Source of the DNA: a virus | Lineage: Duplodnaviria; Heunggongvirae; Uroviricota; Caudoviricetes | IMG/VR virus record: IMGVR_UViG_2537561670_000003 | Coordinates: 1 to 43,311 of that record | Length of the DNA stretch: 43,311 nucleotides | Direction: 5' to 3' (one strand) | Shown here: positions 1 to 43,311 of the stretch, piece after piece | Layout of the letters: each line of letters opens with the position of its first letter | How positions within the stretch are numbered: the first letter of the stretch is position 1 | Position numbers and translations under genes: made by a program | Notes under the pieces: model-generated | Database searches by the model: none | Told to the model about the DNA's origin: nothing | What the model saw: only the letters and a program-made list of their open reading frames with translations

Positions 1-390
1 TCACATCACCGGGCAGTCATCAAACTCCGCATTCCTGGCATCATTAATGATGTACGTGATCACTCCAAATATAGCGGGTGCAGAACTGTAACCATCATCA
101 TCTGCTGGCAGCGCTTCCCTTCTCCCGTTATCCAGATTAACCAGGTGCGGCTGAGGATGAGTCCGATATCGCTTGATCCTGAATTCCCCGTCGATTGCAC
201 ATATCAGCAGTGAACCATCGCAGGCAGTAAGTGACGCATCCACAACAAGCAACGCTCCCTGGATTATCCCTTCCCTGAAATGTGAACGCGATGCCCGCAT
301 GAAATAAGTCGCTGCGGGCTGACTGATTAGCTGCTGATCGAGGGAGATTCGTGTTTCAACATAATCTGCCGCAGGTGAAGGAAATCCCAT
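1..390 (-). CDS. UmuD'-like S24-family protein (UmuD homolog beginning at the equivalent of the UmuD' N-terminus)
   Basis: Translation MGFPSPAADYVE...EFRIKRY aligns with E. coli UmuD from its Gly25 cleavage product onward (recalled sequence). ATG at 388-390 has a GAGGG Shine-Dalgarno 7 nt upstream. The longer TTG-initiated ORF to 462 has no UmuD-like N-terminal arm and would cover the LexA-like box. Stop at 1-3. Confidence 0.6.
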   Translation of the reverse strand: MGFPSPAADYVETRISLDQQLISQPAATYFMRASRSHFREGIIQGALLVVDASLTACDGSLLICAIDGEFRIKRYRTHPQPHLVNLDNGRREALPADDDGYSSAPAIFGVITYIINDARNAEFDDCPVM

Positions 391-435
391 GTTTACGCCC
401 TCTCTTGAATACCGGATAAAAACACAGTATAAATA

Positions 436-451
436 CTGTATATCCATCCAG
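436..451. promoter_or_regulatory. Putative LexA (SOS) box CTGTATATCCATCCAG between divergent umuD'-like and dinI-like genes
   Basis: Fits CTGT-N8-ACAG with the CTG...CAG core intact. Lies about 18 nt upstream of the dinI-like ATG and about 45 nt upstream of the umuD'-like ATG. Confidence 0.45.
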
Positions 452-468
452 CAAAGAGGCAATGAGCA

Positions 469-711
469 ATGTTCGTGGAACTCGTTTATGACAAAAGGAA
501 TTTTGATGGTCTGCCCGGTGCAAAAGATATCATTCTGGGCGAGTTAACTAAGAGAGTTCACCGGATCTTCCCCGATGCTGATGTTCGGGTTAAACCGATG
601 ATGACACTGCCGGCGATCAACACTGACGCCAGCAAGCATGAGAAGGAACAGATAAGCCGTACTGTTCAGGAAATGTTTGAAGAGGCTGAATTCTGGTTAG
701 TGAGTGAGTAA
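469..711 (+). CDS. DinI-family DNA-damage-inducible protein
   Basis: 80 aa. Matches E. coli DinI in length and pattern (recalled): ...FPD...ISR.VQE..EEAEFWLVSE versus DinI ...FPD...ISEILQETWESADDWFVSE. AGAGG SD 9 nt upstream of ATG. Confidence 0.75.
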   Translation: MFVELVYDKRNFDGLPGAKDIILGELTKRVHRIFPDADVRVKPMMTLPAINTDASKHEKEQISRTVQEMFEEAEFWLVSE

Positions 712-765
712 AGATTTTCAATGCCCGCCACAGTTACGTATTGATTATGCTGTGGAGGATATTCA

Positions 766-791
766 TTTTCGTAAACGTTGGTTTGGGAGAA
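766..791. repeat. hix/gix-like 26-bp invertase recombination site (copy B, read on minus strand TTCTCCCAAACC-AA-CGTTTACGAAAA)
   Basis: Inverted copy of the site at 2581-2606: identical 12-bp left half plus AA core. Resembles Hin hixL TTCTTGAAAACCAAGGTTTTTGATAA (recalled). Confidence 0.55.
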
Positions 792-1127
792 GCGGCAAAA
801 CGGAATGTGGGAACAGGGGAAAATCAGATACCAGATATGTCTGCATTTCCATCTGGCAATAACTGGTTTCAGTTACCAAGTGGACATATCGTTCAGATAT
901 TTTCCATGAACGTTCTTGGTGCAGATGCTAATGGCACGTCAGCTAATTACCCCATTGCTTTTCCAACAACGATGATTGCTGTCAGTGCTCTATGGTCTGA
1001 TGGGACTGTAGCAAATGCACCGACATACAAGATGATGGGGAACACGACTAACAGAACAACTTTGACGATAAAAGTATCAGCCAGCTCAGGTACTTACGGG
1101 ACAATGATTATTGCGGTGGGACGATAA
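780..1127 (+). CDS. Alternative tail-fibre C-terminal cassette (Sv'-like), promoterless and start-less in this orientation
   Basis: ORF 741..1127 carries the NxGLGE junction motif at the hix-like site. Inversion would fuse it in frame to the constant part of the fibre gene (checked codon by codon). Confidence 0.5.
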   Translation, partial: GLGEAAKRNVGTGENQIPDMSAFPSGNNWFQLPSGHIVQIFSMNVLGADANGTSANYPIAFPTTMIAVSALWSDGTVANAPTYKMMGNTTNRTTLTIKVSASSGTYGTMIIAVGR

Positions 1128-1128
1128 T

Positions 1129-1572
1129 ATGAATAAATACAGTTACTCTCCTTCAGAAAATGCCTTTTATGCTGTTGCGTTAAAAAATACCTATGAATTG
1201 AGTGGCACATGGCCAGCTGATGCATTAGATATTCCTGATGACATTTCTGTAAAATATATGGCGGAACCGCCACAAGGGAAAATCCGAGTTGCAGGGGAAA
1301 ATGGTTTTCCCACATGGGCTGAAATACCTCCACCATCACATGAGGAACTTATTGAACAGGCCGAATCAGAGAGGCAATTATTGATTAACCAGGCCAACGA
1401 ATACATGAACAGTAAACAATGGCCCGGTAAAGCCGCTATTGGTCGTCTGAAAGGCGAGGAACTGGCACAATATAATTCGTGGCTGGATTATCTGGACGCA
1501 CTGGAACTGGTCGATACTTCCGGTACGCCCGATATTGAATGGCCTACGCCTCCGGCAGTTCAGGCCAGATGA
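1129..1572 (+). CDS. Tail fibre assembly protein (Tfa'/U'-like), paired with the alternative fibre cassette
   Basis: C-terminal motif WLDYLDALELVDTSGTPDIEWPTPP is typical of Tfa chaperones. ATG at 1129 follows the Sv' stop. Convergent with and overlapping the other tfa. Confidence 0.7.
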   Translation: MNKYSYSPSENAFYAVALKNTYELSGTWPADALDIPDDISVKYMAEPPQGKIRVAGENGFPTWAEIPPPSHEELIEQAESERQLLINQANEYMNSKQWPGKAAIGRLKGEELAQYNSWLDYLDALELVDTSGTPDIEWPTPPAVQAR

Positions 1573-2137
1573 CATCCGGCGCGGTGCTGGTATCTGTTGC
1601 AGTCACCGCGTCAATGTAATCCAGCACGGCGTTAAGTCGGGTTGTTTCTGCCTGAGTCAGTTTCCGTCCGGCCTGTAATTTCAGCTGAATCAGACTAATG
1701 GAAGCCATTGCTGCATCAATCAGTGATTGGCGCTGTGCTTCTGCCGCTTCTACTGAGGCACCGTGTTGTGCCTCAGTATCTGTCACCCATTTCTCACCAT
1801 CCCATTTATCATATGGCGTTAACGGTGAAAGCGTGACATAACCGTTTTTGATGGCACCGATATAATCCACTGTAACAGCTGCGCCATTTTCGATTGAGTA
1901 AACAGTCTCATTGCGATGGTCTTCCTCATGGCTCCATCCCTTACCTGTAAATACTGCCACTCTTCCCGGAATGTTTTCGTCCGGGTCAATACCAGTGGAA
2001 CAGGCGGGCATACTTACGCCAGTATTAATATATTCATCAGACCAGCCCGTATATTCAGACGTTACTGCATCATAATAAAAACAACGCATATCACCCGGCA
2101 CTGCAGCCAGCCCATTTTCATCAAAAACAGGTTTCAT
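1544..2137 (-). CDS. tfa: Tail fibre assembly protein Tfa
   Basis: 197 aa. Strong resemblance to lambda Tfa (recalled), including the C-terminal ...LDYIDAV..TDTSTAPDVIWPELP. Start overlaps the fibre stop (TAATG). Confidence 0.8.
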   Translation of the reverse strand: MKPVFDENGLAAVPGDMRCFYYDAVTSEYTGWSDEYINTGVSMPACSTGIDPDENIPGRVAVFTGKGWSHEEDHRNETVYSIENGAAVTVDYIGAIKNGYVTLSPLTPYDKWDGEKWVTDTEAQHGASVEAAEAQRQSLIDAAMASISLIQLKLQAGRKLTQAETTRLNAVLDYIDAVTATDTSTAPDVIWPELPEA

Positions 2138-3069
2138 TATTTAGCCCTCACCAGAAAGTTAAATGCAATATTTCGCGGTCTGACAGCAACAAAATTCACA
2201 CCATCACCCACAGAGTTACTGTTGAAATTAAATCGTGAAAATCCTGGCTGATTTCCGGCGATGCCATCATGAAAGTTAATTGCGTGTCCAGCACCTCCGC
2301 CTATATTCCCGGCAAACTGAGAAAAGTTTGTAGCTTCCTGCCAGCTTAATAATTCGCGACCACCATCTGCACCTCGCCCGTCATCCCAGACACGAATGAA
2401 ATCACCGCGGGCTTCAGGTAATACCAGCGAAGGAAACACTTTCGCCAGCACAGGATAATCAGTGGCAGAGAATTTCGCGCCGTTGAACTTCAAAAACACC
2501 ATACTGGACCAGCTGTCGATTACAGTATTTGGCATTGCAGCGGACGGCCAGAAGAACGGAACGCCAATAGCTGGAGAACCTTCTCCCAAACCAAGGTTTG
2601 TGCGAGCGTCTGCGGCATTCGTTGCGCCGGTTCCGCCGTCTGCGACAGTAACCGCACCGTTGCTCCCTTTCTGCGCAAGTTTACCGATGCCTGGGATGGT
2701 TACGGCGGTGCCGTTGATGGTAACTGTGATGCTTTGGTTTGCTGAGGTGGTGGCGAACGTCTCCCACGCGCCAATATTCTCGTCGTACTCTTTGATGAGC
2801 TGTGACATGGCCTGCGCCAGGCCGTCGACTGAGATATTGTCCGACACAAGGATTCCATACTTCTGGCCGCTCAGCGCCGGGGAAACTGCTGGCGTAACCG
2901 TCATTGACGTGGCGCTGTTCACGGATGAAATCTGAAACAGCTGCACCGGGTTAGACATCACGATAATCGTCTGGCCAGCGCGGACCTGGCTGGCGGGAGC
3001 TGTCCAGTTTGTGCCGGAGCCGGTTGCGGTATTTCCGTTAATAGAGATAGTTCCGGTGCTATAAATCAT
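2137..3069 (-). CDS. stf: Side tail fibre protein, C-terminal portion (Stf-like), currently expressed variable domain
   Basis: 310 aa. C-terminal ...NIAFNFLVRAK resembles the lambda Stf C-terminus. Contains the ARTNLGLGE junction at the hix-like site. Frame is open upstream of the Met without an ATG, suggesting truncation. Confidence 0.7.
   Translation of the reverse strand: MIYSTGTISINGNTATGSGTNWTAPASQVRAGQTIIVMSNPVQLFQISSVNSATSMTVTPAVSPALSGQKYGILVSDNISVDGLAQAMSQLIKEYDENIGAWETFATTSANQSITVTINGTAVTIPGIGKLAQKGSNGAVTVADGGTGATNAADARTNLGLGEGSPAIGVPFFWPSAAMPNTVIDSWSSMVFLKFNGAKFSATDYPVLAKVFPSLVLPEARGDFIRVWDDGRGADGGRELLSWQEATNFSQFAGNIGGGAGHAINFHDGIAGNQPGFSRFNFNSNSVGDGVNFVAVRPRNIAFNFLVRAK
2581..2606. 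repeat. hix/gix-like 26-bp invertase recombination site (copy A, TTCTCCCAAACC-AA-GGTTTGTGCGAG)
   Basis: Imperfect palindrome with 2-bp AA core, inside the tail fibre coding sequence at the NLGLGE codons. Confidence 0.55.
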
Positions 3070-3385
3070 AACAACTCCTAAATTTAGACAACATGAAGCC
3101 CGGAGAGGTATATAACCCTCACCAGAAATAATTTCTGAATTGGTTTTTAATACATGTTGGGCAACGCCAGTGTTGGCATAGCTATAGTTGTATCAAATGC
3201 CATTGACCACCCACCCAAATAATAATTGCCGACTACTTTATTCCTTTCTGCTCTGACATTCCCACCTGTCATTACAATTCCTTTATACCTAATATTTCCG
3301 TAACCACCAACGTGTCGACAGTTAGCCCCGGTATAAACAATCTGGCAAAATTCATCACCAATATTCAGGTTCGCATTGGCGATAT

Positions 3386-3493
3386 TTATTGTCCCATCAA
3401 AAATGAATGGCTTCGTGCAAGTAAGAAGACGTTTGCGTTGACGATTGGTTTATTCAATCCATCAACTAAAATATCATGTAAACGAATTGCCAT
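3386..3493 (-). pseudogene. Remnant of side tail fibre N-terminus (stf 5' end), interrupted after 35 codons
   Basis: Minus-strand translation MAIRLHDILVDGLNKPIVNANVFLLARSHSF resembles the lambda Stf N-terminus MAVKISGVLKDGTGKPVQNCTIQLKARRN (recalled). Followed by stops and frame changes before the 2137..3069 ORF. Confidence 0.35.
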
Positions 3494-3574
3494 AACATTT
3501 CCCACTTTATTTTACTTACTCAACACAACAAGTATATTAAAATTGAACCTTGTCAACAACACAAAGGAGTCCCA

Positions 3575-3808
3575 ATGAAACTCGCTCTAATTATGCTGCC
3601 ATTATGTCTGTCCCTCACTGCATGTGGTAATGGTTTAAATACCGGTAAACCAAATTCCGGTGTCATTCCAAAACCTTTGGATCGAGATGGTAACGGTTCT
3701 TTAATTTATGATACCGAAAACCTTCCAATGACGGGGCAGTGGTGTCACGAGATTGATCACGAATACCGACGAATCGGTAGCCCTTCTAACTGTGTTATAG
3801 ACTACTAA
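3575..3808 (+). CDS. Small lipoprotein (signal peptide plus lipobox LTAC), probable moron
   Basis: MKLALIMLPLCLSLTAC... with perfect AAGGAG SD 6 nt upstream. Opposite strand to the tail operon, in an AT-rich stretch. Confidence 0.6.
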   Translation: MKLALIMLPLCLSLTACGNGLNTGKPNSGVIPKPLDRDGNGSLIYDTENLPMTGQWCHEIDHEYRRIGSPSNCVIDY

Positions 3809-3810
3809 AT

Positions 3811-3836
3811 ATTAACCCCTCAAAAGAGGGGTTAAT
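3811..3836. terminator. Bidirectional hairpin terminator between lipoprotein gene and J
   Basis: Perfect 11-bp stem ATTAACCCCTC-AAAA-GAGGGGTTAAT flanked by A/T runs, between convergent stop codons. Confidence 0.45.
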
Positions 3837-3839
3837 ATT

Positions 3840-6800
3840 TTAACCTGTGAATGAACCAGATCCGTGTGATACTATGATAGTAGGCGAAGAAATTGACGCA
3901 CCCCTGTTATTTTGAGCGGACACTTTAATACGCACTGTTACGTTTGGACCTGTTACAACCGCAGAATGCATGATAAGTCTCTCCATGTCTTGCACGGATG
4001 AACCACTCTCATTGCCGTTAATGTCGATTGTTCCTGCACCATTACCTTTAACGTTTGCTATAACACAGACGTGTCTTGCGTGCCCAGAACTGGATGAATC
4101 ATTATAAGTCATTACCTTTTCTAAATATCCGTCACTAGACCGACTCACATTCGTCCCTGTGTGCATATTTGCAATGTCCCCGATAAAACTTTGGGCTTCC
4201 ACAGTCCCTTTGAATTTACCGCTTGTTGCTTGGATCTCACCAGTAAAGCTACCGCCACTAGCATATACTACACCTCTGACGGTCACATTGTTGAATTCAG
4301 CATCTCCAGCTTTATTCAACTTCCAACCAGCAGAACCAGCTGCATAGTTGTTGGACTGGATATAGTTACCGATTTTTGCGTTCTCAATGGTGCCGTCCTG
4401 GATGAAGCTGGCCCGGATGAATGTCTGCCCGTTCTGGATCACGAACGGCAAAGCTACGCTATTTCCGGCTGCCGTGGTGACGGCGAAGCGGTCAGCCAGG
4501 AAGATAACCTGCGACTGCATGCCGGATGGCGTATTCTCCACGCCGATACCCATCCCCGCGGCGTAATACTGCCCGTTGCTGGAGACACCAACCTTGATGT
4601 TGTACATCGCGCTGAGTTCGCCATTAACGTTGGCTATAGCCTGAGCGTTAGTGGTGATGGCGGAGGTATGCCCGTTCACGGTCGCCGTGATGCCGTTTAT
4701 CTGCGTGGCGGTGGCCTGCTGATAGTCGGAGAGCGTCTGATTCAGGCTGTTGATGGATGCCTTGTTGCCGTTGACGTCCGTCTGCAGGCTCAGCAATGAA
4801 CGTGCTGTGGCTTCCTTCTCACTGACGATCACCTCGTCGAGACGGTCCAGATTCGCGCTGTTGCCGGCGACCGATGCAGAAAGGGTTTTACGCGTGGCCA
4901 CCTGAGCGAGGTTGGCCTGGATTATCGCAATTGCAGAGTTCTTCACCCCGCCCGTCATGCCGTCCATAGAAACGCTGATGTTGTCGATTCGCTGGCCCAG
5001 GGCGGTATCAGCCGTCGCAACGGTCTGCTCAAGCTGACTGAGTGAAGACGAAACATTCCCGACCGTGCTGGAAAGCTCATTAACGCTGGTCTGAACCTTC
5101 CCGACGTCCTGGGCATTTTTGGCGATATCTTTCGCTTGCTGCTCCAGTTCGTCGTTGGCCTGTTTGATATCGTTAGCCATGCCAGCAATTTTTTCGTTGC
5201 TGTCCACCGCGTTCTCGATCAGGTCTTTGAACGTTTCCGACTCTTTCATATCCTCCAGAATGTCATTAGTTATTTCGCTGACATCTATCGAGGACGTGCC
5301 CATGATCCAGTCGGTCCAGTCCCCGGCGTTACCGATACGGTCAATCAGGCGCGCGCGGTACCACTGGCGAACGCCGGCAGGCATGGGGCCATGCTGATAA
5401 TCTGCAGCCGGGTACGGCACCAGGACCAGCAGTTCAGGATTGGCGTAGTCGGCAGTTGTGGCGCGCTGAATCTCTGTATAGGCCGTGTCGCCTGAGCCAT
5501 CCGGAAATTTCCAGGTCAGGTCGATATGCCAGACCACATCTTCGGTCGCCAGGAAGTTGAGCGGAGTACCCGGTTTTCCCGTTTTACCGGAGAGATAAGT
5601 TGTTTCACCGTATCCCCATGGTGACGACGTATCCTGCGCATTCAGCGCCCGTACGCGCACGTCATAGCTGCCCGAATAAATGCCCTGAACCGAGAAACCC
5701 TGCGCGCTGGTAACCGGAACGTTTATCCAGTCCCCGTTGTCCTTACGCCACTGGGCAACATACCGGATTGCGCCCTCTACCTTATCCCATGACACGTCCA
5801 GGCTTGCTACAGTCAGCCCCTGAGACACATGATCGCTCTCAGTCACCACGATATTCTTCGGAGCAGACAGGACGCTTATCGGCGTGACGGTGATCGGGGG
5901 AGACTCGACCCGAACGCCGTCATCGATGTAACGATATTTGTTTGGATCGTGCTGAACGGCCGTAATAGTGAAACCGCCTGTACTGTCGTCGTTAGCCGCG
6001 ATTGAGGTGACCCTGAAGTACTGTATTGCGAGGTTATCACTGTCTATCGCCCAAACAGCGCCCGCCACAGGAACCTGACTGAATGCCGTAGCCACCGTCA
6101 CCGTTTTTTTATCGGCGCTCACCGCGCTGATTGTCCGCGTCTGGGCTTTTCCGTCGGGAAGGTTAACCACCAGCCGGTCTTTCGCCGCGTAGTCTATTTC
6201 TCGATCGAGGGTAATTTGGCGGCCGTTGGCCGCGCTTATACGGCCCCCGTTCTCCTTACCAGAGCGGAAAGGATCGGCGACACCGATAATTTCAGCGGGC
6301 AAAGGGATATAACCGTCCAGCCCCACGCCAAACGATACGGTCCCGTCTTTGGCATTGGAGAGCAATACCCAGCGACCGCGTCGGTGCGCTTCACTTTGCG
6401 AGGTGCAGCCGATTGCGGTCAGGGACGTCTGCCGGACGTCGTAACGTTCTACAAGCGCCGAATCGTAAACCCCCTCAACGGTATCGCTGTAATGGTTCTG
6501 CGGATCGGACCAGGACACCAGGCAGGAGCTGTAGCGATTCTTGTATGAGCCGCCCGCATAAGTAAACAGCCCATCGATAACGTTTGAGACGTTATAAACC
6601 CAGTCAACATCGTCCTGCGGGACGTCTGCCTGGACATAAATCTGATCGTTTCCCCAGAACGTTATTCCACGAAATACCGCGGCGAGATCGTTAAGTACCT
6701 GCCAGGCGTCCTCCTGGCTCTGAATGAAAACGTTGCAGGTGAAACGCGGTTCGGTGCCACCGGCCCCGTCGGAAACCATTTCGTCACAGTACTGGGCGAT

Positions 6801-7766
6801 TGAATACAGCGCCCACTTATCCACCATGGACGCATCCACGCGCGTGCCCATGCCGTAAATTTCATCCAGAACCAGATCGTAAAAGATCCAGGCAGGGTTA
6901 TTGGACCATGCCATTTTGAACCCGCCGGACCATGAACCAGAATAGGTTCGGGTTTTCGGATCGTAATTATCCGGAACCTTAATCAGCTTGCCTTTTATCT
7001 TACAGGTCACTTTCGGCGCGCTGCCGTTGAATTGGCTGCTGTCCACTTCGACATACAGGAGCGCTGTTAAAGGATAACGAAGCTTGCTGTCGATGACTTC
7101 CGCATACGAAAACACCTTGAAGGCGTTAACCAGTTTCGAATTTGATCCGCTGGCATCAGCCGTAATACGCCTGACCCTGACAGACCAGCCGGACGTGGAT
7201 TTTGGCAGATCGATACGGTGGTCACGCTGATATTCCGTCGTGGTCTTTCCGTCAAACTTGCCGTTTACAACCGTTTTCCAGGCGCCGCCGTCCGTTGATA
7301 AATCGATCGCATACTCGGTGACCGTGCCCACCATATCGCCATTATCTTTATAGAGATACTGGACCGGAAGGCTGAGCTTGATACGGATGGCATCCAGGGA
7401 AAGGTTTGTAAACTGGCGCGTCCAGGGCGCGGTGGTGGTGACAGTTGTGCCCACGGCCAGCTCGTTGTCGACCTGGGGCATCCCGGCAATATAGGTCTGG
7501 TCCTGTGTGCCCTTGCGGAACTCCCATTTCACGCCGCTGAAGTTGTATTCCCCGCTGTCGTTTGCCAGCGGCGTATCGTTGAGAAAAATGTTCTGAGCGG
7601 TCAGGTCGCCCTGTATTTCCCCCTCAGAAACGGCAATGAGCATTTTTAATTTTGCGACCGACAGCAGATCGTCAGGCTGCTCAACCGGAGTATGTGAACT
7701 GCCACCTCCCCCTTTGGCACCCTGCAGGATGGTTTCTTGTTTAAGAAGCTGCATTTTTTCACCCAT
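3840..7766 (-). CDS. J: Tail tip / host specificity protein J (central tail fibre)
   Basis: About 1300 aa. Conserved gpJ blocks (e.g. WALYSIAQYCDEMVSDGAGGTEPRFTCN..., FTITAVQH) compared with lambda J (recalled). Divergent C-terminal receptor-binding end. Alternative start at 7754 has better SD spacing. Confidence 0.9.
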   Translation of the reverse strand: MGEKMQLLKQETILQGAKGGGGSSHTPVEQPDDLLSVAKLKMLIAVSEGEIQGDLTAQNIFLNDTPLANDSGEYNFSGVKWEFRKGTQDQTYIAGMPQVDNELAVGTTVTTTAPWTRQFTNLSLDAIRIKLSLPVQYLYKDNGDMVGTVTEYAIDLSTDGGAWKTVVNGKFDGKTTTEYQRDHRIDLPKSTSGWSVRVRRITADASGSNSKLVNAFKVFSYAEVIDSKLRYPLTALLYVEVDSSQFNGSAPKVTCKIKGKLIKVPDNYDPKTRTYSGSWSGGFKMAWSNNPAWIFYDLVLDEIYGMGTRVDASMVDKWALYSIAQYCDEMVSDGAGGTEPRFTCNVFIQSQEDAWQVLNDLAAVFRGITFWGNDQIYVQADVPQDDVDWVYNVSNVIDGLFTYAGGSYKNRYSSCLVSWSDPQNHYSDTVEGVYDSALVERYDVRQTSLTAIGCTSQSEAHRRGRWVLLSNAKDGTVSFGVGLDGYIPLPAEIIGVADPFRSGKENGGRISAANGRQITLDREIDYAAKDRLVVNLPDGKAQTRTISAVSADKKTVTVATAFSQVPVAGAVWAIDSDNLAIQYFRVTSIAANDDSTGGFTITAVQHDPNKYRYIDDGVRVESPPITVTPISVLSAPKNIVVTESDHVSQGLTVASLDVSWDKVEGAIRYVAQWRKDNGDWINVPVTSAQGFSVQGIYSGSYDVRVRALNAQDTSSPWGYGETTYLSGKTGKPGTPLNFLATEDVVWHIDLTWKFPDGSGDTAYTEIQRATTADYANPELLVLVPYPAADYQHGPMPAGVRQWYRARLIDRIGNAGDWTDWIMGTSSIDVSEITNDILEDMKESETFKDLIENAVDSNEKIAGMANDIKQANDELEQQAKDIAKNAQDVGKVQTSVNELSSTVGNVSSSLSQLEQTVATADTALGQRIDNISVSMDGMTGGVKNSAIAIIQANLAQVATRKTLSASVAGNSANLDRLDEVIVSEKEATARSLLSLQTDVNGNKASINSLNQTLSDYQQATATQINGITATVNGHTSAITTNAQAIANVNGELSAMYNIKVGVSSNGQYYAAGMGIGVENTPSGMQSQVIFLADRFAVTTAAGNSVALPFVIQNGQTFIRASFIQDGTIENAKIGNYIQSNNYAAGSAGWKLNKAGDAEFNNVTVRGVVYASGGSFTGEIQATSGKFKGTVEAQSFIGDIANMHTGTNVSRSSDGYLEKVMTYNDSSSSGHARHVCVIANVKGNGAGTIDINGNESGSSVQDMERLIMHSAVVTGPNVTVRIKVSAQNNRGASISSPTIIVSHGSGSFTG

Positions 7767-7770
7767 AAAA

Positions 7771-7790
7771 AAAGGTGCCGAAGCACCTTT
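7771..7790 (-). promoter_or_regulatory. Hairpin (8-bp stem, CGAA-type loop) followed by U-run immediately upstream of J start codon
   Basis: Minus-strand RNA reads AAAGGUGCUUCGGCACCUUU then UUUUUUAUG. Sits between the I stop and the J start. Confidence 0.3.
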
Positions 7791-7808
7791 AAGTTAGTGG
7801 CCGCTGGC

Positions 7809-8426
7809 CTACTGCTGATCGCTCGAGTACATACCGGCGCTGACTATCGCTCCCCCTGCCTCAGTCAGACCGTAGGCCAGGGGGACAGGATGCCCCATAG
7901 CGACGGTATTGACCGGCGCCCCGAAGGCGTAGTTAGGCGTGTTGTCCGTGCTGGAGGATTTACCCGCGCCGAAGGATGGCTGGGGCGTGAGCATCTGGAC
8001 AACGCCCCCCAGCATCATCGACACTCCGACCCCTGTCAGAATTGACGTGGCGCTGATAGCTGTTGCACTCATCGCCGCGCCCCAGGCTGCCATGCTCGCA
8101 CCAGCGGTAAAGAATGCAGCGACCAGCGCAACAGCCCCGACAACTATCTGCAGGACGCCCGAACTTTTGGCCCCCTCATAAACGGGCACGATCCGGTACA
8201 CGCTTCCACCGCGGGTCATATCAAACTCTTCCAGCCCGATATTGTTGCCACCGTTAAAAAAGGCGAAACGGATCCCCTTCATATGAGCTTCAGACATATA
8301 TTTTTTGAATCCGGGAACCTGTGAACACATGGCCCTGAGCATCTCGCGCAGGTCGGCAACATCAAACTGAACGCGTTTACCGAATTTTTTTGCCATTTTA
8401 CCTTCGAGAATAAGCGTCTTAACCAT
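7809..8426 (-). CDS. I: Tail assembly protein I
   Basis: Resembles lambda gpI, including the Gly/Ala-rich block GAKSSGVLQIVVGAVALVAAFFTAGA. Start chosen at MVKTL to limit overlap with K. Confidence 0.8.
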   Translation of the reverse strand: MVKTLILEGKMAKKFGKRVQFDVADLREMLRAMCSQVPGFKKYMSEAHMKGIRFAFFNGGNNIGLEEFDMTRGGSVYRIVPVYEGAKSSGVLQIVVGAVALVAAFFTAGASMAAWGAAMSATAISATSILTGVGVSMMLGGVVQMLTPQPSFGAGKSSSTDNTPNYAFGAPVNTVAMGHPVPLAYGLTEAGGAIVSAGMYSSDQQ

Positions 8427-9138
8427 GCATTCTGTCCTTATGCCTGACCACCCGGACCGTTCTGTCGCGATAATATTTTCCATAAGGCGTTCGCGAAGAA
8501 AGGTGCCCGAAAAGATGATGGAGAATGATGTTATCACCCACATATACCGCGGCGTGATTAGTCACCGATGCCTGCACACTCATCATGATGATATCTCCGG
8601 GCTGCATTGCACCGGCGGCAATCTCAACGAATCCCTCACGCTCCCAGTTGTCGTCGTAGAGACGCTCCTTGCCGCTCTCCCACCATTCGTAAGGTACTGA
8701 ATAATTGCCGAGAACAATGCCGTATTCGCGCAGATAAAATTCACGGATAAGCGACCAGCAGTCGGCGTAACCCAGCACCCACTGCCGCCCGGCATAATCC
8801 CGGTCTTCACGCGGGGAAATCGTACAAAAATCCCCGTCCGGCCAGGACATGATCCCCCACTCAATCCCCGACCAGTCGCACTGGATCCGGTCCAGCTCTG
8901 AGGGCACCAGCCGAACCACATCCGGATGGGAATGAATGAGCATGATGATCTCACCGCGCGCGCGGGCAGCGAGCTGGTCTTCCGGGGAGAGCGTGAATGT
9001 CTCCTCGGGTTTATCGGCAATGTTGCGGCAGGGAATAAAGATTTGTTGCTGGCCTGACTGAACAATCAGGCCGCAGGCTTCTTTGGGGTATTCAGCAGCG
9101 ACGTGCTGACGGATAGCATCCAGCAATTTTTCACGCAT
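8419..9138 (-). CDS. K: Tail assembly protein K (JAB/MPN plus NlpC/P60-like)
   Basis: MREKLLDAIRQHVAAEYPKEACGL...HSHP... matches lambda gpK (recalled). ATG follows the L stop by 2 nt. Confidence 0.85.
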   Translation of the reverse strand: MREKLLDAIRQHVAAEYPKEACGLIVQSGQQQIFIPCRNIADKPEETFTLSPEDQLAARARGEIIMLIHSHPDVVRLVPSELDRIQCDWSGIEWGIMSWPDGDFCTISPREDRDYAGRQWVLGYADCWSLIREFYLREYGIVLGNYSVPYEWWESGKERLYDDNWEREGFVEIAAGAMQPGDIIMMSVQASVTNHAAVYVGDNIILHHLFGHLSSRTPYGKYYRDRTVRVVRHKDRMHG

Positions 9139-9140
9139 TT

Positions 9141-9878
9141 TTATTTCCCCTGCAGGTTTGCAGCCGGAAAACCGCCGAACGGCAGCGGCGCATCCGGGCC
9201 GTGACGATCCTGACAATCCTGCCGGCGGCCGCCACAAACATCTTTCGACGGGTCATCGGTCGGTGTACCGTCTTTGGTAAAGTATTTCGTGCCGTTGTAA
9301 TCGCATCCGGTCCCGCTTCGGTACCAGCCCCGCATACACCAGGTGCAGACAGGCGTAATCTGCCGTGTCGGCAGCTGCAGGCTCTGAATATCGAAAGGAG
9401 AACACAGCTCGAAATCAACCTGTACCCGCGTCTCTGCGGTTTTAGCATTGACGTAAAAGAGCTGTAAGCGCTCATCGGCCGGGCTGGCACCCGGATTACC
9501 GTTTTTCCAGTTGGCGGCATCGAGATACTTCGAAAGCGTGGTATGGATTTTGACCTTAGCCCTGACCATATCGTCATATTCAAGACACAGCGCGGTGACA
9601 TAGTTTCCGACGTTCCCGACGGACAGCGTGGGCGTTGGCTGGGAACCTGTACTCGATAACTCCATCCCCTTAAGTTCGTAGGGATGGGGATCGTACTGGT
9701 TTCCCTGCCAGATAATGGCGGGCAGATTTTCTGCGGCGAAGGCTGCCCACCCCTCTTCCTGAATATTGTGCGCATGAAAACGCAGCACCTGATCCATACC
9801 GAATTCAGTGCCGTCGATCTCAATCAGCTGAATAACGCTGCCGGGCTCAAGCTGTTGTATGTCTGCCGTAAAACTCAT
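9141..9878 (-). CDS. L: Minor tail protein L
   Basis: Cys-rich C-terminus CTWCMRGWYRSGTGCDYNG typical of gpL; position between M and K. Confidence 0.85.
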   Translation of the reverse strand: MSFTADIQQLEPGSVIQLIEIDGTEFGMDQVLRFHAHNIQEEGWAAFAAENLPAIIWQGNQYDPHPYELKGMELSSTGSQPTPTLSVGNVGNYVTALCLEYDDMVRAKVKIHTTLSKYLDAANWKNGNPGASPADERLQLFYVNAKTAETRVQVDFELCSPFDIQSLQLPTRQITPVCTWCMRGWYRSGTGCDYNGTKYFTKDGTPTDDPSKDVCGGRRQDCQDRHGPDAPLPFGGFPAANLQGK

Positions 9879-9934
9879 ACTCCCCCCATAAAAAAAAGCC
9901 GCCCGGAGGCAGCTTTCAGTGTTTTTCGAGAAAA

Positions 9935-10273
9935 TCAGGGCGCGAACGCCTGTTCAAAAGTGAAGGCCACAGTGGCTTTTTTCCCGGTAGGGAAAGAAAC
10001 GCTGAACGAATCGGCCTTCATTCTGAACAGCTTTTTTTCACCCCATGGAGTGGTCCACCAGAACGATTTAGTAACGTGAGACATCAGGAAAGCGCGCAGC
10101 GCAGCCGCCTCCTGTCTGGTGCCCGTCCAGTCCAGGTTCCACGTTTCCTGTTTGTCGTTGATCCCCATCCCCGCTATCTGTTTGTAGCCATCCCCGAACT
10201 GGGCCTGCAGCGTTCGGGCTGTTTCAGTGCCCTGCGCTGTTTTTCGCGTGCGCCAGGTAAACGTGTCCGTCAC
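9935..10273 (-). CDS. M: Minor tail protein M
   Basis: 112 aa, immediately downstream of the tape measure gene, as gpM is in lambda. Confidence 0.75.
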
Positions 10274-13200
10274 TGTGTCCTCCTCGAATAAAGCACGCCG
10301 CCCGCGGACATTTCTTTTTTCAGTCGCTCGGTGATTGTCTGCTGAACAATCGCCTGCAGCTGTTTCGCCGTCCCCGTGGCGTTCGCCTGATTTATGCTTC
10401 CGTCACTCCCCTGCTGGCTGATGCTGACTGGGGCATAAACACTGATCCCGCCCATGCCAGCACCGGCTGCGTTCCCGCCGCCGACCAGACCACCCGAGGC
10501 ATACCCGCGCATCAGGCGATAGAGATTAGCCACGCCGATGCGGCTGGTTGATTCTTTGGTGAAGACGAATTCCCCGCGGTGAACGATACCGGCTGGCTCG
10601 TACTTGCCGCCGTGCCCGGTAAAACCGCCCACGTCAAAACCCTGTGGCCGGTATGACGGGACCGCGAATGACTGACCGGCAGAGGAGGTTTTCGCCCCGC
10701 CGCTAACCCAGCCCATTGCACTCTGGATGGTGTAAGCCACCAGCAGCTGGTTGATAACGGACACAATCATTTTAAGGATCGAGCTGGTGAATTCCCTGAA
10801 GCTCGCCTTCCCGGTTGTCGTCAGGCTGGTAAGCTGGCCCGCCAACCCGCTGAACGTAGCCTGAGAAATCTGCTGAACGGAGCTGAAAACGTTTGTCGCT
10901 GAATCCTGATATTCGGCCCAACCCTGTTTCGCACCGGCCAGCCAGTTTGCACGCAGGGCATCTTCAGCTTCGAACGTCGCCCTTTGCTCTTCCAGAACCT
11001 TTTGCTGCGCCTGAGGGTTGTACGAATAGCTTTCGCTGAGACGCTGCAGCGTAGTTTGTCGCCCGGCTTCCCGGGTGGATAACCCCTCAGACTGAGCCTG
11101 CAGGCCCGCCCTGGCGGCTTTTTGCTGCTGCTCAAACTTCACGGCCTGATCGGCCAGCTGGTTGAGCTTTTGCTGGCTGGCAACCTTATCGCCCAGGTCG
11201 GCCAGCTGCCGCTTGTACTCGAGCGTTTCTTCTTTGTGCGCCAGCAGGGATTTTTCCTGCGCCGTAAGCTGACGACGCCCAGCGGCCTCCTGCAGAACGG
11301 TGAACTGATTTTCAGTTTGCCAGAGATCCTGACGCTGTTTACTTATGACGTCGTTCACGCTGGTATGCTGCTCAAGCGTTTTAAGCTGGGCCTGAAGGGT
11401 GAGAAGTTCGGCCTGCGCCTTTTCCTCGGCTTTGTCCCCGGCGGGCGTTGAGTAGCTTTTGCCTTTCGGTGTTTTTGGATCCTTCCACTGCTTTTCAATC
11501 CCGGCGCGGGCCGCGGCAATGTCCTTTTCAGTCCACAGCGTGGCGACACCGTCTTTCGCATCCTGGCGGTTTTTCTCAATAAGCTGACTGAGCTTTTTCT
11601 CTGCTGAAGCCCGCTTTTCTGCCGCCGTCGCGCCGGACTCCACCAGCTGGTTAAACTGCTGCTGGCTGCGGATTGCCTGAGCCTGCTGGTCCGTTCGCAT
11701 TTTTTCCCGCGCGGCTGCCAGCCCTTCCTGGGCGTATTGCTGATCGGCAAGATCGTAAGCCTGCTTTTTCAGCTCCACCTGCTGGCGCGCGTTTCTCAGC
11801 CTTTCCGCATCCGCTTTCTGCAGAACGTTGTTACCGGCATAATCCGGGTCGACCTTAAGATTGCTGGACAGCGCGCGGTACTCTTTCTCTGCTGCCTGCC
11901 ACTCAGCAAAAGAGTCCTGGCGCTTCATCGCGGTGTCAGGATTACGCCCGACGCCCAGCATCGCATCCCACGCACCGGAGGCGGCATTCTTCACCCAGTT
12001 CCAGGCTTTTTCGAGGGATCCGAGATTATCCTCGACCGCACCGGCGCGCTGAATGACCGCGTCGGAATATGCCCGCATGGCCAGCTCGGCAGCCTTCTGA
12101 GAATCCCCCAGCGCCTGAGCAGAAGCTATCTGTTCATACTGGGTGGCTGTCAGAAAATGAAGGGAATCGTTGAGCGTCGCGACCGCGTTAACCGGATCAT
12201 CCTTCAGGCGTTTAAACTGATTTATGGTTTCGTCAACGGCCTGCCCGGTAGCCTGCTGCAGCCTGGCGGCAACATTGCTGACCATGCTGACGTCATTACC
12301 GCTGAACGCGCCGCTGCCAACGACCTGCGCCAGCACGCCTGCAGCGGCATGCTGAGTGATGCCATTACCTGCCAGCGAGCGCGCCAGCGCCTGCAGCTGC
12401 CCTGACGTTTTCCCCGCGTAGTTCCCGGTCAGGATCAGCTGCCTGTTAAATTCCTCAGACTCTTTGCTGCCGTCGTACCAGGCCTTACCCAACCCGAATA
12501 CCGCCGCGGCAATCCCTCCGACCATGCTGGCGATCCCAAGACCGCGCAGTGACAGAAGCTGGTCTATCCACCCTGCCCGGTTAGCCAGCGTGATCCCGGA
12601 GCCGCGCAGCGCGCCGAAGTTACCGCGCATGACCTCGCCGATCAGTATTCCCAGTTCCTGCCGGGCGGCGGCACTTTGCAGCCCCAGACCGTGCGTGGCG
12701 ACTTTGGCAGCTTCGAGCTTGCGGATATAGACTTCAGCCGCATCGCTGGCACCGACCTGCGCCGCCTTCATGCGCAGTAGCTCGGTACCGGAGAGCTTTT
12801 GCTCTGCAACCTGTTGCTTCAGCTGGCTGAGGAATCGCGTGCGCGCTGCGGCCGATTTTTCCTCCACGATCTGCAGTTCTTTTTGACGGGCCGTGGTGCG
12901 GGAAATAAGGGCGAGATAATCCTGCTGGGTTATGTTGCCCTGTGCCCTCGCTGCGCGAAAGCGCGCCTGCACGTTCGCAAGCGACTGTGTTTCACCATTG
13001 AGCTGGCGTACGCCGTCGATCTGGCGGAAAAATGATGCCGCAAGTTCATCCTGTCGACGGGCAAGCGCAGCGGCCTGCCCGTCATTCTCACGCATGCGCT
13101 GATTAAGCTCGGTCACGCGGCGGTGAGTTTCATCAACGGACTTTGAAACGTTCTGCCAGTCTTTGGTAAGCCCTTCCGTTGCGGCCGACTGGCGGGATTT

Positions 13201-13407
13201 CATATCTGCGGCAGCCGCCGCGCCAGCGTCACCCACGGTTTTAAACGCAGCCGCCTGCCGCTCTGAAGCGCGCTGCATTCGCGTCTGGACTTTTTCAGAG
13301 TCCTCAGCCATCCCGGTTAGCTGGCCCTTTATGCGGGCAACCTGCTCACTAAACGTGGCGCTGTCGACGTCAAGGTTGATGACCAGATCGCTAATCTGCT
13401 GGGCCAT
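10270..13407 (-). CDS. H: Tail tape measure protein H
   Basis: 1045 aa, alanine/glutamine-rich coiled-coil character, located between G/T and M. Confidence 0.85.
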
Positions 13408-13663
13408 ATCGGATACCTCCTGTTATCCCCTCAGCTGCGGCCATCAGCGCATCATCATCCGGCTCGTCATCGCTGATGACGATACCGGAAGGAGAAAGCA
13501 GGCTGAAATGTGCGGGGGTAAGTTCCGGGTCGCGGAAGAAAAGAGTGGAGATGGAATAAAGCAGCTCTGAGAAATGCGCATCGAGCTGAGCGTCCTGAAA
13601 ATAATGCTCCCGGTAGAACTGGTGCCAGTCGCCCAGCTCAGTGGAAGTCATTCCAGCCAGCAT
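13391..13663 (-). CDS. T: Tail assembly chaperone T segment (expected to be made as G-T fusion by -1 frameshift)
   Basis: By ORF-track coordinates it is in the -1 frame relative to G and lies between G and H, the conserved lambdoid arrangement. An A-rich GGAAAAG stretch lies near the G 3' end. Confidence 0.5.
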
Positions 13664-13713
13664 GGCGCGCCAGTCGGGTCGCCCGAACTCGCGCGCCAGA
13701 TTCAGGACAAACT

Positions 13714-14145
13714 TCAGCTCGCTGGCAAGGGCTTTTCCGCCGCAACGGGTTCTGCGCTTTCGGCCTCCGCTGGGGCATCCGGATCGGCAGCTTTGTCATC
13801 CTCAACCGGAACGAGCATGCCGGAGAGCAGCTTTATTTCCATTTCTGCTTTACCGATCGCCTCCGGCGGCCAGCCGCTAAGCACCTGCTGGTAAAGCGTC
13901 TCCACATCCGTGCCAGCCGGATCGTTATGCCACAAAGACATCGCAATCAAACGCGCACCGCAGCGAATATTTGAGCCAATCAGCCTGGCCGTCATTTCCT
14001 GATCGCTGATGCCGTCGCTGTCAGCGCTGACGGCCTTTTCCTCTGCGGCCATAAACGTGATGTACTCAATACGCTGAAGCGCCGACAGCTCGAAGATGGT
14101 CAGTGATTCTTTTTGCCAGGTGAACTTCTCTTTTTTCAGAAACAT
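13714..14145 (-). CDS. G: Tail assembly chaperone G
   Basis: MFLKKEKF...LSALQRIEY...AMSLWHN... closely resembles lambda gpG (recalled). Confidence 0.8.
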   Translation of the reverse strand: MFLKKEKFTWQKESLTIFELSALQRIEYITFMAAEEKAVSADSDGISDQEMTARLIGSNIRCGARLIAMSLWHNDPAGTDVETLYQQVLSGWPPEAIGKAEMEIKLLSGMLVPVEDDKAADPDAPAEAESAEPVAAEKPLPAS

Positions 14146-14155
14146 GCGTCCTTCC

Positions 14156-14899
14156 TTACGCTGCAGTTACGGTAACTTTGCAGACCGCAACGAAATTACC
14201 GTCGCTGGTCATAACAATAACGTCAGCGGTGCCTGCCGCCACGCCGGTGACGGTGATCGCATTACCGCTAACGGTGACCGTTGCTTTTGCCCCGTCTGAG
14301 GTTGCCACACGGAACGAGGTATCTGAGGCACTGGCTGGGTTAACCGTCACATTGAGCGTTGTGGTTGCGCCGACGGCCACGCTTGCCGTGGCTTTATCGA
14401 GCGTAACGCCTGTCACGGGGATATTCGGGGTCCCGCTTTCTTCTGCCAGTTCCGGCTTGCCGGTATTGGTAATTTTCGCTGTACGGGTTATGACCTCTTT
14501 TGCCGGAATGGCTTTACCCAGGCTGCTGCACCAGCCGCGGAAAACGTCGACGGTACCGTTCGGGTATTTGATTTTGTAATAGCGTACTGAGCCATCAATA
14601 AACCATGCGACAAGGTCTTTTTGCCCTTCTTCGCCCGGCTTCCAGGCGAGGGTGAACGAGGTATCGCCAGCAGATTTTGCCCCCTGGGCCGTCGCGTTCC
14701 AGTCGGCATCCTCGTCGTCGAGGTAAGTGTCGTCATACGATTCGGCGGTCATTTCGCCCGGCGTCAGCTCTTTAATTTTCGCCAGGCGGTTCCAGTCGAT
14801 ATCCGAGAGTGGGTTAGCGAAAGCGTTGCCCGTTCCGGTGTAAAGCCAGAGGGTGGTACCGGCACCTTTCACAGGGGCCAGCGGGTTTGGAGTAGGCAT
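14156..14899 (-). CDS. V: Major tail protein V with C-terminal Ig-like domain
   Basis: [18 protein letters not shown]...[13 protein letters not shown]...GTVDVFRGW... is near-collinear with lambda gpV (recalled). Confidence 0.9.
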
Positions 14900-14908
14900 A
14901 AGTACCTC

Positions 14909-15310
14909 TTAAATTGAATAGGTGATTAAGTACGTGAAATCGACTGAACCCCAGGTGGCCATTTCATCATCCCGCTGATAGTCATAACCCTGCGGGGTGA
15001 ACGTCTCGACCAGTTCGGTCAGACCTGGGATGAAGGCCATTGCCGGATACACTTTCTCTTCCATCCAGGAATCAAGCGCGCTGTCGGGGCTGGAGGCTTT
15101 AAGAAATACCTCGATGTGAACAACCGCCTGCCACGAATCTTCGTCAAGCGAATCGCCGGTGTACTCCGCGTCAGAAAGGTATACAGCCACGGCAGGGAGA
15201 TCCTGCTCTTCAAGAAAAACAGGGCGCCCGTCAAACCAGGTGACCGTGTCGGTGATCTCGGCTTTCAGTTTGGCCAGAATGGCTGCACGAATTGCGCTGT
15301 GTCTGTTCAT
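14909..15310 (-). CDS. U: Tail terminator protein U
   Basis: ...PAVAVYLSDAEYTG...HIEVFL...GYDYQRDD... matches lambda gpU (recalled). Confidence 0.85.
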   Translation of the reverse strand: MNRHSAIRAAILAKLKAEITDTVTWFDGRPVFLEEQDLPAVAVYLSDAEYTGDSLDEDSWQAVVHIEVFLKASSPDSALDSWMEEKVYPAMAFIPGLTELVETFTPQGYDYQRDDEMATWGSVDFTYLITYSI

Positions 15311-15885
15311 CGCTTCAGGTGGATCCTCAGTTGGTTTTTCAGGGCTGCGGAAAGTTCTTTGGGCATATCGCTTTCAATAAGGCGCTTTGAAATAGCGGTG
15401 AAGGCCACGGTGAGCGGTGTCTCAAGAGGAACTTTGACCACATCAATCGGATAACGGGCCTGACCTACGCGCCGCATGACCTGCCAGCGCCCGTTCGCAA
15501 GCTGTTGGATAAAAGCGTTACGAAAGGTATAGGGCCCGATTTTAAGGACGCTGCCCGCTCCGTTTCTGGCCCCTTTTTTACGCGAGAGCCTGACGCGCGC
15601 CGTGCCGAGCTTTATCGCAGGAAGATTACCGCGGTTGATTTTTATCGACGCGACCGGGCGATCGTGACGGGCCTTGCGCAGACGGGAACGCTGGCGGACC
15701 AGACGAACCGGAAGCCCCTTTTTCCGGTTATCATCAACTGTTGCTTCTTTCGCTACAGCTTTGCTCCCCTGGCTTATCGTTCTTCTGGCCACCCTGTTAA
15801 GTGCTTTTGCGGTTGCCTCAGGAACGATTAACCGGCTGAGGCTGTTCAGGTTCTGAATAGCCCTTTCCAGTCCTTTCACAGACAT
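15307..15885 (-). CDS. Z: Tail completion protein Z
   Basis: MSVKGLERAIQNL...FIQQLANGRWQVMRRVG...YPIDVVKVP... matches lambda gpZ (recalled). Confidence 0.85.
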   Translation of the reverse strand: MSVKGLERAIQNLNSLSRLIVPEATAKALNRVARRTISQGSKAVAKEATVDDNRKKGLPVRLVRQRSRLRKARHDRPVASIKINRGNLPAIKLGTARVRLSRKKGARNGAGSVLKIGPYTFRNAFIQQLANGRWQVMRRVGQARYPIDVVKVPLETPLTVAFTAISKRLIESDMPKELSAALKNQLRIHLKR

Positions 15886-15894
15886 AGCGCCTCC

Positions 15895-16170
15895 TCATTC
15901 GAGATGGATGCGGGGTTTTCCGTTGAACATGTCATAGCGGGTAACGATCAGGTTCTTACCGTCGTAGTCGACGCTGTCGTTTCGGCGTGGCTGGTAAAGC
16001 TCAGAGAAAACCACCAGCGAAGTACCTGTTCCCGACAATGGCCCCATTTCCTCGAGTTGCTCGGCGGGAACAACGTCATAGCTGCTGCCATTGATGATCG
16101 CTGTCTTTCCCATCTTTTTTATAGTGGCCGCGTCCATGCGCGCCGCCATCCGGTCAAAGGAGTTAGGCAT
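15895..16170 (-). CDS. Head-tail joining protein (FII-like)
   Basis: Position between head genes and Z. Start placed at MPNSFDR to avoid a long overlap; the ORF could extend to 16233. Confidence 0.5.
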   Translation of the reverse strand: MPNSFDRMAARMDAATIKKMGKTAIINGSSYDVVPAEQLEEMGPLSGTGTSLVVFSELYQPRRNDSVDYDGKNLIVTRYDMFNGKPRIHLE

Positions 16171-16489
16171 TGATCTTAACTTCAACAACGGTGGTGTTTG
16201 CCCCTGCATCTTCCCAGGCGATGCCCGCGGCAACGGCGTCCGTTTCTTCGATCGTGATTTTGCCGTCCTTCAGATACACCTGCGCCCCGGCAGTAACCGC
16301 ATCTGCGGATACTTTTGGCAGGAGGAAAACACCCTCAGTAAAACCGTCCCCGGTATCGCCAGCCGGGATATCGGTAATTGCCACCGCGATAAGTTTTCCA
16401 ACAACAACCGGGTCGCCGCTGTGAACATCGGTTGCACCACTGTTTACCAGAGGGATCGTTTTCCCGTCCTGCGCATAGTTCTTAGCCAT
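16163..16489 (-). CDS. Small head/connector-associated protein (Gly-rich, acidic; function unassigned)
   Basis: 108 aa between the capsid gene and FII-like gene. A weak hairpin plus T-run precedes it in the gap after the capsid gene. Confidence 0.5.
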   Translation of the reverse strand: MAKNYAQDGKTIPLVNSGATDVHSGDPVVVGKLIAVAITDIPAGDTGDGFTEGVFLLPKVSADAVTAGAQVYLKDGKITIEETDAVAAGIAWEDAGANTTVVEVKINA

Positions 16490-16571
16490 AACTTCTCCAT
16501 TCAGCCCCTTTCGAGGCTGGTTTCAGGTATAAAAAAAGCCCTTACGGGCGTCTGTTTGTCAGGACTGTTTT

Positions 16572-18518
16572 TTACTGACCAGAGGATTTGGTCATGCCGC
16601 GATAGTCCAGCGGCGCCACGCCAGCATCAATACGCACTTTCGTGGCGATACCATCAGTGGTGAAGCCTTCCTGCTGATCGATGTATGGCGTGTCGACGCC
16701 GTTGAGATAAGCGACCTCAATGGTGTCGGTGCCCTTCGCGGCAGCCAGATACCAGGCTTTCGCATCAGCTTCATCCAGACGTGGTTCGGCAATGACTTCT
16801 GCAAAGTTCTGGATAGGGTTAACGATCCCGGCATTGATGTCTGCACCTTTAACACTGGCCGACTTGATGGTCTGATTTGCCAGAGTTTCCAGGGCGACGG
16901 GCACCAGCATGTAGGCCGGACGGATATTCAGGGTTCGCTCCCCCTCCTTCTGCAGACGCATCAGCTTGCGCGATTCGTCCAGGCTGGCCACAGAAATTGC
17001 ACCCGAGCTCAGGTTCTTGTGATCGGCATGGAACAGCGCCTTTCCGTCTGAGAGTTTCGGGTTTTTGGTCAGAATGGCGTAAACCAGATCGCCAATCGTT
17101 GCTTTCGCCGCGCGCCCCATCTTCATCGGTACGTCGGTAAGCTGGTTCAGATCGTCGTTGATGATCGCCTGGCGAGTTACTGAGAAGATTTCACCATACG
17201 TGGCAAGCGCGATGGTTTCGCCTTTGTCACTGGTAGTGATGTACTTGTACTCAGCCCCTTCGCGAACCTGTCGCAGAGAAGGGAACCCACCCATACCGAC
17301 ACGATGCGCCGTTTTGAAGTCCGACAGCTGGCCTTTTTTGGTCCACTGCTCGAAGGTTTCCTGCGCCTCGTCCCAGCCCTGAATCAGCGCTTTGTTCGCA
17401 ACATCAAGCAGAATGTTGCCAAAGTCAGAGGTGCTGTGGGTCAGCGCCAGGCCAACCATCTGCATCGGGTTGTAGCTGGCCACGCCGATACCTTTTTCTG
17501 TCAGGGCCATACGCGCATACTCGCGCAGCGTCATACCGTTATAAACGTTATCCCGCTCCTGACCTTCGAACCCGGCACGCGCCATCAGTGCCTGGCGAAT
17601 ACCATCCGCGACGAAGTTACCGTTGCCCGCATGAATATGCGGCTGAGTGGTTTTATTGGACGGCGTGGCCGTTTTACCGAGTTCTGCCAGCAGCAAATCT
17701 TTCGCCTTATCGACGGAGCAATCAGGGTCGGCCACACACTGATTCTGCAGTTCCATGTGCTTATTACCGAACATGGCAAAGAGATCGCCGATAGCGTTAA
17801 CACGGGTTTTCTGCTCAGCCAACACCTGCGCGCGGATCGCATTTTCATCCGGTGCCGGGTCTGTTTTTGCCTGCGGTGCCTGAGGCTGGGTAATAACCGG
17901 GTCACGCTGGGTAGTGTTGCGCGGCGGGGTGATCATGTTGCGAATGCTTTTTGGCATTTTTTCAAATTCCTCAATACGTTTTGAATGAATACAGGCCATA
18001 GCCTGAAGGGATGGTGTCACCTGGTCGGCAAAACCCAGTTCAAGGCACTCGCTGCCGTTCATCCAGGTTTCGTCCTCCAGCATTACCGCAATTTCTTCGG
18101 TGGATTTTCCGGTTTTCTGTGCATAAGCCGGGATAAGAACGGATTCAACCTTGTCGAGAAGATCCGCATAGTCGCGCATATCGCTCGCGTCACCACCAGC
18201 AAACCCCCAGGGCTTATGGATCATCATCATCGTGTTTTCAGGCATGATGACCGGATTGCCTACCATCGCAATCACCGAGGCCATGGAGGCCGCCAGACCG
18301 TCGATATGTACGGTAATCGCCGCGCCGTGGTGCTTCAGCGCGTTATAAATAGCAATTCCGTCGAAGACATCACCACCGGGCGAGTTGATATAAAGGTTGA
18401 TGTGGGTGACGTCCCCAAGTGCCCGGAGATCATTGACGAACTGTTTCGCCGTTACGCCCCAGTACCCGATTTCGTCATAAATAAAAATGTCGGCCTCACT
18501 GTTATTGCTGGCCTGCAT
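16572..18518 (-). CDS. Prohead protease (ClpP/S14-like) fused to major capsid protein
   Basis: N-terminal ...INSPGGDVFDGIAIYNA...ASMASVI...MIHKP... is ClpP-like, followed by a capsid-sized domain in one ORF. ATG at 18518 lies 14 nt after the portal stop. Confidence 0.8.
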   Translation of the reverse strand: MQASNNSEADIFIYDEIGYWGVTAKQFVNDLRALGDVTHINLYINSPGGDVFDGIAIYNALKHHGAAITVHIDGLAASMASVIAMVGNPVIMPENTMMMIHKPWGFAGGDASDMRDYADLLDKVESVLIPAYAQKTGKSTEEIAVMLEDETWMNGSECLELGFADQVTPSLQAMACIHSKRIEEFEKMPKSIRNMITPPRNTTQRDPVITQPQAPQAKTDPAPDENAIRAQVLAEQKTRVNAIGDLFAMFGNKHMELQNQCVADPDCSVDKAKDLLLAELGKTATPSNKTTQPHIHAGNGNFVADGIRQALMARAGFEGQERDNVYNGMTLREYARMALTEKGIGVASYNPMQMVGLALTHSTSDFGNILLDVANKALIQGWDEAQETFEQWTKKGQLSDFKTAHRVGMGGFPSLRQVREGAEYKYITTSDKGETIALATYGEIFSVTRQAIINDDLNQLTDVPMKMGRAAKATIGDLVYAILTKNPKLSDGKALFHADHKNLSSGAISVASLDESRKLMRLQKEGERTLNIRPAYMLVPVALETLANQTIKSASVKGADINAGIVNPIQNFAEVIAEPRLDEADAKAWYLAAAKGTDTIEVAYLNGVDTPYIDQQEGFTTDGIATKVRIDAGVAPLDYRGMTKSSGQ

Positions 18519-18531
18519 GCGGAACCACGAA

Positions 18532-20031
18532 TTACTTTTTGCGCTGGCTTTCGGACGGTGGCGCGCCCGGTTCTTTGGCTTCGGCACTGGTGCCTCCTTT
18601 ATCATTGGCGGGGTCGGTGTCAAACACCAGGCCCTGTTCACGGTTCTCGTCAACCTCAGCTTTACGGCGTGACTTAACATCATCCGGGTTGCGACCGCTG
18701 GCACGTATCCAGTCGGATTCAGTAGCAGCACCGCCGCGGATCTGCGTTTTCCAGGCATTCGCTTCTTTAACGGGATCAATCCACGGCATAACGGGCCCCG
18801 AATAAACCGCGTTATAAAGCGAGTCCATATCAATGCCTCTCGGCAGCTTGATTTCTCCGGCAGCAATAGCCATCTTGAGCCAGGCTCGGTACATGGGCCG
18901 GGTCACTGAACCGATGAACCAGTCCTGAAGAATCAGATAGCCGTCGGTTGACTCGACAAGCTCCTGCCGCTGGGCACTGTACGTTCCGTTGTAGTTTCTG
19001 GATGTGCTGGAAAAGCTGAGGCGACTGCCGGCGGACACGGCACGCAGCTGTCCGTTACGAAAAGATTCGAGGTTAGGGTTCGGGCGATCGGATTTAATCA
19101 TCCCGATTTCTTCCCCGGCCTGCAGTTCGTCATAGAGCATACCGGGCTGAATCATCAGCTCGCGGTCATCGCTGCTTGAATCAGAATCGAAGCTCTGTCC
19201 GTCGCCTTTTTTGATATACATGCCGAGTGCCGCAGCAATTCTGGCAGCAGTAAGCTCCGAGTCCTCGTATTCTTTCAGCGCGCTCAGACGCATCAGAACA
19301 CCAGACAAAAGAGACGTTCCGCGGGTCTGGTGCAGGCGTCGGGTGAATTTGAGATGCAGCATGTTCTCTGCATCTATCTCTTTGGTATCAAACTGACGCC
19401 CGGATACTGGCAGGCTTTTATAGACCTGATATTTTTTCGGGCGTCCCCAGTTATCGACAAAAACGCCCTGATTGAGCTGGGTGGCAGCATCGCTGTTCAT
19501 CGGCACAAAGTCCGGCTCCAGCGCTTCCAGCCAGAACGGCACGCCAGCAACCGGCTGAAGACCATTTCCGGTACCGCGAACCAGCTGAGCAAATACCTCA
19601 CCGTCCCGGAGCCACGTTCGCAGCATCAGCCGCTCCAGCATTGGGCGGGTAAACTGGGTTGTGACATCTGGCCTTACGGACCATTCGCCCCACTTTCGGC
19701 GGATATCAGTGGCCAGCTTTTTAGCGATCTTCCCGTTACTCAGCATCGGATGCGGTTCAACTATGATGCCCTTCGCACCCACCACCCTTTCTTCCAGCTT
19801 GTCGAAAACGCCGATCACCAGATCGTGGTTGTTATCCAGCCAGCGCGCCTGCTGCCTCAGCGAAACCGCCCCCATCTGGCTGAGCTGATCGGCTGAACGA
19901 TTTTCCTTCTGGGCTTTGTGGGTACGCGTTTGCTTTACCGCCTCATACGCTTTAATAACTGCGCGGGCACGCAGGCGTGAGGCTTTCCAGCCTGGTGAAA
20001 ACAGGCCAATCGCATCATCTAAAAAACTCAT
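18532..20031 (-). CDS. B: Portal protein (lambda gpB family)
   Basis: 499 aa, located between W and the protease-capsid gene, as in lambda. Confidence 0.8.
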   Translation of the reverse strand: MSFLDDAIGLFSPGWKASRLRARAVIKAYEAVKQTRTHKAQKENRSADQLSQMGAVSLRQQARWLDNNHDLVIGVFDKLEERVVGAKGIIVEPHPMLSNGKIAKKLATDIRRKWGEWSVRPDVTTQFTRPMLERLMLRTWLRDGEVFAQLVRGTGNGLQPVAGVPFWLEALEPDFVPMNSDAATQLNQGVFVDNWGRPKKYQVYKSLPVSGRQFDTKEIDAENMLHLKFTRRLHQTRGTSLLSGVLMRLSALKEYEDSELTAARIAAALGMYIKKGDGQSFDSDSSSDDRELMIQPGMLYDELQAGEEIGMIKSDRPNPNLESFRNGQLRAVSAGSRLSFSSTSRNYNGTYSAQRQELVESTDGYLILQDWFIGSVTRPMYRAWLKMAIAAGEIKLPRGIDMDSLYNAVYSGPVMPWIDPVKEANAWKTQIRGGAATESDWIRASGRNPDDVKSRRKAEVDENREQGLVFDTDPANDKGGTSAEAKEPGAPPSESQRKK

Positions 20032-20267
20032 CCAAACCTCGCCAGCCTGTAGCCGGGTCGCCCACGGCGTTTGTTATTGAGCGTTGCCAGTCGTCGCTCC
20101 CATTCCTGACGGCCTTTTCTGATTTCCGACAGGTTTTCGAGCGTCATCTGCTGCCCGTTGAAAGTGATTGATTTCCCCTCCAGAACAGACAGCTCGGCTG
20201 CAGCATAGCGGTCGATCATGTTTTGAATATCTGCTGGATTCACACCCAACCTCCTGACGAAGACCAC
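20028..20267 (-). CDS. W: Head-tail connector protein W-like
   Basis: 79 aa between terminase A and portal; C-terminal RRGRPG resembles lambda gpW (recalled). Confidence 0.55.
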   Translation of the reverse strand: MVFVRRLGVNPADIQNMIDRYAAAELSVLEGKSITFNGQQMTLENLSEIRKGRQEWERRLATLNNKRRGRPGYRLARFG

Positions 20268-22342
20268 GGATTAGCCTGCTCGGTTACGGGCTTCTCACGT
20301 TTTGGTTTTGGTTTAGATTTCGGCGCAGGCGGCGGGGATGGCATTTCGCCAGCTTCCGTCTGCGTGTCCTCGATCCACGTTTCCCGCCGTGCCCACTCAG
20401 GAGCTGACGGCCATTTGATTTTTTCGTAACCACTAAGGATGGCGAGCGCGTCGGCATAAACGAGCAGGTCAAATGCTTCGTTTGCGCCCCGGCCGGGCTT
20501 ACTCCATTTCCCTTCATTCGAGCGTTCCTCATACGTCAGTTCGTCATAGAACCAGCTGCCCAGCCAGGCGGGGAAATGCACATAGCCAGGGCCGGGTGAA
20601 TCACGCCACAGCGCATTATTCACCCGGTCTTTAAGGGCATCGGTCTGGAGAAGATAAAGAGGCACATCACCAGTCGCCTGTGCGCGGCGCGTTGATCTGC
20701 CCGTGTTGTCGGGAAACGTTCGCTGGATAAGTTTGCTGCGCCTGACGCTGTCCCCTTTGAAGAGATAGATACGCTTACCCAGCCCCTCACGGCGACATCT
20801 GCGCCAGAACTTGTAGGCATTATCCGTCACGCCATCTTCGCCCCCTGAGTCCACGGCCATCGACATCAGCCGCATGCCCTTTGATGGGTCAGCTGCGAGC
20901 GGCCACGTTTTATCAAAGACGTCAGTGAGTAAAAGATCCCAGTCCTCCGGATAGCTCGCCGGATCCACCTGAATGCTTTCACCGTTGCCGTCGCAGCGCA
21001 GCGAATGCCGGATGTTGTAACGGTCAACTATCCAGCGCTCACCCATACTTCCATAACCCGTAATCTGCACAACAAAGCGCCGGTTGCGCCCGGCCTGCAC
21101 GTCCACGGTCGCAGTGAGAAACTGCACGCCGTTCGGTACCGAACGTTTTGGGACGTCTTCGGCACGCTGCTCGAGCAATTCACTTTTACGCTGCTCCATG
21201 CTGGCTCGCGGCAAATAGGGCCTGCCGAAATCGGTGTTGATCACCGTCTTCAGGGTTTCTTCGCTGCGCGTGGATTCATATTCCTGCTCGGCGGTCAGAA
21301 ACTTATAAATAAGCTGCGCCCAGGTCTGGTAAGCAGCTGCCGGACCTTCCATCCAGAAGGAGGCAATACGGGAACGACGGCCATCACCGCTAACCAGGCC
21401 TTTCCTGTCGATGGTTTGCCCGTCCCGGAGCCAGACACATTTCATGTTAAGCGCACGCTTCATGTCCGGTGTGATCCTGCCTTTACAGGCAGGGCACTGA
21501 AGAAACGCCGCTTCGCTGGCAAGCACAGGATCGCTGCTGTCGCGGTATCCGGTCATATTGTCCATTTCCGGCTGGAAATATTCGCCGCAATGCGGGCATG
21601 GCCAGTAAAGACGACGGCGGTCACCACGGTTATAGAGCGATAAAATTCCGGTGGTCGGAGGGGCTTCATGGGGCGTGGAGCGCCGCCATTTTGTGTCTCT
21701 GATATCCCTCCCGGGCGAGCTCTCAACCAGCGTCATCCCGGAGGACATGAATGTCGTGGTTCGTTTCGATGCCAGTGAAAAAGCATCCCCCTCCCCGTCG
21801 ATATCTTCCGGAAAGCGGTCATAATCCGTCAGCGCCACACTTTTATAGTCCGAGGACGACATGATATTGACGGATGGCCAGCCCAGCTTCAGATAGTTAC
21901 CGGCGCGGAATGTACGGTCGTAGACGTTGTTATCGTTACGTCTTGGGCTTAGCCGGGTTTTAACTTCAGGGCTACAGCGAAAAGTACGGTCCAGGCGTTT
22001 TTTGGAATGCTCGCGCGCTTTTTCCTCAGATACCTGAATTACAAGCATATCTGCCGGATCGCAGACAATGTTATAAACGATCCAGCCGTCAATCAGCCCG
22101 ATGGTTTTACCCGTTCGCGCTGGGCCCACAAACACAACCGCATCGTATTCACGCGATGCCAGACAGTTCATCGGCTCAATCACATAGGGTGCCAGATCCG
22201 GATCCCACGGAACTGAGTTTCCCGCCCCCATTGGCACGCGCATATAAGTACTGACCGCATCGGCCACCGGCATACGACGCGGGGCTCGTAAAATACCGGA
22301 AACATCGCGGCGGATGTCCCTGGCGGATGCCCGCTTTGCCAT
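20240..22342 (-). CDS. A: Terminase large subunit (gpA-like)
   Basis: 700 aa; Walker A motif VFVGPARTGKT near the N-terminus; follows Nu1 with overlapping stop/start. Confidence 0.9.
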   Translation of the reverse strand: MAKRASARDIRRDVSGILRAPRRMPVADAVSTYMRVPMGAGNSVPWDPDLAPYVIEPMNCLASREYDAVVFVGPARTGKTIGLIDGWIVYNIVCDPADMLVIQVSEEKAREHSKKRLDRTFRCSPEVKTRLSPRRNDNNVYDRTFRAGNYLKLGWPSVNIMSSSDYKSVALTDYDRFPEDIDGEGDAFSLASKRTTTFMSSGMTLVESSPGRDIRDTKWRRSTPHEAPPTTGILSLYNRGDRRRLYWPCPHCGEYFQPEMDNMTGYRDSSDPVLASEAAFLQCPACKGRITPDMKRALNMKCVWLRDGQTIDRKGLVSGDGRRSRIASFWMEGPAAAYQTWAQLIYKFLTAEQEYESTRSEETLKTVINTDFGRPYLPRASMEQRKSELLEQRAEDVPKRSVPNGVQFLTATVDVQAGRNRRFVVQITGYGSMGERWIVDRYNIRHSLRCDGNGESIQVDPASYPEDWDLLLTDVFDKTWPLAADPSKGMRLMSMAVDSGGEDGVTDNAYKFWRRCRREGLGKRIYLFKGDSVRRSKLIQRTFPDNTGRSTRRAQATGDVPLYLLQTDALKDRVNNALWRDSPGPGYVHFPAWLGSWFYDELTYEERSNEGKWSKPGRGANEAFDLLVYADALAILSGYEKIKWPSAPEWARRETWIEDTQTEAGEMPSPPPAPKSKPKPKREKPVTEQANPWSSSGGWV

Positions 22343-22842
22343 CAGTCCTCCTCAGGCTGCTCCTCCTCTTTTCCAGCGTCCTGCACCTTCTCCGCCATCT
22401 GGTCGCGCAGATCATCGATAACGCTTTGCACACGAACTACCGCAGCAGGCGTTAAAGCACAGTCGCGCTCGAGCACATCCGGGAGGGTTTCAAGTACCAT
22501 GACGACGGCTTTCGCCATCAATGAGAATTCTCGCGCCACTTCATCTGCGGGTATTAACTGCCCCGTATCCTGTTCGAACTTCAGCCTCTCGTTCTCTGCT
22601 TTCCAGTGGGACAGCCTGTCAGAAGGGGGCATATCGTCGATGTTGGCCGAAACGGTAGGGATCATCAGTTCGGTCAGAATGTCGGTCACCAGATAGAGCT
22701 TTAACTTGCTATTGCTGCCTGGAGCAGGTTCAACATTTTTCAGTCTCGCGGCAACCGTCTGACGGTGTACGCCGGTTATCCCTGCCAGCTGGTTGATATT
22801 GAGTTTTAAAGTGGCAATTTCCTGGTCCATGATGGTGAACAC
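22342..22842 (-). CDS. nu1: Terminase small subunit (Nu1-like, HTH)
   Basis: N-terminal HTH ...LAGITGVHRQTVAARL..., adjacent to the cos-like site. Confidence 0.7.
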   Translation of the reverse strand: MFTIMDQEIATLKLNINQLAGITGVHRQTVAARLKNVEPAPGSNSKLKLYLVTDILTELMIPTVSANIDDMPPSDRLSHWKAENERLKFEQDTGQLIPADEVAREFSLMAKAVVMVLETLPDVLERDCALTPAAVVRVQSVIDDLRDQMAEKVQDAGKEEEQPEED

Positions 22843-22941
22843 TTTTTGAACGATTCGACATGTTGCGAAAATGGCCTCTAATTAAATCAAAGACCTGCGC
22901 ACATGATGATGATGACCCTGGATCCGAAAAACTAGCCGTTT

Positions 22942-22960
22942 CCCGCGAGCACGCCGCCCC
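22942..22960. other. cosN-like cohesive end site (minus strand GGGGCGGCGTGCTCGCGGG)
   Basis: Matches the lambda left end GGGCGGCGACCTCGCGGG (recalled) at 16 of 18 positions. Correct position and orientation upstream of Nu1. Confidence 0.45.
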
Positions 22961-23013
22961 GTGGCAGGGTCCCCCTCCGGGAGTACCTTTTGATAATAAT
23001 TATCAATTGCACA

Positions 23014-23742
23014 CTATCGACGGCACTGCTGCCAGATAACACCACCGGGGAAACATTCCATCATGATGGCCGTGCGGACATAGGAAGCCAGTTCATCCAT
23101 CGCTTTCTTGTCTGCTGCCATTTGCTTTGTGACATCCAGCGCCGCACATTCAGCAGCGTTTTTCAGCGCGTTTTCGATCAACGTTTCAATGTTGGTATCA
23201 ACACCAGGTTTAACTTTGAACTTATCGGCACTGACGGTTACCTTGTTCTGCGCTGGCTCATCACGCTGGATACCAAGGCTGATGTTGTAGATATTGGTCA
23301 CCGGCTGAGGTGTTTCGATTGCCGCTGCGTGGATAGCACCATTTGCGATAGCGGCGTCCTTGATGAATGACACTCCATTGCGAATAAGTTCGAAGGAGAC
23401 GGTGTCACGAATGCGCTGGTCCAGCTCGTCGATTGCCTTTTGTGCAGCAGAGGTATCAATCTCAACGCCAAGCGTCATCGAAGCGCAATATTGCTGCTCA
23501 CCAAAACGCGTATTGACCAGGTGTTCAACGGCAAATTTCTGCCCTTCTGATGTCAGAAAGGTAAAGTGATTTTCTTTCTGGTATTCAGTTGCTGTGTGTC
23601 TGGTTTCAGCAAAACCAAGCTCGCGCAATTCGGCTGTGCCAGATTTAGAAGGCAGATCACCAGACAGCAACGCGCCACGGAAAAACAGCGCATAAAGCAC
23701 TTCATTAGCAGCGCCAGATAGCGTAATGATTTTGTTACTCAT
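23014..23742 (-). CDS. Hypothetical protein (last late-operon gene before cos)
   Basis: 242 aa from the ATG at 23742, which has an AAGGAA SD 8 nt upstream. No recognisable family. Confidence 0.5.
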   Translation of the reverse strand: MSNKIITLSGAANEVLYALFFRGALLSGDLPSKSGTAELRELGFAETRHTATEYQKENHFTFLTSEGQKFAVEHLVNTRFGEQQYCASMTLGVEIDTSAAQKAIDELDQRIRDTVSFELIRNGVSFIKDAAIANGAIHAAAIETPQPVTNIYNISLGIQRDEPAQNKVTVSADKFKVKPGVDTNIETLIENALKNAAECAALDVTKQMAADKKAMDELASYVRTAIMMECFPGGVIWQQCRR

Positions 23743-24127
23743 GGAATATTTCCTTTTAGGCGTGAGCCTGTCGCACGGCAATGCCGCCCGAGAGGTAAAC
23801 GCAACCTAACGGCATCACCCAGGCTCACTACTGAAAGACTCTCTTTGATGTGCGCGTGCGATGCGCGTAGAAGACTGATTTATCAACCTGTCTTTATATC
23901 AGGATTCATTACCTGACTATTTGTGGGTAAAGTTCGTAGTGCGCTGATCGTGCAAAATGATTTTAGTTGGGAACAGTTCGCAACTCTGTCCCATAAAAAT
24001 CAGCATATTCCCATCTATCCCATATCCAGCGCATTGACCATCGGGATACTGAAGGGAGATTCCATCATCTCTTAGAAAGATCACCATCTCTTTTGTTTCA
24101 ATTTGCATATAGCTACCTGGAGGATTT

Positions 24128-24742
24128 ATGAATGCAAGGATTTTCATGGACTATTACCATGAGATTGATTTTCCATCTTTATTCGCGAGAGCAGTGGAAA
24201 GCGATGACGATGTGGGTACTACATTGCGCATTCACCTACTTTGTGAGCGCATGGTCGAAGCATGGATATGCGCATGCTGTGACTGCCAAGATCTCTTTGG
24301 AAGAGATAAAAACAAACTTTTAATCGAATGTAATACTAAAATATCCATGGCGGGAAACCTGGGAATCCCCCCGGAACTTATGAAATCACTTAAAACCATC
24401 AACTCAATGCGTAATGACCTTGCACACAATCCATCAATACAAAGCATTGCTGATTCAAGGATCCAGAGCCTGAAGGATACTCTGACTGAATACTTTAAAC
24501 AGCATCCAACGGAACCCAGCATGGAAGAATCAAAACTGGGTATTTTTAACGCCGAGAATCAATTAACCGAAGAAGTTTCCTTAGATAGTGACAGTTCAAA
24601 AAACAGACTTAAGTTAATCTTGCTGTTCAGCAAGTTAATGCAGGCGTTAATGCAATTAGTTGCAGCTAATCATAATGGGCGCTGGGATAACCAATTTAGC
24701 CAATTCGTTTACCATGTGACCATGAACGCAACAAAGAGATAA
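24128..24742 (+). CDS. Hypothetical protein with Rx4H (HEPN-like) motif; moron on opposite strand to late operon
   Basis: 204 aa; GGAGG SD 5 nt upstream; AT-rich flanks; motif R95-N-D-L-A-H100. Convergent with the minus-strand small gene, with hairpins between them. Confidence 0.55.
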   Translation: MNARIFMDYYHEIDFPSLFARAVESDDDVGTTLRIHLLCERMVEAWICACCDCQDLFGRDKNKLLIECNTKISMAGNLGIPPELMKSLKTINSMRNDLAHNPSIQSIADSRIQSLKDTLTEYFKQHPTEPSMEESKLGIFNAENQLTEEVSLDSDSSKNRLKLILLFSKLMQALMQLVAANHNGRWDNQFSQFVYHVTMNATKR

Positions 24743-24810
24743 ATCCAAGCCCGTTTTGTACGGGCTGTTGCATTATCACAGGCACTCAGTGAATGCCTGC
24801 TGTAATGCCG

Positions 24811-25008
24811 CTAGTCGTCGAGTTGCAACACACCGTGATCCAGTGATTCTGAATAGGCGATAAGTCCGGTATAACCGGGGATAATCTCACCATTATCAGC
24901 TTCAAATTCAGGAATTGTGCCGGTGGTGATGGTGTATTGAGGCTGGCCATCTTCCTTCGCGAAGGCTGCCAGGTCTTCAATCTGCTTAGCTGTAAGAACT
25001 ACTGTCAT
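24811..25008 (-). CDS. Small acidic hypothetical protein
   Basis: GAGGA SD 6 nt upstream of the second ATG (MTVVLTAKQIEDL...), downstream of Rz. Confidence 0.4.
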   Translation of the reverse strand: MTVVLTAKQIEDLAAFAKEDGQPQYTITTGTIPEFEADNGEIIPGYTGLIAYSESLDHGVLQLDD

Positions 25009-25221
25009 GCTCATTCCTCAGTTGTAAAAAAGCCCCGCGAGTGCGAGGCGATTTGATTGAATTCTCGGCTCTTATCTCAGCGCAGCCCCTTACTGCGTGC
25101 CGGTTGCTCGGTGATGAGCATCAGCGATGAGACATTAAAGCCGACCGAAGGCCAGCGGCGTTCCTCATGTTGCCGACAGAGCCATATCGACAAGAGGACG
25201 AAAACTAGCAGCATGAATCGC

Positions 25222-25725
25222 CTATTGGTTATTCGACAGTCGCACTGATTCGTAAATCCGCTCACACGTCATTCCTGCCCGGTAGCTTTCGTCAGATCGT
25301 CCAGCATAATATCGAGCTGCTTCTGCAAGGCTTCCGAGCATGTCGGCAAGCATTGCTGCGTTGGCTCCGGCTGTTTTGCTTCTGACGGAAGTGGCGAGAT
25401 CTGCGGTGTGCTTTGCGGCGTCCATGTGGGTAGCGAGTTTTGTTGCTTCGGCGCGCAGCTGCTTAACAGTGGTAGCCAGGCCAGCAGAAGTAACGGCAGC
25501 GCTCGCTGCTTGAGCTTGAGCATCTTTAACGGCCTCATCCCGGGCGATTGTTCGCCCTTGTTCAATCATACGAGCTGCGGTCTGTGCATTCGCTTCCTGT
25601 GAAGATTCCGCGCTATCCCGGTCAGCCCACTTTATTTTCCAGCTGCGGTTCGTCCACTCACTGCCAGCGAGAAACGAACCTACCAACGCAACAATCACAA
25701 TGATGCAGATGCCACCCGGCTTCAC
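25222..25725 (-). CDS. Rz: Spanin, inner membrane subunit (Rz-like)
   Basis: N-terminal transmembrane segment ICIIVIVALVGSFLAG then coiled-coil Ala/Gln-rich region. GTG start overlaps the endolysin stop (GTGA). Confidence 0.65.
   Translation of the reverse strand: MKPGGICIIVIVALVGSFLAGSEWTNRSWKIKWADRDSAESSQEANAQTAARMIEQGRTIARDEAVKDAQAQAASAAVTSAGLATTVKQLRAEATKLATHMDAAKHTADLATSVRSKTAGANAAMLADMLGSLAEAARYYAGRSDESYRAGMTCERIYESVRLSNNQ
25269..25523 (-). CDS. Rz1: Spanin, outer membrane lipoprotein subunit (Rz1-like), embedded in Rz in another frame
   Basis: Signal peptide plus lipobox LLSSC and a proline-rich mature part; lies wholly inside Rz. Confidence 0.6.
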   Translation of the reverse strand: MLKLKQRALPLLLLAWLPLLSSCAPKQQNSLPTWTPQSTPQISPLPSEAKQPEPTQQCLPTCSEALQKQLDIMLDDLTKATGQE

Positions 25726-26270
25726 TGGTCTATCCCCCAGCACGTCAGTGCGCTTTCCTGGTCCCGCCGTTCTACCTGCCCATAACATCCATCCTTCTGG
25801 CCCTTGGTCAGGCGGCAATCGCGGCCACCGTCTTTAATCCACCAGCGGATAGCTTCACAGGCTCCTTTCGTATCGCCAGCATTAATTCGCTTATAGAACG
25901 TAGACGGGAAACATTTTCCGGGGCCGATGTTATATGGGCAGAAAGAAGCGATACCCGCTTTCTGTGGTTCGGTCAGTGGTACTTTGATATTTCGGTCAAC
26001 CCACGCCAGCGCCTTGTCGCGTTCAATGGCGTTTACCTGGGCGCATTTCTCAGCTGACAGCTTCATGCCCTGTACTACTGGCTTGCCATCAACCATTGTT
26101 GCACCACGGCAAATGGTCCAGAGTCCGCCGCCGTCGCGATATGCTGTCAAGCTGTTACCCTCTTTCTCATCCAGAAACTGATCGAGAATCACGGGTGCGG
26201 AAGCCCCGGCAAGAATCAAACCAACGACCGCTGCGCTCAATTTATTCTTCAGCTTTAGAGACATAGCCAT
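25722..26270 (-). CDS. SAR endolysin (T4-lysozyme-like muramidase with N-terminal signal-arrest-release domain)
   Basis: N-terminal weakly hydrophobic Gly/Ala-rich segment LSAAVVGLILAGASAPVIL; E...D...T catalytic spacing; resembles phage 21 R (recalled). Confidence 0.85.
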   Translation of the reverse strand: MAMSLKLKNKLSAAVVGLILAGASAPVILDQFLDEKEGNSLTAYRDGGGLWTICRGATMVDGKPVVQGMKLSAEKCAQVNAIERDKALAWVDRNIKVPLTEPQKAGIASFCPYNIGPGKCFPSTFYKRINAGDTKGACEAIRWWIKDGGRDCRLTKGQKDGCYGQVERRDQESALTCWGIDQ

Positions 26271-26520
26271 TGCGCCGATCCTCCCGTTCTTTCCAGCGGA
26301 AATACCAGTTCACTGCACAGGTGATTACCGTGCATGCGATACCGACAATAATTGCCCAGTCGCTCAGGCTTAACCCTGCAATTCTGTCGGCCAACATCCA
26401 GGACACCTCTTTTGCTGTTTTAGCTGTTTCGGCATATGCCTTCGCTGATACACCGCAGCCGGCAAGCGTGGTTCCTGATCCATATGAAAGTCTGCTGTAA
26501 ATGGTGCTCATTCTGGTCAT
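26242..26520 (-). CDS. Holin, phage-21 S-like (pinholin type)
   Basis: C-terminal ...NWYFRWKEREDRRNG resembles S21 ...NLYFKIREDRRKAA (recalled). Overlaps the endolysin start. Confidence 0.7.
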   Translation of the reverse strand: MTRMSTIYSRLSYGSGTTLAGCGVSAKAYAETAKTAKEVSWMLADRIAGLSLSDWAIIVGIACTVITCAVNWYFRWKEREDRRNGYVSKAEE

Positions 26521-26665
26521 AGCCTCACCTCCGATAGTTCGGATGGCGCTGTGTGTGATTGAAGGGGATCAGGCAACCGGGCTCTTATGTTCAAGTAAAA
26601 ATTAAGGATGATTCCCGGTGCCTGAAGATGGTGATCACCACAGCAACGGGGGAGCGTGGTGATCG

Positions 26666-27718
26666 TTATGATTTTTTCAGTTTTTCCACCTCTTCGGTGG
26701 TCTGTATAAACCTGTCTGCCTCCAGTTCTACGCCGATCGCCCGACGGCCAAGTTCTATTGCAGCTTTCACAGTTGAACCAGAGCCCATAAAGAAATCGGC
26801 AACGATATCCCCCGGTCTGCTGCTGGCGCTAATGATCTGTTTCAGCATGTCGGCAGGTTTTTCGCATGGATGTTTGCCTGGATAAAACTGAACAGGCTTA
26901 TGTGTCCATACGTCGGTATAAGGAACAAGAGCGGAAACAGAGAAGCAGCGCCGAAGGATTTTGTATTCCTCCAGCAATTCTGAATACTTGCGGTTTAATG
27001 ACTGGTAGGTAGCCACCAGCTGGTGGTGAGGATGTTCAAGCTTTTGCTGAATATGTTTATCGATGGCGATCCGCGTGAACAGTTCCTGCAATTTTCGATA
27101 GTCCACTTCATTCGGTAGTTGCCATTGGCTTGCACCAAACCAGTGTGACGCCATGTTTTTCTTTCCGGTTGCCTCAGCTATTTCTTTCGAGCTGACACCC
27201 AGTGATTCACGGGCATTACGGAAGTAATCAATCAGCGGCGTCATAATGTGCTGCTTTAGCTCTGTGCTTTTCCTTTCGTAAACATCCTCTTTACCTGTAT
27301 ACGGTCCAAGATAGTGCTCAGCAAACAAAATCCGTTCCGTAGATGGAAAGTACGCACGCAGGCTTTCTTTATTACATCCATTCCAGCGGCCCGATGGTTT
27401 TGCCCAAATGATGTGATTCAAAACGTTGAATCGGGCGCGCATCATAATCTCTATATCTGAGGCCAGTCGGTGACCGCAAAACAGGTAGATGCTGCCAGCA
27501 GGTTTAAGAACGCGAGCATACTCAGCCAGGCAGCTATCAAGCCAGCGTAAGTAGTCCTCGTCCCCCTTCCATTGGTTGTCCCAGCCGTTGGGCTTCACTT
27601 TGAAGTACGGAGGATCCGTAACTATAAGATCAATAGAGTTATCCGGGAGGGTGGCGACGTAATGCAGACTATCAGCGTTGATTAACTCAACACTGTTTAT
27701 TTTTACAGTATTTTTCAT
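26666..27718 (-). CDS. Orphan DNA methyltransferase (beta-class N6A/N4C, DPPY motif)
   Basis: LIVTDPPYF motif plus C-terminal AdoMet-binding DFFMGSGST; no adjacent restriction endonuclease gene. Confidence 0.85.
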   Translation of the reverse strand: MKNTVKINSVELINADSLHYVATLPDNSIDLIVTDPPYFKVKPNGWDNQWKGDEDYLRWLDSCLAEYARVLKPAGSIYLFCGHRLASDIEIMMRARFNVLNHIIWAKPSGRWNGCNKESLRAYFPSTERILFAEHYLGPYTGKEDVYERKSTELKQHIMTPLIDYFRNARESLGVSSKEIAEATGKKNMASHWFGASQWQLPNEVDYRKLQELFTRIAIDKHIQQKLEHPHHQLVATYQSLNRKYSELLEEYKILRRCFSVSALVPYTDVWTHKPVQFYPGKHPCEKPADMLKQIISASSRPGDIVADFFMGSGSTVKAAIELGRRAIGVELEADRFIQTTEEVEKLKKS

Positions 27719-27868
27719 AGATCAGTAAGCGTAACTCTGATAGGCTCACGTTGCTTTTGCGCTAAAGCAGTGGGCCTTGGTTAGCTTGTGACCTGAAAGC
27801 ATGAGCTGATGGCTGGCCGGGTGCGCTAACACCCACCAGCCGCCCATTTCCACAGCAGAAAACCCCCA

Positions 27869-28060
27869 TTACTGGAGGCGTTTATAACATCCGAACTGGT
27901 AATCAGATAACCCCGCCATCACCAGCTGCGTAAGTATGAGCTGGCAACGTTCGTGGCTGAGGTGGGTATTCTGTGCAATCTCCCCAGCCGTTGCTGGTTT
28001 ATCGCTTAATTCATTGAAAACAGCCTTTGCCGTTTCTGTCATATCTTCCTGATTTAGCAT
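27869..28060 (-). CDS. Small hypothetical protein (possible winged-helix DNA-binding)
   Basis: 63 aa, upstream of and co-oriented with the methyltransferase gene. Confidence 0.4.
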   Translation of the reverse strand: MLNQEDMTETAKAVFNELSDKPATAGEIAQNTHLSHERCQLILTQLVMAGLSDYQFGCYKRLQ

Positions 28061-28182
28061 GTCTTTTACCTAAAATTAGTTGCGTGACATACAGATAACT
28101 CTGGTTGGTGATACCAGCAAGAGAAGAATTTGATTCTGCAACCAACAAGGCCTTTAGGCATCAGGCAGGAATGAGATGCAAT

Positions 28183-28204
28183 AAAAAAACCACCCGAAGG
28201 TGGT
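28183..28204 (-). terminator. Rho-independent terminator downstream of peptidase gene
   Basis: Minus-strand hairpin ACCACC-UUCG-GGUGGU followed by seven U residues, about 25 nt after the peptidase stop. Confidence 0.5.
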
Positions 28205-28228
28205 CTTATATGAATCTTTAACGCGGAC

Positions 28229-29128
28229 TTAGCAAATATTCCACATCATCGTACTACCGTTATGGTTTTCGATAATTTTTGCGGCTGGGCTAGTACCAAA
28301 AGAGTGCATATAGCAATGATGAATAGTAAGGACCAGATCCTGCAACGTTTGGTCACTCTCTAGCTCCATGATATTTAAACCAATATTTTGAGCTTTGTCC
28401 AAATGAATATGTCTGGCATGTGCATACGTTGCTTGGTGGTTGTTTAACTCATCACATATACGCTTAGCCTTAGCTTCAGCGTCAGCCTGACCTGCGAACA
28501 TACCAGTACAAAGCCATTTCTGGACAATTTCGTTCGCCCAGAGAATTGCTTTTTCACACTCGCCAATCAACGTTGGATTTAGTTTTTGGAACGTAAATTG
28601 CCACCATTGCAGTGCAGCAGGGTTGGCAAAAATTTCCGCTTTTGCTCTCTCATACTCCTCAATAATTGCATGAGATGATAACCCATTAAACTGTGGATCA
28701 ATTGGCCCCAAGTTCGACTGTTTACCTAAAACGATCTGCTCAGCACAACAAGCAAGCATTGTGCCACAACTCATTGAAATCATAGGTACAATCGCTCGGA
28801 TATTGGTTCCGAACTTTGAACGAAGATAATGACCAATTGATTCTAGAGCTGCGATATCGCCTCCAGGAGTATGGAGTAAGATATCCAATCCCAGACTCGT
28901 ATCTAACCCATTGATAGCAGACATAAGACCATTTTTATCATCATCTGACATCTGGATCAGATGTTGAAACCCAGGCCCCCCTTTTTGAAGGAAGCCTGAG
29001 TAATAAGAAATTACATTTCGGCCAGTATGTTTCGATAAATCACGTAAGTACTTGTGGCGAACCTCATCCGCTGGTGTACGTTGAGCGATAGTACCCATCT
29101 CACCCAATACGTCTATCCAATTTGGCAT
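28229..29128 (-). CDS. ClpP-fold serine peptidase (S49/SDH-like)
   Basis: Motifs LLHTPGGDIAA and ISMSCGTMLAC resemble ClpP-fold oxyanion-hole and nucleophile-Ser regions; low-GC gene in an AT-rich island. Confidence 0.55.
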   Translation of the reverse strand: MPNWIDVLGEMGTIAQRTPADEVRHKYLRDLSKHTGRNVISYYSGFLQKGGPGFQHLIQMSDDDKNGLMSAINGLDTSLGLDILLHTPGGDIAALESIGHYLRSKFGTNIRAIVPMISMSCGTMLACCAEQIVLGKQSNLGPIDPQFNGLSSHAIIEEYERAKAEIFANPAALQWWQFTFQKLNPTLIGECEKAILWANEIVQKWLCTGMFAGQADAEAKAKRICDELNNHQATYAHARHIHLDKAQNIGLNIMELESDQTLQDLVLTIHHCYMHSFGTSPAAKIIENHNGSTMMWNIC

Positions 29129-29140
29129 GTTATCAATTTA

Positions 29141-29347
29141 TCAGTATGAGTACAGTTGGTGAGATTGCTGACCGTTCTGCTCAGTAGTATTTGGTGTTAC
29201 TGTGCTGTATGAATAGAGCACACCACTTCTCACATTCAGATCGTTTTGCTGAGCGAGAACACGCATAGCAAAATGCTGTACGGATTCGCCTTTTTGAAAC
29301 TCTTGGGGTTGTATGCCCATTTTTTCGTAAAATTCAGCAGCGCTCAT
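29141..29347 (-). CDS. Small hypothetical protein co-transcribed with peptidase
   Basis: 68 aa, stop 13 nt before the peptidase start, same strand, AT-rich context. Confidence 0.45.
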   Translation of the reverse strand: MSAAEFYEKMGIQPQEFQKGESVQHFAMRVLAQQNDLNVRSGVLYSYSTVTPNTTEQNGQQSHQLYSY

Positions 29348-29660
29348 GATATGTCCCTCGTTTTTTTCTACATCTATGCAATTCCAGGAGCCATCAACAC
29401 AAGATGTAGTAGTTAGCAGTCGTCAAATACACGAAAAGCCTCAAGATGAGGCTTAAAAAGATTCTTTTTGATAAAGATTTAGCCAAACTATAGCGGTCAA
29501 AATGCAGATTTGACAAGTATAAAAAGCACTTAAAGCCTATAAATAGGCAGTTTTTGAGAATTAAAGCATCTTTAATGAGGTTGAACAAAATGCAGTCTTG
29601 ACGCTGAACAGGACTTTACTGGAACGTAGAGCTAAATGGTTCGATTTCATGAACCAGTTA

Positions 29661-29690
29661 CAAAAAAACCCGCTCATCGGCGGGTTTATA
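29661..29690 (-). terminator. tR'-like Rho-independent terminator downstream of Q
   Basis: Minus-strand hairpin AAACCCGC...GCGGGUUU followed by seven U residues, about 90 nt after the Q-like stop; this is where the lambdoid late promoter and terminator are expected. Confidence 0.5.
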
Positions 29691-29779
29691 AAACTTTGGC
29701 AACATATCAAATATGCTTCAAATATGGCTTATTTTGTTGCATTTTGCAAGCGTGTTTGAAGGAGATGGTGAAATTTACT

Positions 29780-30490
29780 TCACATTTCTGCCACTTTGAG
29801 GGCTTCTTCTTCCTCATAGTATTCAAGAGCCATGGCCAACGCAGATTCATCAAGCTGGGTAAAAGCGGCCTTTAACCCAGCCCAGTGCCCTGAATAGACA
29901 CGCAACCATGTCGAACGGTCAACGCTAACCATGCGGGCCAACGCTGCACCAGCATAGTCTTTATAGGTTTCATTATTTCTGGTTGCGGCAATTTCCTGCC
30001 CTGCCAGCCATACCAGGCCTATCAGTTTCTTTACTACGCGCTCCTGAAGGGAGTTATCACCCAGGCATTTCTGATAAGTTTTCCAGACGTATTCACACAT
30101 CATCACCTGGTGCTTATAGCTAAGGTCAAAACCGTAGCAGTACCGCAACCAGGCCTGCTGGTATCCACTAAGCGCGGACACTGCCCTACGCCACGGCGCG
30201 GACTCAAATTCCGCATCTTTTATCGGCGGCATTGGCCTGCGGCGGCTGCGTGTTTCCAGCACATACAGTGGCGCGGAAAGTGAGTTAACAAAGCGTGGCC
30301 CCTTCTCTCCTTCGAGTTCGACGAGATGAATTCCACGGCGAGGGGTGGCATTTTTGTCTGCTGGTGGGTGTTCACTGAAAGCCTCAAGCTGCCCTTTTGT
30401 TCCCCCAGACAGGTCAGGTAGCGCGCGGCGCAATTCTATTCTTACAAAATTCAGGTCTTGTTGATTCATGCTTCTTTGCGCTCCATACAC
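29780..30490 (-). CDS. Putative late antiterminator Q
   Basis: Assigned by position: last early gene, immediately upstream of the tR'-like terminator and the lysis region. Family assignment is not certain from sequence alone. Confidence 0.45.
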   Translation of the reverse strand: MYGAQRSMNQQDLNFVRIELRRALPDLSGGTKGQLEAFSEHPPADKNATPRRGIHLVELEGEKGPRFVNSLSAPLYVLETRSRRRPMPPIKDAEFESAPWRRAVSALSGYQQAWLRYCYGFDLSYKHQVMMCEYVWKTYQKCLGDNSLQERVVKKLIGLVWLAGQEIAATRNNETYKDYAGAALARMVSVDRSTWLRVYSGHWAGLKAAFTQLDESALAMALEYYEEEEALKVAEM

Positions 30491-31519
30491 TTAAGCTTTC
30501 GCAATTACGCCGATCGCCAGCGCCCGATCCATAAAACGCAGTAGCAGCTCAAGCTGCGTACCATGCTTCTGCTCGAATGCCGGTACATCGGCGTGTAACT
30601 CGTCGTGGCACTCTCTGCACAGAGGGATCACGAAGAGATCATGGGCTTTTGTTGCTGTCCCCCCCATACCGTGCCCTACGATATGGTGCGGATCATCTGC
30701 TGGCCGTCGGCAACACTCACAGGGTTGTGTTTTAACCCAGCGGGTGTACGTCTCATTTATCCAGCGGCGTCGCTTTGGCCTGAGCATGAAAGATTCTGGA
30801 GACTCCGGATCAACAGAGAGCGTGAGGATCTTCTTCGCCTTCTCCTGCACGAGGCTGGTTGCAGAAGCGGAAGGCACAATGTCGCTTTCCCTCATGACCG
30901 AGCGGATCTTATCATCCGGAAGGCGTAGCCCCTTGTGCGCAACGCTTTCCGGAATAACATCAGCCAGGTCGTTTCTGACCATCCACCAGCACAGTTCCGG
31001 AAGCGTCAGGATATGCGACTCGGGAAAACCAGAATCACGCCGAATGACTTCCAGAATCCAGGATACCAGGTTTCCTGCCGCTATACCTGCAAGCTGTTCG
31101 GTATGCTGCCCCGACAAAGTGTGATCGCAATGCCAGCACAGGCGAATACTTCCTGGTGGGTGCCGCATTGTTGTGAAGTTCTTGTCGTGCCACGATGAAT
31201 GTGGCCACTGGCATTCAAACCGATTACTCAACCATTGCTCAAGGGAAGGAAGCCCACCAGCACGCTGAATAACCCGATCATTCTCGAAGACCTGCCGCAT
31301 TACCGGATCATCAGCCAGCGGCTGAATGGCGGCGGGAACAGCTCCTGTACTGAATGACGCCATTTCTTCTGGTTCAGGCTCAAGCAGAACGCGACCGCGC
31401 ATAAAGAGGTGCATCAGTTCCGCGCCGGGACGAAACAACACAATCCCCATACGATGGGCGATCTCGGGGGTAAGCAGAGCTCTCACGCGACCTGCCCCCT
31501 GGCAATGTGTTCTGCCCAC
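30491..31519 (-). CDS. nin-region protein with C-terminal Cys/His HNH-like motif (DUF968/NinG-like)
   Basis: C-terminal ...CECCRRPADDPHHIVGHGMGG...CRECHDELH. Overlaps the upstream gene, so the true start is probably internal. Confidence 0.5.
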   Translation of the reverse strand: MGRTHCQGAGRVRALLTPEIAHRMGIVLFRPGAELMHLFMRGRVLLEPEPEEMASFSTGAVPAAIQPLADDPVMRQVFENDRVIQRAGGLPSLEQWLSNRFECQWPHSSWHDKNFTTMRHPPGSIRLCWHCDHTLSGQHTEQLAGIAAGNLVSWILEVIRRDSGFPESHILTLPELCWWMVRNDLADVIPESVAHKGLRLPDDKIRSVMRESDIVPSASATSLVQEKAKKILTLSVDPESPESFMLRPKRRRWINETYTRWVKTQPCECCRRPADDPHHIVGHGMGGTATKAHDLFVIPLCRECHDELHADVPAFEQKHGTQLELLLRFMDRALAIGVIAKA

Positions 31520-32166
31520 AGTCCACCAATCCAGCGCACGCCTTTCGCCGTGAAACGTGCCTGGCTGAATGCATGATTTGAGGTTACGGATGTGCCGGTT
31601 TTCACTTCAAAACGGCCCGCATCAATATGCTGATGCCGTGGGGTCATCGTTCCGCCAAGACGATACATGATGTCGTTCTCAAGGAGGAATAACCGCAGAT
31701 CGGGCTCTTTGGCCTTAAGCAGTTTTGCCACCTGGCGGAATGACATTGACCCACTGGCTGTACAGTACCGATCAACAAACGCTACCTTCGGCGCCGCGGC
31801 AGCCAGTTCGTTAGTCAACTGCTGTTTTTGTTCTGCAAGGTCAGCTGCAAGACGTAGGGCTTCAGAGAATGATTGAGGAATCGTCTGCTGCTGTGCCTGC
31901 TCAAGCTCCTGCCAGCGATCAACCAGACGCGCGGTAAACTCCGGCGACAGCTGCGCGACAACGATATAACTGTCCCGCTTCCCTATCAGATAAACCGATA
32001 CCGACTGATTGAGGTGATTTTTAACTTCCCCCATTGGGGGGAGTTCAATAACACCGCGCTCTGCCAGGCGTTCAATGGACCGTTTAACATGGTCATGTCT
32101 TGATTCCACCAGCTCAGCAATATCGCTGCTGGACATGGTTAACGCTGTTGTTGCTAACTGGCTCAT
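31483..32166 (-). CDS. Rha-family regulator / antirepressor-like protein (KilA-C-like C-terminus)
   Basis: N-terminal ...SSSDIAELVESRHDHVKRSIERL... is Rha-like. Start chosen at the M following the RusA stop. Confidence 0.5.
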   Translation of the reverse strand: MSQLATTALTMSSSDIAELVESRHDHVKRSIERLAERGVIELPPMGEVKNHLNQSVSVYLIGKRDSYIVVAQLSPEFTARLVDRWQELEQAQQQTIPQSFSEALRLAADLAEQKQQLTNELAAAAPKVAFVDRYCTASGSMSFRQVAKLLKAKEPDLRLFLLENDIMYRLGGTMTPRHQHIDAGRFEVKTGTSVTSNHAFSQARFTAKGVRWIGGLWAEHIARGQVA

Positions 32167-32179
32167 ACTTTTCTCCATA

Positions 32180-32566
32180 TCAGGCGGCTGCACCCGCCGG
32201 TTCATATCTGCTGATTGTTATCTCTACCCGACCTTTCGGCACAACGGGTCCCCATTCCACCAGCATGCGCTTAATCTGGCTGTCGTCTTCCCAGACACCC
32301 GCATGCGTCAGCGCGTCAAACAGGGCTTTGTTGTAATTATCGATATCCCGGCGGCGCGCATCCGGCGGGTACAGAGTGATTTCTACCGCTGCCAGTTCAG
32401 TCGATGGCTTCGGGAGACGTCGTAATTGCTCAATGATCGCCACGCAGGCAGCGCTCTGGTATTTACGGCCAGCGGCGCTAATGAGGTGACGACCGGCCAG
32501 CGGCCCCTTGTTAGGGGCGCGCCAGTAAGTGTTCACGCTCGGAGGAAAAGGCAGGATCAGTTTCAC
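32180..32566 (-). CDS. rusA: Holliday junction resolvase RusA
   Basis: 128 aa; ...LPFPPSVNTYWR...DIDNYNKALFDALTHAGVWEDDSQI... matches RusA (recalled). Confidence 0.85.
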   Translation of the reverse strand: MKLILPFPPSVNTYWRAPNKGPLAGRHLISAAGRKYQSAACVAIIEQLRRLPKPSTELAAVEITLYPPDARRRDIDNYNKALFDALTHAGVWEDDSQIKRMLVEWGPVVPKGRVEITISRYEPAGAAA

Positions 32567-33882
32567 GCGGCCTCTCCCCGCATATTGCGAACAAGTTCAG
32601 AAGCAGCAGTAATGATTTCGCTGGTGGCAGTCCGCTCCAGCCAGAGTTGATTGATATTGGCTTTCAGCTTGTGTTGCAGTGACTCATCCAGCATGTCAGC
32701 ACCATCCACCTGGTCGAATACAATTCTAACCTCCAGCGGCCAGATACGGGACTCGGGAAGCGGATCCGATACTGGTTTAGCTTTCTCACGAATGTGCATG
32801 CGGATCTGGCGAATATTGGACCAACTGGAAACATCCAGGCTTCCCATGGCTGCAATGAAGTCAGTGCTGTTCATGCCATATTCACCGGATGCTTCAAGGG
32901 CAACAGTGCGAATACGTTCCGACATATCCAGGCGCACAGCAGCGTCATCGAATTCAATCGACAACAGCCACTCATCCACACCGAACAAAATACTCTCACG
33001 AATAAGCAGCTTCGCTTTGTCGATCGTTAAAGGTGATACCTGAGTGAATTCCGGTGCTTCGACAGAATCCGCCGCCCAGGTATGCCCAAACTTCGATTCA
33101 CTGAATGTGTATTCTTCTTTATCGCCAAACGCAGCTCTAACGCATGCCCACGCCTCGACACCGCTGATAGCAAAAATATCTTTCTGGGTGAGTGGCAACT
33201 CTGCTTCTGGCTTATCAGCTGCAGGAGGTGTGGCAGTTACAGGTTGAGACTTGCTGGCAGCAAATTGTGCCAAAGCCATAAACGCCCGCCCTTTTGCCTC
33301 CAGTTCTGTGCGGTTGATATAGCTGAACCGCTCGCCACGCCATGACTTATCGAATACAGCTATGGCACCGGCAAAAAACGCGCTGGTGGGTTTCTGTTTT
33401 TCGTCAGCAGGTACAAACCACACAGGCAGATCGAACCCAATGCGCCCGCGAATGAATACAATGTGATCGGCATCTTCCGGCCACCACGTTTCACTCGGCG
33501 CGGCTTTTATCAGGAATACATAGCGACCGCCCTTCTCGCGCTGGGCTGCTGCGTAGTTCATGATGTGCGTCATGCCGGTGATCGCCTGCTTCTCGTGGTA
33601 CTGCGAACGGCTATACGGTGGGTTGCCATAGCCAGCGCCACCCAGTTCAGCCAGACGTTCAGACCAGTCCTGCGTCAGCGCGTTATCTTCGGCGGTGTAC
33701 CATGCCGGGCATTTCGCGTTGTCGTCGTCAGCAAACAAATCCAGAACTAATGGACCAAATAGCGCGTTGATCCCCCAAAAAAGCAGATCCGGTGTCCGCC
33801 ACTGATCGCCAACCTCTTTCAATTCGTGAGCTGGTTTGCTACGCAGTGCCGCCAGCGCCTGGCAATATTTATTGGTCATCAT
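32563..33882 (-). CDS. Dam-like N6-adenine methyltransferase domain (NPPY) fused to a ~250-aa C-terminal domain of unknown function
   Basis: N-terminal ~190 aa carry the GYGNPPYSR catalytic motif; the C-terminal half is unassigned. Lies immediately downstream of the O-like gene. Confidence 0.7.
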   Translation of the reverse strand: MMTNKYCQALAALRSKPAHELKEVGDQWRTPDLLFWGINALFGPLVLDLFADDDNAKCPAWYTAEDNALTQDWSERLAELGGAGYGNPPYSRSQYHEKQAITGMTHIMNYAAAQREKGGRYVFLIKAAPSETWWPEDADHIVFIRGRIGFDLPVWFVPADEKQKPTSAFFAGAIAVFDKSWRGERFSYINRTELEAKGRAFMALAQFAASKSQPVTATPPAADKPEAELPLTQKDIFAISGVEAWACVRAAFGDKEEYTFSESKFGHTWAADSVEAPEFTQVSPLTIDKAKLLIRESILFGVDEWLLSIEFDDAAVRLDMSERIRTVALEASGEYGMNSTDFIAAMGSLDVSSWSNIRQIRMHIREKAKPVSDPLPESRIWPLEVRIVFDQVDGADMLDESLQHKLKANINQLWLERTATSEIITAASELVRNMRGEAA

Positions 33883-34760
33883 GAACGGAACCCCGAATTT
33901 TCTGGCAGTGAGTAATCAACACTCTGGAAGTTTGCGCGGCTGGCTGAGTTAGTCTCCCATTTGCCGTTAACGCGTTCAGGCCGGCCAGCACTGGACCATT
34001 TGGTCGCGCTTTGCAGGTAACCAGGGAAGTTTTTTGGAATGAACAGAGTTGCCGGGCGGAGGTATTGCGCCTGCTCGCTATCACGCCAATCGGCATTTTT
34101 GTAATCCACTACCAAGCACAGGTCATCAACAGTGAATTGTTCCCGAAGACGGGCGCGAATATTCTCCAGCGACGTGCTGCATACCTGGTAGCGTGAGCCA
34201 GTAGTCTGATTCAGGTAAGACAAAACCTGTCTGGCCTGATCAGTAATCACAACCTCAGGGTCGGGTTGCGCCGCAACCGGACAAGAGGGTTTTGAAGTTA
34301 CTTGTGGTTCTTGTTTTGATTTTACTGACGGATCCCCACCAGATTCTGACGGGTCAAAACCGCCTTTTTTGCTGGATTTCGACGCCTCAAATTTTGACGG
34401 GTCGGATTTTGATGCATCAGATTTTGATGGGTCAGATTTTGATGCGTCAGATTCTGACAGGTGAGAAAAAGCAGCCTCTCGCAACTTAACGACGTTAAGC
34501 TGATATACGTTCGATGCGTTACGGTTCCCATTACGGCGCTGCTTACGGGAAAGCCAGCCATCCTTCTCAAGCTGAGCAAGGGCCGTCCTTACCGTACTTT
34601 CTCCAGCACCGATTTGACGTGCGATCGTGCCAATAGACGGCCAGCTAACACCCTCATCACTACTGAAGTCGGCCAGACGCGCCATGATGGCAACGCTGGA
34701 TAACTTCATGCCTGACGAAGCGCATGCATCCCATACGTAACCGGTTAATTTAGTGCTCAT
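33879..34760 (-). CDS. Replication initiation protein (O-like; N-terminal winged helix, internal iteron-encoded linker)
   Basis: The repeated SKSD/PSKSD peptide linker is encoded by the DNA repeats at ~34340-34465, as with lambda O/ori. Position after cro and a cII-like gene. Confidence 0.7.
   Translation of the reverse strand: MSTKLTGYVWDACASSGMKLSSVAIMARLADFSSDEGVSWPSIGTIARQIGAGESTVRTALAQLEKDGWLSRKQRRNGNRNASNVYQLNVVKLREAAFSHLSESDASKSDPSKSDASKSDPSKFEASKSSKKGGFDPSESGGDPSVKSKQEPQVTSKPSCPVAAQPDPEVVITDQARQVLSYLNQTTGSRYQVCSTSLENIRARLREQFTVDDLCLVVDYKNADWRDSEQAQYLRPATLFIPKNFPGYLQSATKWSSAGRPERVNGKWETNSASRANFQSVDYSLPENSGFRS
34340..34465. repeat. Iteron array (putative origin of replication) inside the O-like gene
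   Basis: Five to six direct repeats of ~16 bp, CAGATTTTGATGGGTC and close variants. Confidence 0.5.
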
Positions 34761-34769
34761 GGTCGTCCT

Positions 34770-35108
34770 TTAATTCTGTAAATTTACGCTGGAATTGTTC
34801 AAGAGGGCTGAAGCACTCATGATCGTACCCTTCGCGAAGGTATATAACGCGCTGTGTATCTGGCTCCCAGCGGACAACTCTGACGGGAACTCCGTAGTGA
34901 TCTCTGAACCGCCGGTTAACTTCAGCCATTCCTCGCGCCCCTTCTCGTTCATCTGAACAAATGCTTCTACCATCAAGTCTGCTGGCTGGTAGTTGCCTCC
35001 ATCAGCCGCGTTATTTATGATTTCCACATAGCCGAACTGGGCATCTTTACCCACCAGCGGCAAACATCTGAATTGCTTAGCTGGTCTGAATCGGTTTACA
35101 CTGTTCAT
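34770..35108 (-). CDS. Hypothetical protein
   Basis: 112 aa ORF between the cII-like and O-like genes. Confidence 0.4.
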   Translation of the reverse strand: MNSVNRFRPAKQFRCLPLVGKDAQFGYVEIINNAADGGNYQPADLMVEAFVQMNEKGREEWLKLTGGSEITTEFPSELSAGSQIHSALYTFAKGTIMSASALLNNSSVNLQN

Positions 35109-35668
35109 GCGTTAGTTTCTCCACTGATACGACACGCCAAGGCGCCCGGAGCTGCACACTCGCGGGCGTCACCTTTTCTGCCTGTTGAAACGAATACGTC
35201 AATCGCCTGATCTGAAACACCAACCCCATAAAGCGCCATAAATCCCAGGAACCCGTGAATCTGGTGGCGGAGCTTCTTACTGAATAATTCTGAAAGCATT
35301 TTGCGCTCTGATGAATCAATTACCCCATCAGCCGCTGCTGCCATCTTGGCATTAGCCAGCTCACCAGATGCTGCTGCCGCTTTCATCTCAATGCTGTACA
35401 GCTCAACGTTATCCAGGCTCTCAGCAGTTGGAACATCCACCAGCCATTTCCCTTTTCGGTTCGCCTGGTACTCGGCCAAGTAACAAGAACCAGACAGGTC
35501 CTCCATCCGTTCCAGTTCTGCCAAGGTAAAGAACCGACTGCCACACTTCTGGTACAGGTGGTTGTGGAACTGGTCGATAGTCATCCCTAAATCGGAAGCC
35601 ATACCTAAGCGACCATGCTTGTGTGCCTTACACATCAGGCGGATTGCTGTATTTATGCTGTCTACCAT
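35105..35668 (-). CDS. Putative early regulatory protein (cII position; family uncertain)
   Basis: Directly downstream of cro; start chosen at MVDSINTAIRL. Confidence 0.35.
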   Translation of the reverse strand: MVDSINTAIRLMCKAHKHGRLGMASDLGMTIDQFHNHLYQKCGSRFFTLAELERMEDLSGSCYLAEYQANRKGKWLVDVPTAESLDNVELYSIEMKAAAASGELANAKMAAAADGVIDSSERKMLSELFSKKLRHQIHGFLGFMALYGVGVSDQAIDVFVSTGRKGDARECAAPGALACRISGETNA

Positions 35669-35699
35669 GTTGATTTCCCTCTGGTAGTTAATAATCAAC

Positions 35700-35957
35700 T
35701 TAAAGTTGACTATTGTTGTTAGCGGAAGGTATGCCGTCATTTTTGTTCGGATAAATATCAGGTCGTAATTGATGGGGAGTTACTACCCATCCGCCCCATT
35801 GGCAGAGTTGAATAACTCTTTCAGAAGGTACTCGGTTCTTTGCAATCCAGTTCGCAACAGATTGAACTGATTGGAATTCAAACCGCCTTGATACCTCTGA
35901 AATCGACCCGATCGCCTTCACAGCTTTAGCTGTTACATTCTTGTGTTGAGATGACAT
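35700..35957 (-). CDS. cro: Cro-like HTH repressor
   Basis: Small HTH protein divergent from the CI-like gene; ...AKAVKAIGSISEVSRRFEFQSVQSVANWIAKNRVP...; ATG at 35957. Confidence 0.6.
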   Translation of the reverse strand: MSSQHKNVTAKAVKAIGSISEVSRRFEFQSVQSVANWIAKNRVPSERVIQLCQWGGWVVTPHQLRPDIYPNKNDGIPSANNNSQL

Positions 35958-36026
35958 GTGTTCTCCTATGACTAAGCCTGCATCAATACTACTTATAGTA
36001 GCAATTATTAGCAACTTAAAATAGAA
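35958..36026. promoter_or_regulatory. OR-like operator/promoter region between cro and cI
   Basis: Inverted repeat CTACT-TAT-AGTAG at ~35989-36001 and a further TCTACTTA half-site; divergent genes on either side. Confidence 0.45.
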
Positions 36027-36746
36027 ATGACAACTATGCCTTGTGCGCTTAATCTTCTACTTATGGTGGAAAATGCTAAATACAAAGACTTTGCCGAAAG
36101 GCTAAACAGGTCTCTCCAAGAGCAATCTATTGGAGTTAAAGAATTGTCAGAGTTCAGTGGTGTCTCGTATGAGATGGCGCGGCGCTACACTCTTGGTACT
36201 GCAAAGCCGAGAGATGAGAAGATGATTCGAATTGCAGAAAGACTTGCCGTCTCACCGGCTTATCTTGATTATGGTGTGCCTGTTAATGGTGGCGACGCGC
36301 CAGCCAAAGGCACGGTCAGAATAGAGCAATTGGATGTTCATGCTTCAGCCGGTTCCGGATATATAAACCAACCATTCCCTACAATAGTGAGCTCAATAGA
36401 GATTCCAGAAGAGAGGATCTTCGAGTTGTTTGGTCGTAGAAGCCTTGATGGCATCGTCATGATAAATGTTGATGGCGATAGCATGATGCCCACGCTTTGC
36501 CCAAAGGACCTGCTTTTCATAGACAGCAAGGTTGAACAATTCAGCGGCGACGGCGTTTATGTGTTCAATTTTGAAGACAGTACGTTCGTTAAACGTTTGC
36601 AGAAGGTAAAAGGGCGCCGACTGGCAGTTCTTTCAGACAATGAACATTACCCGCCCTTCTTCATAGAGGAGCATGAAATGAATGAACTATACATATTCGG
36701 CAAGCTAATCAGATGCTTACCTCTAAAAATGATAGAGTTTGGCTAA
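36027..36746 (+). CDS. cI: CI-like prophage repressor (HTH plus S24 LexA-like autopeptidase domain)
   Basis: C-terminal domain has catalytic GDSM and a downstream Lys (...VDGDSMMPT...FVKRL...). The ATG at 36027 has no SD, as with the leaderless lambda cI. Confidence 0.85.
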   Translation: MTTMPCALNLLLMVENAKYKDFAERLNRSLQEQSIGVKELSEFSGVSYEMARRYTLGTAKPRDEKMIRIAERLAVSPAYLDYGVPVNGGDAPAKGTVRIEQLDVHASAGSGYINQPFPTIVSSIEIPEERIFELFGRRSLDGIVMINVDGDSMMPTLCPKDLLFIDSKVEQFSGDGVYVFNFEDSTFVKRLQKVKGRRLAVLSDNEHYPPFFIEEHEMNELYIFGKLIRCLPLKMIEFG

Positions 36747-36762
36747 TAATTAATTCATCAAG

Positions 36763-36787
36763 AAACCGGCGAAAGCCGGTTTTTTTT
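36763..36787 (+). terminator. Rho-independent terminator after cI
   Basis: AAACCGGC-GAAA-GCCGGTTT followed by eight T residues. Confidence 0.55.
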
Positions 36788-36799
36788 ACGCCTCCAATT

Positions 36800-36972
36800 C
36801 CTCACCTCATAACACTACACTACTAAAAATTTCATTTTCTACTTTTTGTTGTTGCAATTATCTACTTAAAGTAGCTATAGTCATTGCATCGAAAGCGAAC
36901 AGGCAGGACGCCCACGAAGTAGCCGCCGGTGGCATATGAATAACCGGATGATTCGCTGACAGAAAACTTAGG
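36800..36972. promoter_or_regulatory. OL/pL-like operator-promoter region
   Basis: Repeated CTACT half-sites and the palindrome CTACT-TAA-AGTAG (~36862-36874) matching the OR motif; upstream of the plus-strand early-left operon. Confidence 0.4.
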
Positions 36973-36990
36973 TTGGGGGTAGAGGTTTAC

Positions 36991-37356
36991 ATGAATCATT
37001 TATTCACATGCTCATTTTGCGGAGCAACCGAACTGGGAGCGATAAAGATCGTCGCAAAAGGTGGTAAGGACGAACCTGCCATCTGTTCGGAATGCGTAGT
37101 CACATGTGTAGAAAAAATGATCCTGACTAAAAAATCAGAGGCTGAAAAACCAACCTCTGATAACGAAATAATATCAGTCGATAAAAAACTATTTAAAGAG
37201 CTTCTTCAGCTTGTCCTCAACCTTCCTGATTTCGGAAGTAAGCTGGCTGCTGTTGACATTGATAGTAGCTCCACATCGACAAGTGAAACTTTTGTTCGAC
37301 TTGAGCCAAGCGATTTTCTTCTTCGTCTTAGTGCCGCACTTAGGGCATGCGGGTAA
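36991..37356 (+). CDS. Small protein with ClpX-N-terminal-type zinc-binding motif (first gene of the pL-like operon)
   Basis: ...FTCSFCGATELGAIKIVAKGGKDEPAICSECVVTC... resembles the ClpX zinc-binding domain CSFCGK...YICDECV (recalled). AGAGG SD upstream of the ATG at 36991. Confidence 0.5.
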   Translation: MNHLFTCSFCGATELGAIKIVAKGGKDEPAICSECVVTCVEKMILTKKSEAEKPTSDNEIISVDKKLFKELLQLVLNLPDFGSKLAAVDIDSSSTSTSETFVRLEPSDFLLRLSAALRACG

Positions 37357-37386
37357 CGTAATTTCCTGGTTATCAAAAGCGCCCAT
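37189..37386 (-). CDS. Putative small zinc-ribbon protein encoded antisense to the 3' end of the preceding gene
   Basis: C-x2-C-x17-C-x-C (CPKCG...CRCG) and AAGAGGG SD 6 nt upstream of the second ATG. Overlap with the plus-strand ORF makes it uncertain which is real. Confidence 0.35.
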   Translation of the reverse strand: MGAFDNQEITLPACPKCGTKTKKKIAWLKSNKSFTCRCGATINVNSSQLTSEIRKVEDKLKKLFK

Positions 37387-37698
37387 AAACATCCCTCTTG
37401 GTTGTGTGAGAACACCAAGATACCACCGCGCCTGATGTGGTTAAAAGCAGGCTAAAGCAATAACAAGTAACTCCCTGTTCTGGCGGCCCGGTGTTTTCCC
37501 GTGTATTTCCGGTAACCGCCAGCCTTTTTCAGGGCACAACAGAAAAGGGCATCACCGGGCGACGGGCTCATAACCCAATCCACCCGGGCAAAAAGAAAGC
37601 GGTCTCTGCAAGCCGCCGACCAATGCAGGTGCCCTTCTCTGTTGTGTATGGAGAAACTAACTTTTTAGCGTCTGTGCAGATGCGCTGAGGAACCGAGA

Positions 37699-38616
37699 AT
37701 GAATAATCCGTTTTTCAAAAATATGTTGGTGTATCGCATTAGTCGCGATTTCACCATCAACCAGGAAGAGCTGGAACAGCAGCTTGAACTATTTCGCTTC
37801 ACTCCATGCGGTAGCCAGGATATGGCAAAAACCGGTTGGGTATCACCACTTGGTCAGCTGTCAGATCGCTTGCATCACACTGTCAATAATCAAGTGTTGT
37901 TGGTTATTCGCCGGGAAGAAAAAATACTGCCATCTCCTGTCATTACTGAAGAACTGCGCAAGCGTGTGTCGCGTCTAGAATCCGATCAGGGGCGTCGCCT
38001 CAAAAAAACTGAGAAAGATTCGCTGCGTGATGAAGTGTTGCACTCCCTGCTTCCTCGGGCGTTCTCCAAAAACTCGACTGTTGGTTTGTGGATCAACGTC
38101 ACCGACGGTCTGATCATGGTTGATGCAGCCAGCGCTAAACGTGCCGAAGACTCACTGGCCCTGCTTCGTAAAACTCTCGGTTCTCTCCCGGTGGTACCGC
38201 TGACTATGGAAACGCCGATCGAACTAACTATGACCGACTGGGTTCGTTCCGGTAGTGCGCCTGCTGGCTTTGGCCTGGGTGATGAAGCCGAACTGAAAGC
38301 TATTCTTGAAGATGGCGGTATTGGACGCTTTAAAAAACAGACTCTGGTCAGTGACGAAATTCATGTGCATCTGGAAGCTGGCAAAGTAGTTACAAAGCTG
38401 TCTATCGACTGGCAACAGCGCATTCAGTTCGTTCTTTGCGATGACGGCAGCATCAAACGCCTTAAGTTCTCTAATGAGATTACAGAACAAAACGACGATA
38501 TCGACCGTGAGGATGCGGCTCAGCGGTTCGACGCTGACTTTGTTCTGATGACCGGCGAGCTTATCTCTCTCATTAACGGATTAACAACCTCTCTCGGCGG
38601 CGAAGCCAAGCGATAA
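37699..38616 (+). CDS. rdgC: Recombination-associated protein RdgC homolog
   Basis: 305 aa, near-collinear with E. coli RdgC (recalled), e.g. ...[15 protein letters not shown]...[10 protein letters not shown]...; GAGGA SD. Confidence 0.9.
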
Positions 38617-38724
38617 ACACCAGGCAACAATTACCCCCATAAGCATGGGTTGGGTTGCTGCACGCTAAATTCAGCAATTCATTAATTTAATGGCGCGGTG
38701 CAGCGCGCCAATATGGAGAAAACC

Positions 38725-39264
38725 ATGAGCTACATTCAGACATTATCCGGCAAACATTTTAATTACCTCGATATCCAACAGGACGATATCGTGATCGAGG
38801 ATATTGCTACCGCGTTGTCTCATATCTGCCGCTTTGCAGGGCATCTTCCTGAGTTTTACAGTGTCGGCCAGCATAGCGTTTTAACCAGCCACCTCGTTCC
38901 GCAGGAGTTTGCATTAGAAGCACTGCTTCATGATGCTGCTGAAGCCTACCTGCAGGACATCCCCTCCCCACTTAAGCGCCTGCTTCCGGATTACCAGGCA
39001 ATCGAAGCTCGTGTGGACGCAGCCATTCGGCAGAAGTTCGGTCTACCAACTGAGCAACACCCAACCGTGAAATATGCCGACCTGGTGATGCTCGCCAGCG
39101 AACGCCGCGATTTTGAGATTGACGAAGGTTCCATTTGGCCATGCCTCGAGGGAGTTGTCCCAACGGATTTATTCATTATCAACCCAGTTCGTCCTGGCCA
39201 GTCATACGGCATGTTCATCAATCGCTTTAACGAGTTGATGGAGCAGCGCCAATGCGCCGCATGA
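38725..39264 (+). CDS. HD-domain phosphohydrolase
   Basis: His/Asp motifs ...SHICRFAGH... and ...LLHDAAEAY...; ATG at 38725 has a GGAG SD, whereas the ORF-track start is a GTG at 38698. Confidence 0.65.
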   Translation: MSYIQTLSGKHFNYLDIQQDDIVIEDIATALSHICRFAGHLPEFYSVGQHSVLTSHLVPQEFALEALLHDAAEAYLQDIPSPLKRLLPDYQAIEARVDAAIRQKFGLPTEQHPTVKYADLVMLASERRDFEIDEGSIWPCLEGVVPTDLFIINPVRPGQSYGMFINRFNELMEQRQCAA

Positions 39265-39424
39265 AGGTAAAAGAACTCGTAGCGGAGGCGTTTGCCTCCG
39301 TTGCTGAATTGCCACCAAAGCATGCGCCGCTTATGCGCGAAGTCGCCACCAGACTGGACGCTACGTTCGCAGCATTAAAAGAGTCTCTGGTGCAACTGGA
39401 ACAGGAACGTAAAGATAAAACGCC

Positions 39425-39679
39425 ATGACCGTATTTGAATATCTCCAGGCTCATCCGAATACCACCAGCGGTGAAATCGCCAAAGGTATGAACAAAAAGA
39501 CCCCAGCGGTCGCCGGAGCATTATCTCAGCTCTATGGCACCGGTCGGATCGTGAAGTCTGGTGTTCGCAAGGGTATTCCAACATACCGCATTAACGATAT
39601 GCCGTTTGGTTGCAGTAACAGCCTAACCATGATGTTTAACCAGCTCTTGAGCAGAGCCAGACAAGGAGCAGCCCAATGA
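39425..39679 (+). CDS. Small winged-helix-like protein
   Basis: 84 aa; ...TSGEIAKGMNKKTPAVAGALSQLYGTGRIVKSG...; start overlaps the preceding small ORF stop. Confidence 0.45.
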   Translation: MTVFEYLQAHPNTTSGEIAKGMNKKTPAVAGALSQLYGTGRIVKSGVRKGIPTYRINDMPFGCSNSLTMMFNQLLSRARQGAAQ

Positions 39680-40023
39680 CAGCACTCAACAAACAGGCGC
39701 TGCGTGAAGAATTCCAGTTCATGCAGGACAACTATAGCGACCCGGCAGACCACGATCGGCAGGTGATTTACATCGAGGCGGAGGCGCTGCTGGATGAGTT
39801 GGAAGCCAAAGACTCAACGATAGCAGCACAACAACATGAGATCCGTATGTTGCTGAATGCGCTTGAGGAAAAACCATGCCCGAAATGCAACGACACAGGA
39901 ATGACTGATAGTGGCGGCACGCAGCCATGGGGCGAGCCGATTGAGATTGAATGCGACTGCCGACAGCAGGATGCCAACACCGCAGAACTTGTAGCCGCTG
40001 GCATTGGCGTGAAGGGGGAGTGA
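39676..40023 (+). CDS. Hypothetical protein with C-terminal Cys cluster (CPKC...CDC)
   Basis: 115 aa, overlapping stop/start with its neighbours in the early-left operon. Confidence 0.45.
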   Translation: MTALNKQALREEFQFMQDNYSDPADHDRQVIYIEAEALLDELEAKDSTIAAQQHEIRMLLNALEEKPCPKCNDTGMTDSGGTQPWGEPIEIECDCRQQDANTAELVAAGIGVKGE

Positions 40024-40024
40024 G

Positions 40025-40333
40025 ATGGATAAATTAATCAAACCTACCGCCAAAGGTAAATATGACGGTTCATGTGATTATCTTTGCTCGGAAGATGCGC
40101 GATTCATCGTTATGCGCGGCGATTATACGGAAGCGGAAATAATTCAGGCTTCTGTGTCTCAAGATGTAATCGACTCGGATGGTGCGGCTGATTTTGCAAG
40201 TAGCGCCCGCTATTATCAGTGCTGGTACAAAGTTAGCCCAATAGGTGGTCAGGATGGCTATTCAGGCTGGCATCATCCTCGTGATTCGCCGTGTCGCGGT
40301 GCATATTTCGCATCAGTTTTGCAATGGGATTAA
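40025..40333 (+). CDS. Hypothetical protein
   Basis: 102 aa ORF tightly packed in the operon. Confidence 0.4.
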   Translation: MDKLIKPTAKGKYDGSCDYLCSEDARFIVMRGDYTEAEIIQASVSQDVIDSDGAADFASSARYYQCWYKVSPIGGQDGYSGWHHPRDSPCRGAYFASVLQWD

Positions 40334-40346
40334 GGAGGACTAACCC

Positions 40347-40814
40347 ATGACAACTAACAACCACCCGGCGCACGGTCCTGTATCACTCGATCGCCTGCAC
40401 CAGATACGCGAACACCTGCTGCATGATACCCAATACTCAAACGGCGGGAACAGAGCCTACATTCTCGCTGATGTATTGAAGGTGATTGATGGGGCTATTG
40501 CCCGCGAGCTGGTACGCCGTGAGCATGCAGCGTGGTCACAGGCTACTTTCGGCGATGTCGGTCCAGTTGGTCCGCTGAAGCACCTTTCCAAAGAAGCGCT
40601 CGAGGCTGCTGCTGAACCAGGCGACCTTAGCGAATGGGCTGACATGCAATTCCTGTTATGGGATGCGCAACGTCGTGCCGGTATCAGTGATGAGCAGATT
40701 ACCCAGGCAATGATAAAAAAGCTGGCTATAAATAAGGTTCGCCAATGGCCTGAGCCGAAAGACGGGGAACCTCGATTGCATATCAAAGAACAGTCAGAGC
40801 AGGAGAAAAAATAA
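40347..40814 (+). CDS. Hypothetical protein, possibly a MazG-like nucleotide pyrophosphohydrolase-related domain
   Basis: 155 aa; GGAGG SD upstream. The family assignment is a tentative recollection. Confidence 0.4.
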   Translation: MTTNNHPAHGPVSLDRLHQIREHLLHDTQYSNGGNRAYILADVLKVIDGAIARELVRREHAAWSQATFGDVGPVGPLKHLSKEALEAAAEPGDLSEWADMQFLLWDAQRRAGISDEQITQAMIKKLAINKVRQWPEPKDGEPRLHIKEQSEQEKK

Positions 40815-40816
40815 GA

Positions 40817-41071
40817 ATGTTTAGCCTGATTCGGCGCGGTCAAATCTACACGGACAGTAGCAACTGGCCCGTAATTATCCATAGCTGTAGTGATCACTCG
40901 GTCCGAATTAAACGCAATGATGGCGAGCTGAGAACGATTAGCATCAAACGCTTTAACGAAGATTTTGAACGAGTGGAGCATGATGAGTATCGCAAAATAT
41001 GTGCCGAAATAGAGCAGGAAACAAACCTGAAAAACCTACGTGCGATGCGTCGCGGCAAGATTACTGAATAG
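40817..41071 (+). CDS. Hypothetical protein
   Basis: 84 aa ORF following the preceding stop by 2 nt. Confidence 0.4.
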   Translation: MFSLIRRGQIYTDSSNWPVIIHSCSDHSVRIKRNDGELRTISIKRFNEDFERVEHDEYRKICAEIEQETNLKNLRAMRRGKITE

Positions 41072-41092
41072 CCAAACAGGAGAATATTTAAC

Positions 41093-41662
41093 GTGAACAA
41101 CTTAATGATCGACCTTGAGTCCATGGGCAAAAAACCGAATGCCCCTATTGTCTCCATTGGTGCCGTATTCTTCGATCCGCAAAGCGGTGAACTGGGTCAG
41201 GAGTTTTACACCGCTGTTAATCTTGAAAGCGCTATGGAGCAGGGAGCGGTGCCGGATGGTGACACTATTCTGTGGTGGTTAAGACAAAGCTCAGAAGCAC
41301 GATCAGCAATCTGTGTTGATGATGCGATGCCGATATCATCTGCCCTATCTGAACTGAGCCATTTCATTAATCGGCATTCTGATAACCCTAAATATTTAAA
41401 AGTTTGGGGCAATGGAGCTACTTTCGACAACGTTATATTGCGCGGCGCATATGAGCGTGCCGGCCAGGTTTGCCCGTGGCAATTTTGGAATGATCACGAC
41501 GTCAGAACCATCGTCACATTAGGCAGATCTGTAGGTTTCGATCCTAAGCGTGATATGCCATTTGATGGGGTTGCACATAACGCACTGGCTGATGCCCGCC
41601 ACCAGGCGAAATATGTTTCAGCGATTTGGCAGAAACTAATCCCAACCACCAGCAACAGCTAA
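41093..41662 (+). CDS. DEDD-type 3'-5' exonuclease
   Basis: N-terminal IDLESMG (Asp-x-Glu motif I) and a later H...D motif; typical small phage exonuclease. Confidence 0.65.
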   Translation: MNNLMIDLESMGKKPNAPIVSIGAVFFDPQSGELGQEFYTAVNLESAMEQGAVPDGDTILWWLRQSSEARSAICVDDAMPISSALSELSHFINRHSDNPKYLKVWGNGATFDNVILRGAYERAGQVCPWQFWNDHDVRTIVTLGRSVGFDPKRDMPFDGVAHNALADARHQAKYVSAIWQKLIPTTSNS

Positions 41663-41702
41663 AGTTTTCCCCGGGTGCAGCCGGGATAATGGAGAAATAA
41701 CT

Positions 41703-41939
41703 ATGAGCAATATTTTCCAGTTAGCTCCCAACGATTGGGTTTGTGAAAGCGTTTTGATCGCGGTTACTGGGCTCAAACCCGGAACCATCCTCCGTGCCAG
41801 AAAAGAATGCTGGATGATTGGGAGGGAGTATATCCACGTATCGCCTGACGGAAATCCTAAACCTTCCAGTGAGTGCATGTATAACAGAAAGGCTGTAGAT
41901 GCCTGGGTCGCTTCAATGAAAAGCAAGCAACCAGGGTGA
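41703..41939 (+). CDS. xis: Excisionase / AlpA-like DNA-binding protein
   Basis: 78 aa, immediately upstream of the integrase. Confidence 0.6.
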   Translation: MSNIFQLAPNDWVCESVLIAVTGLKPGTILRARKECWMIGREYIHVSPDGNPKPSSECMYNRKAVDAWVASMKSKQPG

Positions 41940-41997
41940 TTTGATGCCATGAAAAAGGTAAGCTCGTATCGCTCTTGGGCGTCTGGAGGTAACACCA

Positions 41998-43311
41998 ATG
42001 GATAAAGTCACATATCCAACAGGCGTCGAAAACCACGGTGGCACATTACGCATCTGGTTTAATTTTAAAGGTAAGCGTGTCAGGGAAAGTCTCGGTGTCC
42101 CTGACACCGCTAAGAACAGGAAGATAGCCGGGGAACTGCGGACATCAGTATGTTTTGCCATCCGCACAGGAACCTTTGATTATGCAACCCAGTTTCCTGA
42201 CTCCCCTAACCTCAAGGCTTTTGGTGTAAGTAAAAAAGACATTACAGTGAAAGAACTTGAAGAAAAATGGCTGGATCTGAAACGGATGGAAATCTGCGCG
42301 AACGCATTTAATCGCTATGAATCTGTCGCAAGGAATATGGTGCCGAGGATCGGAGGTAATCGCCTGGTGTCAGCAGTAACCAAAGAGGAATTGCTGTATC
42401 TGAGGAAATATTTGCTAACTGGTTATCAGAATCCGACGAAAAACAAAGCCCCGGCAAAAGGGCGAAGCGTTGTTACTGTGAACTATTACATGACGACAAT
42501 GGCCGGAATGTTTCAGTTTGCTGCGGATCACGGTTACTTAGAGGTGAACCCATTCGAGGGAATTAAGCCTCTGAAAAAAGCCAGGGCAGAACCAGATCCT
42601 CTGTCTCGTGATGAATTTATTCGCCTGATAGATGCATGCCGGCATCAGCAGACGAAAAACCTGTGGTCATTAGCAGTGTACACAGGAATGCGTCACGGGG
42701 AACTGGTCTCCCTGGCCTGGGAAGATATCGACCTGAAGGCTGGAACAATTACCGTCAGACGTAATTATACGAAACTTGGTGAGTTCACTCTACCGAAAAC
42801 CGAGGCAAGCACAGATCGAGTGGTGCATCTTATCCAGCCCGCAATCAGTATCCTGAAAAATCAGGCTGAAATGACAAGGCTGGGCAGGCAATATCACATT
42901 GAAGTGCAGTTACGTGAGTACGGCCGTTCGGTGAACCATGAGTGTACATTCGTCTTTAATCCGCATGTGGTCAGACGCAGTAAGCAGGTCGGATTTATCT
43001 ACCGGGTCGATTCAGTAGGCGACTCATGGGAAGCGGCACTTAAGCGTGCGGGGATCAGACACAGAAAGGCGTACCAGTCACGACACACCTATGCGTGCTG
43101 GTCATTATCAGCTGGTGCAAACCCTAGTTTTATTGCCAGTCAGATGGGGCATGCGAGCGCGCAGATGGTGTTCAATGTTTACGGTGCATGGATGGCTGAC
43201 AGCAGCGCAGAGCAGATCGCAATGCTGAATCAGAAGCTGGCAGATTTTGCCCCATTGATGCCCCATAGCCACGAGAACAGTACGGGAGGATTATTAAAAT
43301 CAGTAAGTTAA
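41998..43311 (+). CDS. int: Tyrosine integrase
   Basis: 437 aa; C-terminal catalytic region with conserved His/Arg and Tyr (...YQSRHTYACWSLSAGANPSFIASQMGH...VYG...); stop at the window end. Confidence 0.9.
   Translation: MDKVTYPTGVENHGGTLRIWFNFKGKRVRESLGVPDTAKNRKIAGELRTSVCFAIRTGTFDYATQFPDSPNLKAFGVSKKDITVKELEEKWLDLKRMEICANAFNRYESVARNMVPRIGGNRLVSAVTKEELLYLRKYLLTGYQNPTKNKAPAKGRSVVTVNYYMTTMAGMFQFAADHGYLEVNPFEGIKPLKKARAEPDPLSRDEFIRLIDACRHQQTKNLWSLAVYTGMRHGELVSLAWEDIDLKAGTITVRRNYTKLGEFTLPKTEASTDRVVHLIQPAISILKNQAEMTRLGRQYHIEVQLREYGRSVNHECTFVFNPHVVRRSKQVGFIYRVDSVGDSWEAALKRAGIRHRKAYQSRHTYACWSLSAGANPSFIASQMGHASAQMVFNVYGAWMADSSAEQIAMLNQKLADFAPLMPHSHENSTGGLLKSVS

Follow-up and report, generated by a model that had tools for sequence, protein, structure and literature searches.

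The first 711 nucleotides of the window, that is, the entire 43,311-nucleotide stretch of DNA that we analyzed, contain two divergently oriented genes separated by a 78-bp intergenic spacer. The gene on the minus strand (humD; positions 1–390, with the stop codon at 1–3 and the ATG start codon at 388–390) encodes a 129-residue protein of the HumD family, a pre-truncated homolog of UmuD'; the gene on the plus strand (positions 469–711, with the sequence AGAGG in front of it at 455–459) encodes an 80-residue DinI-like protein. The spacer contains a LexA box that is common to both genes (box 1; positions 434–453, core 436–451). The original prediction, read from the letters of the sequence, had placed a UmuD homolog on the minus strand, a DinI-family gene at 469–711, and a LexA-box-like sequence at 436–451 between them; profile, structure and motif searches uphold these assignments, and the divergent pairing of a DinI-like gene with a gene for an already processed UmuD' matches a known cassette that is annotated with a lexA site in phiKO2.

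The 129-residue protein is an established member of a family that has already been described. It matches NCBIfam model NF051876 (‘HumD family translesion DNA polymerase’, an equivalog) with 225.9 bits (cut-off 120), and the match is full length, that is, residues 1–129 align with profile positions 1–129 of 129; the score with the UmuD subfamily model NF007621 is 90.8 bits, below the cut-off of 110, so the protein is not UmuD proper. The more general relationship is seen in matches to the Pfam family Peptidase_S24 (4.4e-09) and, in a search of PDB sequences, to UmuD' (7e-24). The sequence is 72% identical to that of HumD from phage P1, the family member that has been studied experimentally, and 67–69% identical to those of the UmuD-like proteins of N15, HK639, phiKO2, and HK140. 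An AF2 model calculated with a diverse alignment (mean pLDDT 73.5, about 80–86 in the core) finds UmuD and UmuD' as its best Foldseek matches in the PDB (TM 0.76–0.77, normalised by target length), as expected for a UmuD'-like (S24 peptidase) fold; a first AF2 model, calculated with a shallow alignment (30 homologs, at least 69% identical), had a mean pLDDT of 49 and was discarded. At the C-terminus, the HumD proteins have an acidic tail (NDARxxEFDDxPVM) that is conserved, specific to this clade, and missing from UmuD.

The dN/dS of the 129-codon frame (0.03–0.07 with Citrobacter orthologs, 0.11 with P1) points to strong purifying selection; on the values of 0.03–0.07, we rejected a pseudogene or decaying remnant. 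The newest RefSeq annotation of Escherichia coli Nissle 1917 assigns the protein to the HumD family with its start at window position 390; an older PGAP annotation of Nissle placed the start at 447 and named the protein an S24 peptidase.

The position of the start codon determines whether the protein has an N-terminal arm. The minus-strand open reading frame that ends at 1–3 has three possible starts, TTG 462 (153 residues), ATG 447 (148 residues), and ATG 390 (129 residues); the frame is open for 51 codons upstream of ATG 390, with the second ATG 19 codons and the TTG 24 codons upstream. The original prediction located the apparent start exactly at the residue equivalent to the N-terminus of UmuD', with Met replacing the Cys of the Cys-Gly cleavage site. 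This is borne out by three alignments: G2 aligns with UmuD G25 in HMMER, MAFFT, and hhalign, and Met1 falls at Cys24. The N-terminal sequence M-G-F-P-S-P is shared by 115 of 121 close homologs, and a Shine-Dalgarno-like sequence read by inspection (GAGAGGG, minus strand, 398–404) is found 7 nt upstream of ATG 390 and is conserved in the Citrobacter loci. Thus, judged from these comparisons, ATG 390 appears to be the equivalent of the N-terminus of UmuD', leaving no cleavable arm.

Translation from ATG 447 or TTG 462 would instead yield a UmuD-like protein of 148 or 153 residues with an arm that needs to be cleaved, the situation that would run counter to the original prediction. The open upstream frame, with its ATG and TTG, allows such a product, and products of 148–167 residues are called in the older PGAP annotation and in many database entries. 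However, MAFFT does not align the 24-residue upstream extension with the arm of UmuD, and the extension places Met before the Gly, a position occupied by Ala or Cys in 44 of the 50 arm-bearing homologs. Both upstream codons are located within LexA box 1 and the presumed −35/spacer region of the humD promoter, and neither is preceded by a Shine-Dalgarno sequence. Relatives whose upstream sequences differ do not share the extension: in P1 and HK140, the frame ends four and six codons upstream, respectively, with no alternative start there, and it is open for only eight codons in N15 and 19 in HK639. With a HumD profile that spans exactly residues 1–129 and a current RefSeq start at ATG 390, we regard translation of the longer protein as extremely improbable.

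The arm, the Ala/Cys-Gly cleavage site, and the Ser-Lys dyad in its G-x-S-M context, which together characterize UmuD proper, are not found in this protein. The original prediction held that the GDSM nucleophile motif had become RSHF and that the catalytic Lys was kept. The second part stands, as each of the three alignments pairs K73 with UmuD K97; so does the loss of the motif, as the nucleophile region reads SRSHF with a one-residue deletion and the G-D-S-M context is lost in every alignment. The exact residue correspondence implied by RSHF depends on the alignment, the equivalent of UmuD S60 being H37 by HMMER and hhalign and S36 by MAFFT. Of the 121 close relatives of HumD, 91 have Ser and 26 have Thr at position 36, 113 have His at position 37, and 118 have Lys at position 73.

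We surveyed more distant homologs by searching 1.84 billion representative proteins, aligning the near-full-length matches, and selecting representatives at 50% identity; these include 39 homologs that start with M-G and 50 that have an N-terminal arm. In the arm-bearing homologs, the S60 column contains Ser in 41 of 50, the M61 column contains Met in 39, the G58 column contains Gly in 48, and the K97 column contains Lys in 44; the corresponding numbers in the 39 M-G starters are 7 (Ser), 2 (Met), 14 (Gly), and 16 (Lys). The one-residue deletion beside the motif is present in 35 of the 39 M-G starters and in 3 of the 50 arm-bearing homologs; the residue before the cleavage-site Gly (Ala or Cys in the 44 arm-bearing homologs noted above) is not applicable to the M-G starters. 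Thus, the Ser-Lys site has decayed in the armless homologs and has been retained in the arm-bearing homologs, and this supports the interpretation that loss of the arm is accompanied by relaxed constraint on the dyad, as would be expected for proteins that do not cleave themselves. Together with the known biology of the HumD family and the full-length membership in NF051876, the survey favors the proposal, also part of the original prediction, that this protein mimics UmuD' without RecA-mediated cleavage.

The divergently transcribed gene encodes a protein that matches Pfam DinI (PF06183; 1.1e-18, 67.7 bits, gathering score 24.2), PHROG 189 (‘RecA filament binding protein DinI’), and, in the PDB, E. 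coli DinI (3e-07); it is 78% identical to gp22 of phiKO2. The score with the equivalog model for chromosomal dinI, NF007893, is 39.9 bits (cut-off 111), so the protein is DinI-like and is not an ortholog of chromosomal DinI. When the RecA-contacting residues of DinI are considered (PMC9926225), seven of eight are identical (L13, E24, E69, and W77 of E. coli DinI are L15, E25, E68, and W76 here) or conservatively replaced (L21 by I22, W71 by F70, and F78 by L77); the lone lost contact is D76, which is replaced by F75. The acidic C-terminal helix ends W-L-V-S-E. A C-terminal fragment of a tail fibre, part of an invertible segment, is located 29 nt beyond the dinI-like gene.

The spacer between the genes contains the top LexA-like site in the 43-kb window. 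We scanned the window with a heterology-index matrix trained on a set of E. coli LexA boxes; the index values are approximate. The best 20-mer is box 1 (TACTGTATATCCATCCAGCA), with an approximate index of about 4.75, which ranks ahead of the median training site; its core at 436–451 reads CTGTATATCCATCCAG, that is, CTG-N10-CAG, and 200 shuffles of the 43 kb yielded no site of equal quality. A second, weaker LexA-like box (box 2; TACCGGATAAAAACACAGTA, positions 410–429) is separated from box 1 by 4 bp, has CCGG in place of CTGT in one half, and is third in the window with an approximate index of about 8.6; at the same place, the Citrobacter murliniae ortholog has a canonical CCAG and an approximate index of about 4.6.

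Conservation of box 1 agrees with the scan. When the intergenic region of the window is aligned with those of phiKO2 and four Citrobacter-type loci, no variation is seen in the CTG..CAG of box 1 or in the core ACAGTATTTATACTGT, but the flanks have diverged. A strong LexA box (approximate index 2.6–5.3) is present in all 11 of the loci with humD intact or, as in C. murliniae L009 alone, disrupted only close to its 3' end. The box precedes humD, or an ORF of about 80 codons that intervenes, by 14–44 nt, and the 11 loci include P1, N15, and HK639, the upstream sequences of which are unrelated. No LexA box was found with the two frameshifted copies of humD.

Two putative promoters can be picked by eye in the spacer. 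For the dinI-like gene (plus strand, 405–433), a −35 hexamer (TTGAAT, 405–410) is separated by a 17-nt spacer from a −10 hexamer (TATAAA, 428–433); for humD (minus strand, 426–454), a −35 hexamer (TTGCTG, 454–449) is likewise separated by a 17-nt spacer from a −10 hexamer (TATACT, 431–426). If these are correct, box 1 would cover the transcription start of the dinI-like gene as well as the −35/spacer region of humD, and box 2 would cover the start region of humD. A LexA box of the CTGT-N8-ACAG type that overlaps a promoter is typical for the LexA regulon; the overlap seen here depends on the hand-picked hexamers, which do not pass a consensus scan (0 sigma-70-like promoters in 1–1200). A scan of the same region found no terminators.

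The window corresponds to positions 426695–470005 of the Nissle chromosome (NZ_CP022686.1) and begins with the stop codon of the UmuD-like gene and ends where an integrase gene ends; it contains the head, tail, and lysis genes, Q, and the replication and repressor genes of a lambdoid phage. The chromosomes of Nissle and its laboratory derivatives are 100% identical to window positions 1–720, and the Nissle derivative ESM1.4 (NZ_CP069627.1) has the identical module at the same coordinates; in a set of 5426 complete E. coli genomes, 98 have any match to positions 1–720 and 34 have most of this stretch. A lambdoid ‘prophage 3’ has been described for Nissle (PMC5987069); comparison with that description did not establish that it is the element in the window. 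In K-12, the gene order is aspS-yecD-yecE-yecN and yecE is uninterrupted; when K-12 yecE is mapped onto Nissle, one part is found to the left of the element and the other part to the right, with an imperfect overlap of 21 bp. Therefore, the element is a prophage that is integrated in yecE, although no exact att repeat of at least 12 nt was found at its ends.

The left end of the prophage is located approximately 509 bp past window position 1 and is followed by the split yecE. The original prediction left undecided whether the module is prophage cargo or flanking chromosome: it is prophage cargo, being located inside the insertion that splits yecE, at the tail-fibre/att end of the lambdoid prophage. 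The prediction also placed a umuC-like partner, if any, beyond position 1; inspection of these 509 bp of prophage DNA revealed only one small ORF of the YnaM/YnfT family and no umuC or dinB-like gene; the annotation lists neither of these genes elsewhere in the prophage and no Y-family polymerase anywhere in it. Thus, humD stands alone and shares no operon with a umuC homolog, as is characteristic of the HumD family. Several pseudogenes are present in the host prophage and frameshifted copies of humD are found in Citrobacter; humD is, therefore, dispensable.

The feature is already known: HumD has been recognized since 1999, a curated NCBI family model names precisely this protein, and a cassette with DinI, a lexA site, and HumD is annotated in phiKO2. 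The P1 protein, described as a shorter, already activated version of UmuD in a passage of PMC7092418 that cites McLenigan et al. 1999, shares with the protein in the window its length of 129 residues, the MGFPSPAADYVE start at the N-terminus of UmuD', the His at the position that HMMER and hhalign align with UmuD S60, and the C-terminal EFDDCPV tail. P1 also lacks a linked umuC and has a LexA box in the divergent promoter region, annotated in the P1 record as ‘in the regulatory region of lxr and humD’, between these two genes. The differences are the divergent neighbor (lxr in P1, the DinI-like gene here), the replicon (a plasmid prophage in P1, an integrated lambdoid prophage here), and one half of the LexA box (ACAG in P1, CCAG here).

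The gene order in phiKO2 is closer. Its GenBank record lists, right after the tail genes, gene 22 (DinI), a lexA binding site, overlapping divergent −10/−35 signals, and gene 23 (UmuD-like); the window has the same order (the DinI-like gene, a shared LexA box, and humD after the tail-fibre genes), the intergenic core ACAGTATTTATACTGT is identical, HumD is 68% identical, and the divergent promoters that we picked by hand mirror the overlapping promoters annotated in phiKO2. phiKO2 differs from the prophage described here in being a linear-plasmid prophage, in using GTG as the start codon of humD, and in the perfect CTGT-N8-ACAG sequence of its main box. HK140 has a similar arrangement with DinI, a small ORF, and a UmuD-like gene beside attP; unlike the window, HK140 and two Citrobacter loci carry an additional ORF of about 80 codons that separates humD from the operator.

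Compared with E. coli UmuD and UmuD' (PDB 1UMU, 1AY9, and 8GMT), the protein described here has the same fold, 42% identity over the UmuD' part, and predicted LexA control in common; it differs in having no N-terminal arm, cleavage site, or G-D-S-M motif (with the one-residue deletion) and no umuC operon, and in having an extra acidic C-terminal tail of 13 residues. The 80-residue DinI-like protein belongs to the same DinI fold family as E. coli DinI and the Salmonella Gifsy dinI homologs, and it shares with them the acidic C-terminal helix. Like Gifsy dinI, it is encoded by a prophage and has a LexA box close to its start codon, 15 nt before the ATG; in the Salmonella prophage dinI homologs, the LexA box is about 19 nt from the ATG and the genes are damage-induced (PMC3121763, PMC8072944).

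From these observations, we propose, with a probability of roughly 0.85, that positions 1–711 constitute a LexA-repressed divergent accessory cassette that provides a ready-made UmuD' and a DinI-like protein in a lambdoid prophage of Nissle. In undamaged cells, LexA bound to 434–453, and perhaps also to 410–429, would block two overlapping back-to-back promoters; upon DNA damage and cleavage of LexA, both genes would be expressed. The 129-residue HumD would begin where RecA-processed UmuD' begins, so that no self-cleavage would be needed and the Ser-Lys site would no longer be maintained. By analogy with P1 HumD, it would dimerise and assemble with RecA and the chromosomally encoded UmuC of the host into a translesion polymerase that resembles Pol V; consistent with this, HumD retains the equivalents of the UmuD residues that contact RecA (Y52, D91, E93, and F94; PMC9926225). 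UmuC would be supplied by the chromosomal umuDC, which is present in 5423 of the 5426 E. coli genomes, including ESM1.4. The DinI-like protein would be situated in the groove of the RecA filament and would modulate the functions of RecA. In the 1999 work of McLenigan et al., P1 HumD was reportedly poorly expressed from its native context, and good complementation was said to require a high-copy plasmid, so the physiological effect of HumD may be small.

Two other functions for the cassette deserve comment. It might mainly serve prophage induction, with the DinI-like gene belonging to a LexA-controlled antirepressor system like those of Tum or Gifsy and HumD being incidental: the Gifsy LexA-regulated antirepressor operons (dinI-gfoA) have a dinI homolog as their first gene, and Tum of phage 186 has a DinI-like half (PMC3121763). 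However, no antirepressor-sized ORF follows the dinI-like gene in the window, where the tail-fibre fragment is found instead, and the DinI/HumD pair also occurs in the linear-plasmid prophage phiKO2. The repressor of the Nissle prophage is annotated as a LexA-family regulator; since such regulators usually carry an S24 self-cleavage domain, this repressor may not need an antirepressor. In addition, induction was unaffected when the Gifsy dinI homologs were removed by non-polar deletion (PMC3121763). In our judgment, a cassette dedicated mainly to induction is quite unlikely.

HumD might also act as a brake, titrating UmuC, UmuD, or RecA filaments (for example, through heterodimers with host UmuD or through a block to recombination) and thereby lowering mutagenesis or recombination in the host during the SOS response. 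UmuD'2C inhibits RecA-mediated recombination, the RecA-contact residues of UmuD are retained in HumD, and the acidic C-terminal tail that is missing in UmuD could add a new interaction, all in keeping with such a role. Against it, P1 HumD, which is 72% identical, is reported, going by the title of the 1999 paper of McLenigan et al. (J Bacteriol 181:7005), to be a functional homolog that facilitates SOS mutagenesis, and nothing in the present sequence data points to inhibition by HumD; we consider this role very unlikely.

A more elaborate form of the LexA-repressed accessory cassette, which we regard as rather doubtful, is that the DinI-like protein and HumD are a functional pair that retimes SOS mutagenesis in the host: occupancy of the filament groove by the DinI-like protein would restrain the RecA-dependent cleavage of host UmuD (and possibly of repressors), and HumD would provide a cleavage-independent UmuD' as soon as LexA is inactivated. 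If so, translesion synthesis would be controlled by the phage and freed from its normal late checkpoint, the acidic C-terminal tail of HumD might mediate a phage-specific interaction, and damage-induced mutation rates would be affected in the probiotic chassis strain EcN.

Whether or not the two proteins act as such a pair, the locus bears on how members of the HumD family are annotated and understood. Many database entries, including the older entries for Nissle, have the wrong upstream start (148–167 residues) or the name ‘LexA family transcriptional regulator’. For the family, the pattern of armless UmuD homologs with a decayed Ser-Lys site supports independence from cleavage. For the organism, the prophage equips Nissle 1917 and its engineered derivatives, SYNB1934 among them, with a predicted LexA-controlled, pre-activated subunit of Pol V, and this HumD could bear on damage-induced mutagenesis and on the genetic stability of the strain.

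The start of humD, which we place at the ATG at position 390, is drawn differently across the databases (region 391-462 here). Many versions of HumD start upstream, giving proteins of 148, 162, 167 or 223 amino acids, and an older annotation of the Nissle genome begins humD at an ATG at 447, that is, within the LexA box; entries are also labelled 'LexA family transcriptional regulator' or 'S24 family peptidase'. These upstream starts and these names look like annotation errors. At the other end of the protein, HumD-clade members conserve an acidic C-terminal tail (N-D-A-R-x-x-E-F-D-D-x-P-V-M; residues 117-129, positions 4-42) that is still discernible at ~40% identity and is not present in UmuD or in other arm-bearing homologs; the final six residues (124-129) are of low confidence in the AF2 model.

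In some relatives, an additional ORF of ~80 codons lies between the predicted LexA operator and humD, and it abuts or overlaps the humD start. This ORF is a feature of phage HK140, in which it is the hypothetical gp27, and of two Citrobacter loci (L006 and L008); its location implies that in these relatives humD is the second gene of a LexA-controlled transcript.

Next to dinI, the segment 741-3069 contains a 20-nt inverted repeat (AAACGTTGGTTTGGGAGAAG; 95% complementary) at 773-792 and 2580-2599. The repeat flanks two opposed sets, each composed of a tail-fibre C-terminus and a tail-fibre assembly gene: one on the plus strand (741-1127 and 1129-1572) and one on the minus strand (1544-2137 and 2137-3069). 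With this arrangement, which resembles that of the Mu G and P1 C segments, 741-3069 looks like an invertible host-range segment of the same type. No invertase gene is annotated, either adjoining the segment or elsewhere in the prophage. The position beside the segment at which an invertase would be expected is occupied by dinI and humD.

The prophage extends ~509 bp (11492-12000 of locus L001) to the left of position 1, which is the end of the humD stop codon, to the junction with the split yecE gene; this stretch contains a small ORF of the YnaM/YnfT family. The two att sequences overlap imperfectly over 21 nt (GCCCGCCACTTTAACTGCGTG vs GCCCGTCATGTTAACTGTGTG). In RefSeq, the genes encoding tail assembly protein T (~13400-13660; Nissle 440094-440357) and the portal protein (~18530-20055; Nissle 445226-446749) are partial and a DUF968 gene (~30490-31490; Nissle 457185-458181) is frameshifted, so the Nissle prophage may be defective. 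Elsewhere, humD itself is frameshifted or truncated in loci L009, L011, L012 and L013, which are from Citrobacter genomes and one MAG labelled Bacillota, and in L012 and L013 the LexA box is lost as well; in some lineages the cassette is evidently in decay. The contig labelled 'Bacillota' is enterobacterial in appearance, which suggests a binning error.

The runner-up LexA-like box of the window (CACTGTTTATTTTTACAGTA; 27691-27710) has an approximate heterology index of 4.9, calculated with a matrix of E. coli LexA boxes. It is located on the coding strand only 6 nt past the ATG start codon of a gene for a DNA methyltransferase that is upstream of the holin and lysozyme genes, and this candidate box may mark a second prophage gene under SOS control.

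Follow-up and report, generated by a model that had tools for sequence, protein, structure and literature searches.

The tail-fibre locus described here is very probably a real invertible segment of the Din family (Gin/Cin/Pin/Hin-type) that is now frozen and is not driven in trans. The window, that is the whole stretch of 43,311 nucleotides that was analysed, is a complete lambdoid prophage of Escherichia coli Nissle 1917 (EcN), integrated beside yecD. In an intact Din system, a small serine invertase encoded just outside one of two 26-bp sites binds both of them, becomes active when Fis occupies an enhancer located in or close to the beginning of its own gene and exchanges strands at a 2-bp core. 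In the intact counterpart of the EcN locus, a 1.8-kb segment would flip so as to join the constant 5' part of the fibre gene either to Sv and Tfa or to Sv' and Tfa', and the joining of the alternative tip would alter the host range of the phage. EcN has kept both sites and both cassettes intact but lacks the invertase gene, its leader and hence presumably the enhancer, with the 3' end of dinI and a 52-bp spacer now adjoining the left site on its outer side; the phage would be restricted to the Sv (GSPAIG...) fibre, and Sv'/Tfa' would be a silent, still undecayed relic.

The two crossover sites are 26 bp each and lie in opposite orientation. The left one, TTTTCGTAAACG TT GGTTTGGGAGAA, occupies 766..791 and was recognised from the inverted repeat and from comparison with e14; the right one, TTCTCCCAAACC AA GGTTTGTGCGAG, occupies 2581..2606, within the fibre gene, and there codes for ..TNLGLGE... 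The 12-bp inner half is identical in both, as is the AA/TT core, and the two have the form of Din-family sites, i.e. two inverted 26-bp imperfect dyads with 12-bp halves and an identical 2-bp core. The top inverted repeat returned by a repeat search was 773-792/2580-2599 (20 nt, 95% complementary), and the 14-mer TTCTCCCAAACCAA has two exact copies in the window, one per strand, compared with 0.30 matches at two or fewer mismatches in the shuffled-sequence control. In the inner-to-outer direction, the left site reads TTCTCCCAAACC AA CGTTTACGAAAA, which agrees at 25/26 positions with the pinE-proximal crossover site of the e14 prophage of strain MG1655; the match of the right site to the e14 sites is 23/26. 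The left site is the one that adjoins the invertase in relatives. Coordinates, repeat search and e14 match thus concur with the Gin/Pin-type inverted sites, with their identical half and AA core, that had been proposed from the sequence alone; their closest relatives, however, are the pix sites of e14 (25/26) and not hixL, to which a resemblance had been proposed at the same time.

Both copies of the identical inner half and core code for a conserved peptide motif, and the inverted repeat might on this ground be a mere by-product of the ..LGLGE.. coding motif shared by two fibre genes that has never served as a recombination site. We consider this extremely improbable. The outer half of the left site, which is non-coding, is identical at 11/12 positions to the experimentally defined e14 site, and since the match extends over this non-coding half, conservation of fibre coding sequence cannot explain it. 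Moreover, an invertase gene lies 55-70 bp from the equivalent left site in relatives, the same pair of cassettes is found in both orientations where an invertase exists, and spacing, core and dyad symmetry suit a 26-bp Din site (compared with Mu gix). On these sequence comparisons, the by-product explanation may be regarded as already refuted in practice. A chance or coding-only repeat was likewise rejected from the e14 site match and the 14-mer shuffle control.

The cassettes flanked by these sites have the organisation expected of such a segment. The N-terminal, constant portion of the side tail-fibre gene (2595..3069, minus strand) lies outside the segment and is of the HK97/mEp043 stf type, being 89-96% identical in nucleotides to the stf genes of these two phages, and the variable C-terminal part, Sv (GSPAIGVPFFWP...LVRAK; 2137..2594, minus strand), lies inside it; the whole expressed fibre gene spans 2137..3069 on the minus strand in the ORF list. 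Directly downstream of it is the gene for the expressed tail-fibre assembly chaperone, tfa (U-like; 1544..2137, minus strand, ORF list; Pfam Caudo_TAP, E = 5e-27). On the plus strand, the silent alternative C-terminus Sv' (780..1127; Pfam Gp53-like_C) comprises 115 codons from GLGE to the stop and lacks a constant part in the present orientation, and it is followed by the gene for its partner, the silent chaperone tfa' (U'-like; 1129..1572, plus strand; Caudo_TAP, E = 4e-32). Inversion at the core, performed in silico, fuses the constant part in frame to Sv' (...ARTNLGLGEAAKRNVGTGENQ...) and yields a 274-aa fibre that is identical at 259/274 positions (94.5%) to, and colinear with, the annotated expressed fibre of EC2001, and the tfa' product is identical at 145/147 positions (98.6%) to the chaperone that follows this EC2001 fibre. 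The two convergent tfa genes, the two alternative fibre C-termini and the in-frame fusion claimed in the sequence-only reading are all borne out, as the segment holds alternative convergent fibre 3' ends, each with a chaperone, that are fused in frame to the constant 5' part on inversion. Sv' and tfa' contain no stop or frameshift and both sites are perfect, which fits a recent loss of the invertase but also continued use.

In relatives, a serine invertase of 183-184 aa is encoded between dinI and the left site, and an invertase gene is found at the expected place in AH01, MS 115-1, EC2001, 21AR0133 and e14. By contrast, EcN has no serine invertase gene (Resolvase plus C-terminal HTH_7, about 180-200 aa) beside or inside the segment. 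In a blastn comparison with AH01, homology stops at position 689 of the window and restarts at 764, so that 754 bp of the AH01 locus (3961-4714, with the recombinase at 4111-4662 and its leader) have no counterpart in EcN, which carries 74 bp instead (690..763, made up of the last codons of dinI and the 52-bp spacer). Two invertases from relatives, compared by tblastn with the six frames of the window, gave a best E of 1.7, and the annotation of the whole prophage includes, besides an excisionase, a tyrosine integrase as the only recombinase. An invertase hidden elsewhere in the window is ruled out by this six-frame search and the prophage annotation, and the earlier statement that the window lacks an invertase gene stands. 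The AH01-homologous stretch in which a Din-family enhancer sits (the 5' part of the invertase gene) is absent from EcN, and we infer from this position and from what is known of the family that the recombinational enhancer would have been lost as well; a rough search near the left site for pairs of Fis motifs was negative in EcN, but says little about a newly arisen enhancer, because its positive controls were poorly recovered too (one pair in pinE, of uncertain relevance, and 0/4 others).

The slot of the invertase is filled by a DinI-like gene (469..711, plus strand; Pfam DinI, E = 1.1e-18) and the spacer 3' of it, as judged by synteny with AH01, MS 115-1 and EC2001, in which the order is dinI, invertase, site. 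A gene for a UmuD'/HumD-like S24 peptidase (1..390, minus strand, 1-447 according to PGAP; Pfam Peptidase_S24, E = 1.9e-8; labelled S24 family peptidase/HumD family in RefSeq) is divergent from it, and the Pfam matches and the synteny agree with the dinI-like/umuD'-like pair that had been noted in place of the invertase. The peptidase gene forms the end of the prophage that adjoins yecD and lies outside the switch. Direct reading of the divergent promoter region shared by the two genes revealed a candidate LexA box, TACTGTATATCCATCCAGCA (434..453), with the CTG-N10-CAG pattern of the LexA-box consensus. The 52-bp spacer contains no terminator according to a consensus scan, its predicted RNA fold is not significant (z-score -1.3), and Rfam and tRNA scans of the window gave no matches.

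This arrangement raises the speculative and, in our opinion, very unlikely possibility that the silent cassette serves a purpose in its own right, in that SOS-regulated read-through from dinI into Sv' and tfa' would produce a free receptor-binding domain with its chaperone, which would block a receptor. An analogy exists in the e14 chimera StfE2, which blocks phage T2 (PMC12529663). The LexA-box-like sequence upstream of dinI is compatible with such a product, as are the location of dinI, Sv' and tfa' on the same strand with no terminator between them in the consensus scan and a reading frame, open from possible TTG or GTG start codons at 741/747, that continues into Sv'; against it, the Sv' frame has no convincing ribosome-binding site or start codon. 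Furthermore, 027_SK3 carries a quite different silent tip at the same junction (44/128 identity), and selection for a specific silent product is disfavoured because of this difference.

The frozen segment remains the preferred explanation, and its distribution among genomes was considered with the EcN-lineage chromosomes and 5426 E. coli genomes. Using blastn (word size 11), we searched with two composite queries, one joining an EcN-specific anchor to pinE, the MS 115-1-type gene and Mu gin, and the other containing pinQ and the AH01-type and EC2001-type genes. The six invertase probes, which represent five clades, had no match in 19/19 EcN-lineage chromosomes, where only the place of the anchor was found; this search was made at the DNA level on chromosomes, the small EcN plasmids being separate records, and is blind to a gene whose identity to each of the six probes is below about 65-70%. 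The search of the rest of the genome that the sequence-only reading had called for was in this way carried out with DNA probes. As for orientation, all 19 EcN-lineage assemblies (several of which come from one study) match the native order in one piece and none the flipped order, assemblies showing the majority orientation only, so that a flipped minority of a few per cent would be invisible. None of the 5426 genomes covers at least 80% of the flipped query, and both orientations were not seen to coexist among isolates. The invertase-less junction is present in only 22 E. coli genomes, all with the native left junction, and the flipped left junction was found in only two genomes, both with an invertase gene inserted. 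Scans for exact copies of the EcN-type left site were negative in JGI metagenomes and in the GTDB species representatives and gave a single contig in IMG/VR, which is of the G3/10 type and has the same orientation.

The sequence-only reading had left the choice between a frozen switch and one driven in trans. In the latter case, a Din-family invertase from another prophage, a plasmid or a superinfecting phage would operate the segment, perhaps rarely and without the usual enhancer, and we regard this as unlikely. Both sites and both cassettes are intact, and members of the family complement each other, as when PinQ of prophage Qin flips the e14 segment (PMC12529663), so that by analogy an invertase from a superinfecting phage or a plasmid could in principle act on the EcN segment. 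Most E. coli genomes match the composite queries in some part, be it anchor or probes (4870 and 4953 of 5426), and the invertase-less module persists with 9-13% nucleotide divergence and both sites kept in G3/10 and an IMG/VR contig. In CP53, homology to the invertase-less junction ends exactly at the crossover dinucleotide, and no intact homologue was found for the sequence past the core; this breakpoint could be a trace of recombination at such an orphan site. Weighing against a supply in trans are the lack of such invertase DNA in the 19 EcN-lineage chromosomes, the single orientation of their assemblies with no flipped invertase-less locus, and the loss of the region that carries the enhancer, as wild-type invertases of the Din class require an enhancer that is occupied by Fis and lies about 100 bp from one of the sites (PMC3798978). 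In addition, in e14 strains from which pinE was deleted the P segment is locked despite the presence of pinQ and pinR, whereas the active P segment is inverted in 33% of 562 deposited genomes (PMC12529663). A joint explanation, according to which the module borrows the Din invertases of co-resident or superinfecting phages, with an SOS read-through tip as a further possibility, seems to us distinctly improbable; if it were true, the module would still flip in hosts with pin genes, be locked in the pin-less EcN and have passed from one tail module to another, siphovirus and myovirus, with its sites and cassettes all preserved intact.

We favour a frozen segment because the invertase gene and the enhancer-bearing stretch have been replaced, because no Din-family invertase DNA was detected in the EcN-lineage chromosomes, because all 19 assemblies have a single orientation and because 0/22 genomes with the invertase-less junction have a flipped left junction. 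With the invertase gene, leader and enhancer absent and no invertase of the family detectable in the EcN chromosome, the switch would be locked, and we infer from the loss of enhancer and invertase that inversion does not occur in EcN.

The literature search found no description of a tail-fibre switch locus in EcN; a PHAST region with mEp043 c-1 as best hit (region 4, Table S1 of Bury et al. 2018) probably overlaps this prophage. Among known systems, the P segment of e14 in E. coli K-12 (pinE, stfP/stfE, tfaP/tfaE) resembles the EcN locus in the type of its 26-bp sites (25/26 and 23/26), in the order constant fibre part, site, tip, chaperone, then chaperone', tip', site, in length (1.8 kb) and in its chaperone DNA (88% identical over 421 bp). 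However, in e14 pinE lies 54 bp beyond the site and the segment flips (PMC4272514, PMC12529663), whereas EcN has dinI and the spacer beside the site and no sign of flipping, in a lambdoid siphovirus with an stf of the HK97/mEp043 type. The lambdoid prophages of EC2001, MS 115-1 and 21AR0133 share with EcN the constant part of the fibre, a DUF6453 remnant and a J-type tail tip, but differ in having the Resolvase+HTH_7 invertase of 183-184 aa, of the MIYGYARVSTNHQ clade, and an outer half-site that differs accordingly. The EC2001 prophage also uses the yecD attachment site and shares the Sv'/tfa' cassette with EcN (94.5% and 98.6% amino acid identity), but lies in the opposite orientation, in which the tip left silent in EcN is expressed, and has its 184-aa invertase between dinI and the site. 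The G segment of Mu (gin) and the C segment of P1 (cin) belong to the same mechanism class, with the gene logic Sc/Sv/U/U'/Sv', 26-bp sites with a 2-bp core and an invertase just outside one site as in the intact relatives of EcN; EcN differs from both in having no invertase, and gixR of Mu agrees with the EcN right site at only 16/26 positions, with a GA instead of an AA core. Finally, 027_SK3, ABW_S38, G3/10 and IMG/VR UViG_2636415959 share the junction S24 peptidase-DinI-spacer-left site with EcN at 87-99% identity and have kept both sites. The 027_SK3 fibre is identical to that of EcN at 296/310 amino acids, its silent tip being different, whereas G3/10 and IMG/VR UViG_2636415959 carry other sequence past the cassette, annotated in G3/10 as a myovirus-type baseplate and tail module. 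The invertase-less module travels as a mosaic unit between different tail types.

The EcN locus is an ordinary, decayed and degenerate example of the well-known Din-type switch, and it leaves knowledge of Din-type inversion unchanged. EcN is widely used as a probiotic and as an engineering chassis, for which the practical meaning is modest: of the two tips that it encodes, the prophage seems to be capable of making one only, and any released particles would be tied to a fixed host range instead of a switching one. With regard to phage evolution, the locus offers a clean natural case of the decay of a host-range switch, in which invertase and enhancer would go first and the sites and the silent cassette stay.

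The window is one complete lambdoid prophage adjoining yecD in the annotation of NZ_CP007799.1, with an S24 peptidase gene at one end, excisionase and tyrosine integrase genes at the other and, in the middle, a lambda-like head and tail module, lysis genes, Q and a LexA-family repressor, among others; the invertible cassette is placed at its tail-fibre end. The first 3.6 kb of the 43.3-kb window align in a single piece, at 99.7-100% identity, with 19 assembled chromosomes of the Escherichia coli Nissle 1917 (EcN) lineage. RefSeq treats as incomplete the portal gene (18532-20055, N-terminus missing), a truncation that, if real, would make the prophage defective, and the gene for tail assembly protein T (13400-13663), where the usual G/GT frameshift has probably misled the annotation.

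The two 26-bp inverted sites with a shared half and an AA core proposed in the sequence-only reading are confirmed in the sequence at 766-791 (TTTTCGTAAACG TT GGTTTGGGAGAA) and 2581-2606 (TTCTCCCAAACC AA GGTTTGTGCGAG), where a repeat finder ranked them as the top inverted repeat of the region. The 14-mer made up of the inner half and core occurs at these two places alone in the window, one per strand, with 0.3 expected at up to two mismatches. The pinE-proximal site of the e14 P segment in MG1655 (TTCTCCCAAACC AA CGTTTATGAAAA) differs from the left EcN site by one mismatch, in the non-coding outer half, so that conserved coding for ..LGLGE.. is not enough to account for the likeness, and we therefore ruled it out as an explanation of the repeat; chance similarity in duplicated fibre sequence was refuted by the same alignment, the outer half being non-coding and near-identical to that of e14. 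The e14 repeats are experimentally established crossover sites (PMC12529663; PMC4272514). The gix sites of Mu have the same 12-2-12 build as the EcN sites, but only 16 of 26 positions agree. From these comparisons, we consider the EcN repeats to be real recombination sites.

Between the sites we found, as had been described, two alternative fibre C-termini and two convergent assembly genes: a C-terminal reading frame (780-1127, +; Pfam Gp53-like_C) is followed by tfa' (1129-1572, +), which faces tfa (1544-2137, -; both Caudo_TAP), and the segment also includes the 3' portion of the fibre gene (310 codons; 2137-3069, -). Inversion of 778-2594 in silico, with cuts at the 2-bp cores, fuses the constant part of the fibre to the other tip, in frame as predicted, through the junction ...ARTNLGLGEAAKRNVGTGENQ... 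and gives a 274-aa product. Beyond the fibre gene lies a truncated DUF6453 gene (3147-3410, -) reduced to its 87 C-terminal codons (profile positions 227-289 of 291), a pseudogene in RefSeq that is present as the same remnant in the EC2001 prophage. A short ORF (3575-3808, +; MKLALIMLPLCLSLTAC...) that encodes a lipoprotein signal and has no match in Pfam lies between the fibre gene and J and is followed by a perfect 15-bp hairpin (3807-3840); its place is held by the exclusion lipoprotein gene cor in the relatives 027_SK3 and mEp237.

Related E. coli prophages, those of AH01, MS 115-1, EC2001 and 21AR0133, share the cassette and also have a gene for a small serine recombinase, which lies between dinI and the left site and is transcribed in the direction leading away from the segment. 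The AH01 order is S24 peptidase, DinI, recombinase and site, and the AH01 and EC2001 recombinases have Resolvase and HTH_7 domains. The invertases adjoining such cassettes form two clades with about 60% DNA identity between them, one Pin/Gin-like (MLIGYVRVSTNDQ...; pinE, AH01) and one starting with MIYGYARVSTNHQ (MS 115-1, EC2001, mEp237, 21AR0133). The outer half-site varies with the invertase clade (CGTTTAYGAAAA versus CCTTTCAAATAT or CCTTTTTTATAA), and that of EcN is of the Pin type. Phage mEp237 has its clade-2 invertase with a single site and an Sv' stump. The most telling relative is the EC2001 prophage, which occupies the same yecD site as that of EcN, has kept its invertase and is in the opposite orientation, and hence expresses the fibre in its 274-aa form. 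This fibre is colinear with the in-silico EcN fusion and identical at 259 of 274 residues, and its chaperone is identical to the silent EcN tfa' product at 145 of 147; the silent EcN cassette is thus a genuine and intact alternative fibre tip.

In EcN, the position beside the left site holds the expected dinI-like/umuD'-like pair, formed by a DinI-like gene (469-711) and, in divergent orientation, a gene for a UmuD'/HumD-like S24 peptidase (1-390). Their shared promoter region carries a LexA-box pattern, CTG-N10-CAG (TACTGTATATCCATCCAGCA, 434-453), from which both genes are probably SOS-regulated. Over the S24 and dinI genes EcN is homologous to AH01, as far as position 689; homology returns at 764, which is 2 bases short of the site. 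Between these ends AH01 has 754 bp, among them the 552-bp invertase gene and its leader, and EcN has 74 bp in their place, made up of the final dinI codons and a spacer of 52 bp. A tblastn search with two invertase proteins found none in the window (best E = 1.7), in agreement with the absence noted earlier. For gin, cin and pin, the enhancer is established to lie inside the start of the invertase gene, so in EcN it should have been lost together with the gene. The Fis-binding enhancer of Din-type systems is found some 100 bp away from one of the sites (PMC3798978); when we scanned crudely and de novo for pairs of Fis motifs, enhancers were not convincingly recovered even in the positive controls.

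We then considered the rest of the genome, using composite DNA queries that combined a 2-kb EcN-specific J-gene anchor, which ranks EcN records first, with probes for pinE, the MS 115-1-type gene and Mu gin, or for pinQ (99% identical to pinR) and the AH01- and EC2001-type genes. Some part of these queries, anchor or probe, matched 4870 and 4953 of 5426 genomes, respectively. In all 19 EcN-lineage chromosomes the anchor was the sole matching place, and no Gin/Pin/Hin-family invertase DNA was detected with the six probes at a sensitivity of roughly 65-70% identity. The search covered chromosomes; the small EcN plasmids, separate records outside it, presumably carry replication and mobilisation functions only.

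The native order is in one piece in 19/19 EcN-lineage records, which are not fully independent (ten come from one study) and represent the majority state only, and the flipped query splits in each of them; at 80% query coverage or more, the flipped form occurs in 0/5426 genomes. By comparison, 33% of 562 deposited genomes are reported to have the active e14 segment in the inverted state (PMC12529663). The dinI-spacer-site junction was found in 22 genomes (the 19 above, 027_SK3, ABW_S38 and G3/10), and all 22, which are invertase-less, have the native left junction; the flipped left junction occurs in two genomes only, both with an invertase gene inserted there. When collections of metagenomes, species representatives and viruses were scanned for exact matches, one further contig emerged, of the G3/10 type and in the same orientation. 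Deletion of pinE locks the e14 segment despite the presence of pinQ and pinR (PMC12529663), which, in our view, would fit a need for a cis enhancer. Given this lock, the uniform orientation and the failure to detect other invertase DNA or any flipped invertase-less locus, we consider it most likely that the EcN switch is frozen with Sv expressed. Of the two possibilities left by the sequence-only reading, frozen or driven in trans, the former is thus favoured and the latter disfavoured.

The idea that orphan cassettes are sometimes flipped or rearranged in other hosts by invertases supplied in trans is nevertheless kept alive by several observations, beginning with the perfect sites and undecayed silent genes of EcN itself. 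The invertase-less module, with its S24 peptidase and DinI genes, the spacer and the site, recurs at 87-91% identity in G3/10 (3362-6300) and in IMG/VR UViG_2636415959, with both sites kept despite this 9-13% divergence and other sequence beyond the cassette; in G3/10, still at yecD, the annotation of this sequence is that of a myovirus-type module for baseplate and tail (YmfQ, gp47-like). The orphan cassette travels as a mosaic unit. Strain 027_SK3 has the same invertase-less junction and an expressed fibre identical to that of EcN at 296 of 310 residues, and its silent Sv' (3280-3654) is unrelated to window 780-1127 past the first ~20 residues (44/128 identity), so that cassettes must have been swapped around the conserved site. 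The degraded prophage remnant of E. coli CP53 (NZ_CP033096.1, 3953-4240) matches window 592-779 at 98.4% identity across part of dinI, the spacer of 52 bp and the outer half of the left site, and homology breaks off precisely at the end of the TT core; the 12 nt beyond it (CATTTACGAGCG) are half-site-like and precede an internal tfa fragment, and a search for the partner of this sequence beyond the core found none elsewhere. The break may reflect the past action of an invertase on an orphan site, or a coincidence. Such signs do not, however, demonstrate flipping in EcN, for which we retain the frozen state as the most likely one.

Remnants of invertible segments of this type are common in lambdoid phages. 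HK97 seems to carry one such stump, since its match (NC_002167.1, 19158-20864) runs ~50 bp past the tfa stop into the inverted 3' end of tfa' (window 1492-1543). The EcN locus shares its mechanism class and gene logic with the G segment of Mu, the C segment of P1 and the P segment of e14; it has the sites and cassette of the Din family and lacks an invertase and the occurrence of both orientations, and is therefore a degenerate member of this system. A literature search found no paper describing the locus, which we regard as a correct but ordinary, decayed example of a well-known system, of some practical relevance as EcN is both a probiotic and an engineering chassis.

Follow-up and report, generated by a model that had tools for sequence, protein, structure and literature searches.

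A HepS-like HEPN gene with a conserved divergent partner at the lysis-cos junction of phage phi80 and of an Escherichia coli Nissle 1917 prophage

Gene organization at the locus

The stretch of DNA analysed here, referred to as the window, comprises 43,311 nt and represents a lambdoid prophage of Escherichia coli Nissle 1917, in which Q and the holin, lysozyme, Rz-like and terminase genes, as well as the head and tail genes, are all encoded on the minus strand. The open reading frame (ORF) at 24128–24742 lies on the plus strand and is thus transcribed against the late operon, as an earlier note on this DNA had claimed. The ORF is real, and its 204-aa translation is as described there. Its product, WP_000993911.1, is a homologue of phi80 gp52 and, as outlined below, a HepS-like single-domain HEPN protein. 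The strong Shine-Dalgarno sequence ascribed to the gene can be read as GGAGG at 24119–24123 of the plus strand, 4 nt before the ATG, and is kept by the homologue in a Citrobacter prophage (L024). The GC content of the ORF is 40.5% as compared to 51.6% for the whole window and 53–56% for the lysis and terminase genes. Low GC is present, as the note held for the flanks of the gene, but the AT-richness is that of the ORF itself and of a small neighbouring ORF and not just of the flanks.

The gene had further been placed between Rz and cos, at the position of lambda bor. This location was confirmed; however, the ORF does not directly adjoin either end, as one 67-aa ORF separates it from Rz, while a 63-aa ORF and a 242-aa ORF resembling gp59 of phage N15 (23017–23742, minus strand; phi80 gp49; phrog_17079) lie between it and cos. 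The gene resembles bor in being a moron between Rz and cos that runs against the late operon, whereas its product is soluble and helical and Bor is a lipoprotein. Homology to the Bor lipoprotein was discarded, since the protein matches no Pfam family at E-values up to 1 and its fold is that of HEPN proteins.

RefSeq labels the protein in Nissle as hypothetical, PHROGs assigns it to a family of unknown function, and no experiment on it was found in the literature. It has no NCBIfam match, and a single-sequence phmmer search against the PDB returned no match. In PADLOC, weak matches to CARF-HEPN profiles were the only ones obtained; they cover residues 43–122 and fall into the HEPN end of those profiles. 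At the level of the family to which the gene belongs, no Pfam, NCBIfam or PADLOC-2023 model provides coverage.

The 69 nt between the stop codon of the HEPN gene and the convergent 67-aa ORF contain two strong hairpins, which fits an insulated moron. The first, GC-rich hairpin (AGCCCG-7 nt-CGGGCT, 24748–24766) begins 5 nt after the stop codon and is a probable terminator between the convergent transcription units. The second, long hairpin, revealed by folding at 24769–24811, is located directly 3' of the 67-aa late-strand ORF and includes a 40-bp element (24770–24809) that several Klebsiella phages and one Elizabethkingia phage share at 100% identity. In Klebsiella phage ST846-OXA48phi9.2, this element again immediately follows the 3' end of a small gene (DUF2560) located between lysis and terminase genes; it resembles a conserved terminator or a sequence at a mosaic boundary. 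RNA folding of 24738–24815 yielded −31.4 kcal/mol (z −4.4) for the plus strand and −35.9 kcal/mol (z −6.8) for the minus strand. Rfam gave no structured RNA match at E-values up to 1 within 23500–25300.

A scan of 23600–25300 for sigma-70-like promoters yielded no site, compared to 3.0 in shuffled sequences. Likewise, a search across loci upstream of the HEPN gene found no conserved strong −35/−10 pair, the best manual candidate agreeing at 8 of 12 positions. Because no sigma-70-like promoter was detected, expression of the HEPN gene in the lysogen is to be regarded as putative. Any promoter of this gene must sit inside the coding sequence of the divergent 63-aa ORF, hereafter called the partner.

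Several further features of the window deserve mention. RefSeq classifies the portal gene (18532–20055, minus strand) as a pseudogene 'missing N-terminus'. Between Q and holin, at 26666–29128 of the minus strand, additional moron-like genes are present, among them a DNA methyltransferase gene (26666–27718, minus strand) and a 299-aa ORF (28229–29128, minus strand) in a low-GC stretch (~41–43%, 27950–29000). RefSeq calls the latter ORF as 28229–29098 and names it 'SDH family Clp fold serine proteinase'; its locus is possibly another accessory or defence locus.

Distribution and mobility

The 1.6 kb around the HEPN gene match the E. coli Nissle 1917 chromosome at 100% identity, and positions 22991–24811 of the window share 97.4% identity with the right end of phage phi80. 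The same gene is annotated there as gp52 ('hypothetical protein') and resides between rha and the N15-gp59-like gene next to cosQ. Of 5426 complete E. coli genomes, 80 contain the cassette at an identity of at least 99%. The carriers are largely Nissle derivatives and cloning strains with phi80dlacZdeltaM15 (DH5alpha, NEB5-alpha, XL10-Gold, EPI300, HST04). In the cloning strains just named and in GB2005, the phi80dlacZdeltaM15 remnant contains the HEPN gene together with the partner sequence at 99.9% identity; the DH5alpha copy of the HEPN gene is located at 3646170–3646784 of NZ_CP045741.1 (L033 7212–7826). Several cloning-strain records leave the small partner unannotated. Among 185,579 species-representative genomes, a single one has the locus, in Pantoea. 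The HEPN gene is an accessory gene that is rare overall but disproportionately present in laboratories.

As judged by blastn, the partner and the HEPN gene move as a unit of ~1 kb that spans approximately 23822–24811 and takes along both 3' flanks. That is, window positions 23822–24807 align at 75% to the Citrobacter prophage mentioned above, whose flanking genes differ, and the homology between the window and phi80 stops at 24811. Sites at which the module has been inserted include the junction of lysis genes and terminase genes of several types, the interval between tail genes M and L, and positions beside gpM and beside the major tail gene. Every close homologue with readable context is found in a siphovirus-type prophage and is antisense to the late genes. 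A segment of ~135 bp at 23735–23868, comprising the start of the gp59-like gene and its leader, has a 78% identical copy upstream of rha in phi80 and also recurs in many mEp and other lambdoid phages; it is likely a recombination linker between late-region modules.

Bury et al. reported that lambdoid prophage 3 of Nissle adds resistance to lambda beyond that provided by the repressor, via an unidentified factor (PMC5987069). In the same study, no Nissle prophage was inducible, and lambdoid prophage 3 was judged inactive or defective (PMC5987069). If the window is prophage 3, the HEPN gene is a concrete candidate for this factor.

The divergent partner gene

The partner gene (23917–24108, minus strand) encodes 63 aa, belongs to phrog_20632 and is called 'Fur-regulated protein' in some records. 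Its start codon and that of the HEPN gene are 19 nt apart and face in opposite directions; an alternative 76-aa form of the partner would start at 24147. Conservation at the protein level reaches down to ~32% identity, with A27, Y29, G33, G40, P47, D54 and R56 being invariant. Adjacency of the two genes was checked from both sides, that is starting from the HEPN protein and from the small protein. In all eight contexts in which the HEPN homologue was at least 36% identical or was found via the partner, the partner was adjacent and divergent. In viral contigs, the partner was intact at 27 of 28 loci, the 28th carrying a frameshifted remnant. At this one locus (L060 3650–4030), the partner is frameshifted while the adjoining HEPN gene is intact and 63% identical to that of the window. 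Unless the frameshift is a sequencing error, this speaks against an essential antitoxin function of the partner. More distant HEPN relatives without a partner were also found (L028, L032, L035, L037). At all loci whose surrounding genes were examined, the partner points the same way as the late or tail operon, against which the HEPN gene runs.

AlphaFold2 (AF2) models the partner as a four-strand beta-meander (pLDDT 81), for which no informative structural neighbour was obtained. The partner does not resemble the trigger region of J introduced below. Regulation by Fur, as implied by the name, was not borne out: the best Fur-box-like site nearby agrees at 12 of 19 positions, a score that is reached 47 times in the window, and the literature gives no explanation of the name. 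The best Fur-box-like match of the window (22986–23010, 15 of 19 positions to GATAATGATAATCATTATC) lies close to cos, where a gap separates the gp59-like gene from the small terminase gene, and is not near the partner.

Motif conservation and fold of the HEPN protein

The motif R95-N-D-L-A-H100, encoded at 24410–24427 of the plus strand (CGT AAT GAC CTT GCA CAC), had been put forward as the minimal HEPN signature, and the translation confirms it. Taken alone, an Rx4H motif carries no significance, as 19 of the window's 54 stop-free stretches with a length of 150 aa or more contain one, corresponding to ~0.31 per 204 aa. The motif stands above chance because it is conserved across relatives. 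Close homologues of the HEPN protein form 19 clusters, all from Enterobacteriaceae, and in their alignment (A1) R95, N96, A99 and H100 are invariant, as are R34, H36, E40, R41, E44 and W46. An exhaustive HMMER search with A1 retrieved 210 cluster representatives at E-values up to 1e-3, nearly all of which are standalone proteins of 170–215 aa. The motif R[NDHQ]x3H, mostly in the form RNxxAH, is present in 160 of 168 retrieved relatives. In a broad family alignment of 136 diverse sequences (A3), the positions conserved to at least 90% are H36, E40, K71, R95, N96 and H100, and no others. The protein thus has the Rx4-6H motif with a polar residue after the arginine that characterizes the HEPN superfamily.

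AlphaFold2 with the family alignment predicts a one-domain helical bundle (pLDDT 86.5, pTM 0.83) with a beta-hairpin at residues 137–150 and a C-terminus that is predicted to be disordered (residues 189–204), as is also seen in apo-HepS. In a Foldseek search of the PDB, the top four matches correspond to both structures of HepS from the Salmonella prophage Gifsy-1, with a probability of 1.00, TM-scores of 0.48–0.57 and 188–198 aligned columns. The predicted all-alpha bundle can be superimposed on solved HEPN domains, and the matches of family members, all of them weak, point for the most part to recognised HEPN families, namely RiboL-PSP, HepT, Apea, CARF-HEPN, Csm6 and Cas13a. The fold is HEPN-like and the motif is conserved among homologs, and the profile and structure comparison to HEPN and Abi families proposed in the earlier note singled out HepS as the best match by both methods. 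HEPN fold and homology to HepS can be regarded as nearly certain.

HEPN proteins dimerise, which brings two Rx4-6H motifs together into one active site with RNase activity. Known HEPN systems other than HepS differ from the present one in several respects. As compared to HepT of the HepT/MntA HEPN-MNT toxin-antitoxin systems (type II/VII; e.g. SO_3166, PDB 5yep, 7ae2), the protein is larger and has an extra beta-hairpin and C-terminal helix, and its partner is a divergently encoded 63-aa beta-meander and not an MNT nucleotidyltransferase. Identity with HEPN-MNT systems was rejected, as the neighbouring 63-aa and 67-aa ORFs give no MNT match and the HEPN protein shows no significant sequence match. 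In contrast to the CARF-HEPN proteins Csm6 and Csx1 of type III CRISPR systems, a CARF sensor domain and a CRISPR context are both missing; a CARF-HEPN identity was dismissed because the protein is a single 204-aa domain without an N-terminal CARF. PrrC and RloC are anticodon nucleases with an ABC-ATPase N-domain. If the protein is HepS-like, it would share their logic, i.e. a latent tRNA-cutting suicide nuclease freed by a phage product, whereas the architecture is unrelated and no sequence or fold match to them was seen.

Relationship to HepS

HepS is STM14_3211 of Salmonella Typhimurium prophage Gifsy-1 and was described by Sargen et al. in Nature in 2026 (PDB 9oij and 9oik; PMC13043305). 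It forms a tetramer, is expressed constitutively and is non-toxic on its own (PMC13043305). Its trigger is a nascent peptide from the central straight fibre of the siphovirus tail-tip protein J, corresponding to residues 902–933 in lambda with F924 being critical; the peptide is bound via the N- and C-termini of HepS, whereupon two R/H active sites open (PMC13043305). Activated HepS cuts the anticodon loops of tRNA-Thr and a few other tRNAs, and infection is aborted (PMC13043305). Gifsy-1 avoids its own HepS because its J protein has Ile instead of F924 (PMC13043305). The homologue set of Sargen et al. comprises 393 proteins that are standalone, at most 250 aa long and without additional domain; for HepS and close homologues no conserved partner gene was reported, i.e. 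they are 'solo' (PMC13043305).

Viral contigs yielded the sequence of HepS (210 aa; R100, H105), while a 48-aa HepS fragment had no match in the phage collection or the protein index. The A1 profile identified HepS as the best sequence match in the PDB (E 7e-4), and alignment of A1 with the HepS alignment gave a probability of 85%. The relationship became stronger with A3, which detected HepS (9oij) in hmmsearch with an E-value of 1.2e-18 at positions 12–139 and in hhalign against the HepS alignment with a probability of 98.8% (E 1e-16, residues 7–127). The alignment obtained by pairwise BLASTP was confined to 30 residues surrounding the motif (47% identity). Since the profile methods are significant, homology to HepS is established; the sequence relationship to the Gifsy-1 protein thus exists at the profile level.

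Both proteins are prophage-encoded single-domain HEPN proteins of ~200–210 aa, and the structural match covers nearly the full length. The RNxxAH motif is at the same place in both, R95-N96-x3-H100 aligning with R100-N101-x3-H105 of HepS, and the preceding helix-turn 'K-I-x-x-A-x-x-L-G-(I/L)-P' and a glutamate in helix 1 are conserved as well. With 204 aa and no other Pfam or NCBIfam domain, the protein stays within the size rule of the HepS family, and it is carried by the Nissle prophage, phi80 and siphovirus-type prophages of Citrobacter, Enterobacter and others.

However, overall identity is only ~15%, and the N- and C-terminal sensor segments of HepS do not align with those of this protein. 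Consistently, S13, D15, S202 and T203 of HepS, which bind the trigger, have no demonstrable counterparts. N101 of HepS corresponds to the conserved N96, whereas the counterpart of the tRNA-contacting K71 of HepS is not conserved. Of the tetramer-interface residues of HepS (F66, K78, L83), the alignment pairs L83 with the nearly invariant L78 and K78 with S73; as to the switch residues, I107 aligns with P102 and Y20 falls near Y9/Y10/E12. The loci also differ: the gene studied here is located at the lysis-cos junction or in the tail operon, antisense to late genes, whereas hepS of Gifsy-1 lies between replication and antirepressor genes. Finally, the 63-aa divergent partner is strictly conserved here, whereas upstream of hepS in L004 a partner-like ORF is absent. 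Because of this conserved partner gene, we file the clade as a HepS-like sister clade and not as HepS orthologues, and for the same reason regulation may differ from that of HepS.

The resident J protein and the gp59-like protein

The J proteins of the Nissle prophage (3843–7766, minus strand; 1308 aa) and of phi80 (L034 16630–20208; 1192 aa) are identical in the central-straight-fibre segment. Both have Phe at the position of lambda F924 (GQTFIR), the phi80 segment that aligns with residues 902–933 of lambda J lying around DRFAVTTAAGNSVALPFVIQNGQTFIRASFIQ. That is, the carrier phages keep the HepS-activating state, in contrast to the silent Ile of the Gifsy phages. Given the Phe in the resident J, a HepS-type J sensor would be expected to respond to the very phage that encodes it, but phi80 is fully viable. 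This suggests either a different sensor target or a separate mechanism of self-protection. Its orientation and the antisense geometry make the partner a candidate for avoidance of self-killing. If the window is prophage 3 and therefore perhaps defective, self-targeting would be irrelevant in Nissle but not in phi80.

The gp59-like protein next to cos, which is encoded on the late strand, contains a segment resembling the central-straight-fibre region of J, the trigger region of HepS. It matches Pfam Phage_Tail_Tip with an E-value of 5.6e-5, just above the curated cut-off, and BLASTP aligns it with residues 1033–1132 of this prophage's J at an E-value of 2e-4 ('FELIRNGVSFIKDAAI' versus 'PFVIQNGQTFIRASFI'). 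With hhalign against an alignment of three J sequences, the match is weak (5% probability, E 0.0075). The gp59-like gene also neighbours the cassette in one further locus (L061), and mEp213 and mEp043, which lack the HEPN gene, contain DNA similar to the 5' end of the gp59-like gene. On the basis of these similarities, the gp59-like late protein could act as a decoy for HepS-type sensors.

Discussion

Taken together, the gene is best described as encoding a HepS-like HEPN abortive-infection nuclease of a distant sister clade with a conserved small partner. The proposal that it is a prophage-encoded defence or toxin gene gains support from the HEPN fold, the homology to HepS and the carriage by prophages, and an anti-phage Abi function of the HepS kind is reasonably probable. 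Nuclease activity via R95 and H100, dormancy, trigger-dependent activation and an abortive outcome would be expected by homology to HepS. In this scenario, the lysogen probably produces the HEPN protein in the form of an inactive oligomer, until a protein of a superinfecting, probably long-tailed phage would bind and switch it on. The active enzyme would then cut cellular RNA, which in the case of HepS means tRNA anticodon loops, thereby stopping translation and phage assembly. The N- and C-terminal sensor regions of HepS cannot be aligned with this protein, and it is rather doubtful that both the trigger (J) and the target (tRNA-Thr) are the same as for HepS. A non-catalytic HEPN-fold protein of the MtlR/YggD type with a binding or regulatory role would be an alternative to a nuclease, to which we assign a very low probability.

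The conserved partner raises the question whether the two genes form a toxin-antitoxin-like pair for addiction or stabilisation, composed of a constitutively active HEPN RNase and a 63-aa antitoxin and operating independently of phage sensing. We consider this unlikely. The genes are divergent and not co-transcribed, which is atypical for type II systems, and an antitoxin of the MNT type is absent. An intact HEPN gene next to a frameshifted partner and the distant relatives that do without one also speak against it, as does HepS, the closest solved relative, being non-toxic alone (PMC13043305). Moreover, carriage in DH5alpha-type strains implies that the HEPN gene is not constitutively toxic. 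Most plausibly, the partner modulates the nuclease, e.g. by silencing it when the resident prophage goes lytic. The location of the HEPN gene, always within late regions, be it at the lysis/packaging junction or between tail genes, as well as the lack of a detectable lysogen-type promoter, would also be compatible with a role in the phage's own cycle, such as RNA processing or degradation during lytic growth or regulation of late transcripts. However, the gene is always antisense to the late operon and hence cannot be expressed by late transcription. Its moron-like low GC content and the two strong hairpins in the gap to the convergent late-strand ORF further disfavour such a role, and its rare, patchy occurrence is the pattern of an accessory and not of a core gene. 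In view of this evidence, a function in the phage's own cycle appears highly improbable.

Within the preferred reading, i.e. an abortive-infection nuclease of the HepS kind, the partner may be accommodated in a two-gene system, in which the lysogen makes the nuclease and the 63-aa protein is a late-expressed self-immunity factor, antisense late transcription adding to the silencing of the nuclease while the phage synthesizes its own tail tip. Only transcription of the late or tail operon would allow the partner to be read, and the partner would lie antisense to the 5' end of the nuclease gene. We put this model forward tentatively and rate its chances as modest at best. If true, it would represent a second, previously undescribed answer to self-targeting, a problem which Gifsy-1 meets by mutation of J.

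The HepS kind of nuclease has been known since January 2026, and the two-gene architecture, the hosts and the self-targeting question are what is new here, which amounts to a moderate novelty. If confirmed, the HepS mechanism would extend to a distant clade that is present in phi80, in the phi80dlacZdeltaM15 remnant of DH5alpha/DH10B-type strains and in the probiotic strain Nissle 1917, all three of which are in very wide use. Phage plating, screens for phage defence and expression of phage tail genes could all be skewed if standard cloning hosts harbour a hidden Abi nuclease. Finally, the strictly conserved partner together with the Phe residue in phi80 J makes it directly testable how a prophage escapes its own Abi system.

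Follow-up and report, generated by a model that had tools for sequence, protein, structure and literature searches.

The window, by which is meant the whole 43,311-nucleotide stretch of DNA that was analysed, comes from a lambdoid prophage of E. coli Nissle 1917. A small cassette lies on its minus strand, between the Q/PR'/tR' unit of the phage and a block encoding a 63-residue protein, a methyltransferase and the holin. The cassette is made up of a promoter-like site, a structured leader, a 68-aa open reading frame, a gene for a 299-aa peptidase and a terminator. The features of the locus, in the direction of transcription, are listed below.

30490-29780: Q (PF06323), upstream of the cassette
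29660-29749, minus strand: PR'-like late promoter and tR'-like terminator, phage backbone outside the cassette, kept in relatives of the same Q family
29749-29721, minus strand: PR'-like promoter, TTGCAA (29749-29744), 17 nt, CATATT (29726-29721)
29687-29666, minus strand: tR'-like terminator hairpin after Q, located by a terminator scan
29487-29516, minus strand: promoter-like site of the cassette, TTGTCA (29516-29511), 18-nt spacer, TATAGT (29492-29487)
29345-29465, minus strand: structured 5' leader with hairpin 1, a U-tract, two boxes and a Shine-Dalgarno sequence
29454-29436, minus strand: leader hairpin 1, terminator-like (AAGCCTC/GAGGCTT), followed by the U-tract
29409-29400 and 29377-29368, minus strand: two 10-nt near-palindromic boxes, mutually complementary
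29359-29355, minus strand: Shine-Dalgarno sequence GAGGG, 3' of the boxes
29141-29347, minus strand: 68-aa partner protein ("HP"; phrog_25714, E 3e-40, unknown function)
28229-29128, minus strand: 299-aa SDH-family ClpP-fold serine peptidase (PF01972)
28179-28207, minus strand: intrinsic terminator of the cassette, 9-bp stem with a GGGT... loop, then a T-run
28060-27869: 63-aa wHTH open reading frame, downstream of the cassette
27718-26666: N6/N4 DNA methyltransferase, downstream of the cassette
beyond the methyltransferase: holin, lysozyme and Rz

The initial annotation had placed the cassette between Q and the lysis genes. It does lie inside the Q-to-holin interval, but the holin is not its immediate neighbour, as the 63-aa reading frame and the methyltransferase intervene. 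The segment had also been described as more AT-rich than its surroundings, and this was borne out: the GC content of positions 28183-29700 is 0.41 as compared with 0.516 for the window, a value equally low in only 0.66% of windows of the same size. The mobile unit proper extends over about 1.4 kb (approximately 28166-29563), which is the extent of its homology to a second cassette allele found in another prophage and about 80% identical in nucleotide sequence. Hairpins are present at both of the proposed flanking terminators (29687-29666 and 28207-28186), but the upstream one is part of the phage backbone and not of the mobile unit. This hairpin and the PR'-like promoter were assigned to the backbone because both are kept in a relative of the same Q family without the cassette (L300). 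Homology to the cassette-free relative stops at 29663. The downstream hairpin starts 22 nt past the peptidase stop codon, inside the region of homology to the second allele. Read-through by Q-modified polymerase is established lambdoid biology, and polymerase starting at PR' would be expected to read through the cassette. A megablast search of deposited phage genomes gave no match. The prophage in the window was compared with "prophage 3" of Bury et al. 2018, and this identity was excluded, since the gene list given there (NmpC, Bor) belongs to a different prophage; the transcriptome of that study is therefore not transferable.

The peptidase matched the Pfam family SDH_protease (PF01972) over residues 22-253 with a score of 70.4 bits (E 1.7e-19), above the gathering cut-off of 31.3. 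Its score of 85.7 bits against the NCBIfam equivalog Clp_like_SDH (NF047768) lies below the cut-off of 250, and sequence comparison places it in a distinct subfamily within the SDH family, although the RefSeq product name is the same. Residues S120, H86, D144, H237, H270 and H271 were invariant in 127 sequences. S120 is the likely nucleophile and HTPGG (86-90) the likely oxyanion motif, the register of the catalytic motifs having been taken from hhalign and spacing and not from structural superposition. K136, a possible lysine of a Ser-Lys dyad, was conserved in 122 of the 127 sequences and is not invariant. A helical C-terminal half of about 150 extra residues carries invariant histidines. 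Judged from these alignments, the candidate catalytic residue set is intact. A phmmer search of PDB sequences gave no match.

The fold is shared with ClpP (MEROPS S14), but the peptidase had no match to CLP_protease (PF00574) at E ≤ 0.01. In ClpP the histidine of the triad lies about 25 residues after the serine, whereas the peptidase, which has S120, carries the invariant Asp144 (GPIDPQ) at that place. It also differs in its extra C-terminal half, and the cassette contains no AAA+ partner gene, its partner being the 68-aa protein. SppA and NfeD 1510-N (S49-type) have a similar fold; however, the peptidase lacks a membrane anchor, did not match Peptidase_S49 (PF01343) and reached only 22.4 bits against NfeD1b_N, for which the cut-off is 40. 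The candidate lysine for a dyad of the SppA type is, as noted, not invariant.

The reading frame of the partner ends 12 nt upstream of that of the peptidase, and the initial description of a ClpP-fold SDH peptidase paired with a tiny protein was correct. The partner is soluble and acidic, with a disordered tail that bears a conserved V-x-Y-S-x-S-[ST] motif and ends in LYSY, the latter an enterobacterial feature. AF2 predicted helices at residues 3-9 and 23-37 with low confidence elsewhere, so that the protein appears mostly disordered; no DNA-binding fold was predicted, and no Pfam match was found. Neither the partner nor the peptidase has a TM segment or a signal peptide, and both are predicted to be cytoplasmic, soluble proteins.

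The distribution of the small protein was followed by jackhmmer among 18,181 open reading frames. The search retrieved 109 homologues in 109 loci, one per locus, all adjoining the peptidase, and none away from it. The loci span many phyla, archaea included; the partner lies directly upstream of the peptidase in 98 and directly downstream in 11. Other small-ORF families occupy the partner position in another 27 loci. A profile search of 1.84 billion proteins returned 280 cluster representatives, and nearly all of the best 150 of these were stand-alone proteins of 51-104 aa; none of the best 150 had the length of a partner-peptidase fusion. The partner evolves much faster than the peptidase. On this comparative evidence, the small reading frame represents a genuine partner family, conserved far beyond enterobacteria.

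The promoter-like site of the cassette has 10 of 12 consensus matches. The scan alone was not significant (2 sites found as against 6.8 expected), but a -35/-10 pair recurs in many diverged cassettes at an equal distance from the leader hairpin. Manual inspection could place no sigma70-like promoter between this hairpin and the start codon. In an alignment of 21 sequences, hairpin 1 was 95.9% paired, with compensatory changes in 4 of its 7 pairs, and the helix formed by the two boxes was 83.5% paired, both sides having changed in 5 of 13 pairs. The covariation score of the leader was reached by none of 500 shuffles. Of 33 distinct leaders, 32 have the boxes 31-32 nt apart and one has them 30 nt apart. 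A covariance model (R1) found the leader directly 5' of the small reading frame in cassettes outside its training set; elsewhere in 1.36 Mb it gave only weak opposite-strand echoes of the same sites (≤35.5 bits) and a single 25-bit match, just 3' of the peptidase in one locus (L177). This covarying, unannotated leader is shared by the Proteobacterial copies of the cassette. In Rfam no family reached its gathering score for the leader, the best sub-threshold matches being terminator look-alikes at the PR'-tR' site. The box motif was not enriched elsewhere within the window, and a scan of IMG/VR with a degenerate box-pair pattern had the cassette in 2 of the 120 matches listed.

Among 5426 complete E. 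coli genomes, 80 contain the pair, and a prophage with the same Q has a different gene in the slot. In other prophages the cassette was found between Q and holin, between Rz and terminase, beside the integrase at the prophage end, between Mor and the endolysin of a Mu-like prophage, and just after a cI-like repressor, there with the same leader. It also occurs in non-phage islands, one primase-bearing and integrative and one with Fic and YafQ. No third conserved gene was found beside the pair across these loci. The peptidase-partner module is present in archaea and in soil, marine and rumen organisms. Amino-acid identity of about 50% spans phyla, Methanosarcinaceae included, which argues for horizontal spread of the module. 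A second search of E. coli, with a Pseudomonas cassette, recovered the same lambdoid copies only and no PICI copy. By its distribution, over cargo slots of prophages and islands that are not related to one another, the pair behaves as an accessory mobile module.

The Q-to-holin slot of lambdoid phages carries Stx and other host-directed cargo. Like lambdoid morons such as stx, the cassette sits after PR'/tR', has a promoter-like site and a terminator of its own, deviates in GC content and is patchily present. It qualifies as a moron in the sense of Hendrix and Juhala, being absent from related phages and of deviant composition, with its terminator and a promoter that is recognised solely by consensus and conservation. 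The cargo of the stx moron is a secreted toxin, whereas the cassette encodes a cytoplasmic enzyme pair that is also found in other slots.

The possibility was considered that the pair corresponds to a known defence system. The name FS_HP_SDH_sah (hypothetical protein plus SDH_sah) was verified as that of a DefenseFinder system; SDH_sah is presumably the former name of PF01972. The cassette has the same gene content, a PF01972-family protein with an adjacent HP gene on a phage-related mobile element, and the pairing is kept in the 109 and 27 loci described above. The match is one of gene content. That system derives from PICI accessory genes, whereas the copy described here is on a lambdoid prophage. 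The catalogued system is reported to have been shown experimentally to be anti-phage, in work of Fillol-Salom and colleagues from 2022, and to our knowledge its mechanism is undescribed. The proposal that the cassette is a candidate for defence is supported by this agreement with the catalogued category, whose function the cassette would share. In PADLOC-DB v2 neither protein matched a family at E ≤ 0.01, and the lack of a matching model there counts against a role in defence. A literature search found no paper describing an HP+SDH system. The Tai (tail assembly inhibition) system of PICIs was rejected as a counterpart because neither a protease nor SDH is mentioned in its paper. Eight chromosomal defence systems were dealt with in a 2026 knock-out study of Nissle, the text of which leaves them unnamed. 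Taken together, the cassette is probably an anti-phage defence of the HP + SDH peptidase type, a self-contained unit of two genes that spreads horizontally and that the prophage carries as a moron in its late region.

Two observations count against defence: a terminator-like hairpin separates the genes from the one promoter that can be recognised, and the cassette occupies a late-operon position in lambdoid and Mu-like prophages. Both would also fit a function in the lytic cycle. A late protease, with its partner as specificity factor or chaperone, might degrade host factors or defence proteins, in counter-defence or host takeover, or tune late events. The lambdoid cassettes lie downstream of PR'/tR' within the Q-dependent late transcript and the Mu-like copy lies between Mor and the endolysin. 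Furthermore, Q-modified polymerase could ignore the covarying leader hairpin, so that strong expression may be confined to late infection. However, the same cassette and leader also follow a cI-like repressor, the cassette is found at the integrase of a prophage end and in non-phage islands, and most related phages do without it. The catalogued system of the same gene content is moreover a defence system. A lytic service is accordingly considered rather unlikely. A morphogenetic role, in which the peptidase would be a prohead-maturation protease with a scaffold-like partner, has already been effectively refuted and retains next to no probability. The ClpP fold is common among prohead proteases, and the peptidase does match head-maturation profiles, but only marginally (phrog_53, E 0.007; NF045542, 16.8 bits and E 0.005), far under the cut-offs, which for NF045542 is 120. 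A ClpP-like prohead protease/capsid fusion is already encoded in the head gene cluster of the prophage, which also has a full lysis set, and the cassette lies outside the structural modules, is missing from close relatives and is present in non-phage islands. The phage does not need the cassette to mature its heads or to lyse the host. Homology of the peptidase to a phage lysis or morphogenesis protein would, by the criterion given with the initial annotation, have overturned its reading, and the marginal matches do not amount to this.

It could also be that the pair is an addiction module resembling a toxin-antitoxin system. The peptidase would be toxic, and the small upstream protein would neutralise it and autoregulate the operon through the two boxes, thereby stabilising the element with no dedicated anti-phage role. 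The small, labile-looking protein encoded 12 nt upstream of the enzyme, the dyad-symmetric box pair at fixed spacing in front of the operon, and the presence of the module on mobile elements of many kinds, including an island where Fic and YafQ genes lie next to it, are consistent with this idea. However, the partner has no predicted DNA-binding fold, in 11 loci the two genes come in the opposite order, and we know of no ClpP-fold toxin. Moreover, toxin-antitoxin behaviour and abortive-infection defence are compatible, which makes addiction in part a sub-case of defence; as a separate explanation, it is given slightly less credence than a lytic role. There is a slight chance that the cassette serves a form of lysogenic conversion that has nothing to do with phages, in which the protease would alter host physiology, stress tolerance or colonisation. 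The slot is used for Stx and other host-directed cargo and the host is a gut coloniser, but both proteins are predicted to be cytoplasmic, and the occurrence of the module in archaeal, soil, marine and rumen organisms argues against a trait tied to the niche of the host.

The favoured explanation is thus that of an anti-phage defence, and in it the peptidase is most likely a latent protease that works with, or is restrained by, its co-translated partner. The pairing of the 68-aa protein with the ClpP-fold serine peptidase is conserved across bacterial phyla and in archaea, and in Proteobacteria the two genes carry along a promoter-like site, a structured leader and a terminator of their own. 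The two proteins would be co-produced through translational coupling and would assemble into a complex. The disordered tail of the partner, with its YSxS[ST] motif and, in enterobacteria, the C-terminal LYSY, might then occupy the substrate groove of the peptidase as a pseudo-substrate or bait, keeping the enzyme latent or setting its specificity. The partner might act as an inhibitor, a bait, an adaptor or a substrate. A competing phage would cause the partner to be released or cleaved, and the active peptidase would degrade either a protein of the phage or an essential one of the host, so that no infectious progeny would be formed. In the lysogen, the leader terminator may keep expression low, and Q read-through from PR' would raise it. 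Lit/Gol of prophage e14, CapP-CapH and the gasdermin-associated proteases are protease-based phage defences. The likeness, a latent protease of a mobile element that stays under the control of a peptide or protein partner until infection frees it, is by analogy only; their folds (metallo- or caspase-like) are unrelated to that of the peptidase.

A broader proposal is advanced tentatively, and we regard it as possible but doubtful. The HP-SDH pair may be a pan-prokaryotic immune module with a mechanism undescribed for any defence system, in which an ATPase-independent ClpP-fold serine peptidase is gated by a fast-evolving, intrinsically disordered bait or pseudo-substrate of 60-70 aa. In Proteobacteria, the previously unannotated leader, with its terminator hairpin and rigidly spaced box pair, would make expression depend on a condition such as antitermination by a phage that enters the cell or is induced.

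HP+SDH is already present in defence catalogues, without a mechanism. The present analysis adds to this the small partner as a true and widely conserved family, a set of likely catalytic residues, a mobile unit delimited to about 1.4 kb and a leader element that is conserved. E. coli Nissle 1917, besides being licensed as a probiotic, is commonly used as a chassis for producing phages and for engineered therapeutics, and phage-resistance genes borne by its prophages therefore have practical weight. Should the protease turn out to be the effector, a ClpP-fold enzyme would join the known immune proteases.

The initial annotation described an AT-rich two-gene cassette at 28183-29700, and this is borne out by the coordinates of the two ORFs, by the composition of the interval and by a PF01972 match. 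The GC content of the interval is 0.41 versus 0.516 for the window, a value equally low in only 0.66% of windows of the same size. All genes of the cassette region are coded on the minus strand.

Features of the cassette region, in the direction of transcription
Upstream of Q, minus: RusA, Ant and DUF968 genes
30490-29780, minus: antiterminator Q (PF06323)
3' of Q and 5' of the 68-aa ORF, minus: AT-rich stretch
29516-29487, minus: promoter-like site, TTGTCA-18-TATAGT
Spacer between promoter-like site and hairpin: about 32 nt
29454-29436, minus: leader hairpin, AAGCCTC/GAGGCTT, with U-tract
Spacer between hairpin and boxes: about 26 nt
29409-29400 and 29377-29368, minus: two 10-nt near-palindromic boxes, then a Shine-Dalgarno sequence and ATG
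29347-29141, minus: 68-aa ORF (the partner)
29128-28229, minus: 299-aa ORF (the peptidase)
28207-28186, minus: hairpin terminator, 3' of the 299-aa ORF
3' of the terminator, minus: 63-aa winged-helix ORF, N6/N4 DNA methyltransferase, holin, lysozyme and Rz, in that order

The 299-aa protein matched Pfam SDH_protease (PF01972) with 70.4 bits, above the cut-off of 31.3, and PHROG 11747, of unknown function, with an E value of 1e-129. Its AF2 model is confident (pLDDT 87.8). The score for the NCBIfam SDH equivalog, 85.7 bits, was below the cut-off of 250, and no membrane segments were found in either protein. The earlier description as a ClpP-fold, SDH-like peptidase holds; the peptidase has its fold in common with the ClpP and S49 families, although it matched neither in Pfam and is not a ClpP member and probably not an S49 member. 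Residues HTPGG (86-90) were aligned by hhalign, at a low probability of 5.5%, to the ClpP INSPGG motif; the invariant S120 coincides by spacing with the ClpP nucleophile, and the position of the ClpP His is taken by an invariant Asp (GPID144PQ). Among 127 distinct sequences S120, H86, D144, H237, H270 and H271 never vary and K136 does, so that a candidate catalytic set of the Ser/Asp/His type fits better than a Ser-Lys dyad. The RefSeq protein (WP_223938292.1) is 289 aa long and starts 10 codons late, omitting 29128-29099 (minus). Judged by conservation, the start at 29128 is the correct one, because the MPNW N-terminus is kept in all relatives, W4 being invariant in the 127 sequences.

The only match of the 68-aa partner was PHROG 25714, function unknown, and a single-sequence search returned only six close relatives. 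In nearly all of about 160 inspected loci that have a relative of the peptidase gene, an ORF of 58-75 aa stands immediately upstream of it. A jackhmmer search from the 68-aa ORF through the 18,181 ORFs of these loci converged on 109 matches in 109 loci, all touching the peptidase gene (98 upstream, 11 downstream) and none away from it. These loci span Proteobacteria, Firmicutes, Planctomycetes, Nitrospirae, Verrucomicrobia and Methanosarcinaceae. The partner consensus consists of a short helix, an 'FA+rF' helix and V-x-Y-S-x-S-[ST]; enterobacterial members carry an additional polar tail that has LY[ST]Y at its end. Other small-ORF families occupy the same position in 27 further loci, several with a similar S-x-[NS]-[ST] motif, and no third conserved gene was found within 4 kb of the pair. 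The reversed order, peptidase first, was seen in compared loci L044, L048, L050, L051, L058, L060-L063, L163 and L167, from Lachnospiraceae, Thermoguttaceae and some other lineages, where the partners have the motif variant 'PxNYxPD...ISYSAST'.

The partner profile matched 280 cluster representatives among 1.84 billion proteins. Among the 150 matches listed, nearly all were stand-alone proteins of 51-104 aa and none had the length of a peptidase fusion; the members returned with source names and Pfam data carried no annotation. AF2 predicted two helices (3-9 and 23-37) and disorder in the remainder. The two ORFs are separated by only 12 nt without a Shine-Dalgarno sequence, and by 2-14 nt or an overlap in other loci, so their translation is likely coupled.

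A terminator-like hairpin sits between the genes and the sole recognisable promoter. In 21 diverged leaders this hairpin was 95.9% paired, with compensatory changes in 4 of 7 pairs, while the boxes paired with each other in 83.5% of cells, one central pair occurring as AU, GC, CG and GU. None of 500 shuffles reached the covariation score. The boxes lie 31-32 nt apart in 32 of the 33 distinct leaders and 30 nt apart in the other, and the intervening sequence is unrelated. The covariation of pairing speaks for an RNA hairpin; the rigid spacing of three turns and the conservation of the box sequence speak for a putative protein-bound site. A covariance model detected the leader directly 5' of the small ORF in cassettes outside its training set, including copies between Rz and terminase, a Shewanella copy after cI and one with a 45%-identical peptidase. 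Its only other matches in 1.36 Mb were weak echoes on the strand opposite these sites and a single match of 25 bits just 3' of the peptidase in locus L177, and it found no leader in other phyla. No Rfam family matched at the gathering score. The leader element is new, and both it and the partner family are apparently unannotated in any library or paper searched. Three loose box-motif matches (2 mismatches each) lie within 80 nt in the tail-fibre region (3078-3159); this cluster is probably a coincidence, the overall count in the window being at chance level.

In one cassette lineage (loci L173 and L168, and IMG/VR loci of the L120 type) the promoter before the leader hairpin is TTGCA[AT]-17-CATATTTAGC, which closely resembles the phage's own late promoter PR', TTGCAA-17-CATATTTGAAGC. 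Prophages of this lineage therefore have two tandem PR'/terminator-like units, a hint that late-promoter segments may travel along with the cassettes.

The stretch under study matches E. coli Nissle 1917 with 100% identity, and the window comprises a complete lambdoid prophage inserted between yecD and yecN. Identity with 'prophage 3' of Bury et al. 2018 was rejected, since the gene lists differ (NmpC and Bor there). The E. coli elppa4 prophage (L300), a relative whose Q is the same (92% identity), retains both the PR'-like promoter and the hairpin at 29687-29666, and its homology to the window stops at 29663. Its Q-to-holin slot holds a different 261-aa hypothetical gene (L300 4139-4924) before the holins, another uncharacterised cargo gene. 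Of the two terminators first described as bracketing the cassette, the downstream hairpin (28207-28186) is its own, whereas the upstream tR'-like one belongs to the phage backbone. A second allele of about 80% nucleotide identity, also between Q and holin in another prophage, matches 28166-29563, and the 63-aa/methyltransferase block occurs without the cassette in about 950 E. coli genomes. These three comparisons delimit a mobile unit of about 1.4 kb, which consists of the promoter-like site, the leader, both genes and the terminator. An allele of it was present in only 80 of 5426 complete E. coli genomes.

Other parts of the prophage were also noted. The block at 28060-26666 (minus), just before holin, encodes a 63-aa protein with a DprA_WH-like winged helix and the methyltransferase, whose best PADLOC match is a type II MTase (E 5e-142); the two may represent an orphan methylase that protects the phage and its small regulator. 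Between Rz and the small terminase subunit (23800-25000) there is another AT-rich cargo island, with four unannotated ORFs (242, 63, 204 and 65 aa) for which Pfam and PADLOC gave nothing convincing. A 121-aa protein (36991-37356, plus) that scores 26.2 bits for the C4 zinc finger of ClpX type (PF06689), slightly below the cut-off of 27, is encoded on the same strand as, and just 3' of, the LexA/cI-like repressor (36027-36746, plus), a position typical for lysogen-expressed genes. The DUF968 gene (31519-30491, minus; 342 aa) is intact in the window and frameshifted in the NZ_CP022686.1 annotation; the two sequences differ by one base between about 29.8 and 36 kb (coordinate offset 695 to 696).

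Several lambdoid prophages have the pair in the Q-to-holin interval, and others have it in the Rz-to-terminase interval. In a Pseudomonas prophage it adjoins the integrase at the prophage end, and in a Mu-like prophage of Aeromonas it is flanked by Mor and the endolysin. In Shewanella it directly follows a cI-like repressor, in Methylomonas it lies at the edge of an integrative island that carries a primase, and on a chromosome from a metagenome its neighbours are Fic and YafQ genes. These are classic accessory/defence cargo slots, and amino-acid identity of about 50% across phyla suggests frequent horizontal transfer. A hypothetical protein with a PF01972 peptidase on a phage-related element matches DefenseFinder FS_HP_SDH_sah in gene content. 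On balance the cassette is therefore classed, by its gene content, as a probable new member of this kind. Together, slots and gene content support the reading as defence or accessory cargo in the initial annotation. Fillol-Salom et al. (Cell 2022) reportedly discovered FS_HP_SDH_sah in the accessory regions of PICIs and demonstrated that it blocks phages. The system has no counterpart among the PADLOC models, and a 2026 study that deleted all DefenseFinder/PADLOC-predicted Nissle systems does not name them in its text.

The possibility was considered that the pair serves the phage in its lytic cycle, which its late-operon position and the terminator in the leader support; the cI-adjacent, integrase-adjacent and island contexts argue against this, and it is unlikely. 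A TA-like addiction module, which would partly overlap with abortive-infection defence, is quite unlikely, and lysogenic conversion seems very improbable. A morphogenetic role, which the initial annotation had set against its own proposal, is effectively excluded in the form of a head-maturation protease: the scores for profiles of such proteases are marginal (phrog_53, E 0.007; NF045542, 16.8 bits with a cut-off of 120), the prophage has its own ClpP-like prohead protease/capsid fusion besides terminase, tail and lysis genes, and the same-Q relative lacks the cassette.

For a defence cassette, it is proposed that the disordered tail of the partner would lie in the groove of the peptidase, a placement seen for the SppA C-termini in 4kwb, and would keep the enzyme latent or confer specificity. 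A competing phage would trigger the peptidase, which might then cleave a phage or host protein. With a kind that is catalogued already, the cassette adds no more than a further member; the interest lies in the mechanism, in the partner family and the leader, and in a host that is in wide use as a probiotic chassis.

Follow-up and report, generated by a model that had tools for sequence, protein, structure and literature searches.

Phage N6-adenine methyltransferases of the Dam type are collected in the family PF05869/TIGR01712, of which we take the Dam protein of Haemophilus phage HP1 and the enzyme M.EcoVT2Dam of phage VT2-Sa to be members. M.EcoVT2Dam was reported to target GATC (PMC6602927). 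The gene studied here lies in a prophage sequence of 43,311 nucleotides (IMG/VR record IMGVR_UViG_2537561670_000003, the whole of which is called the window below) with 100% identity to the chromosome of E. coli Nissle 1917; papers on the Nissle prophage mention neither this gene nor replication of the prophage. In comparison to the family, the likeness lies in the first 205 residues, which match the models end to end and carry the NPPY motif, while the PF05869 model has about 169 positions and the protein adds a further 234 residues in the form of two modules, called here the insert and the tail.

Among individual phages, Sb44 of Salmonella phage ST64B occupies the same genomic slot, between an O-like initiator and RusA, and its catalytic domain shows approximately 80% nucleotide identity over query bases 4-606. 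Sb44 belongs to the common 292-aa proteins consisting of Dam and tail, the tails of which are 67-83% identical in amino acids to that of the fusion, but these proteins are without the 140-residue insert, and ST64B has in addition a PerC-like gene between initiator and methylase. CDS0032 of Escherichia phage Eeyore (444 aa) carries Dam, insert and tail directly after a 'primosomal' O-like gene, and its C-terminal region is 62% identical to that of the fusion; a 645-aa C5-cytosine methylase follows in Eeyore, whereas RusA follows directly here. CDS0032 is annotated as 'phosphoadenosine phosphosulfate reductase', and its sole Pfam match is Dam. In Pantoea phage AH07, gp48 carries the insert at its C-terminus after a linker, with 39% identity to that of the fusion, and the two loci share the order cII - DUF4222 - O-like - (PerC) - X - RusA, but the N-terminal part of gp48 is ParB/HTH_ParB and not a methylase; roughly half of the related ParB proteins have no insert. 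With lambda P (PF06992), DnaC/IstB and the DnaB-type partners, the likeness is limited to the position after the initiator and to translational coupling, the extension having neither sequence or profile similarity to them nor an AAA+ domain.

Catalytic domain and gene neighbourhood

The coordinates of the gene, its parts and its neighbours are given in Table 1. The PGAP annotation of the RefSeq protein is 'phage N-6-adenine-methyltransferase', and a sequence-only reading of the window had likewise assigned the N-terminal part to an N6-adenine methyltransferase with an NPPY motif. The results bore out this assignment for residues 1-205, with a match of residues 19-199 to PF05869 Dam (E 7e-43, 146.6 bits in comparison to a cutoff of 28.1, profile positions 3-167 of 169), a match to TIGR01712 phage_N6A_met (205 bits in comparison to a cutoff of 97.05, positions 2-164 of 165), and NPPY at residues 87-90 conserved among the aligned homologues. 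The dN/dS of the catalytic domain was approximately 0.04, and 75 of the 80 best-matching IMG/VR loci contained an intact orthologue of 439-448 aa. When the full-length model was compared with the PDB by Foldseek, the fold matches were weak and consisted solely of E. coli Dam, T4 Dam and KsgA; the model confidence of the catalytic domain was moderate because the alignment was shallow. The number of GATC sites in the window (190 observed, 182.5 +/- 10.8 expected) was at chance level. Judged from these family matches, the gene product is most likely an orphan, prophage-borne phage Dam-type N6-adenine DNA methyltransferase, and its methylation target, predicted from the equivalog family, is probably GATC. 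The Hia5-type non-specific methylases were considered as relatives and rejected, as they form a different family.

Table 1. Positions in the window of the fusion gene, its parts and the neighbouring genes.
Feature	Position	Strand	Basis
Dam + insert + tail fusion, 439 aa, ATG start	32563..33882	-	ORF list; RefSeq WP_001704140.1
Catalytic domain, residues 1-205, predicted phage Dam-type N6-adenine methyltransferase	33268..33882	-	PF05869, TIGR01712
NPPY catalytic motif, residues 87-90	33613..33624	-	translation
Linker 1, residues 206-229, Pro/Ala/Glu-rich	33196..33267	-	disorder, alignment
Insert, residues 230-369, all-helical, acidic (pI 4.75)	32776..33195	-	AF2, alignment
Linker 2, residues 370-382	32737..32775	-	low pLDDT
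Tail, residues 383-439, acidic three-helix unit (pI 4.68)	32566..32736	-	alignment, models
RusA resolvase, downstream neighbour, start overlaps fusion stop codon	32180..32566	-	Pfam
Lambda-O-type replication initiator (HTH_36 + Phg_2220_C), upstream neighbour	33879..34760	-	Pfam, PHROG
Probable origin iterons within initiator gene, 15-bp unit x 5.6 or 30-bp x 3	34374..34462	.	Tandem Repeats Finder
DUF4222 small gene, 59 aa	34750..34929	-	Pfam E 5e-18; PGAP

The placement of the methyltransferase gene in the slot of lambda P, which the sequence-only reading had also pointed out, was confirmed: the gene directly follows an O-like initiator, with the initiator stop and the fusion start overlapping as ATGA, and the fusion stop and the RusA start overlap in turn as GTGA. 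The initiator has Pfam matches to HTH_36 (E 6.5e-9) and Phg_2220_C (E 1.3e-25) and the PHROG label 'primosomal/replication initiation O-like', and the same two-domain make-up of HTH_36 and Phg_2220_C was described for lambda O by HHpred (PMC5509034). By analogy with ori-lambda, which lies within gene O, the tandem repeats within the gene are probable origin iterons, and the gene thus appears to combine all three features by which we recognised the lambda-O type, i.e., the two domains and iterons in the gene. A search for the initiator in the 80 best IMG/VR loci was positive in 77, and in 58 of 61 parsed fusions it was the gene directly upstream. No other gene accompanies this type of initiator as constantly as DUF4222, which occurs together with the C-domain of the initiator in 77 of 79 loci and in 33 of 37 loci.

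Two modules in the C-terminal extension

The C-terminal part had been left unassigned in the sequence-only reading, and so it stands, with no Pfam or NCBIfam match for residues ~206-439 even at E<=10 and nothing below E 0.2 against PDB sequences in single-sequence and profile searches. These roughly 230 residues beyond the Dam core were found to consist of two unrelated modules on disordered linkers; the view of residues 200-439 as a single domain was rejected, since BLASTP parsing resolved two separable modules. With Dam, the parsed forms were Dam+tail (292 aa, the commonest), Dam+insert without tail (397 aa, in Atlantibacter) and Dam+insert+tail, and the others were MT-A70+insert, ParB+insert and the free tail; hhalign detected no relatedness between insert and tail. 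Linker 1 had pLDDT below 50 at residues 209-229, was variable in length and sequence and gapped in the alignment, and showed an amino-acid identity of 38-62% in comparison to 80-89% in the flanking domains. Linker 2 had pLDDT below 50 at residues 370-377 of the full-length model and at residues 168-174 of the model of the C-terminal region. The full-length model had a pLDDT of 69.6 and a pTM of 0.40, and this low pTM, together with the disordered linkers, fits independent domains. All modules are under purifying selection. An apparent internal duplication (residues 292-363 in comparison to the Dam C-terminus, by BLAST) was traced to spurious extension of the alignment at approximately 18% identity and discarded, and a helix-hairpin-helix reading of 'SGVEAWAC..AAFG' was rejected, as no Pfam helix-hairpin-helix model matches.

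The insert was predicted by AF2 to be all-helical with a pLDDT of approximately 90, and its N-terminal half contains the conserved motif AAFGxKxx[YF]xFxES[KR]xxH[TS]WAADS. No family for it was found in Pfam, NCBIfam, PHROG or PADLOC, and it is rare, with only 26 cluster representatives in a set of 1.84 billion proteins, and limited in distribution to Enterobacterales. It is fused to three mutually unrelated partners, Dam, MT-A70 and ParB, and over 31 species genomes the partner was Dam in 17 and ParB in 14; in phage AH07 the ParB+insert gene is followed by a DpdA-like transglycosylase. Among the candidate stand-alone proteins, no truly free insert was confirmed: P0029 was rejected because it represents the 3' portion of a Dam-insert gene with a frameshift, and P0121 appears to be a piece of a ParB-insert protein.

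The tail has the conserved core WPxEVxxVF...INxxWLE...II, starting from about residue 378, and a dN/dS of approximately 0.2, and most enterobacterial phage Dam proteins end in it, including the common 292-aa ones. Free homologues of 85-94 aa are widespread, occurring in hundreds of prophage contigs, and in all eight prophage or phage loci examined the free tail stood immediately upstream of a C5-cytosine methylase of 471-715 aa, with the gene order MT-A70, tail and C5 methylase in three of the eight. In addition, a 665-aa gene which matches the C5 methylase after the Eeyore fusion directly follows the fusion in 17 of 61 relatives. In the present prophage no C5 methylase follows the tail, and a role of the tail directed purely at the C5 enzyme is therefore insufficient, given that the tail is conserved here all the same. 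The tail falls within PADLOC PDLC03332 and within phrog_111/phrog_16025, which are methylase clusters already including it.

This last point bears on whether the extension is a DNA-recognition or DNA-binding part of the enzyme, either a target-recognition domain or a clamp for specificity or processivity. The PF05869 core, with its 169-position model, is very small and has no obvious recognition domain, the extension sits at the C-terminus, and PDLC03332, a Type II methyltransferase model, counts the tail as part of the enzyme. However, both modules were acidic in every family member examined (pI 4.5-5.1), they are joined to the core by poorly conserved linkers, they also occur on the non-homologous MT-A70 and ParB or free beside a C5 methylase, and some family members lack one or the other of them. 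Neither the similarity to a known fold nor the basic DNA-contact surface expected of a target-recognition domain was found, and no convincing structural neighbour was obtained for insert or tail. We thus consider this explanation very unlikely, and the known target-recognition domain which the sequence-only reading had named as one way in which its own proposal might fail did not materialise, the acidic modules matching no known domain.

The same composition could be taken to suggest that the modules act on the host and not on where the enzyme is localised, as anti-defence factors inhibiting restriction or repair proteins, or that they are auto-regulators of the methylase, in either case co-expressed with it by fusion. 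Acidic helical modules in one cassette with protective DNA-modification enzymes would agree with this, as would the abundance of the tail as a free small protein and the conserved polar residues of the insert motif (E, S, H, W, D, S), which suggest a specific binding site. The explanation nevertheless appears unlikely, as the modules match none of the families in PADLOC, Pfam or PHROG that are known to act against defence, and their net charge is only moderately negative, unlike that of DNA mimics.

Helicase loading

Scans with Pfam and PHROG showed no P, DnaC or DnaB-like gene among the neighbouring ORFs. The whole window was also searched by tblastn at E<=1e-4 with two lambda P homologues, E. 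coli DnaC and DnaT, an IstB/DnaC-like protein and a phage DnaB-like helicase, and none of these queries gave a match, while as a positive control the same queries matched other phage loci. The claim of the sequence-only reading that the replication module has no P/DnaC/DnaB-like gene was thus upheld, and no loader turned up elsewhere in the window.

The further suggestion that the C-terminal domain itself carries the replication function fared differently. Pfam detected in the extension no similarity to Phage_lambda_P (PF06992) and no AAA+ ATPase domain (PF01695 / Bac_DnaA), and the model is all-helical and shows no P-loop sheet. The hhalign probability against P, DnaC and DnaT was below 0.5%, with 0.4% for the insert and tail profiles against a P homologue and 0.3% in the comparison with E. 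coli DnaC. At the loci of free tails the replication modules vary between lambda O+P, IstB/DnaC-like and DnaB, and because free tails coexist with all of these, the reading of the C-terminal region as a loader is unsupported. An initiator of the same family is present at 20 phage loci that contain neither module and no loader within ~6 kb. Neither tail nor insert shows the mutual exclusivity with loaders or the obligatory pairing with the initiator expected of a loader; as mobile modules they follow DNA-modifying enzymes, not replication genes.

These observations also weigh on the proposal that the insert and/or the tail is an analogue of lambda P which binds the C-terminal domain of the initiator and captures host DnaB, with the fusion doubling as an adaptor. 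Several features speak for it: the gene is in the P slot and translationally coupled to the initiator, the window has no loader, acidic, helical and flexibly tethered modules are common in adaptors, and the P-binding C-terminal region of lambda O is of the Phg_2220_C type too (PMC5509034). In addition, the insert is nearly restricted to phages with the loader-less initiator, the initiator being detected in 27 of the 31 insert-bearing genomes and no loader within ~7 kb of the insert in any of the 31. On the other hand, neither module is constant, as Dam+insert without tail and Dam+tail without insert both exist, and free tails pair with the C5 methylase. The MT-A70+insert gene adjoins an integrase, with no replication gene close by in that locus, and the N-terminal half of the insert is present in one phage with its own DnaB-like helicase. 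Furthermore, no gene within ~6 kb co-varies with the insert, the ParB loci with and without it differing only in intragenic antisense ORFs. Together with the profile comparisons and the 20 loci which manage with neither module, this makes a P analogue highly improbable.

Proposed role of the modules and meaning

Our own reading, held with moderate confidence, is that the protein is an orphan Dam with two docking accessory modules, neither of which loads the helicase, loading being achieved by the initiator together with host DnaB/DnaC. The fusion gene sits in the early-right operon, and its translation is coupled to that of the upstream initiator gene and of the downstream rusA. During lytic growth its product would methylate phage DNA, the likely purposes being to shield this DNA from restriction and to keep up with its rapid replication. 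Insert and tail would be protein-docking modules of phage DNA-modification cassettes, a role suggested by their composition, their linkers and their promiscuous fusion. The tail may be regarded as a unit normally found, fused to the adenine methylase or free, where an adenine methylase meets a large C5-cytosine methylase, and would most likely bind either a partner that these enzymes share or the C5 methylase, while the insert presumably tethers complete Dam, MT-A70 or ParB proteins to some partner. The lambda-O-type initiator would bind the iterons inside its own gene and presumably recruit DnaB/DnaC of the host directly, possibly with the small DUF4222 protein as a helper; such host-dependent helicase loading, the other alternative offered in the sequence-only reading, is compatible with everything seen.

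As a counterpoint to the docking reading, the insert occurs almost only in phages with the loader-less initiator, and a role linked to replication would fit too; the association between insert and initiator is confounded by gene linkage. The insert could then be a docking domain which couples Dam, MT-A70 or ParB to the loader-less lambda-O-type replication complex so that DNA is modified as it is made, and in the extreme version of this idea it would also help to recruit host DnaB/DnaC. Such coupling fits the near-exclusive association of the insert with that initiator, but gene linkage could explain the same pattern, and we consider the coupling decidedly unlikely.

Under the docking reading, the finding is mainly one of annotation, in that a 'methyltransferase' gene of the Nissle prophage holds two conserved, selected and uncharacterised domains, neither of which has a Pfam family. 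The tail is common among prophages of Enterobacteriaceae, where it is consistently associated with methylase genes, and the insert is a rare mobile module common to Dam, MT-A70 and ParB proteins. The idea of a methylase doubling as a helicase loader is removed by this result, the remaining chance of it being very slight, and a recurrent class of lambdoid replication modules is documented, which consists of a lambda-O-type initiator and DUF4222 with no P, DnaC or DnaB. If the modules do anchor the modification enzymes to one another or to replication, they would represent a new layer in the organisation of phage DNA protection.

The Dam domain and the modules behind it

The prophage of E. coli Nissle 1917 in the window is lambdoid, and its 1320-bp gene for the 439-aa protein (the fusion) is 100% identical to that in Nissle chromosomes and turned up in just 26 of the 5426 E. 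coli genomes that are complete. Residues 19-199 match both Pfam PF05869 Dam (E 7e-43; 146.6 bits against a cutoff of 28.1) and the NCBIfam equivalog TIGR01712 phage_N6A_met (205 bits against 97), with the NPPY motif at residues 87-90, which bears out the sequence-only reading of the N-terminus as an NPPY-type N6-adenine methyltransferase; the PGAP annotation is 'phage N-6-adenine-methyltransferase'. The catalytic domain belongs to a well-known family, and a GATC target is predicted, given the equivalog family and the prophage Dam homologues, such as M.EcoVT2Dam, that are reported to target GATC (PMC6602927). In lysogens, prophage Dam-type enzymes are frequently silent (PMC4659465). The remaining ~234 residues, already considered unassigned in that reading, gave no match among PDB sequences or, even with the cutoff relaxed to E<=10, in Pfam or NCBIfam.

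Domain architectures were derived by BLASTP of the fusion against 120 database relatives. In the commonest relative (292 aa), Dam (1 to ~217) is joined straight to the last ~75 residues, here called the tail; the Nissle form carries an insert of ~140 residues (230-369) between the two, and the Atlantibacter form (397 aa) has Dam and insert without the tail. Structure prediction, which had been proposed for the C-terminal region, gave a confident and entirely helical AlphaFold2 model of residues 205-439 (mean pLDDT 82; insert ~90), comprising two modules on disordered linkers (model residues 1-23 and 168-174), while the full-length model had a pTM of 0.40 and low-confidence linkers at 209-229 and 370-377, as expected of independent domains on flexible tethers. 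The insert and the tail are unrelated to one another, and neither has a convincing match to a known fold. The pI of both lies on the acidic side, at 4.5-5.1, throughout the members examined. All parts of the fusion are under purifying selection, with dN/dS of ~0.04 for Dam, 0.1-0.4 for the C-terminal half of the insert and 0.16-0.2 for the tail; for the N-terminal half of the insert dN was 0.12-0.14, with synonymous sites saturated.

In phage records, Dam+tail and Dam+insert+tail proteins carry the label 'phosphoadenosine phosphosulfate reductase' (ST64B sb44 in L003; Eeyore CDS0032 in L002). Dam was the only Pfam match of the Eeyore protein, the one of this pair that was scanned. The label seems to stem from phrog_33262, a profile of a PAPS-reductase and Dam fusion, and is probably a propagated annotation error.

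The replication module and its surroundings

Features of the prophage early region and its neighbourhood
Feature	Position	Strand	Remarks
Second orphan DNA methyltransferase	26666-27718	-	350 aa; PF01555 N6_N4_Mtase; PADLOC MTase_II; downstream of Q
Low-GC stretch	~28000-30000		GC 0.41-0.42 vs ~0.54 in flanks; between Q and second methylase
SDH-type ClpP-like serine protease gene	28229-29128		in low-GC stretch
DUF968/HNH gene	30491-31519	-	frameshifted in the Nissle genome per PGAP
Fusion ORF	32563-33882	-	439 aa
O-like initiator	33879-34760	-	N-terminal HTH_36, C-terminal Phg_2220_C
Tandem repeats in initiator gene	34374-34462		15-bp units, 5.6 copies; alternatively 30 bp x 3
DUF4222 gene	34750-34929	-	59 aa
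112-aa ORF	34770-35108	-	phrog_1170 match end to end

The genes on the minus strand run cro-like, cII-like (Phage_CP76), DUF4222, O-like initiator, fusion, RusA, Rha/Ant, DUF968 and Q. The fusion does follow the O-like gene directly, as had been noted, its start overlapping the initiator stop (ATGA) and its stop overlapping the RusA start (GTGA). Lambda O has an identical domain architecture to this initiator by published HHpred analysis (PMC5509034). The tandem repeats, which code for an SDASKSDPSK... repeat of the initiator protein, are probably origin iterons, on the model of lambda, where ori-lambda lies within gene O.

Among the ORFs of the two early arms, neither Pfam nor PHROG scans revealed a P, DnaC or DnaB gene, in agreement with the earlier observation. 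Likewise, tblastn gave no match in the whole 43-kb window. Its queries, which did match other phage loci, were E. coli DnaC and DnaT, two homologues of lambda P, an IstB/DnaC-like protein from a prophage and a DnaB-like helicase from a phage.

No gene accompanies this loader-less initiator type more constantly than the DUF4222 gene, which occurs with the initiator C-domain in 77/79 and 33/37 loci (L009-L177) and is the better candidate if a phage-encoded loading helper exists. The 112-aa ORF shares 160 nt with it in a different frame; only DUF4222 is annotated by PGAP, and related loci show hardly any conservation of the N-terminal part of this ORF. The ORF looks spurious, as phrog_1170, built on it, probably is too. 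The frameshift in the DUF968/HNH gene and the published view that the Nissle prophage is not inducible (PMC5987069) suggest some decay. A homologue of the ClpP-like protease gene adjoins a repressor gene in another locus (L005).

Distribution of the insert and the tail

Searched exhaustively with HMMER, 1.84 billion cluster representatives yielded only 26 that match the insert profile; IMG/VR held 392 relatives. Among 185,579 species genomes only 31 carried the insert, all Enterobacterales except two assemblies, which are probably mislabelled. Two insert-bearing contigs labelled as a Geobacteraceae MAG and Chryseobacterium sp. (L262, L265) carry the typical enterobacterial Dam+insert+tail module (51-70% identity), and these labels probably reflect contamination or mis-binning. 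One apparent stand-alone insert (P0029) was rejected, being the distal half of a Dam-insert gene broken by a frameshift.

The insert has three unrelated N-terminal partners, namely Dam, a ParB-type protein (HTH_ParB; P0134-P0137 and Pantoea phage AH07 gp48) and, once, MT-A70 (P0052), and in each case follows a complete enzyme, from which a low-complexity linker separates it. The MT-A70+insert gene adjoins an integrase in the early-left region, and a related MT-A70 bearing only the N-terminal half of the insert occurs in a phage with both a lambda-O-like gene and a DnaB-like helicase. The gene after ParB+insert in AH07 encodes a DpdA-like transglycosylase, a queuine tRNA-ribosyltransferase homologue (phrog_887, E 8e-97), and the two genes have overlapping coordinates (gp48-gp49, L001 3188-5262). 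The ParB-like DpdB and DpdA form a pair for 7-deazaguanine DNA modification, which gp48-gp49 recalls.

The tail profile retrieved 965 proteins, many of them free 85-94 aa prophage proteins of Klebsiella, Citrobacter, Enterobacter, Salmonella and E. coli, some on >100 contigs. In Klebsiella phage 5 LV-2017, a phage with a true lambda P (PF06992, E 7e-61), the free tail (39% identical, E 1e-14) lies just upstream of, and overlaps, a 715-aa C5-cytosine methylase, and in 7 further prophage loci it overlaps a 471-660 aa C5 methylase by 4 bp. In L090-L096 and L007 the gene that directly follows a free homologue always encodes a large C5-cytosine methylase. The replication module is Phage_rep_O with lambda P (L090, L093), an initiator with an IstB/DnaC-like gene (L091, L092) or an HTH_36 initiator with DnaB helicase (L094-L096, where MT-A70, tail and C5 methylase abut in that order). 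Found beside methylases, and with replication modules of all classical kinds, the tail belongs to methylase cassettes and is independent of the mode of phage replication. Directly after the fusion, a 665-aa gene was found in 17/61 parsed relatives, matching the C5 methylase behind the fusion of phage Eeyore, whereas the Nissle prophage has RusA there instead. In a 405-aa chimera (P0013), Dam and the N-terminal half of the insert run on into the C-terminal motif region of a C5 methylase (...GNAVPPPF...). A deletion reaching from the fusion to the methylase gene downstream of it probably produced this protein.

Possible roles of the insert and the tail

The sequence-only reading had suggested that the C-terminal region may carry the replication function, or that replication depends on the host alone. 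Synteny is conserved as cII, DUF4222, O-like, (PerC-like), X, RusA, Ant and DUF968, where X stands for Dam with insert and tail, Dam with tail only, ParB with insert, or ParB by itself. A ParB+insert query retrieved 80 loci; in 19 of these the O-like initiator accompanied ParB+insert, and in 20 the same initiator family occurred without insert, tail, Dam or any loader within ~6 kb. Phage_rep_O-type initiators were found in 26 loci, 22 of which had a P or DnaB-like gene, showing that the loader detection method works. No other gene lying within ~6 kb comes and goes with the insert, and when the insert and tail profiles were compared with a P homologue, DnaC and DnaT, the probabilities were 0.2-0.4%. 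Neither the distribution nor these comparisons support a replication function for the C-terminal region, and the distribution makes it unlikely that the insert and tail are helicase loaders.

The insert occurs almost only alongside the loader-less initiator (detected in 27/31 genomes), with no loader found near it in any of the 31. This association, which leaves room for a replication-linked role, was not counted as independent evidence because the two genes are neighbours and are inherited together. A role of the insert in replication-coupled tethering is considered rather improbable. Plasmid initiators load helicase through host DnaB/DnaC, and most simply the lambda-O-type initiator would likewise act on host DnaB/DnaC for helicase loading. 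Dependence of replication on the host alone is consistent with the data. DNA recognition by the insert and tail is also unlikely, because they are acidic, flexibly tethered and common to unrelated enzymes. The best-supported reading takes the fusion for an orphan phage Dam whose two accessory modules would serve as protein-docking units. The insert and the tail represent two uncharacterised domain families added to a known catalytic family.

Follow-up and report, generated by a model that had tools for sequence, protein, structure and literature searches.

The locus described here lies in an E. coli Nissle 1917-type lambdoid prophage, within a stretch of 43,311 nucleotides (the window) of which positions 36960-37420 are, by sequence comparison, 100% identical to a prophage of E. 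coli Nissle 1917, and it is carried by 39 of 5,426 complete E. coli genomes. At its centre two reading frames face each other on opposite strands and share much of the same DNA: a plus-strand open reading frame (ORF) made up of a head, a linker and a tail, and a minus-strand ORF for a small zinc-ribbon protein, called ZR throughout. The features of the region are these:

Preceding cI in the gene order, minus strand: a Cro-like gene and a YmfL/CII-like gene
36027-36746, plus strand: cI, a LexA-family CI repressor gene, followed by a terminator
36852..36881, plus strand: putative pL-like sigma-70 promoter, TTGCAA-18-TATAGT, found by promoter scan 3' of cI and the cI terminator
36896-36960, plus strand: structured leader RNA of 65 nt at the 5' end of the pL transcript, directly after the pL-like promoter
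36991..37356, plus strand: ORF of 121 aa (head, linker and tail), stop TAA at 37354-37356
37006..37113, plus strand: head, a ClpX-type C4 zinc-binding domain, residues 6-41 (Pfam PF06689; phrog_5259)
37125..37161, minus strand: predicted intrinsic terminator of ZR, a 12-bp stem-loop (37161..37134) and then a U-run, within the linker of the plus-strand ORF
37189..37386, minus strand: ZR, an unannotated 65-aa C4 zinc-ribbon gene, ATG at 37386, stop TAG at 37191-37189
37192..37353, plus strand: overprinted tail, plus-strand residues 68-121, codon-for-codon antisense to ZR codons 12-65
37393..37399, minus strand: ZR Shine-Dalgarno sequence AAGAGGG, read from the sequence, with a 6-nt spacer to the ATG at 37386
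37397..37444, minus strand: conserved region upstream of ZR, with a hairpin (CTTGGT/ACCAAG), an inverted repeat (ACCAC-N10-GTGGT) and a candidate extended -10 promoter
37699-38616: rdgC, preceded by about 340 nt of non-coding DNA after the plus-strand ORF

A preliminary description of this DNA had called the plus-strand ORF the first gene of the pL operon, and this holds, since it is the first gene past the LexA-type CI repressor and a pL-like promoter whose position agrees with the annotated cI/terminator layouts in SfII. It occupies the place where lambda has N, and Pfam and PHROG searches with its product returned no N-family match. In relatives the gene in the first pL position is swapped among unrelated families, a coiled coil among them, and since heads are so freely exchanged at this position in related prophages, an accessory role is indicated rather than a core, N-like one. 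The leader RNA that begins the pL transcript folds into three helices, and of its 14 base pairs 12 have undergone compensatory double changes. Conserved copies lie between cI and the first pL gene of 51 phage records, and another is found in the terminal repeat of a T5-like phage. Rfam holds no match to this RNA, a covariance model built from it finds no second copy in the window, and identification as a homologue of HK022 put was dropped when the same model found nothing in HK022 23-33 kb. Further along, at 37480-37529, there is a plus-strand terminator-like hairpin, and leader and hairpin, taken together, may point to an RNA-based antitermination system standing in for N.

The plus-strand frame is open from 36973 to 37356, with its likely start at the ATG at 36991, behind a Shine-Dalgarno sequence (GAGG, 36982-36985) and a 5-nt spacer; the start chosen by PGAP in Nissle 1917 is identical, and PGAP annotates at that locus only this ORF (36991-37356), under the name "ClpX C4-type zinc finger protein". 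The ClpX-type zinc-binding motif reported earlier is borne out by this name and by several further comparisons. The four zinc-ligand cysteines (C7, C10, C32 and C35) stand in CSFCG...ICSECV with the CxxC...CxxC arrangement, Pfam zf-C4_ClpX (PF06689) aligns to residues 6-41 at E 7.6e-6 with a score of 26.2 bits that is 0.8 bit short of the gathering score of 27, all six PDB sequence matches (E 0.15-1) are ClpX zinc-binding domains, and the best Foldseek match of the low-confidence plus-strand model is the ClpX domain 2ds6_A (E 0.4, TM 0.52, 33% identity), with the head alone being matched. AlphaFold2 models the head at a low pLDDT of about 60 in a beta-beta-alpha layout. The spacing between the cysteine pairs is 21 residues; in E. 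coli ClpX it is 18. The head thus shares CxxC...CxxC, CSFCG and IC-EC-V with the N-terminal zinc-binding domain of ClpX (PF06689; PDB 1OVX, 2DS5-2DS8), a predicted likeness with a Pfam score just below threshold, but differs in being a free domain of 45 aa. Because the protein is 121 aa long and gives no match to an AAA+ module in Pfam and family-profile searches, its product is a free domain and not ClpX. In Salmonella phages a ClpX-finger protein of 61-66 aa is found free-standing in the same slot. A role as a decoy for ClpX adaptors or substrates, in line with the preliminary suggestion that a free copy could modulate ClpXP targeting, is speculative but reasonable for such a head; a literature search on the ClpX-finger phage protein, on the antisense pair and on the function of YnfU (discussed below) found nothing relevant.

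On the minus strand, the frame 37392/37386..37189 yields the 65-aa product from its second ATG (37386). The antisense zinc-ribbon ORF with a well-spaced Shine-Dalgarno sequence was noticed in the preliminary description and is present as described, apart from a small miscount, in that the cysteine pattern reads C14-x2-C17-x18-C36-x-C38 and the longest spacing is x18, not x17. Related loci were collected in two ways, through the plus-strand protein and, independently, by tblastn with ZR in genome, viral and metagenome collections, and the sample comprises 17 distinct DNA variants from few clades. Across these 17 variants both ORFs are intact and ZR has an identical start, stop and length, the sole broken ZR allele being a 1-nt deletion found in two contigs; the cysteines are invariant bar one C36Y variant (L034). 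Variable columns at ZR codon positions 1, 2 and 3 number 31, 16 and 47, so that the third position is the most variable, and the Nei-Gojobori dN/dS is 0.09-0.32 in the ZR frame for all 21 pairs versus 0.44-4.3 in the plus frame. Per-frame conservation, proposed at the outset as a check on the overlap, is therefore strong for ZR; for the frame of the tail it amounts to a weak synonymous bias in frame 0, to which we return below. From the single sequence, AlphaFold2 predicts ZR at pLDDT 79.5 as a zinc ribbon followed by a C-terminal helix (residues 46-64).

An exhaustive phmmer search with ZR returned 331 clusters at E<=1e-3 (best E 3.7e-15), and with that many homologous clusters ZR is not a chance ORF. 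The homologues are mostly 62-76 aa long with full-length matches spanning residues 2-63, those examined are free-standing genes within the early or immunity regions of phage contigs, and the family alignment conserves C14/C17/C36/C38, K23, W27 and G39 together with the C-terminal helix. By homology, then, ZR belongs to a large unnamed family of phage zinc-ribbon proteins of about 70 aa. No family in Pfam, NCBIfam or PADLOC scored above threshold with ZR, and the anti-phage defence models in PADLOC matched neither ZR, nor its relatives, nor the plus-strand protein. Two candidate identities were rejected: the YnfU family (NF038384), where ZR scores 16.9 bits and its relatives 15-25 bits against a cut-off of 36, and the Lar restriction alleviation family (PF14354), where ZR scores 17.7 bits against a gathering threshold of 28.6. 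YnfU (of the Qin prophage) and Lar/Ral are likewise small C4 zinc ribbons of prophages, about 55-65 aa in length, from which ZR is set apart by its conserved N-terminus (FDNQ-I-LP-C), W27 and the C-terminal helix. Reading a function from the fold was also abandoned, since Foldseek gives generic ribosomal zinc ribbons only, at E>=0.09. Gene callers are nearly blind to ZR, with one cluster among 5.8 billion reporting it, because the plus-strand ORF is longer; on the comparative evidence, ZR is a real gene that annotation pipelines have missed.

ZR also appears to carry signals of its own. Its Shine-Dalgarno sequence is kept in all variants with a spacer of varying length, and its terminator, 27 nt past the ZR stop (fold -22 kcal/mol, z = -4.3), forms a hairpin in every variant, the stem being preserved in variants by G-U pairs that are functional on the minus strand only. 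About 60 nt 5' of ZR are conserved in all nine aligned representatives while the flanks diverge, and this upstream element would act as the ZR promoter; the candidate sequence (TTAACC-16-TGgTATCTT, minus strand) recurs in all variants and scores 8/12 in a scan with a cut-off of 9/12.

The two coding sequences overlap over 37192-37353, that is 54 codons, in directly complementary phase, where codon position 1 faces 3 and 2 faces 2. The resulting tail of about 65 aa recurs as the C-terminus of otherwise unrelated proteins: beside the ClpX finger (phrog_5259) the heads joined to it include an AlpA helix-turn-helix (phrog_2790, with two linker types), phrog_1273, phrog_1744 (alone or with a 100-aa insert), phrog_21096 and, weakly, phrog_28225, and two nearly head-less forms were also found. 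Each of these head families is normally a whole protein of 56-103 aa. At the Enterobacterales ZR loci, including those found via ZR alone, a head is always fused in antisense frame 0, whereas a more distant ZR group shows what may be called the ordinary state, a convergent helix-turn-helix gene with its own stop and in another frame. At one locus, in a different genomic context, a tail-only plus-strand ORF of 92 aa is found with a strong Shine-Dalgarno sequence, GAGGGGGG. From distinct combinations of head and linker we infer about eight independent head-tail junctions. Assignment of a fold to the tail failed, AlphaFold2 giving low confidence (pLDDT 40-63 from a 12-sequence alignment) and Foldseek matching the head only.

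How much of this tail is merely the shadow of ZR has to be weighed carefully, and four distant, free-standing ZR genes serve as a control. Opposite these genes, antisense frames 0 and 1 stay open over nearly their whole length, and their frame-0 peptides resemble the tail (ELVVRLEPTDRLRRLAAALGAG versus ETFVRLEPSDFLLRLSAALRACG), from which it follows that freedom from stops and most of the conservation of the tail are by-products of ZR. Two lines of evidence were accordingly set aside: the stop-free antisense frame as a sign of selection, its probability under a ZR-only null being 0.6-1.0 per pair with the distant ZR genes open as well, and tail similarity as independent evidence of a domain family, given that antisense translations of unrelated ZR genes look alike. 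The same observations feed the most serious alternative, in which only ZR and the ClpX-like head function, the frame running on simply because the complement of a Lys-rich, Leu/Ser-poor ZR lacks stops, and the tail of about 65 aa is harmless junk. A pairwise tail dN/dS of around 0.5-1 within a span of 0.44 to 4.3, the low AlphaFold2 confidence for the tail and the free-standing ClpX-finger homologues of 61-66 aa, which work without one, all agree with it.

However, this account leaves several regularities unexplained. At least six unrelated head families all lack their own stop and enter the tail in the same one of three frames; for all eight junctions to fall in one frame has P of about 1.5e-4, or about 4e-3 if two frames are considered acceptable. 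The 10-25 linker codons outside ZR have stayed free of stops in every lineage, and in the eight linker codons beyond the ZR stop, plus-strand positions 1, 2 and 3 vary in 4, 4 and 8 of the 8 codons, with Ile written ATA, ATT and ATC. ZR Leu11, whose codon supplies the plus-strand stop, is TTA or CTA in all variants, the two Leu codons whose complement is a stop and which make up 11% of the Leu codons of the phage. The existence of the tail-only ORF with its own strong Shine-Dalgarno sequence is likewise not accounted for, and neither is a bias in the choice among ZR-synonymous changes that is confined to frame 0.

That bias was measured with a null that moves ZR-synonymous single-base changes only, with kappa estimated from the data at 3.4. 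It replaced two earlier randomisations, one in which codons were redrawn by usage, a cruder and less sensitive design that was mostly non-significant, and another by which non-synonymous divergence was inflated. Under the final null, ZR-synonymous changes are more conservative than expected for plus frame 0 in 12 of 12 pairs (mean z +1.74), against mean z values of -0.47 and 0.01 for antisense frames 1 and 2 in the same randomisation. Restricted to five phylogenetically independent pairs, of which one runs the opposite way, frame 0 gives a Stouffer z of +3.2 and a Fisher P of 1.9e-4, against z values of -0.1 and +0.2 (P 0.8 and 0.4) in control frames 1 and 2. The frame-0 bias persists with Lys, Phe and Glu codons excluded. 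Among ZR Lys codons, AAG is used in 9 of 12 compared with 36% in the phage (P = 0.007), whereby the plus strand reads Leu instead of Phe; avoidance of homopolymer runs could explain part of this AAG bias. Taken provisionally, these patterns suggest that the tail is read and weakly selected in its own right, and a wholly by-product tail, while it deserves to be taken seriously, strikes us as rather unlikely. The preliminary description had offered a choice between antisense overlapping genes and one spurious ORF. ZR is clearly not the spurious one and the overlap is favoured, but the pair is uneven, with a tail that is largely the mirror of ZR and only weakly constrained.

The explanation that we consider probable is that a convergent zinc-ribbon cassette has been overprinted by a portable, weakly selected C-terminal tail, with the head being a free ClpX-type domain. 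The ZR cassette would be a self-contained unit on the minus strand, pointing against pL and comprising a promoter-like region, a Shine-Dalgarno sequence, the gene and a terminator, and ZR would be the older and strongly constrained partner of the pair. In one Enterobacterales prophage group the first pL gene would have lost its own stop, such that the plus-strand frame runs through the ZR terminator and then through ZR in complementary register as far as the TAA or TAG provided by the Leu11 codon. The overprinted tail of about 65 aa that results would be mostly dictated by ZR and yet translated, becoming a C-terminal module on interchangeable heads, where it may serve in oligomerisation, as a degron or in an interaction with ZR. 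In the lysogen, where CI represses pL, transcription from its own promoter would keep ZR on; induction would then bring strong pL transcription, and this transcript, with 290 nt of complementarity to the ZR mRNA, would silence ZR while the head-tail protein is made, and the two products would then mark opposite states, lysogen versus induced.

A more ambitious variant makes the tail a working partner of ZR in a two-strand unit: as the codon-complementary mirror image of ZR, the tail may bind its counterpart or antagonise it, and serve as a portable ZR-interaction tag on many heads, in which case the first pL protein would neutralise a zinc-ribbon factor of the lysogen state, or ZR would restrain that protein. 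We regard this as improbable. Still less to be expected is that the minus-strand unit serves mainly as an OOP-like RNA that would base-pair with the pL transcript and control the early genes further downstream, leaving the protein a secondary role. The layout does resemble that of pO-oop/cII, with a short convergent transcript that has its own terminator and overlaps the 3' end of an early gene, and the conserved upstream region with two hairpins would suit such an RNA; however, the protein-level constraint on ZR, its cysteines and its wide protein family indicate that the ZR peptide is selected, RNA and protein roles being in any case compatible. Finally, that the annotation is right and the 121-aa plus-strand gene alone is real, the minus-strand ORF being its chance mirror, agrees with PGAP and nearly all gene callers, which report only that ORF, but can be dismissed as most improbable in view of the low dN/dS and variable third positions in the ZR frame, the 331 clusters of free-standing homologues, ZR's own Shine-Dalgarno sequence and terminator, and the confident fold that AlphaFold2 gives it.

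The overprinted cassette that we favour is best understood beside systems that are already familiar. Prophage morons, in the concept associated with Hendrix and Juhala, are autonomous units of promoter, gene and terminator, and the ZR unit is similarly compact, with its own terminator, a candidate promoter and an orientation opposite to that of the operon in which it sits; in relatives its slot holds other minus-strand cargo, again in the manner of morons. Unlike them, ZR is not placed between genes but embedded in its neighbour's coding sequence. The lambda OOP RNA/cII and P22 sar/ant pairs are convergent antisense units, and the present one resembles both in being short, convergent, equipped with its own terminator and overlapping the 3' end of an early gene, but here the antisense strand codes for a conserved protein, and the stretch of sense coding sequence opposite it is an overprinted tail. 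Antisense overlapping genes have also been proposed in E. coli O157:H7 (PMC9927249), likewise as pairs of long ORFs on opposite strands of one locus in an enterobacterial genome. The embedded ORFs proposed there are mostly young and of narrow taxonomic range, whereas here the embedded ZR is old and widespread, and the novelty lies instead in the tail of the annotated gene, recurring on many unrelated heads. The pair is therefore a variant of morons, overprinting and convergent antisense control rather than a new category.

As to what the locus means more widely, it shows how an old gene can stay concealed by a younger read-through tail when gene callers prefer the longer ORF, and how that tail then becomes a spurious-looking "domain" common to unrelated proteins (PHROG 20296). 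The pair is a rare and well-supported candidate for genuine antisense dual coding, with statistical support that is provisional, and if the tail is functional it would rank with the better-supported natural examples of such overprinting in bacteria or phages. The geometry itself provides a genetic handle, since the plus-strand ORF ends short of the ZR start codon and ZR does not extend into the plus-strand linker. For a prophage carried by the probiotic strain E. coli Nissle 1917, the analysis adds a conserved, unannotated gene, and for phages in general it defines an unnamed family of about 330 clusters of small zinc-ribbon proteins, while the convergent layout beside pL suggests that this gene and its partner may form a simple toggle between the lysogenic and lytic states.

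Directly behind the pL-like promoter lies a conserved structured leader RNA, and a second, terminator-like element is found further along the same strand.

36896-36960, plus strand: conserved structured RNA, directly 3' of the pL-like promoter (covariance-model match 36883-36968)
37480-37529, plus strand: terminator-like hairpin, CTGGCGG...CCGCCAG then CCTTTTT, within the spacer 37393-37698

The leader RNA is built from three helices totaling 14 pairs, 12 of which show compensatory double changes, and it was recovered in 51 phage records, in each case in the order cI (the LexA-type repressor gene), RNA, first pL gene, with carriers including SfII, SfV, SfIV, ST64B, mEp237, SPN3UB, ZF40, YeP1 and the Aeromonas phage pAEv1818. 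It was also found in the terminal repeat of the T5-like Providencia phage PR1. The covariance-model search returned neither a second copy in the window nor a copy at 23-33 kb of HK022. No Rfam family matched 36896-36960, and the element is a candidate for a put-like antiterminator or another type of leader element. The hairpin, in turn, sits in a non-coding spacer of about 340 nt upstream of rdgC, and phages Flotzy, LLS, phiNP and Eeyore match a segment of this spacer (37421-37655) at 81-86% identity.

Among relatives, the slot around the first pL gene carries other minus-strand cargo: two genes in Salmonella phage F1055 (L043 2762-3595, in the coordinates of that locus), a 153-aa gene (L008 3843-4304), and a gene of 293 aa that matches BRCT weakly and is flanked by cI and the head, the N-terminal part of the plus-strand protein (L002 1914-2795). 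Convergent accessory genes seem to favor this site as an insertion hotspot.

ZR, the 65-aa zinc-ribbon gene antisense to the tail (residues 68-121 of the plus-strand protein), exists in natural variants. One is a 1-nt deletion allele (L040 3001-3194 and L056 2001-2194) that breaks ZR near codon 12 and abolishes the plus-strand stop, resulting in a plus-strand protein 31 aa longer; separately, the ZR of L034 carries C36Y, altering a zinc ligand. More distant ZR homologs (L058-L060, 46-48% identity) are spanned entirely by an antisense frame-0 ORF of about 108 aa with its own ATG, and their convergent helix-turn-helix neighbor has a separate stop and a different frame. On these three loci the synonymous-site test had too little power and reached no significance (z -0.7 to +1.2).

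One copy of the ZR/tail module is located outside its usual genomic context, downstream of a LysA-family gene and upstream of an HNH gene (L062 583-861, plus strand, with ZR antisense), where the plus-strand ORF has a strong Shine-Dalgarno site (GAGGGGGG) and encodes an essentially tail-only protein of 92 aa. PHROG 20296 (121 positions), which is matched by window positions 36991-37353, is effectively founded on the window-type fusion of head and tail, and its C-terminal half matches unrelated proteins solely via the tail that mirrors ZR. PHROG 20296 is an example of a protein family contaminated by an antisense gene.
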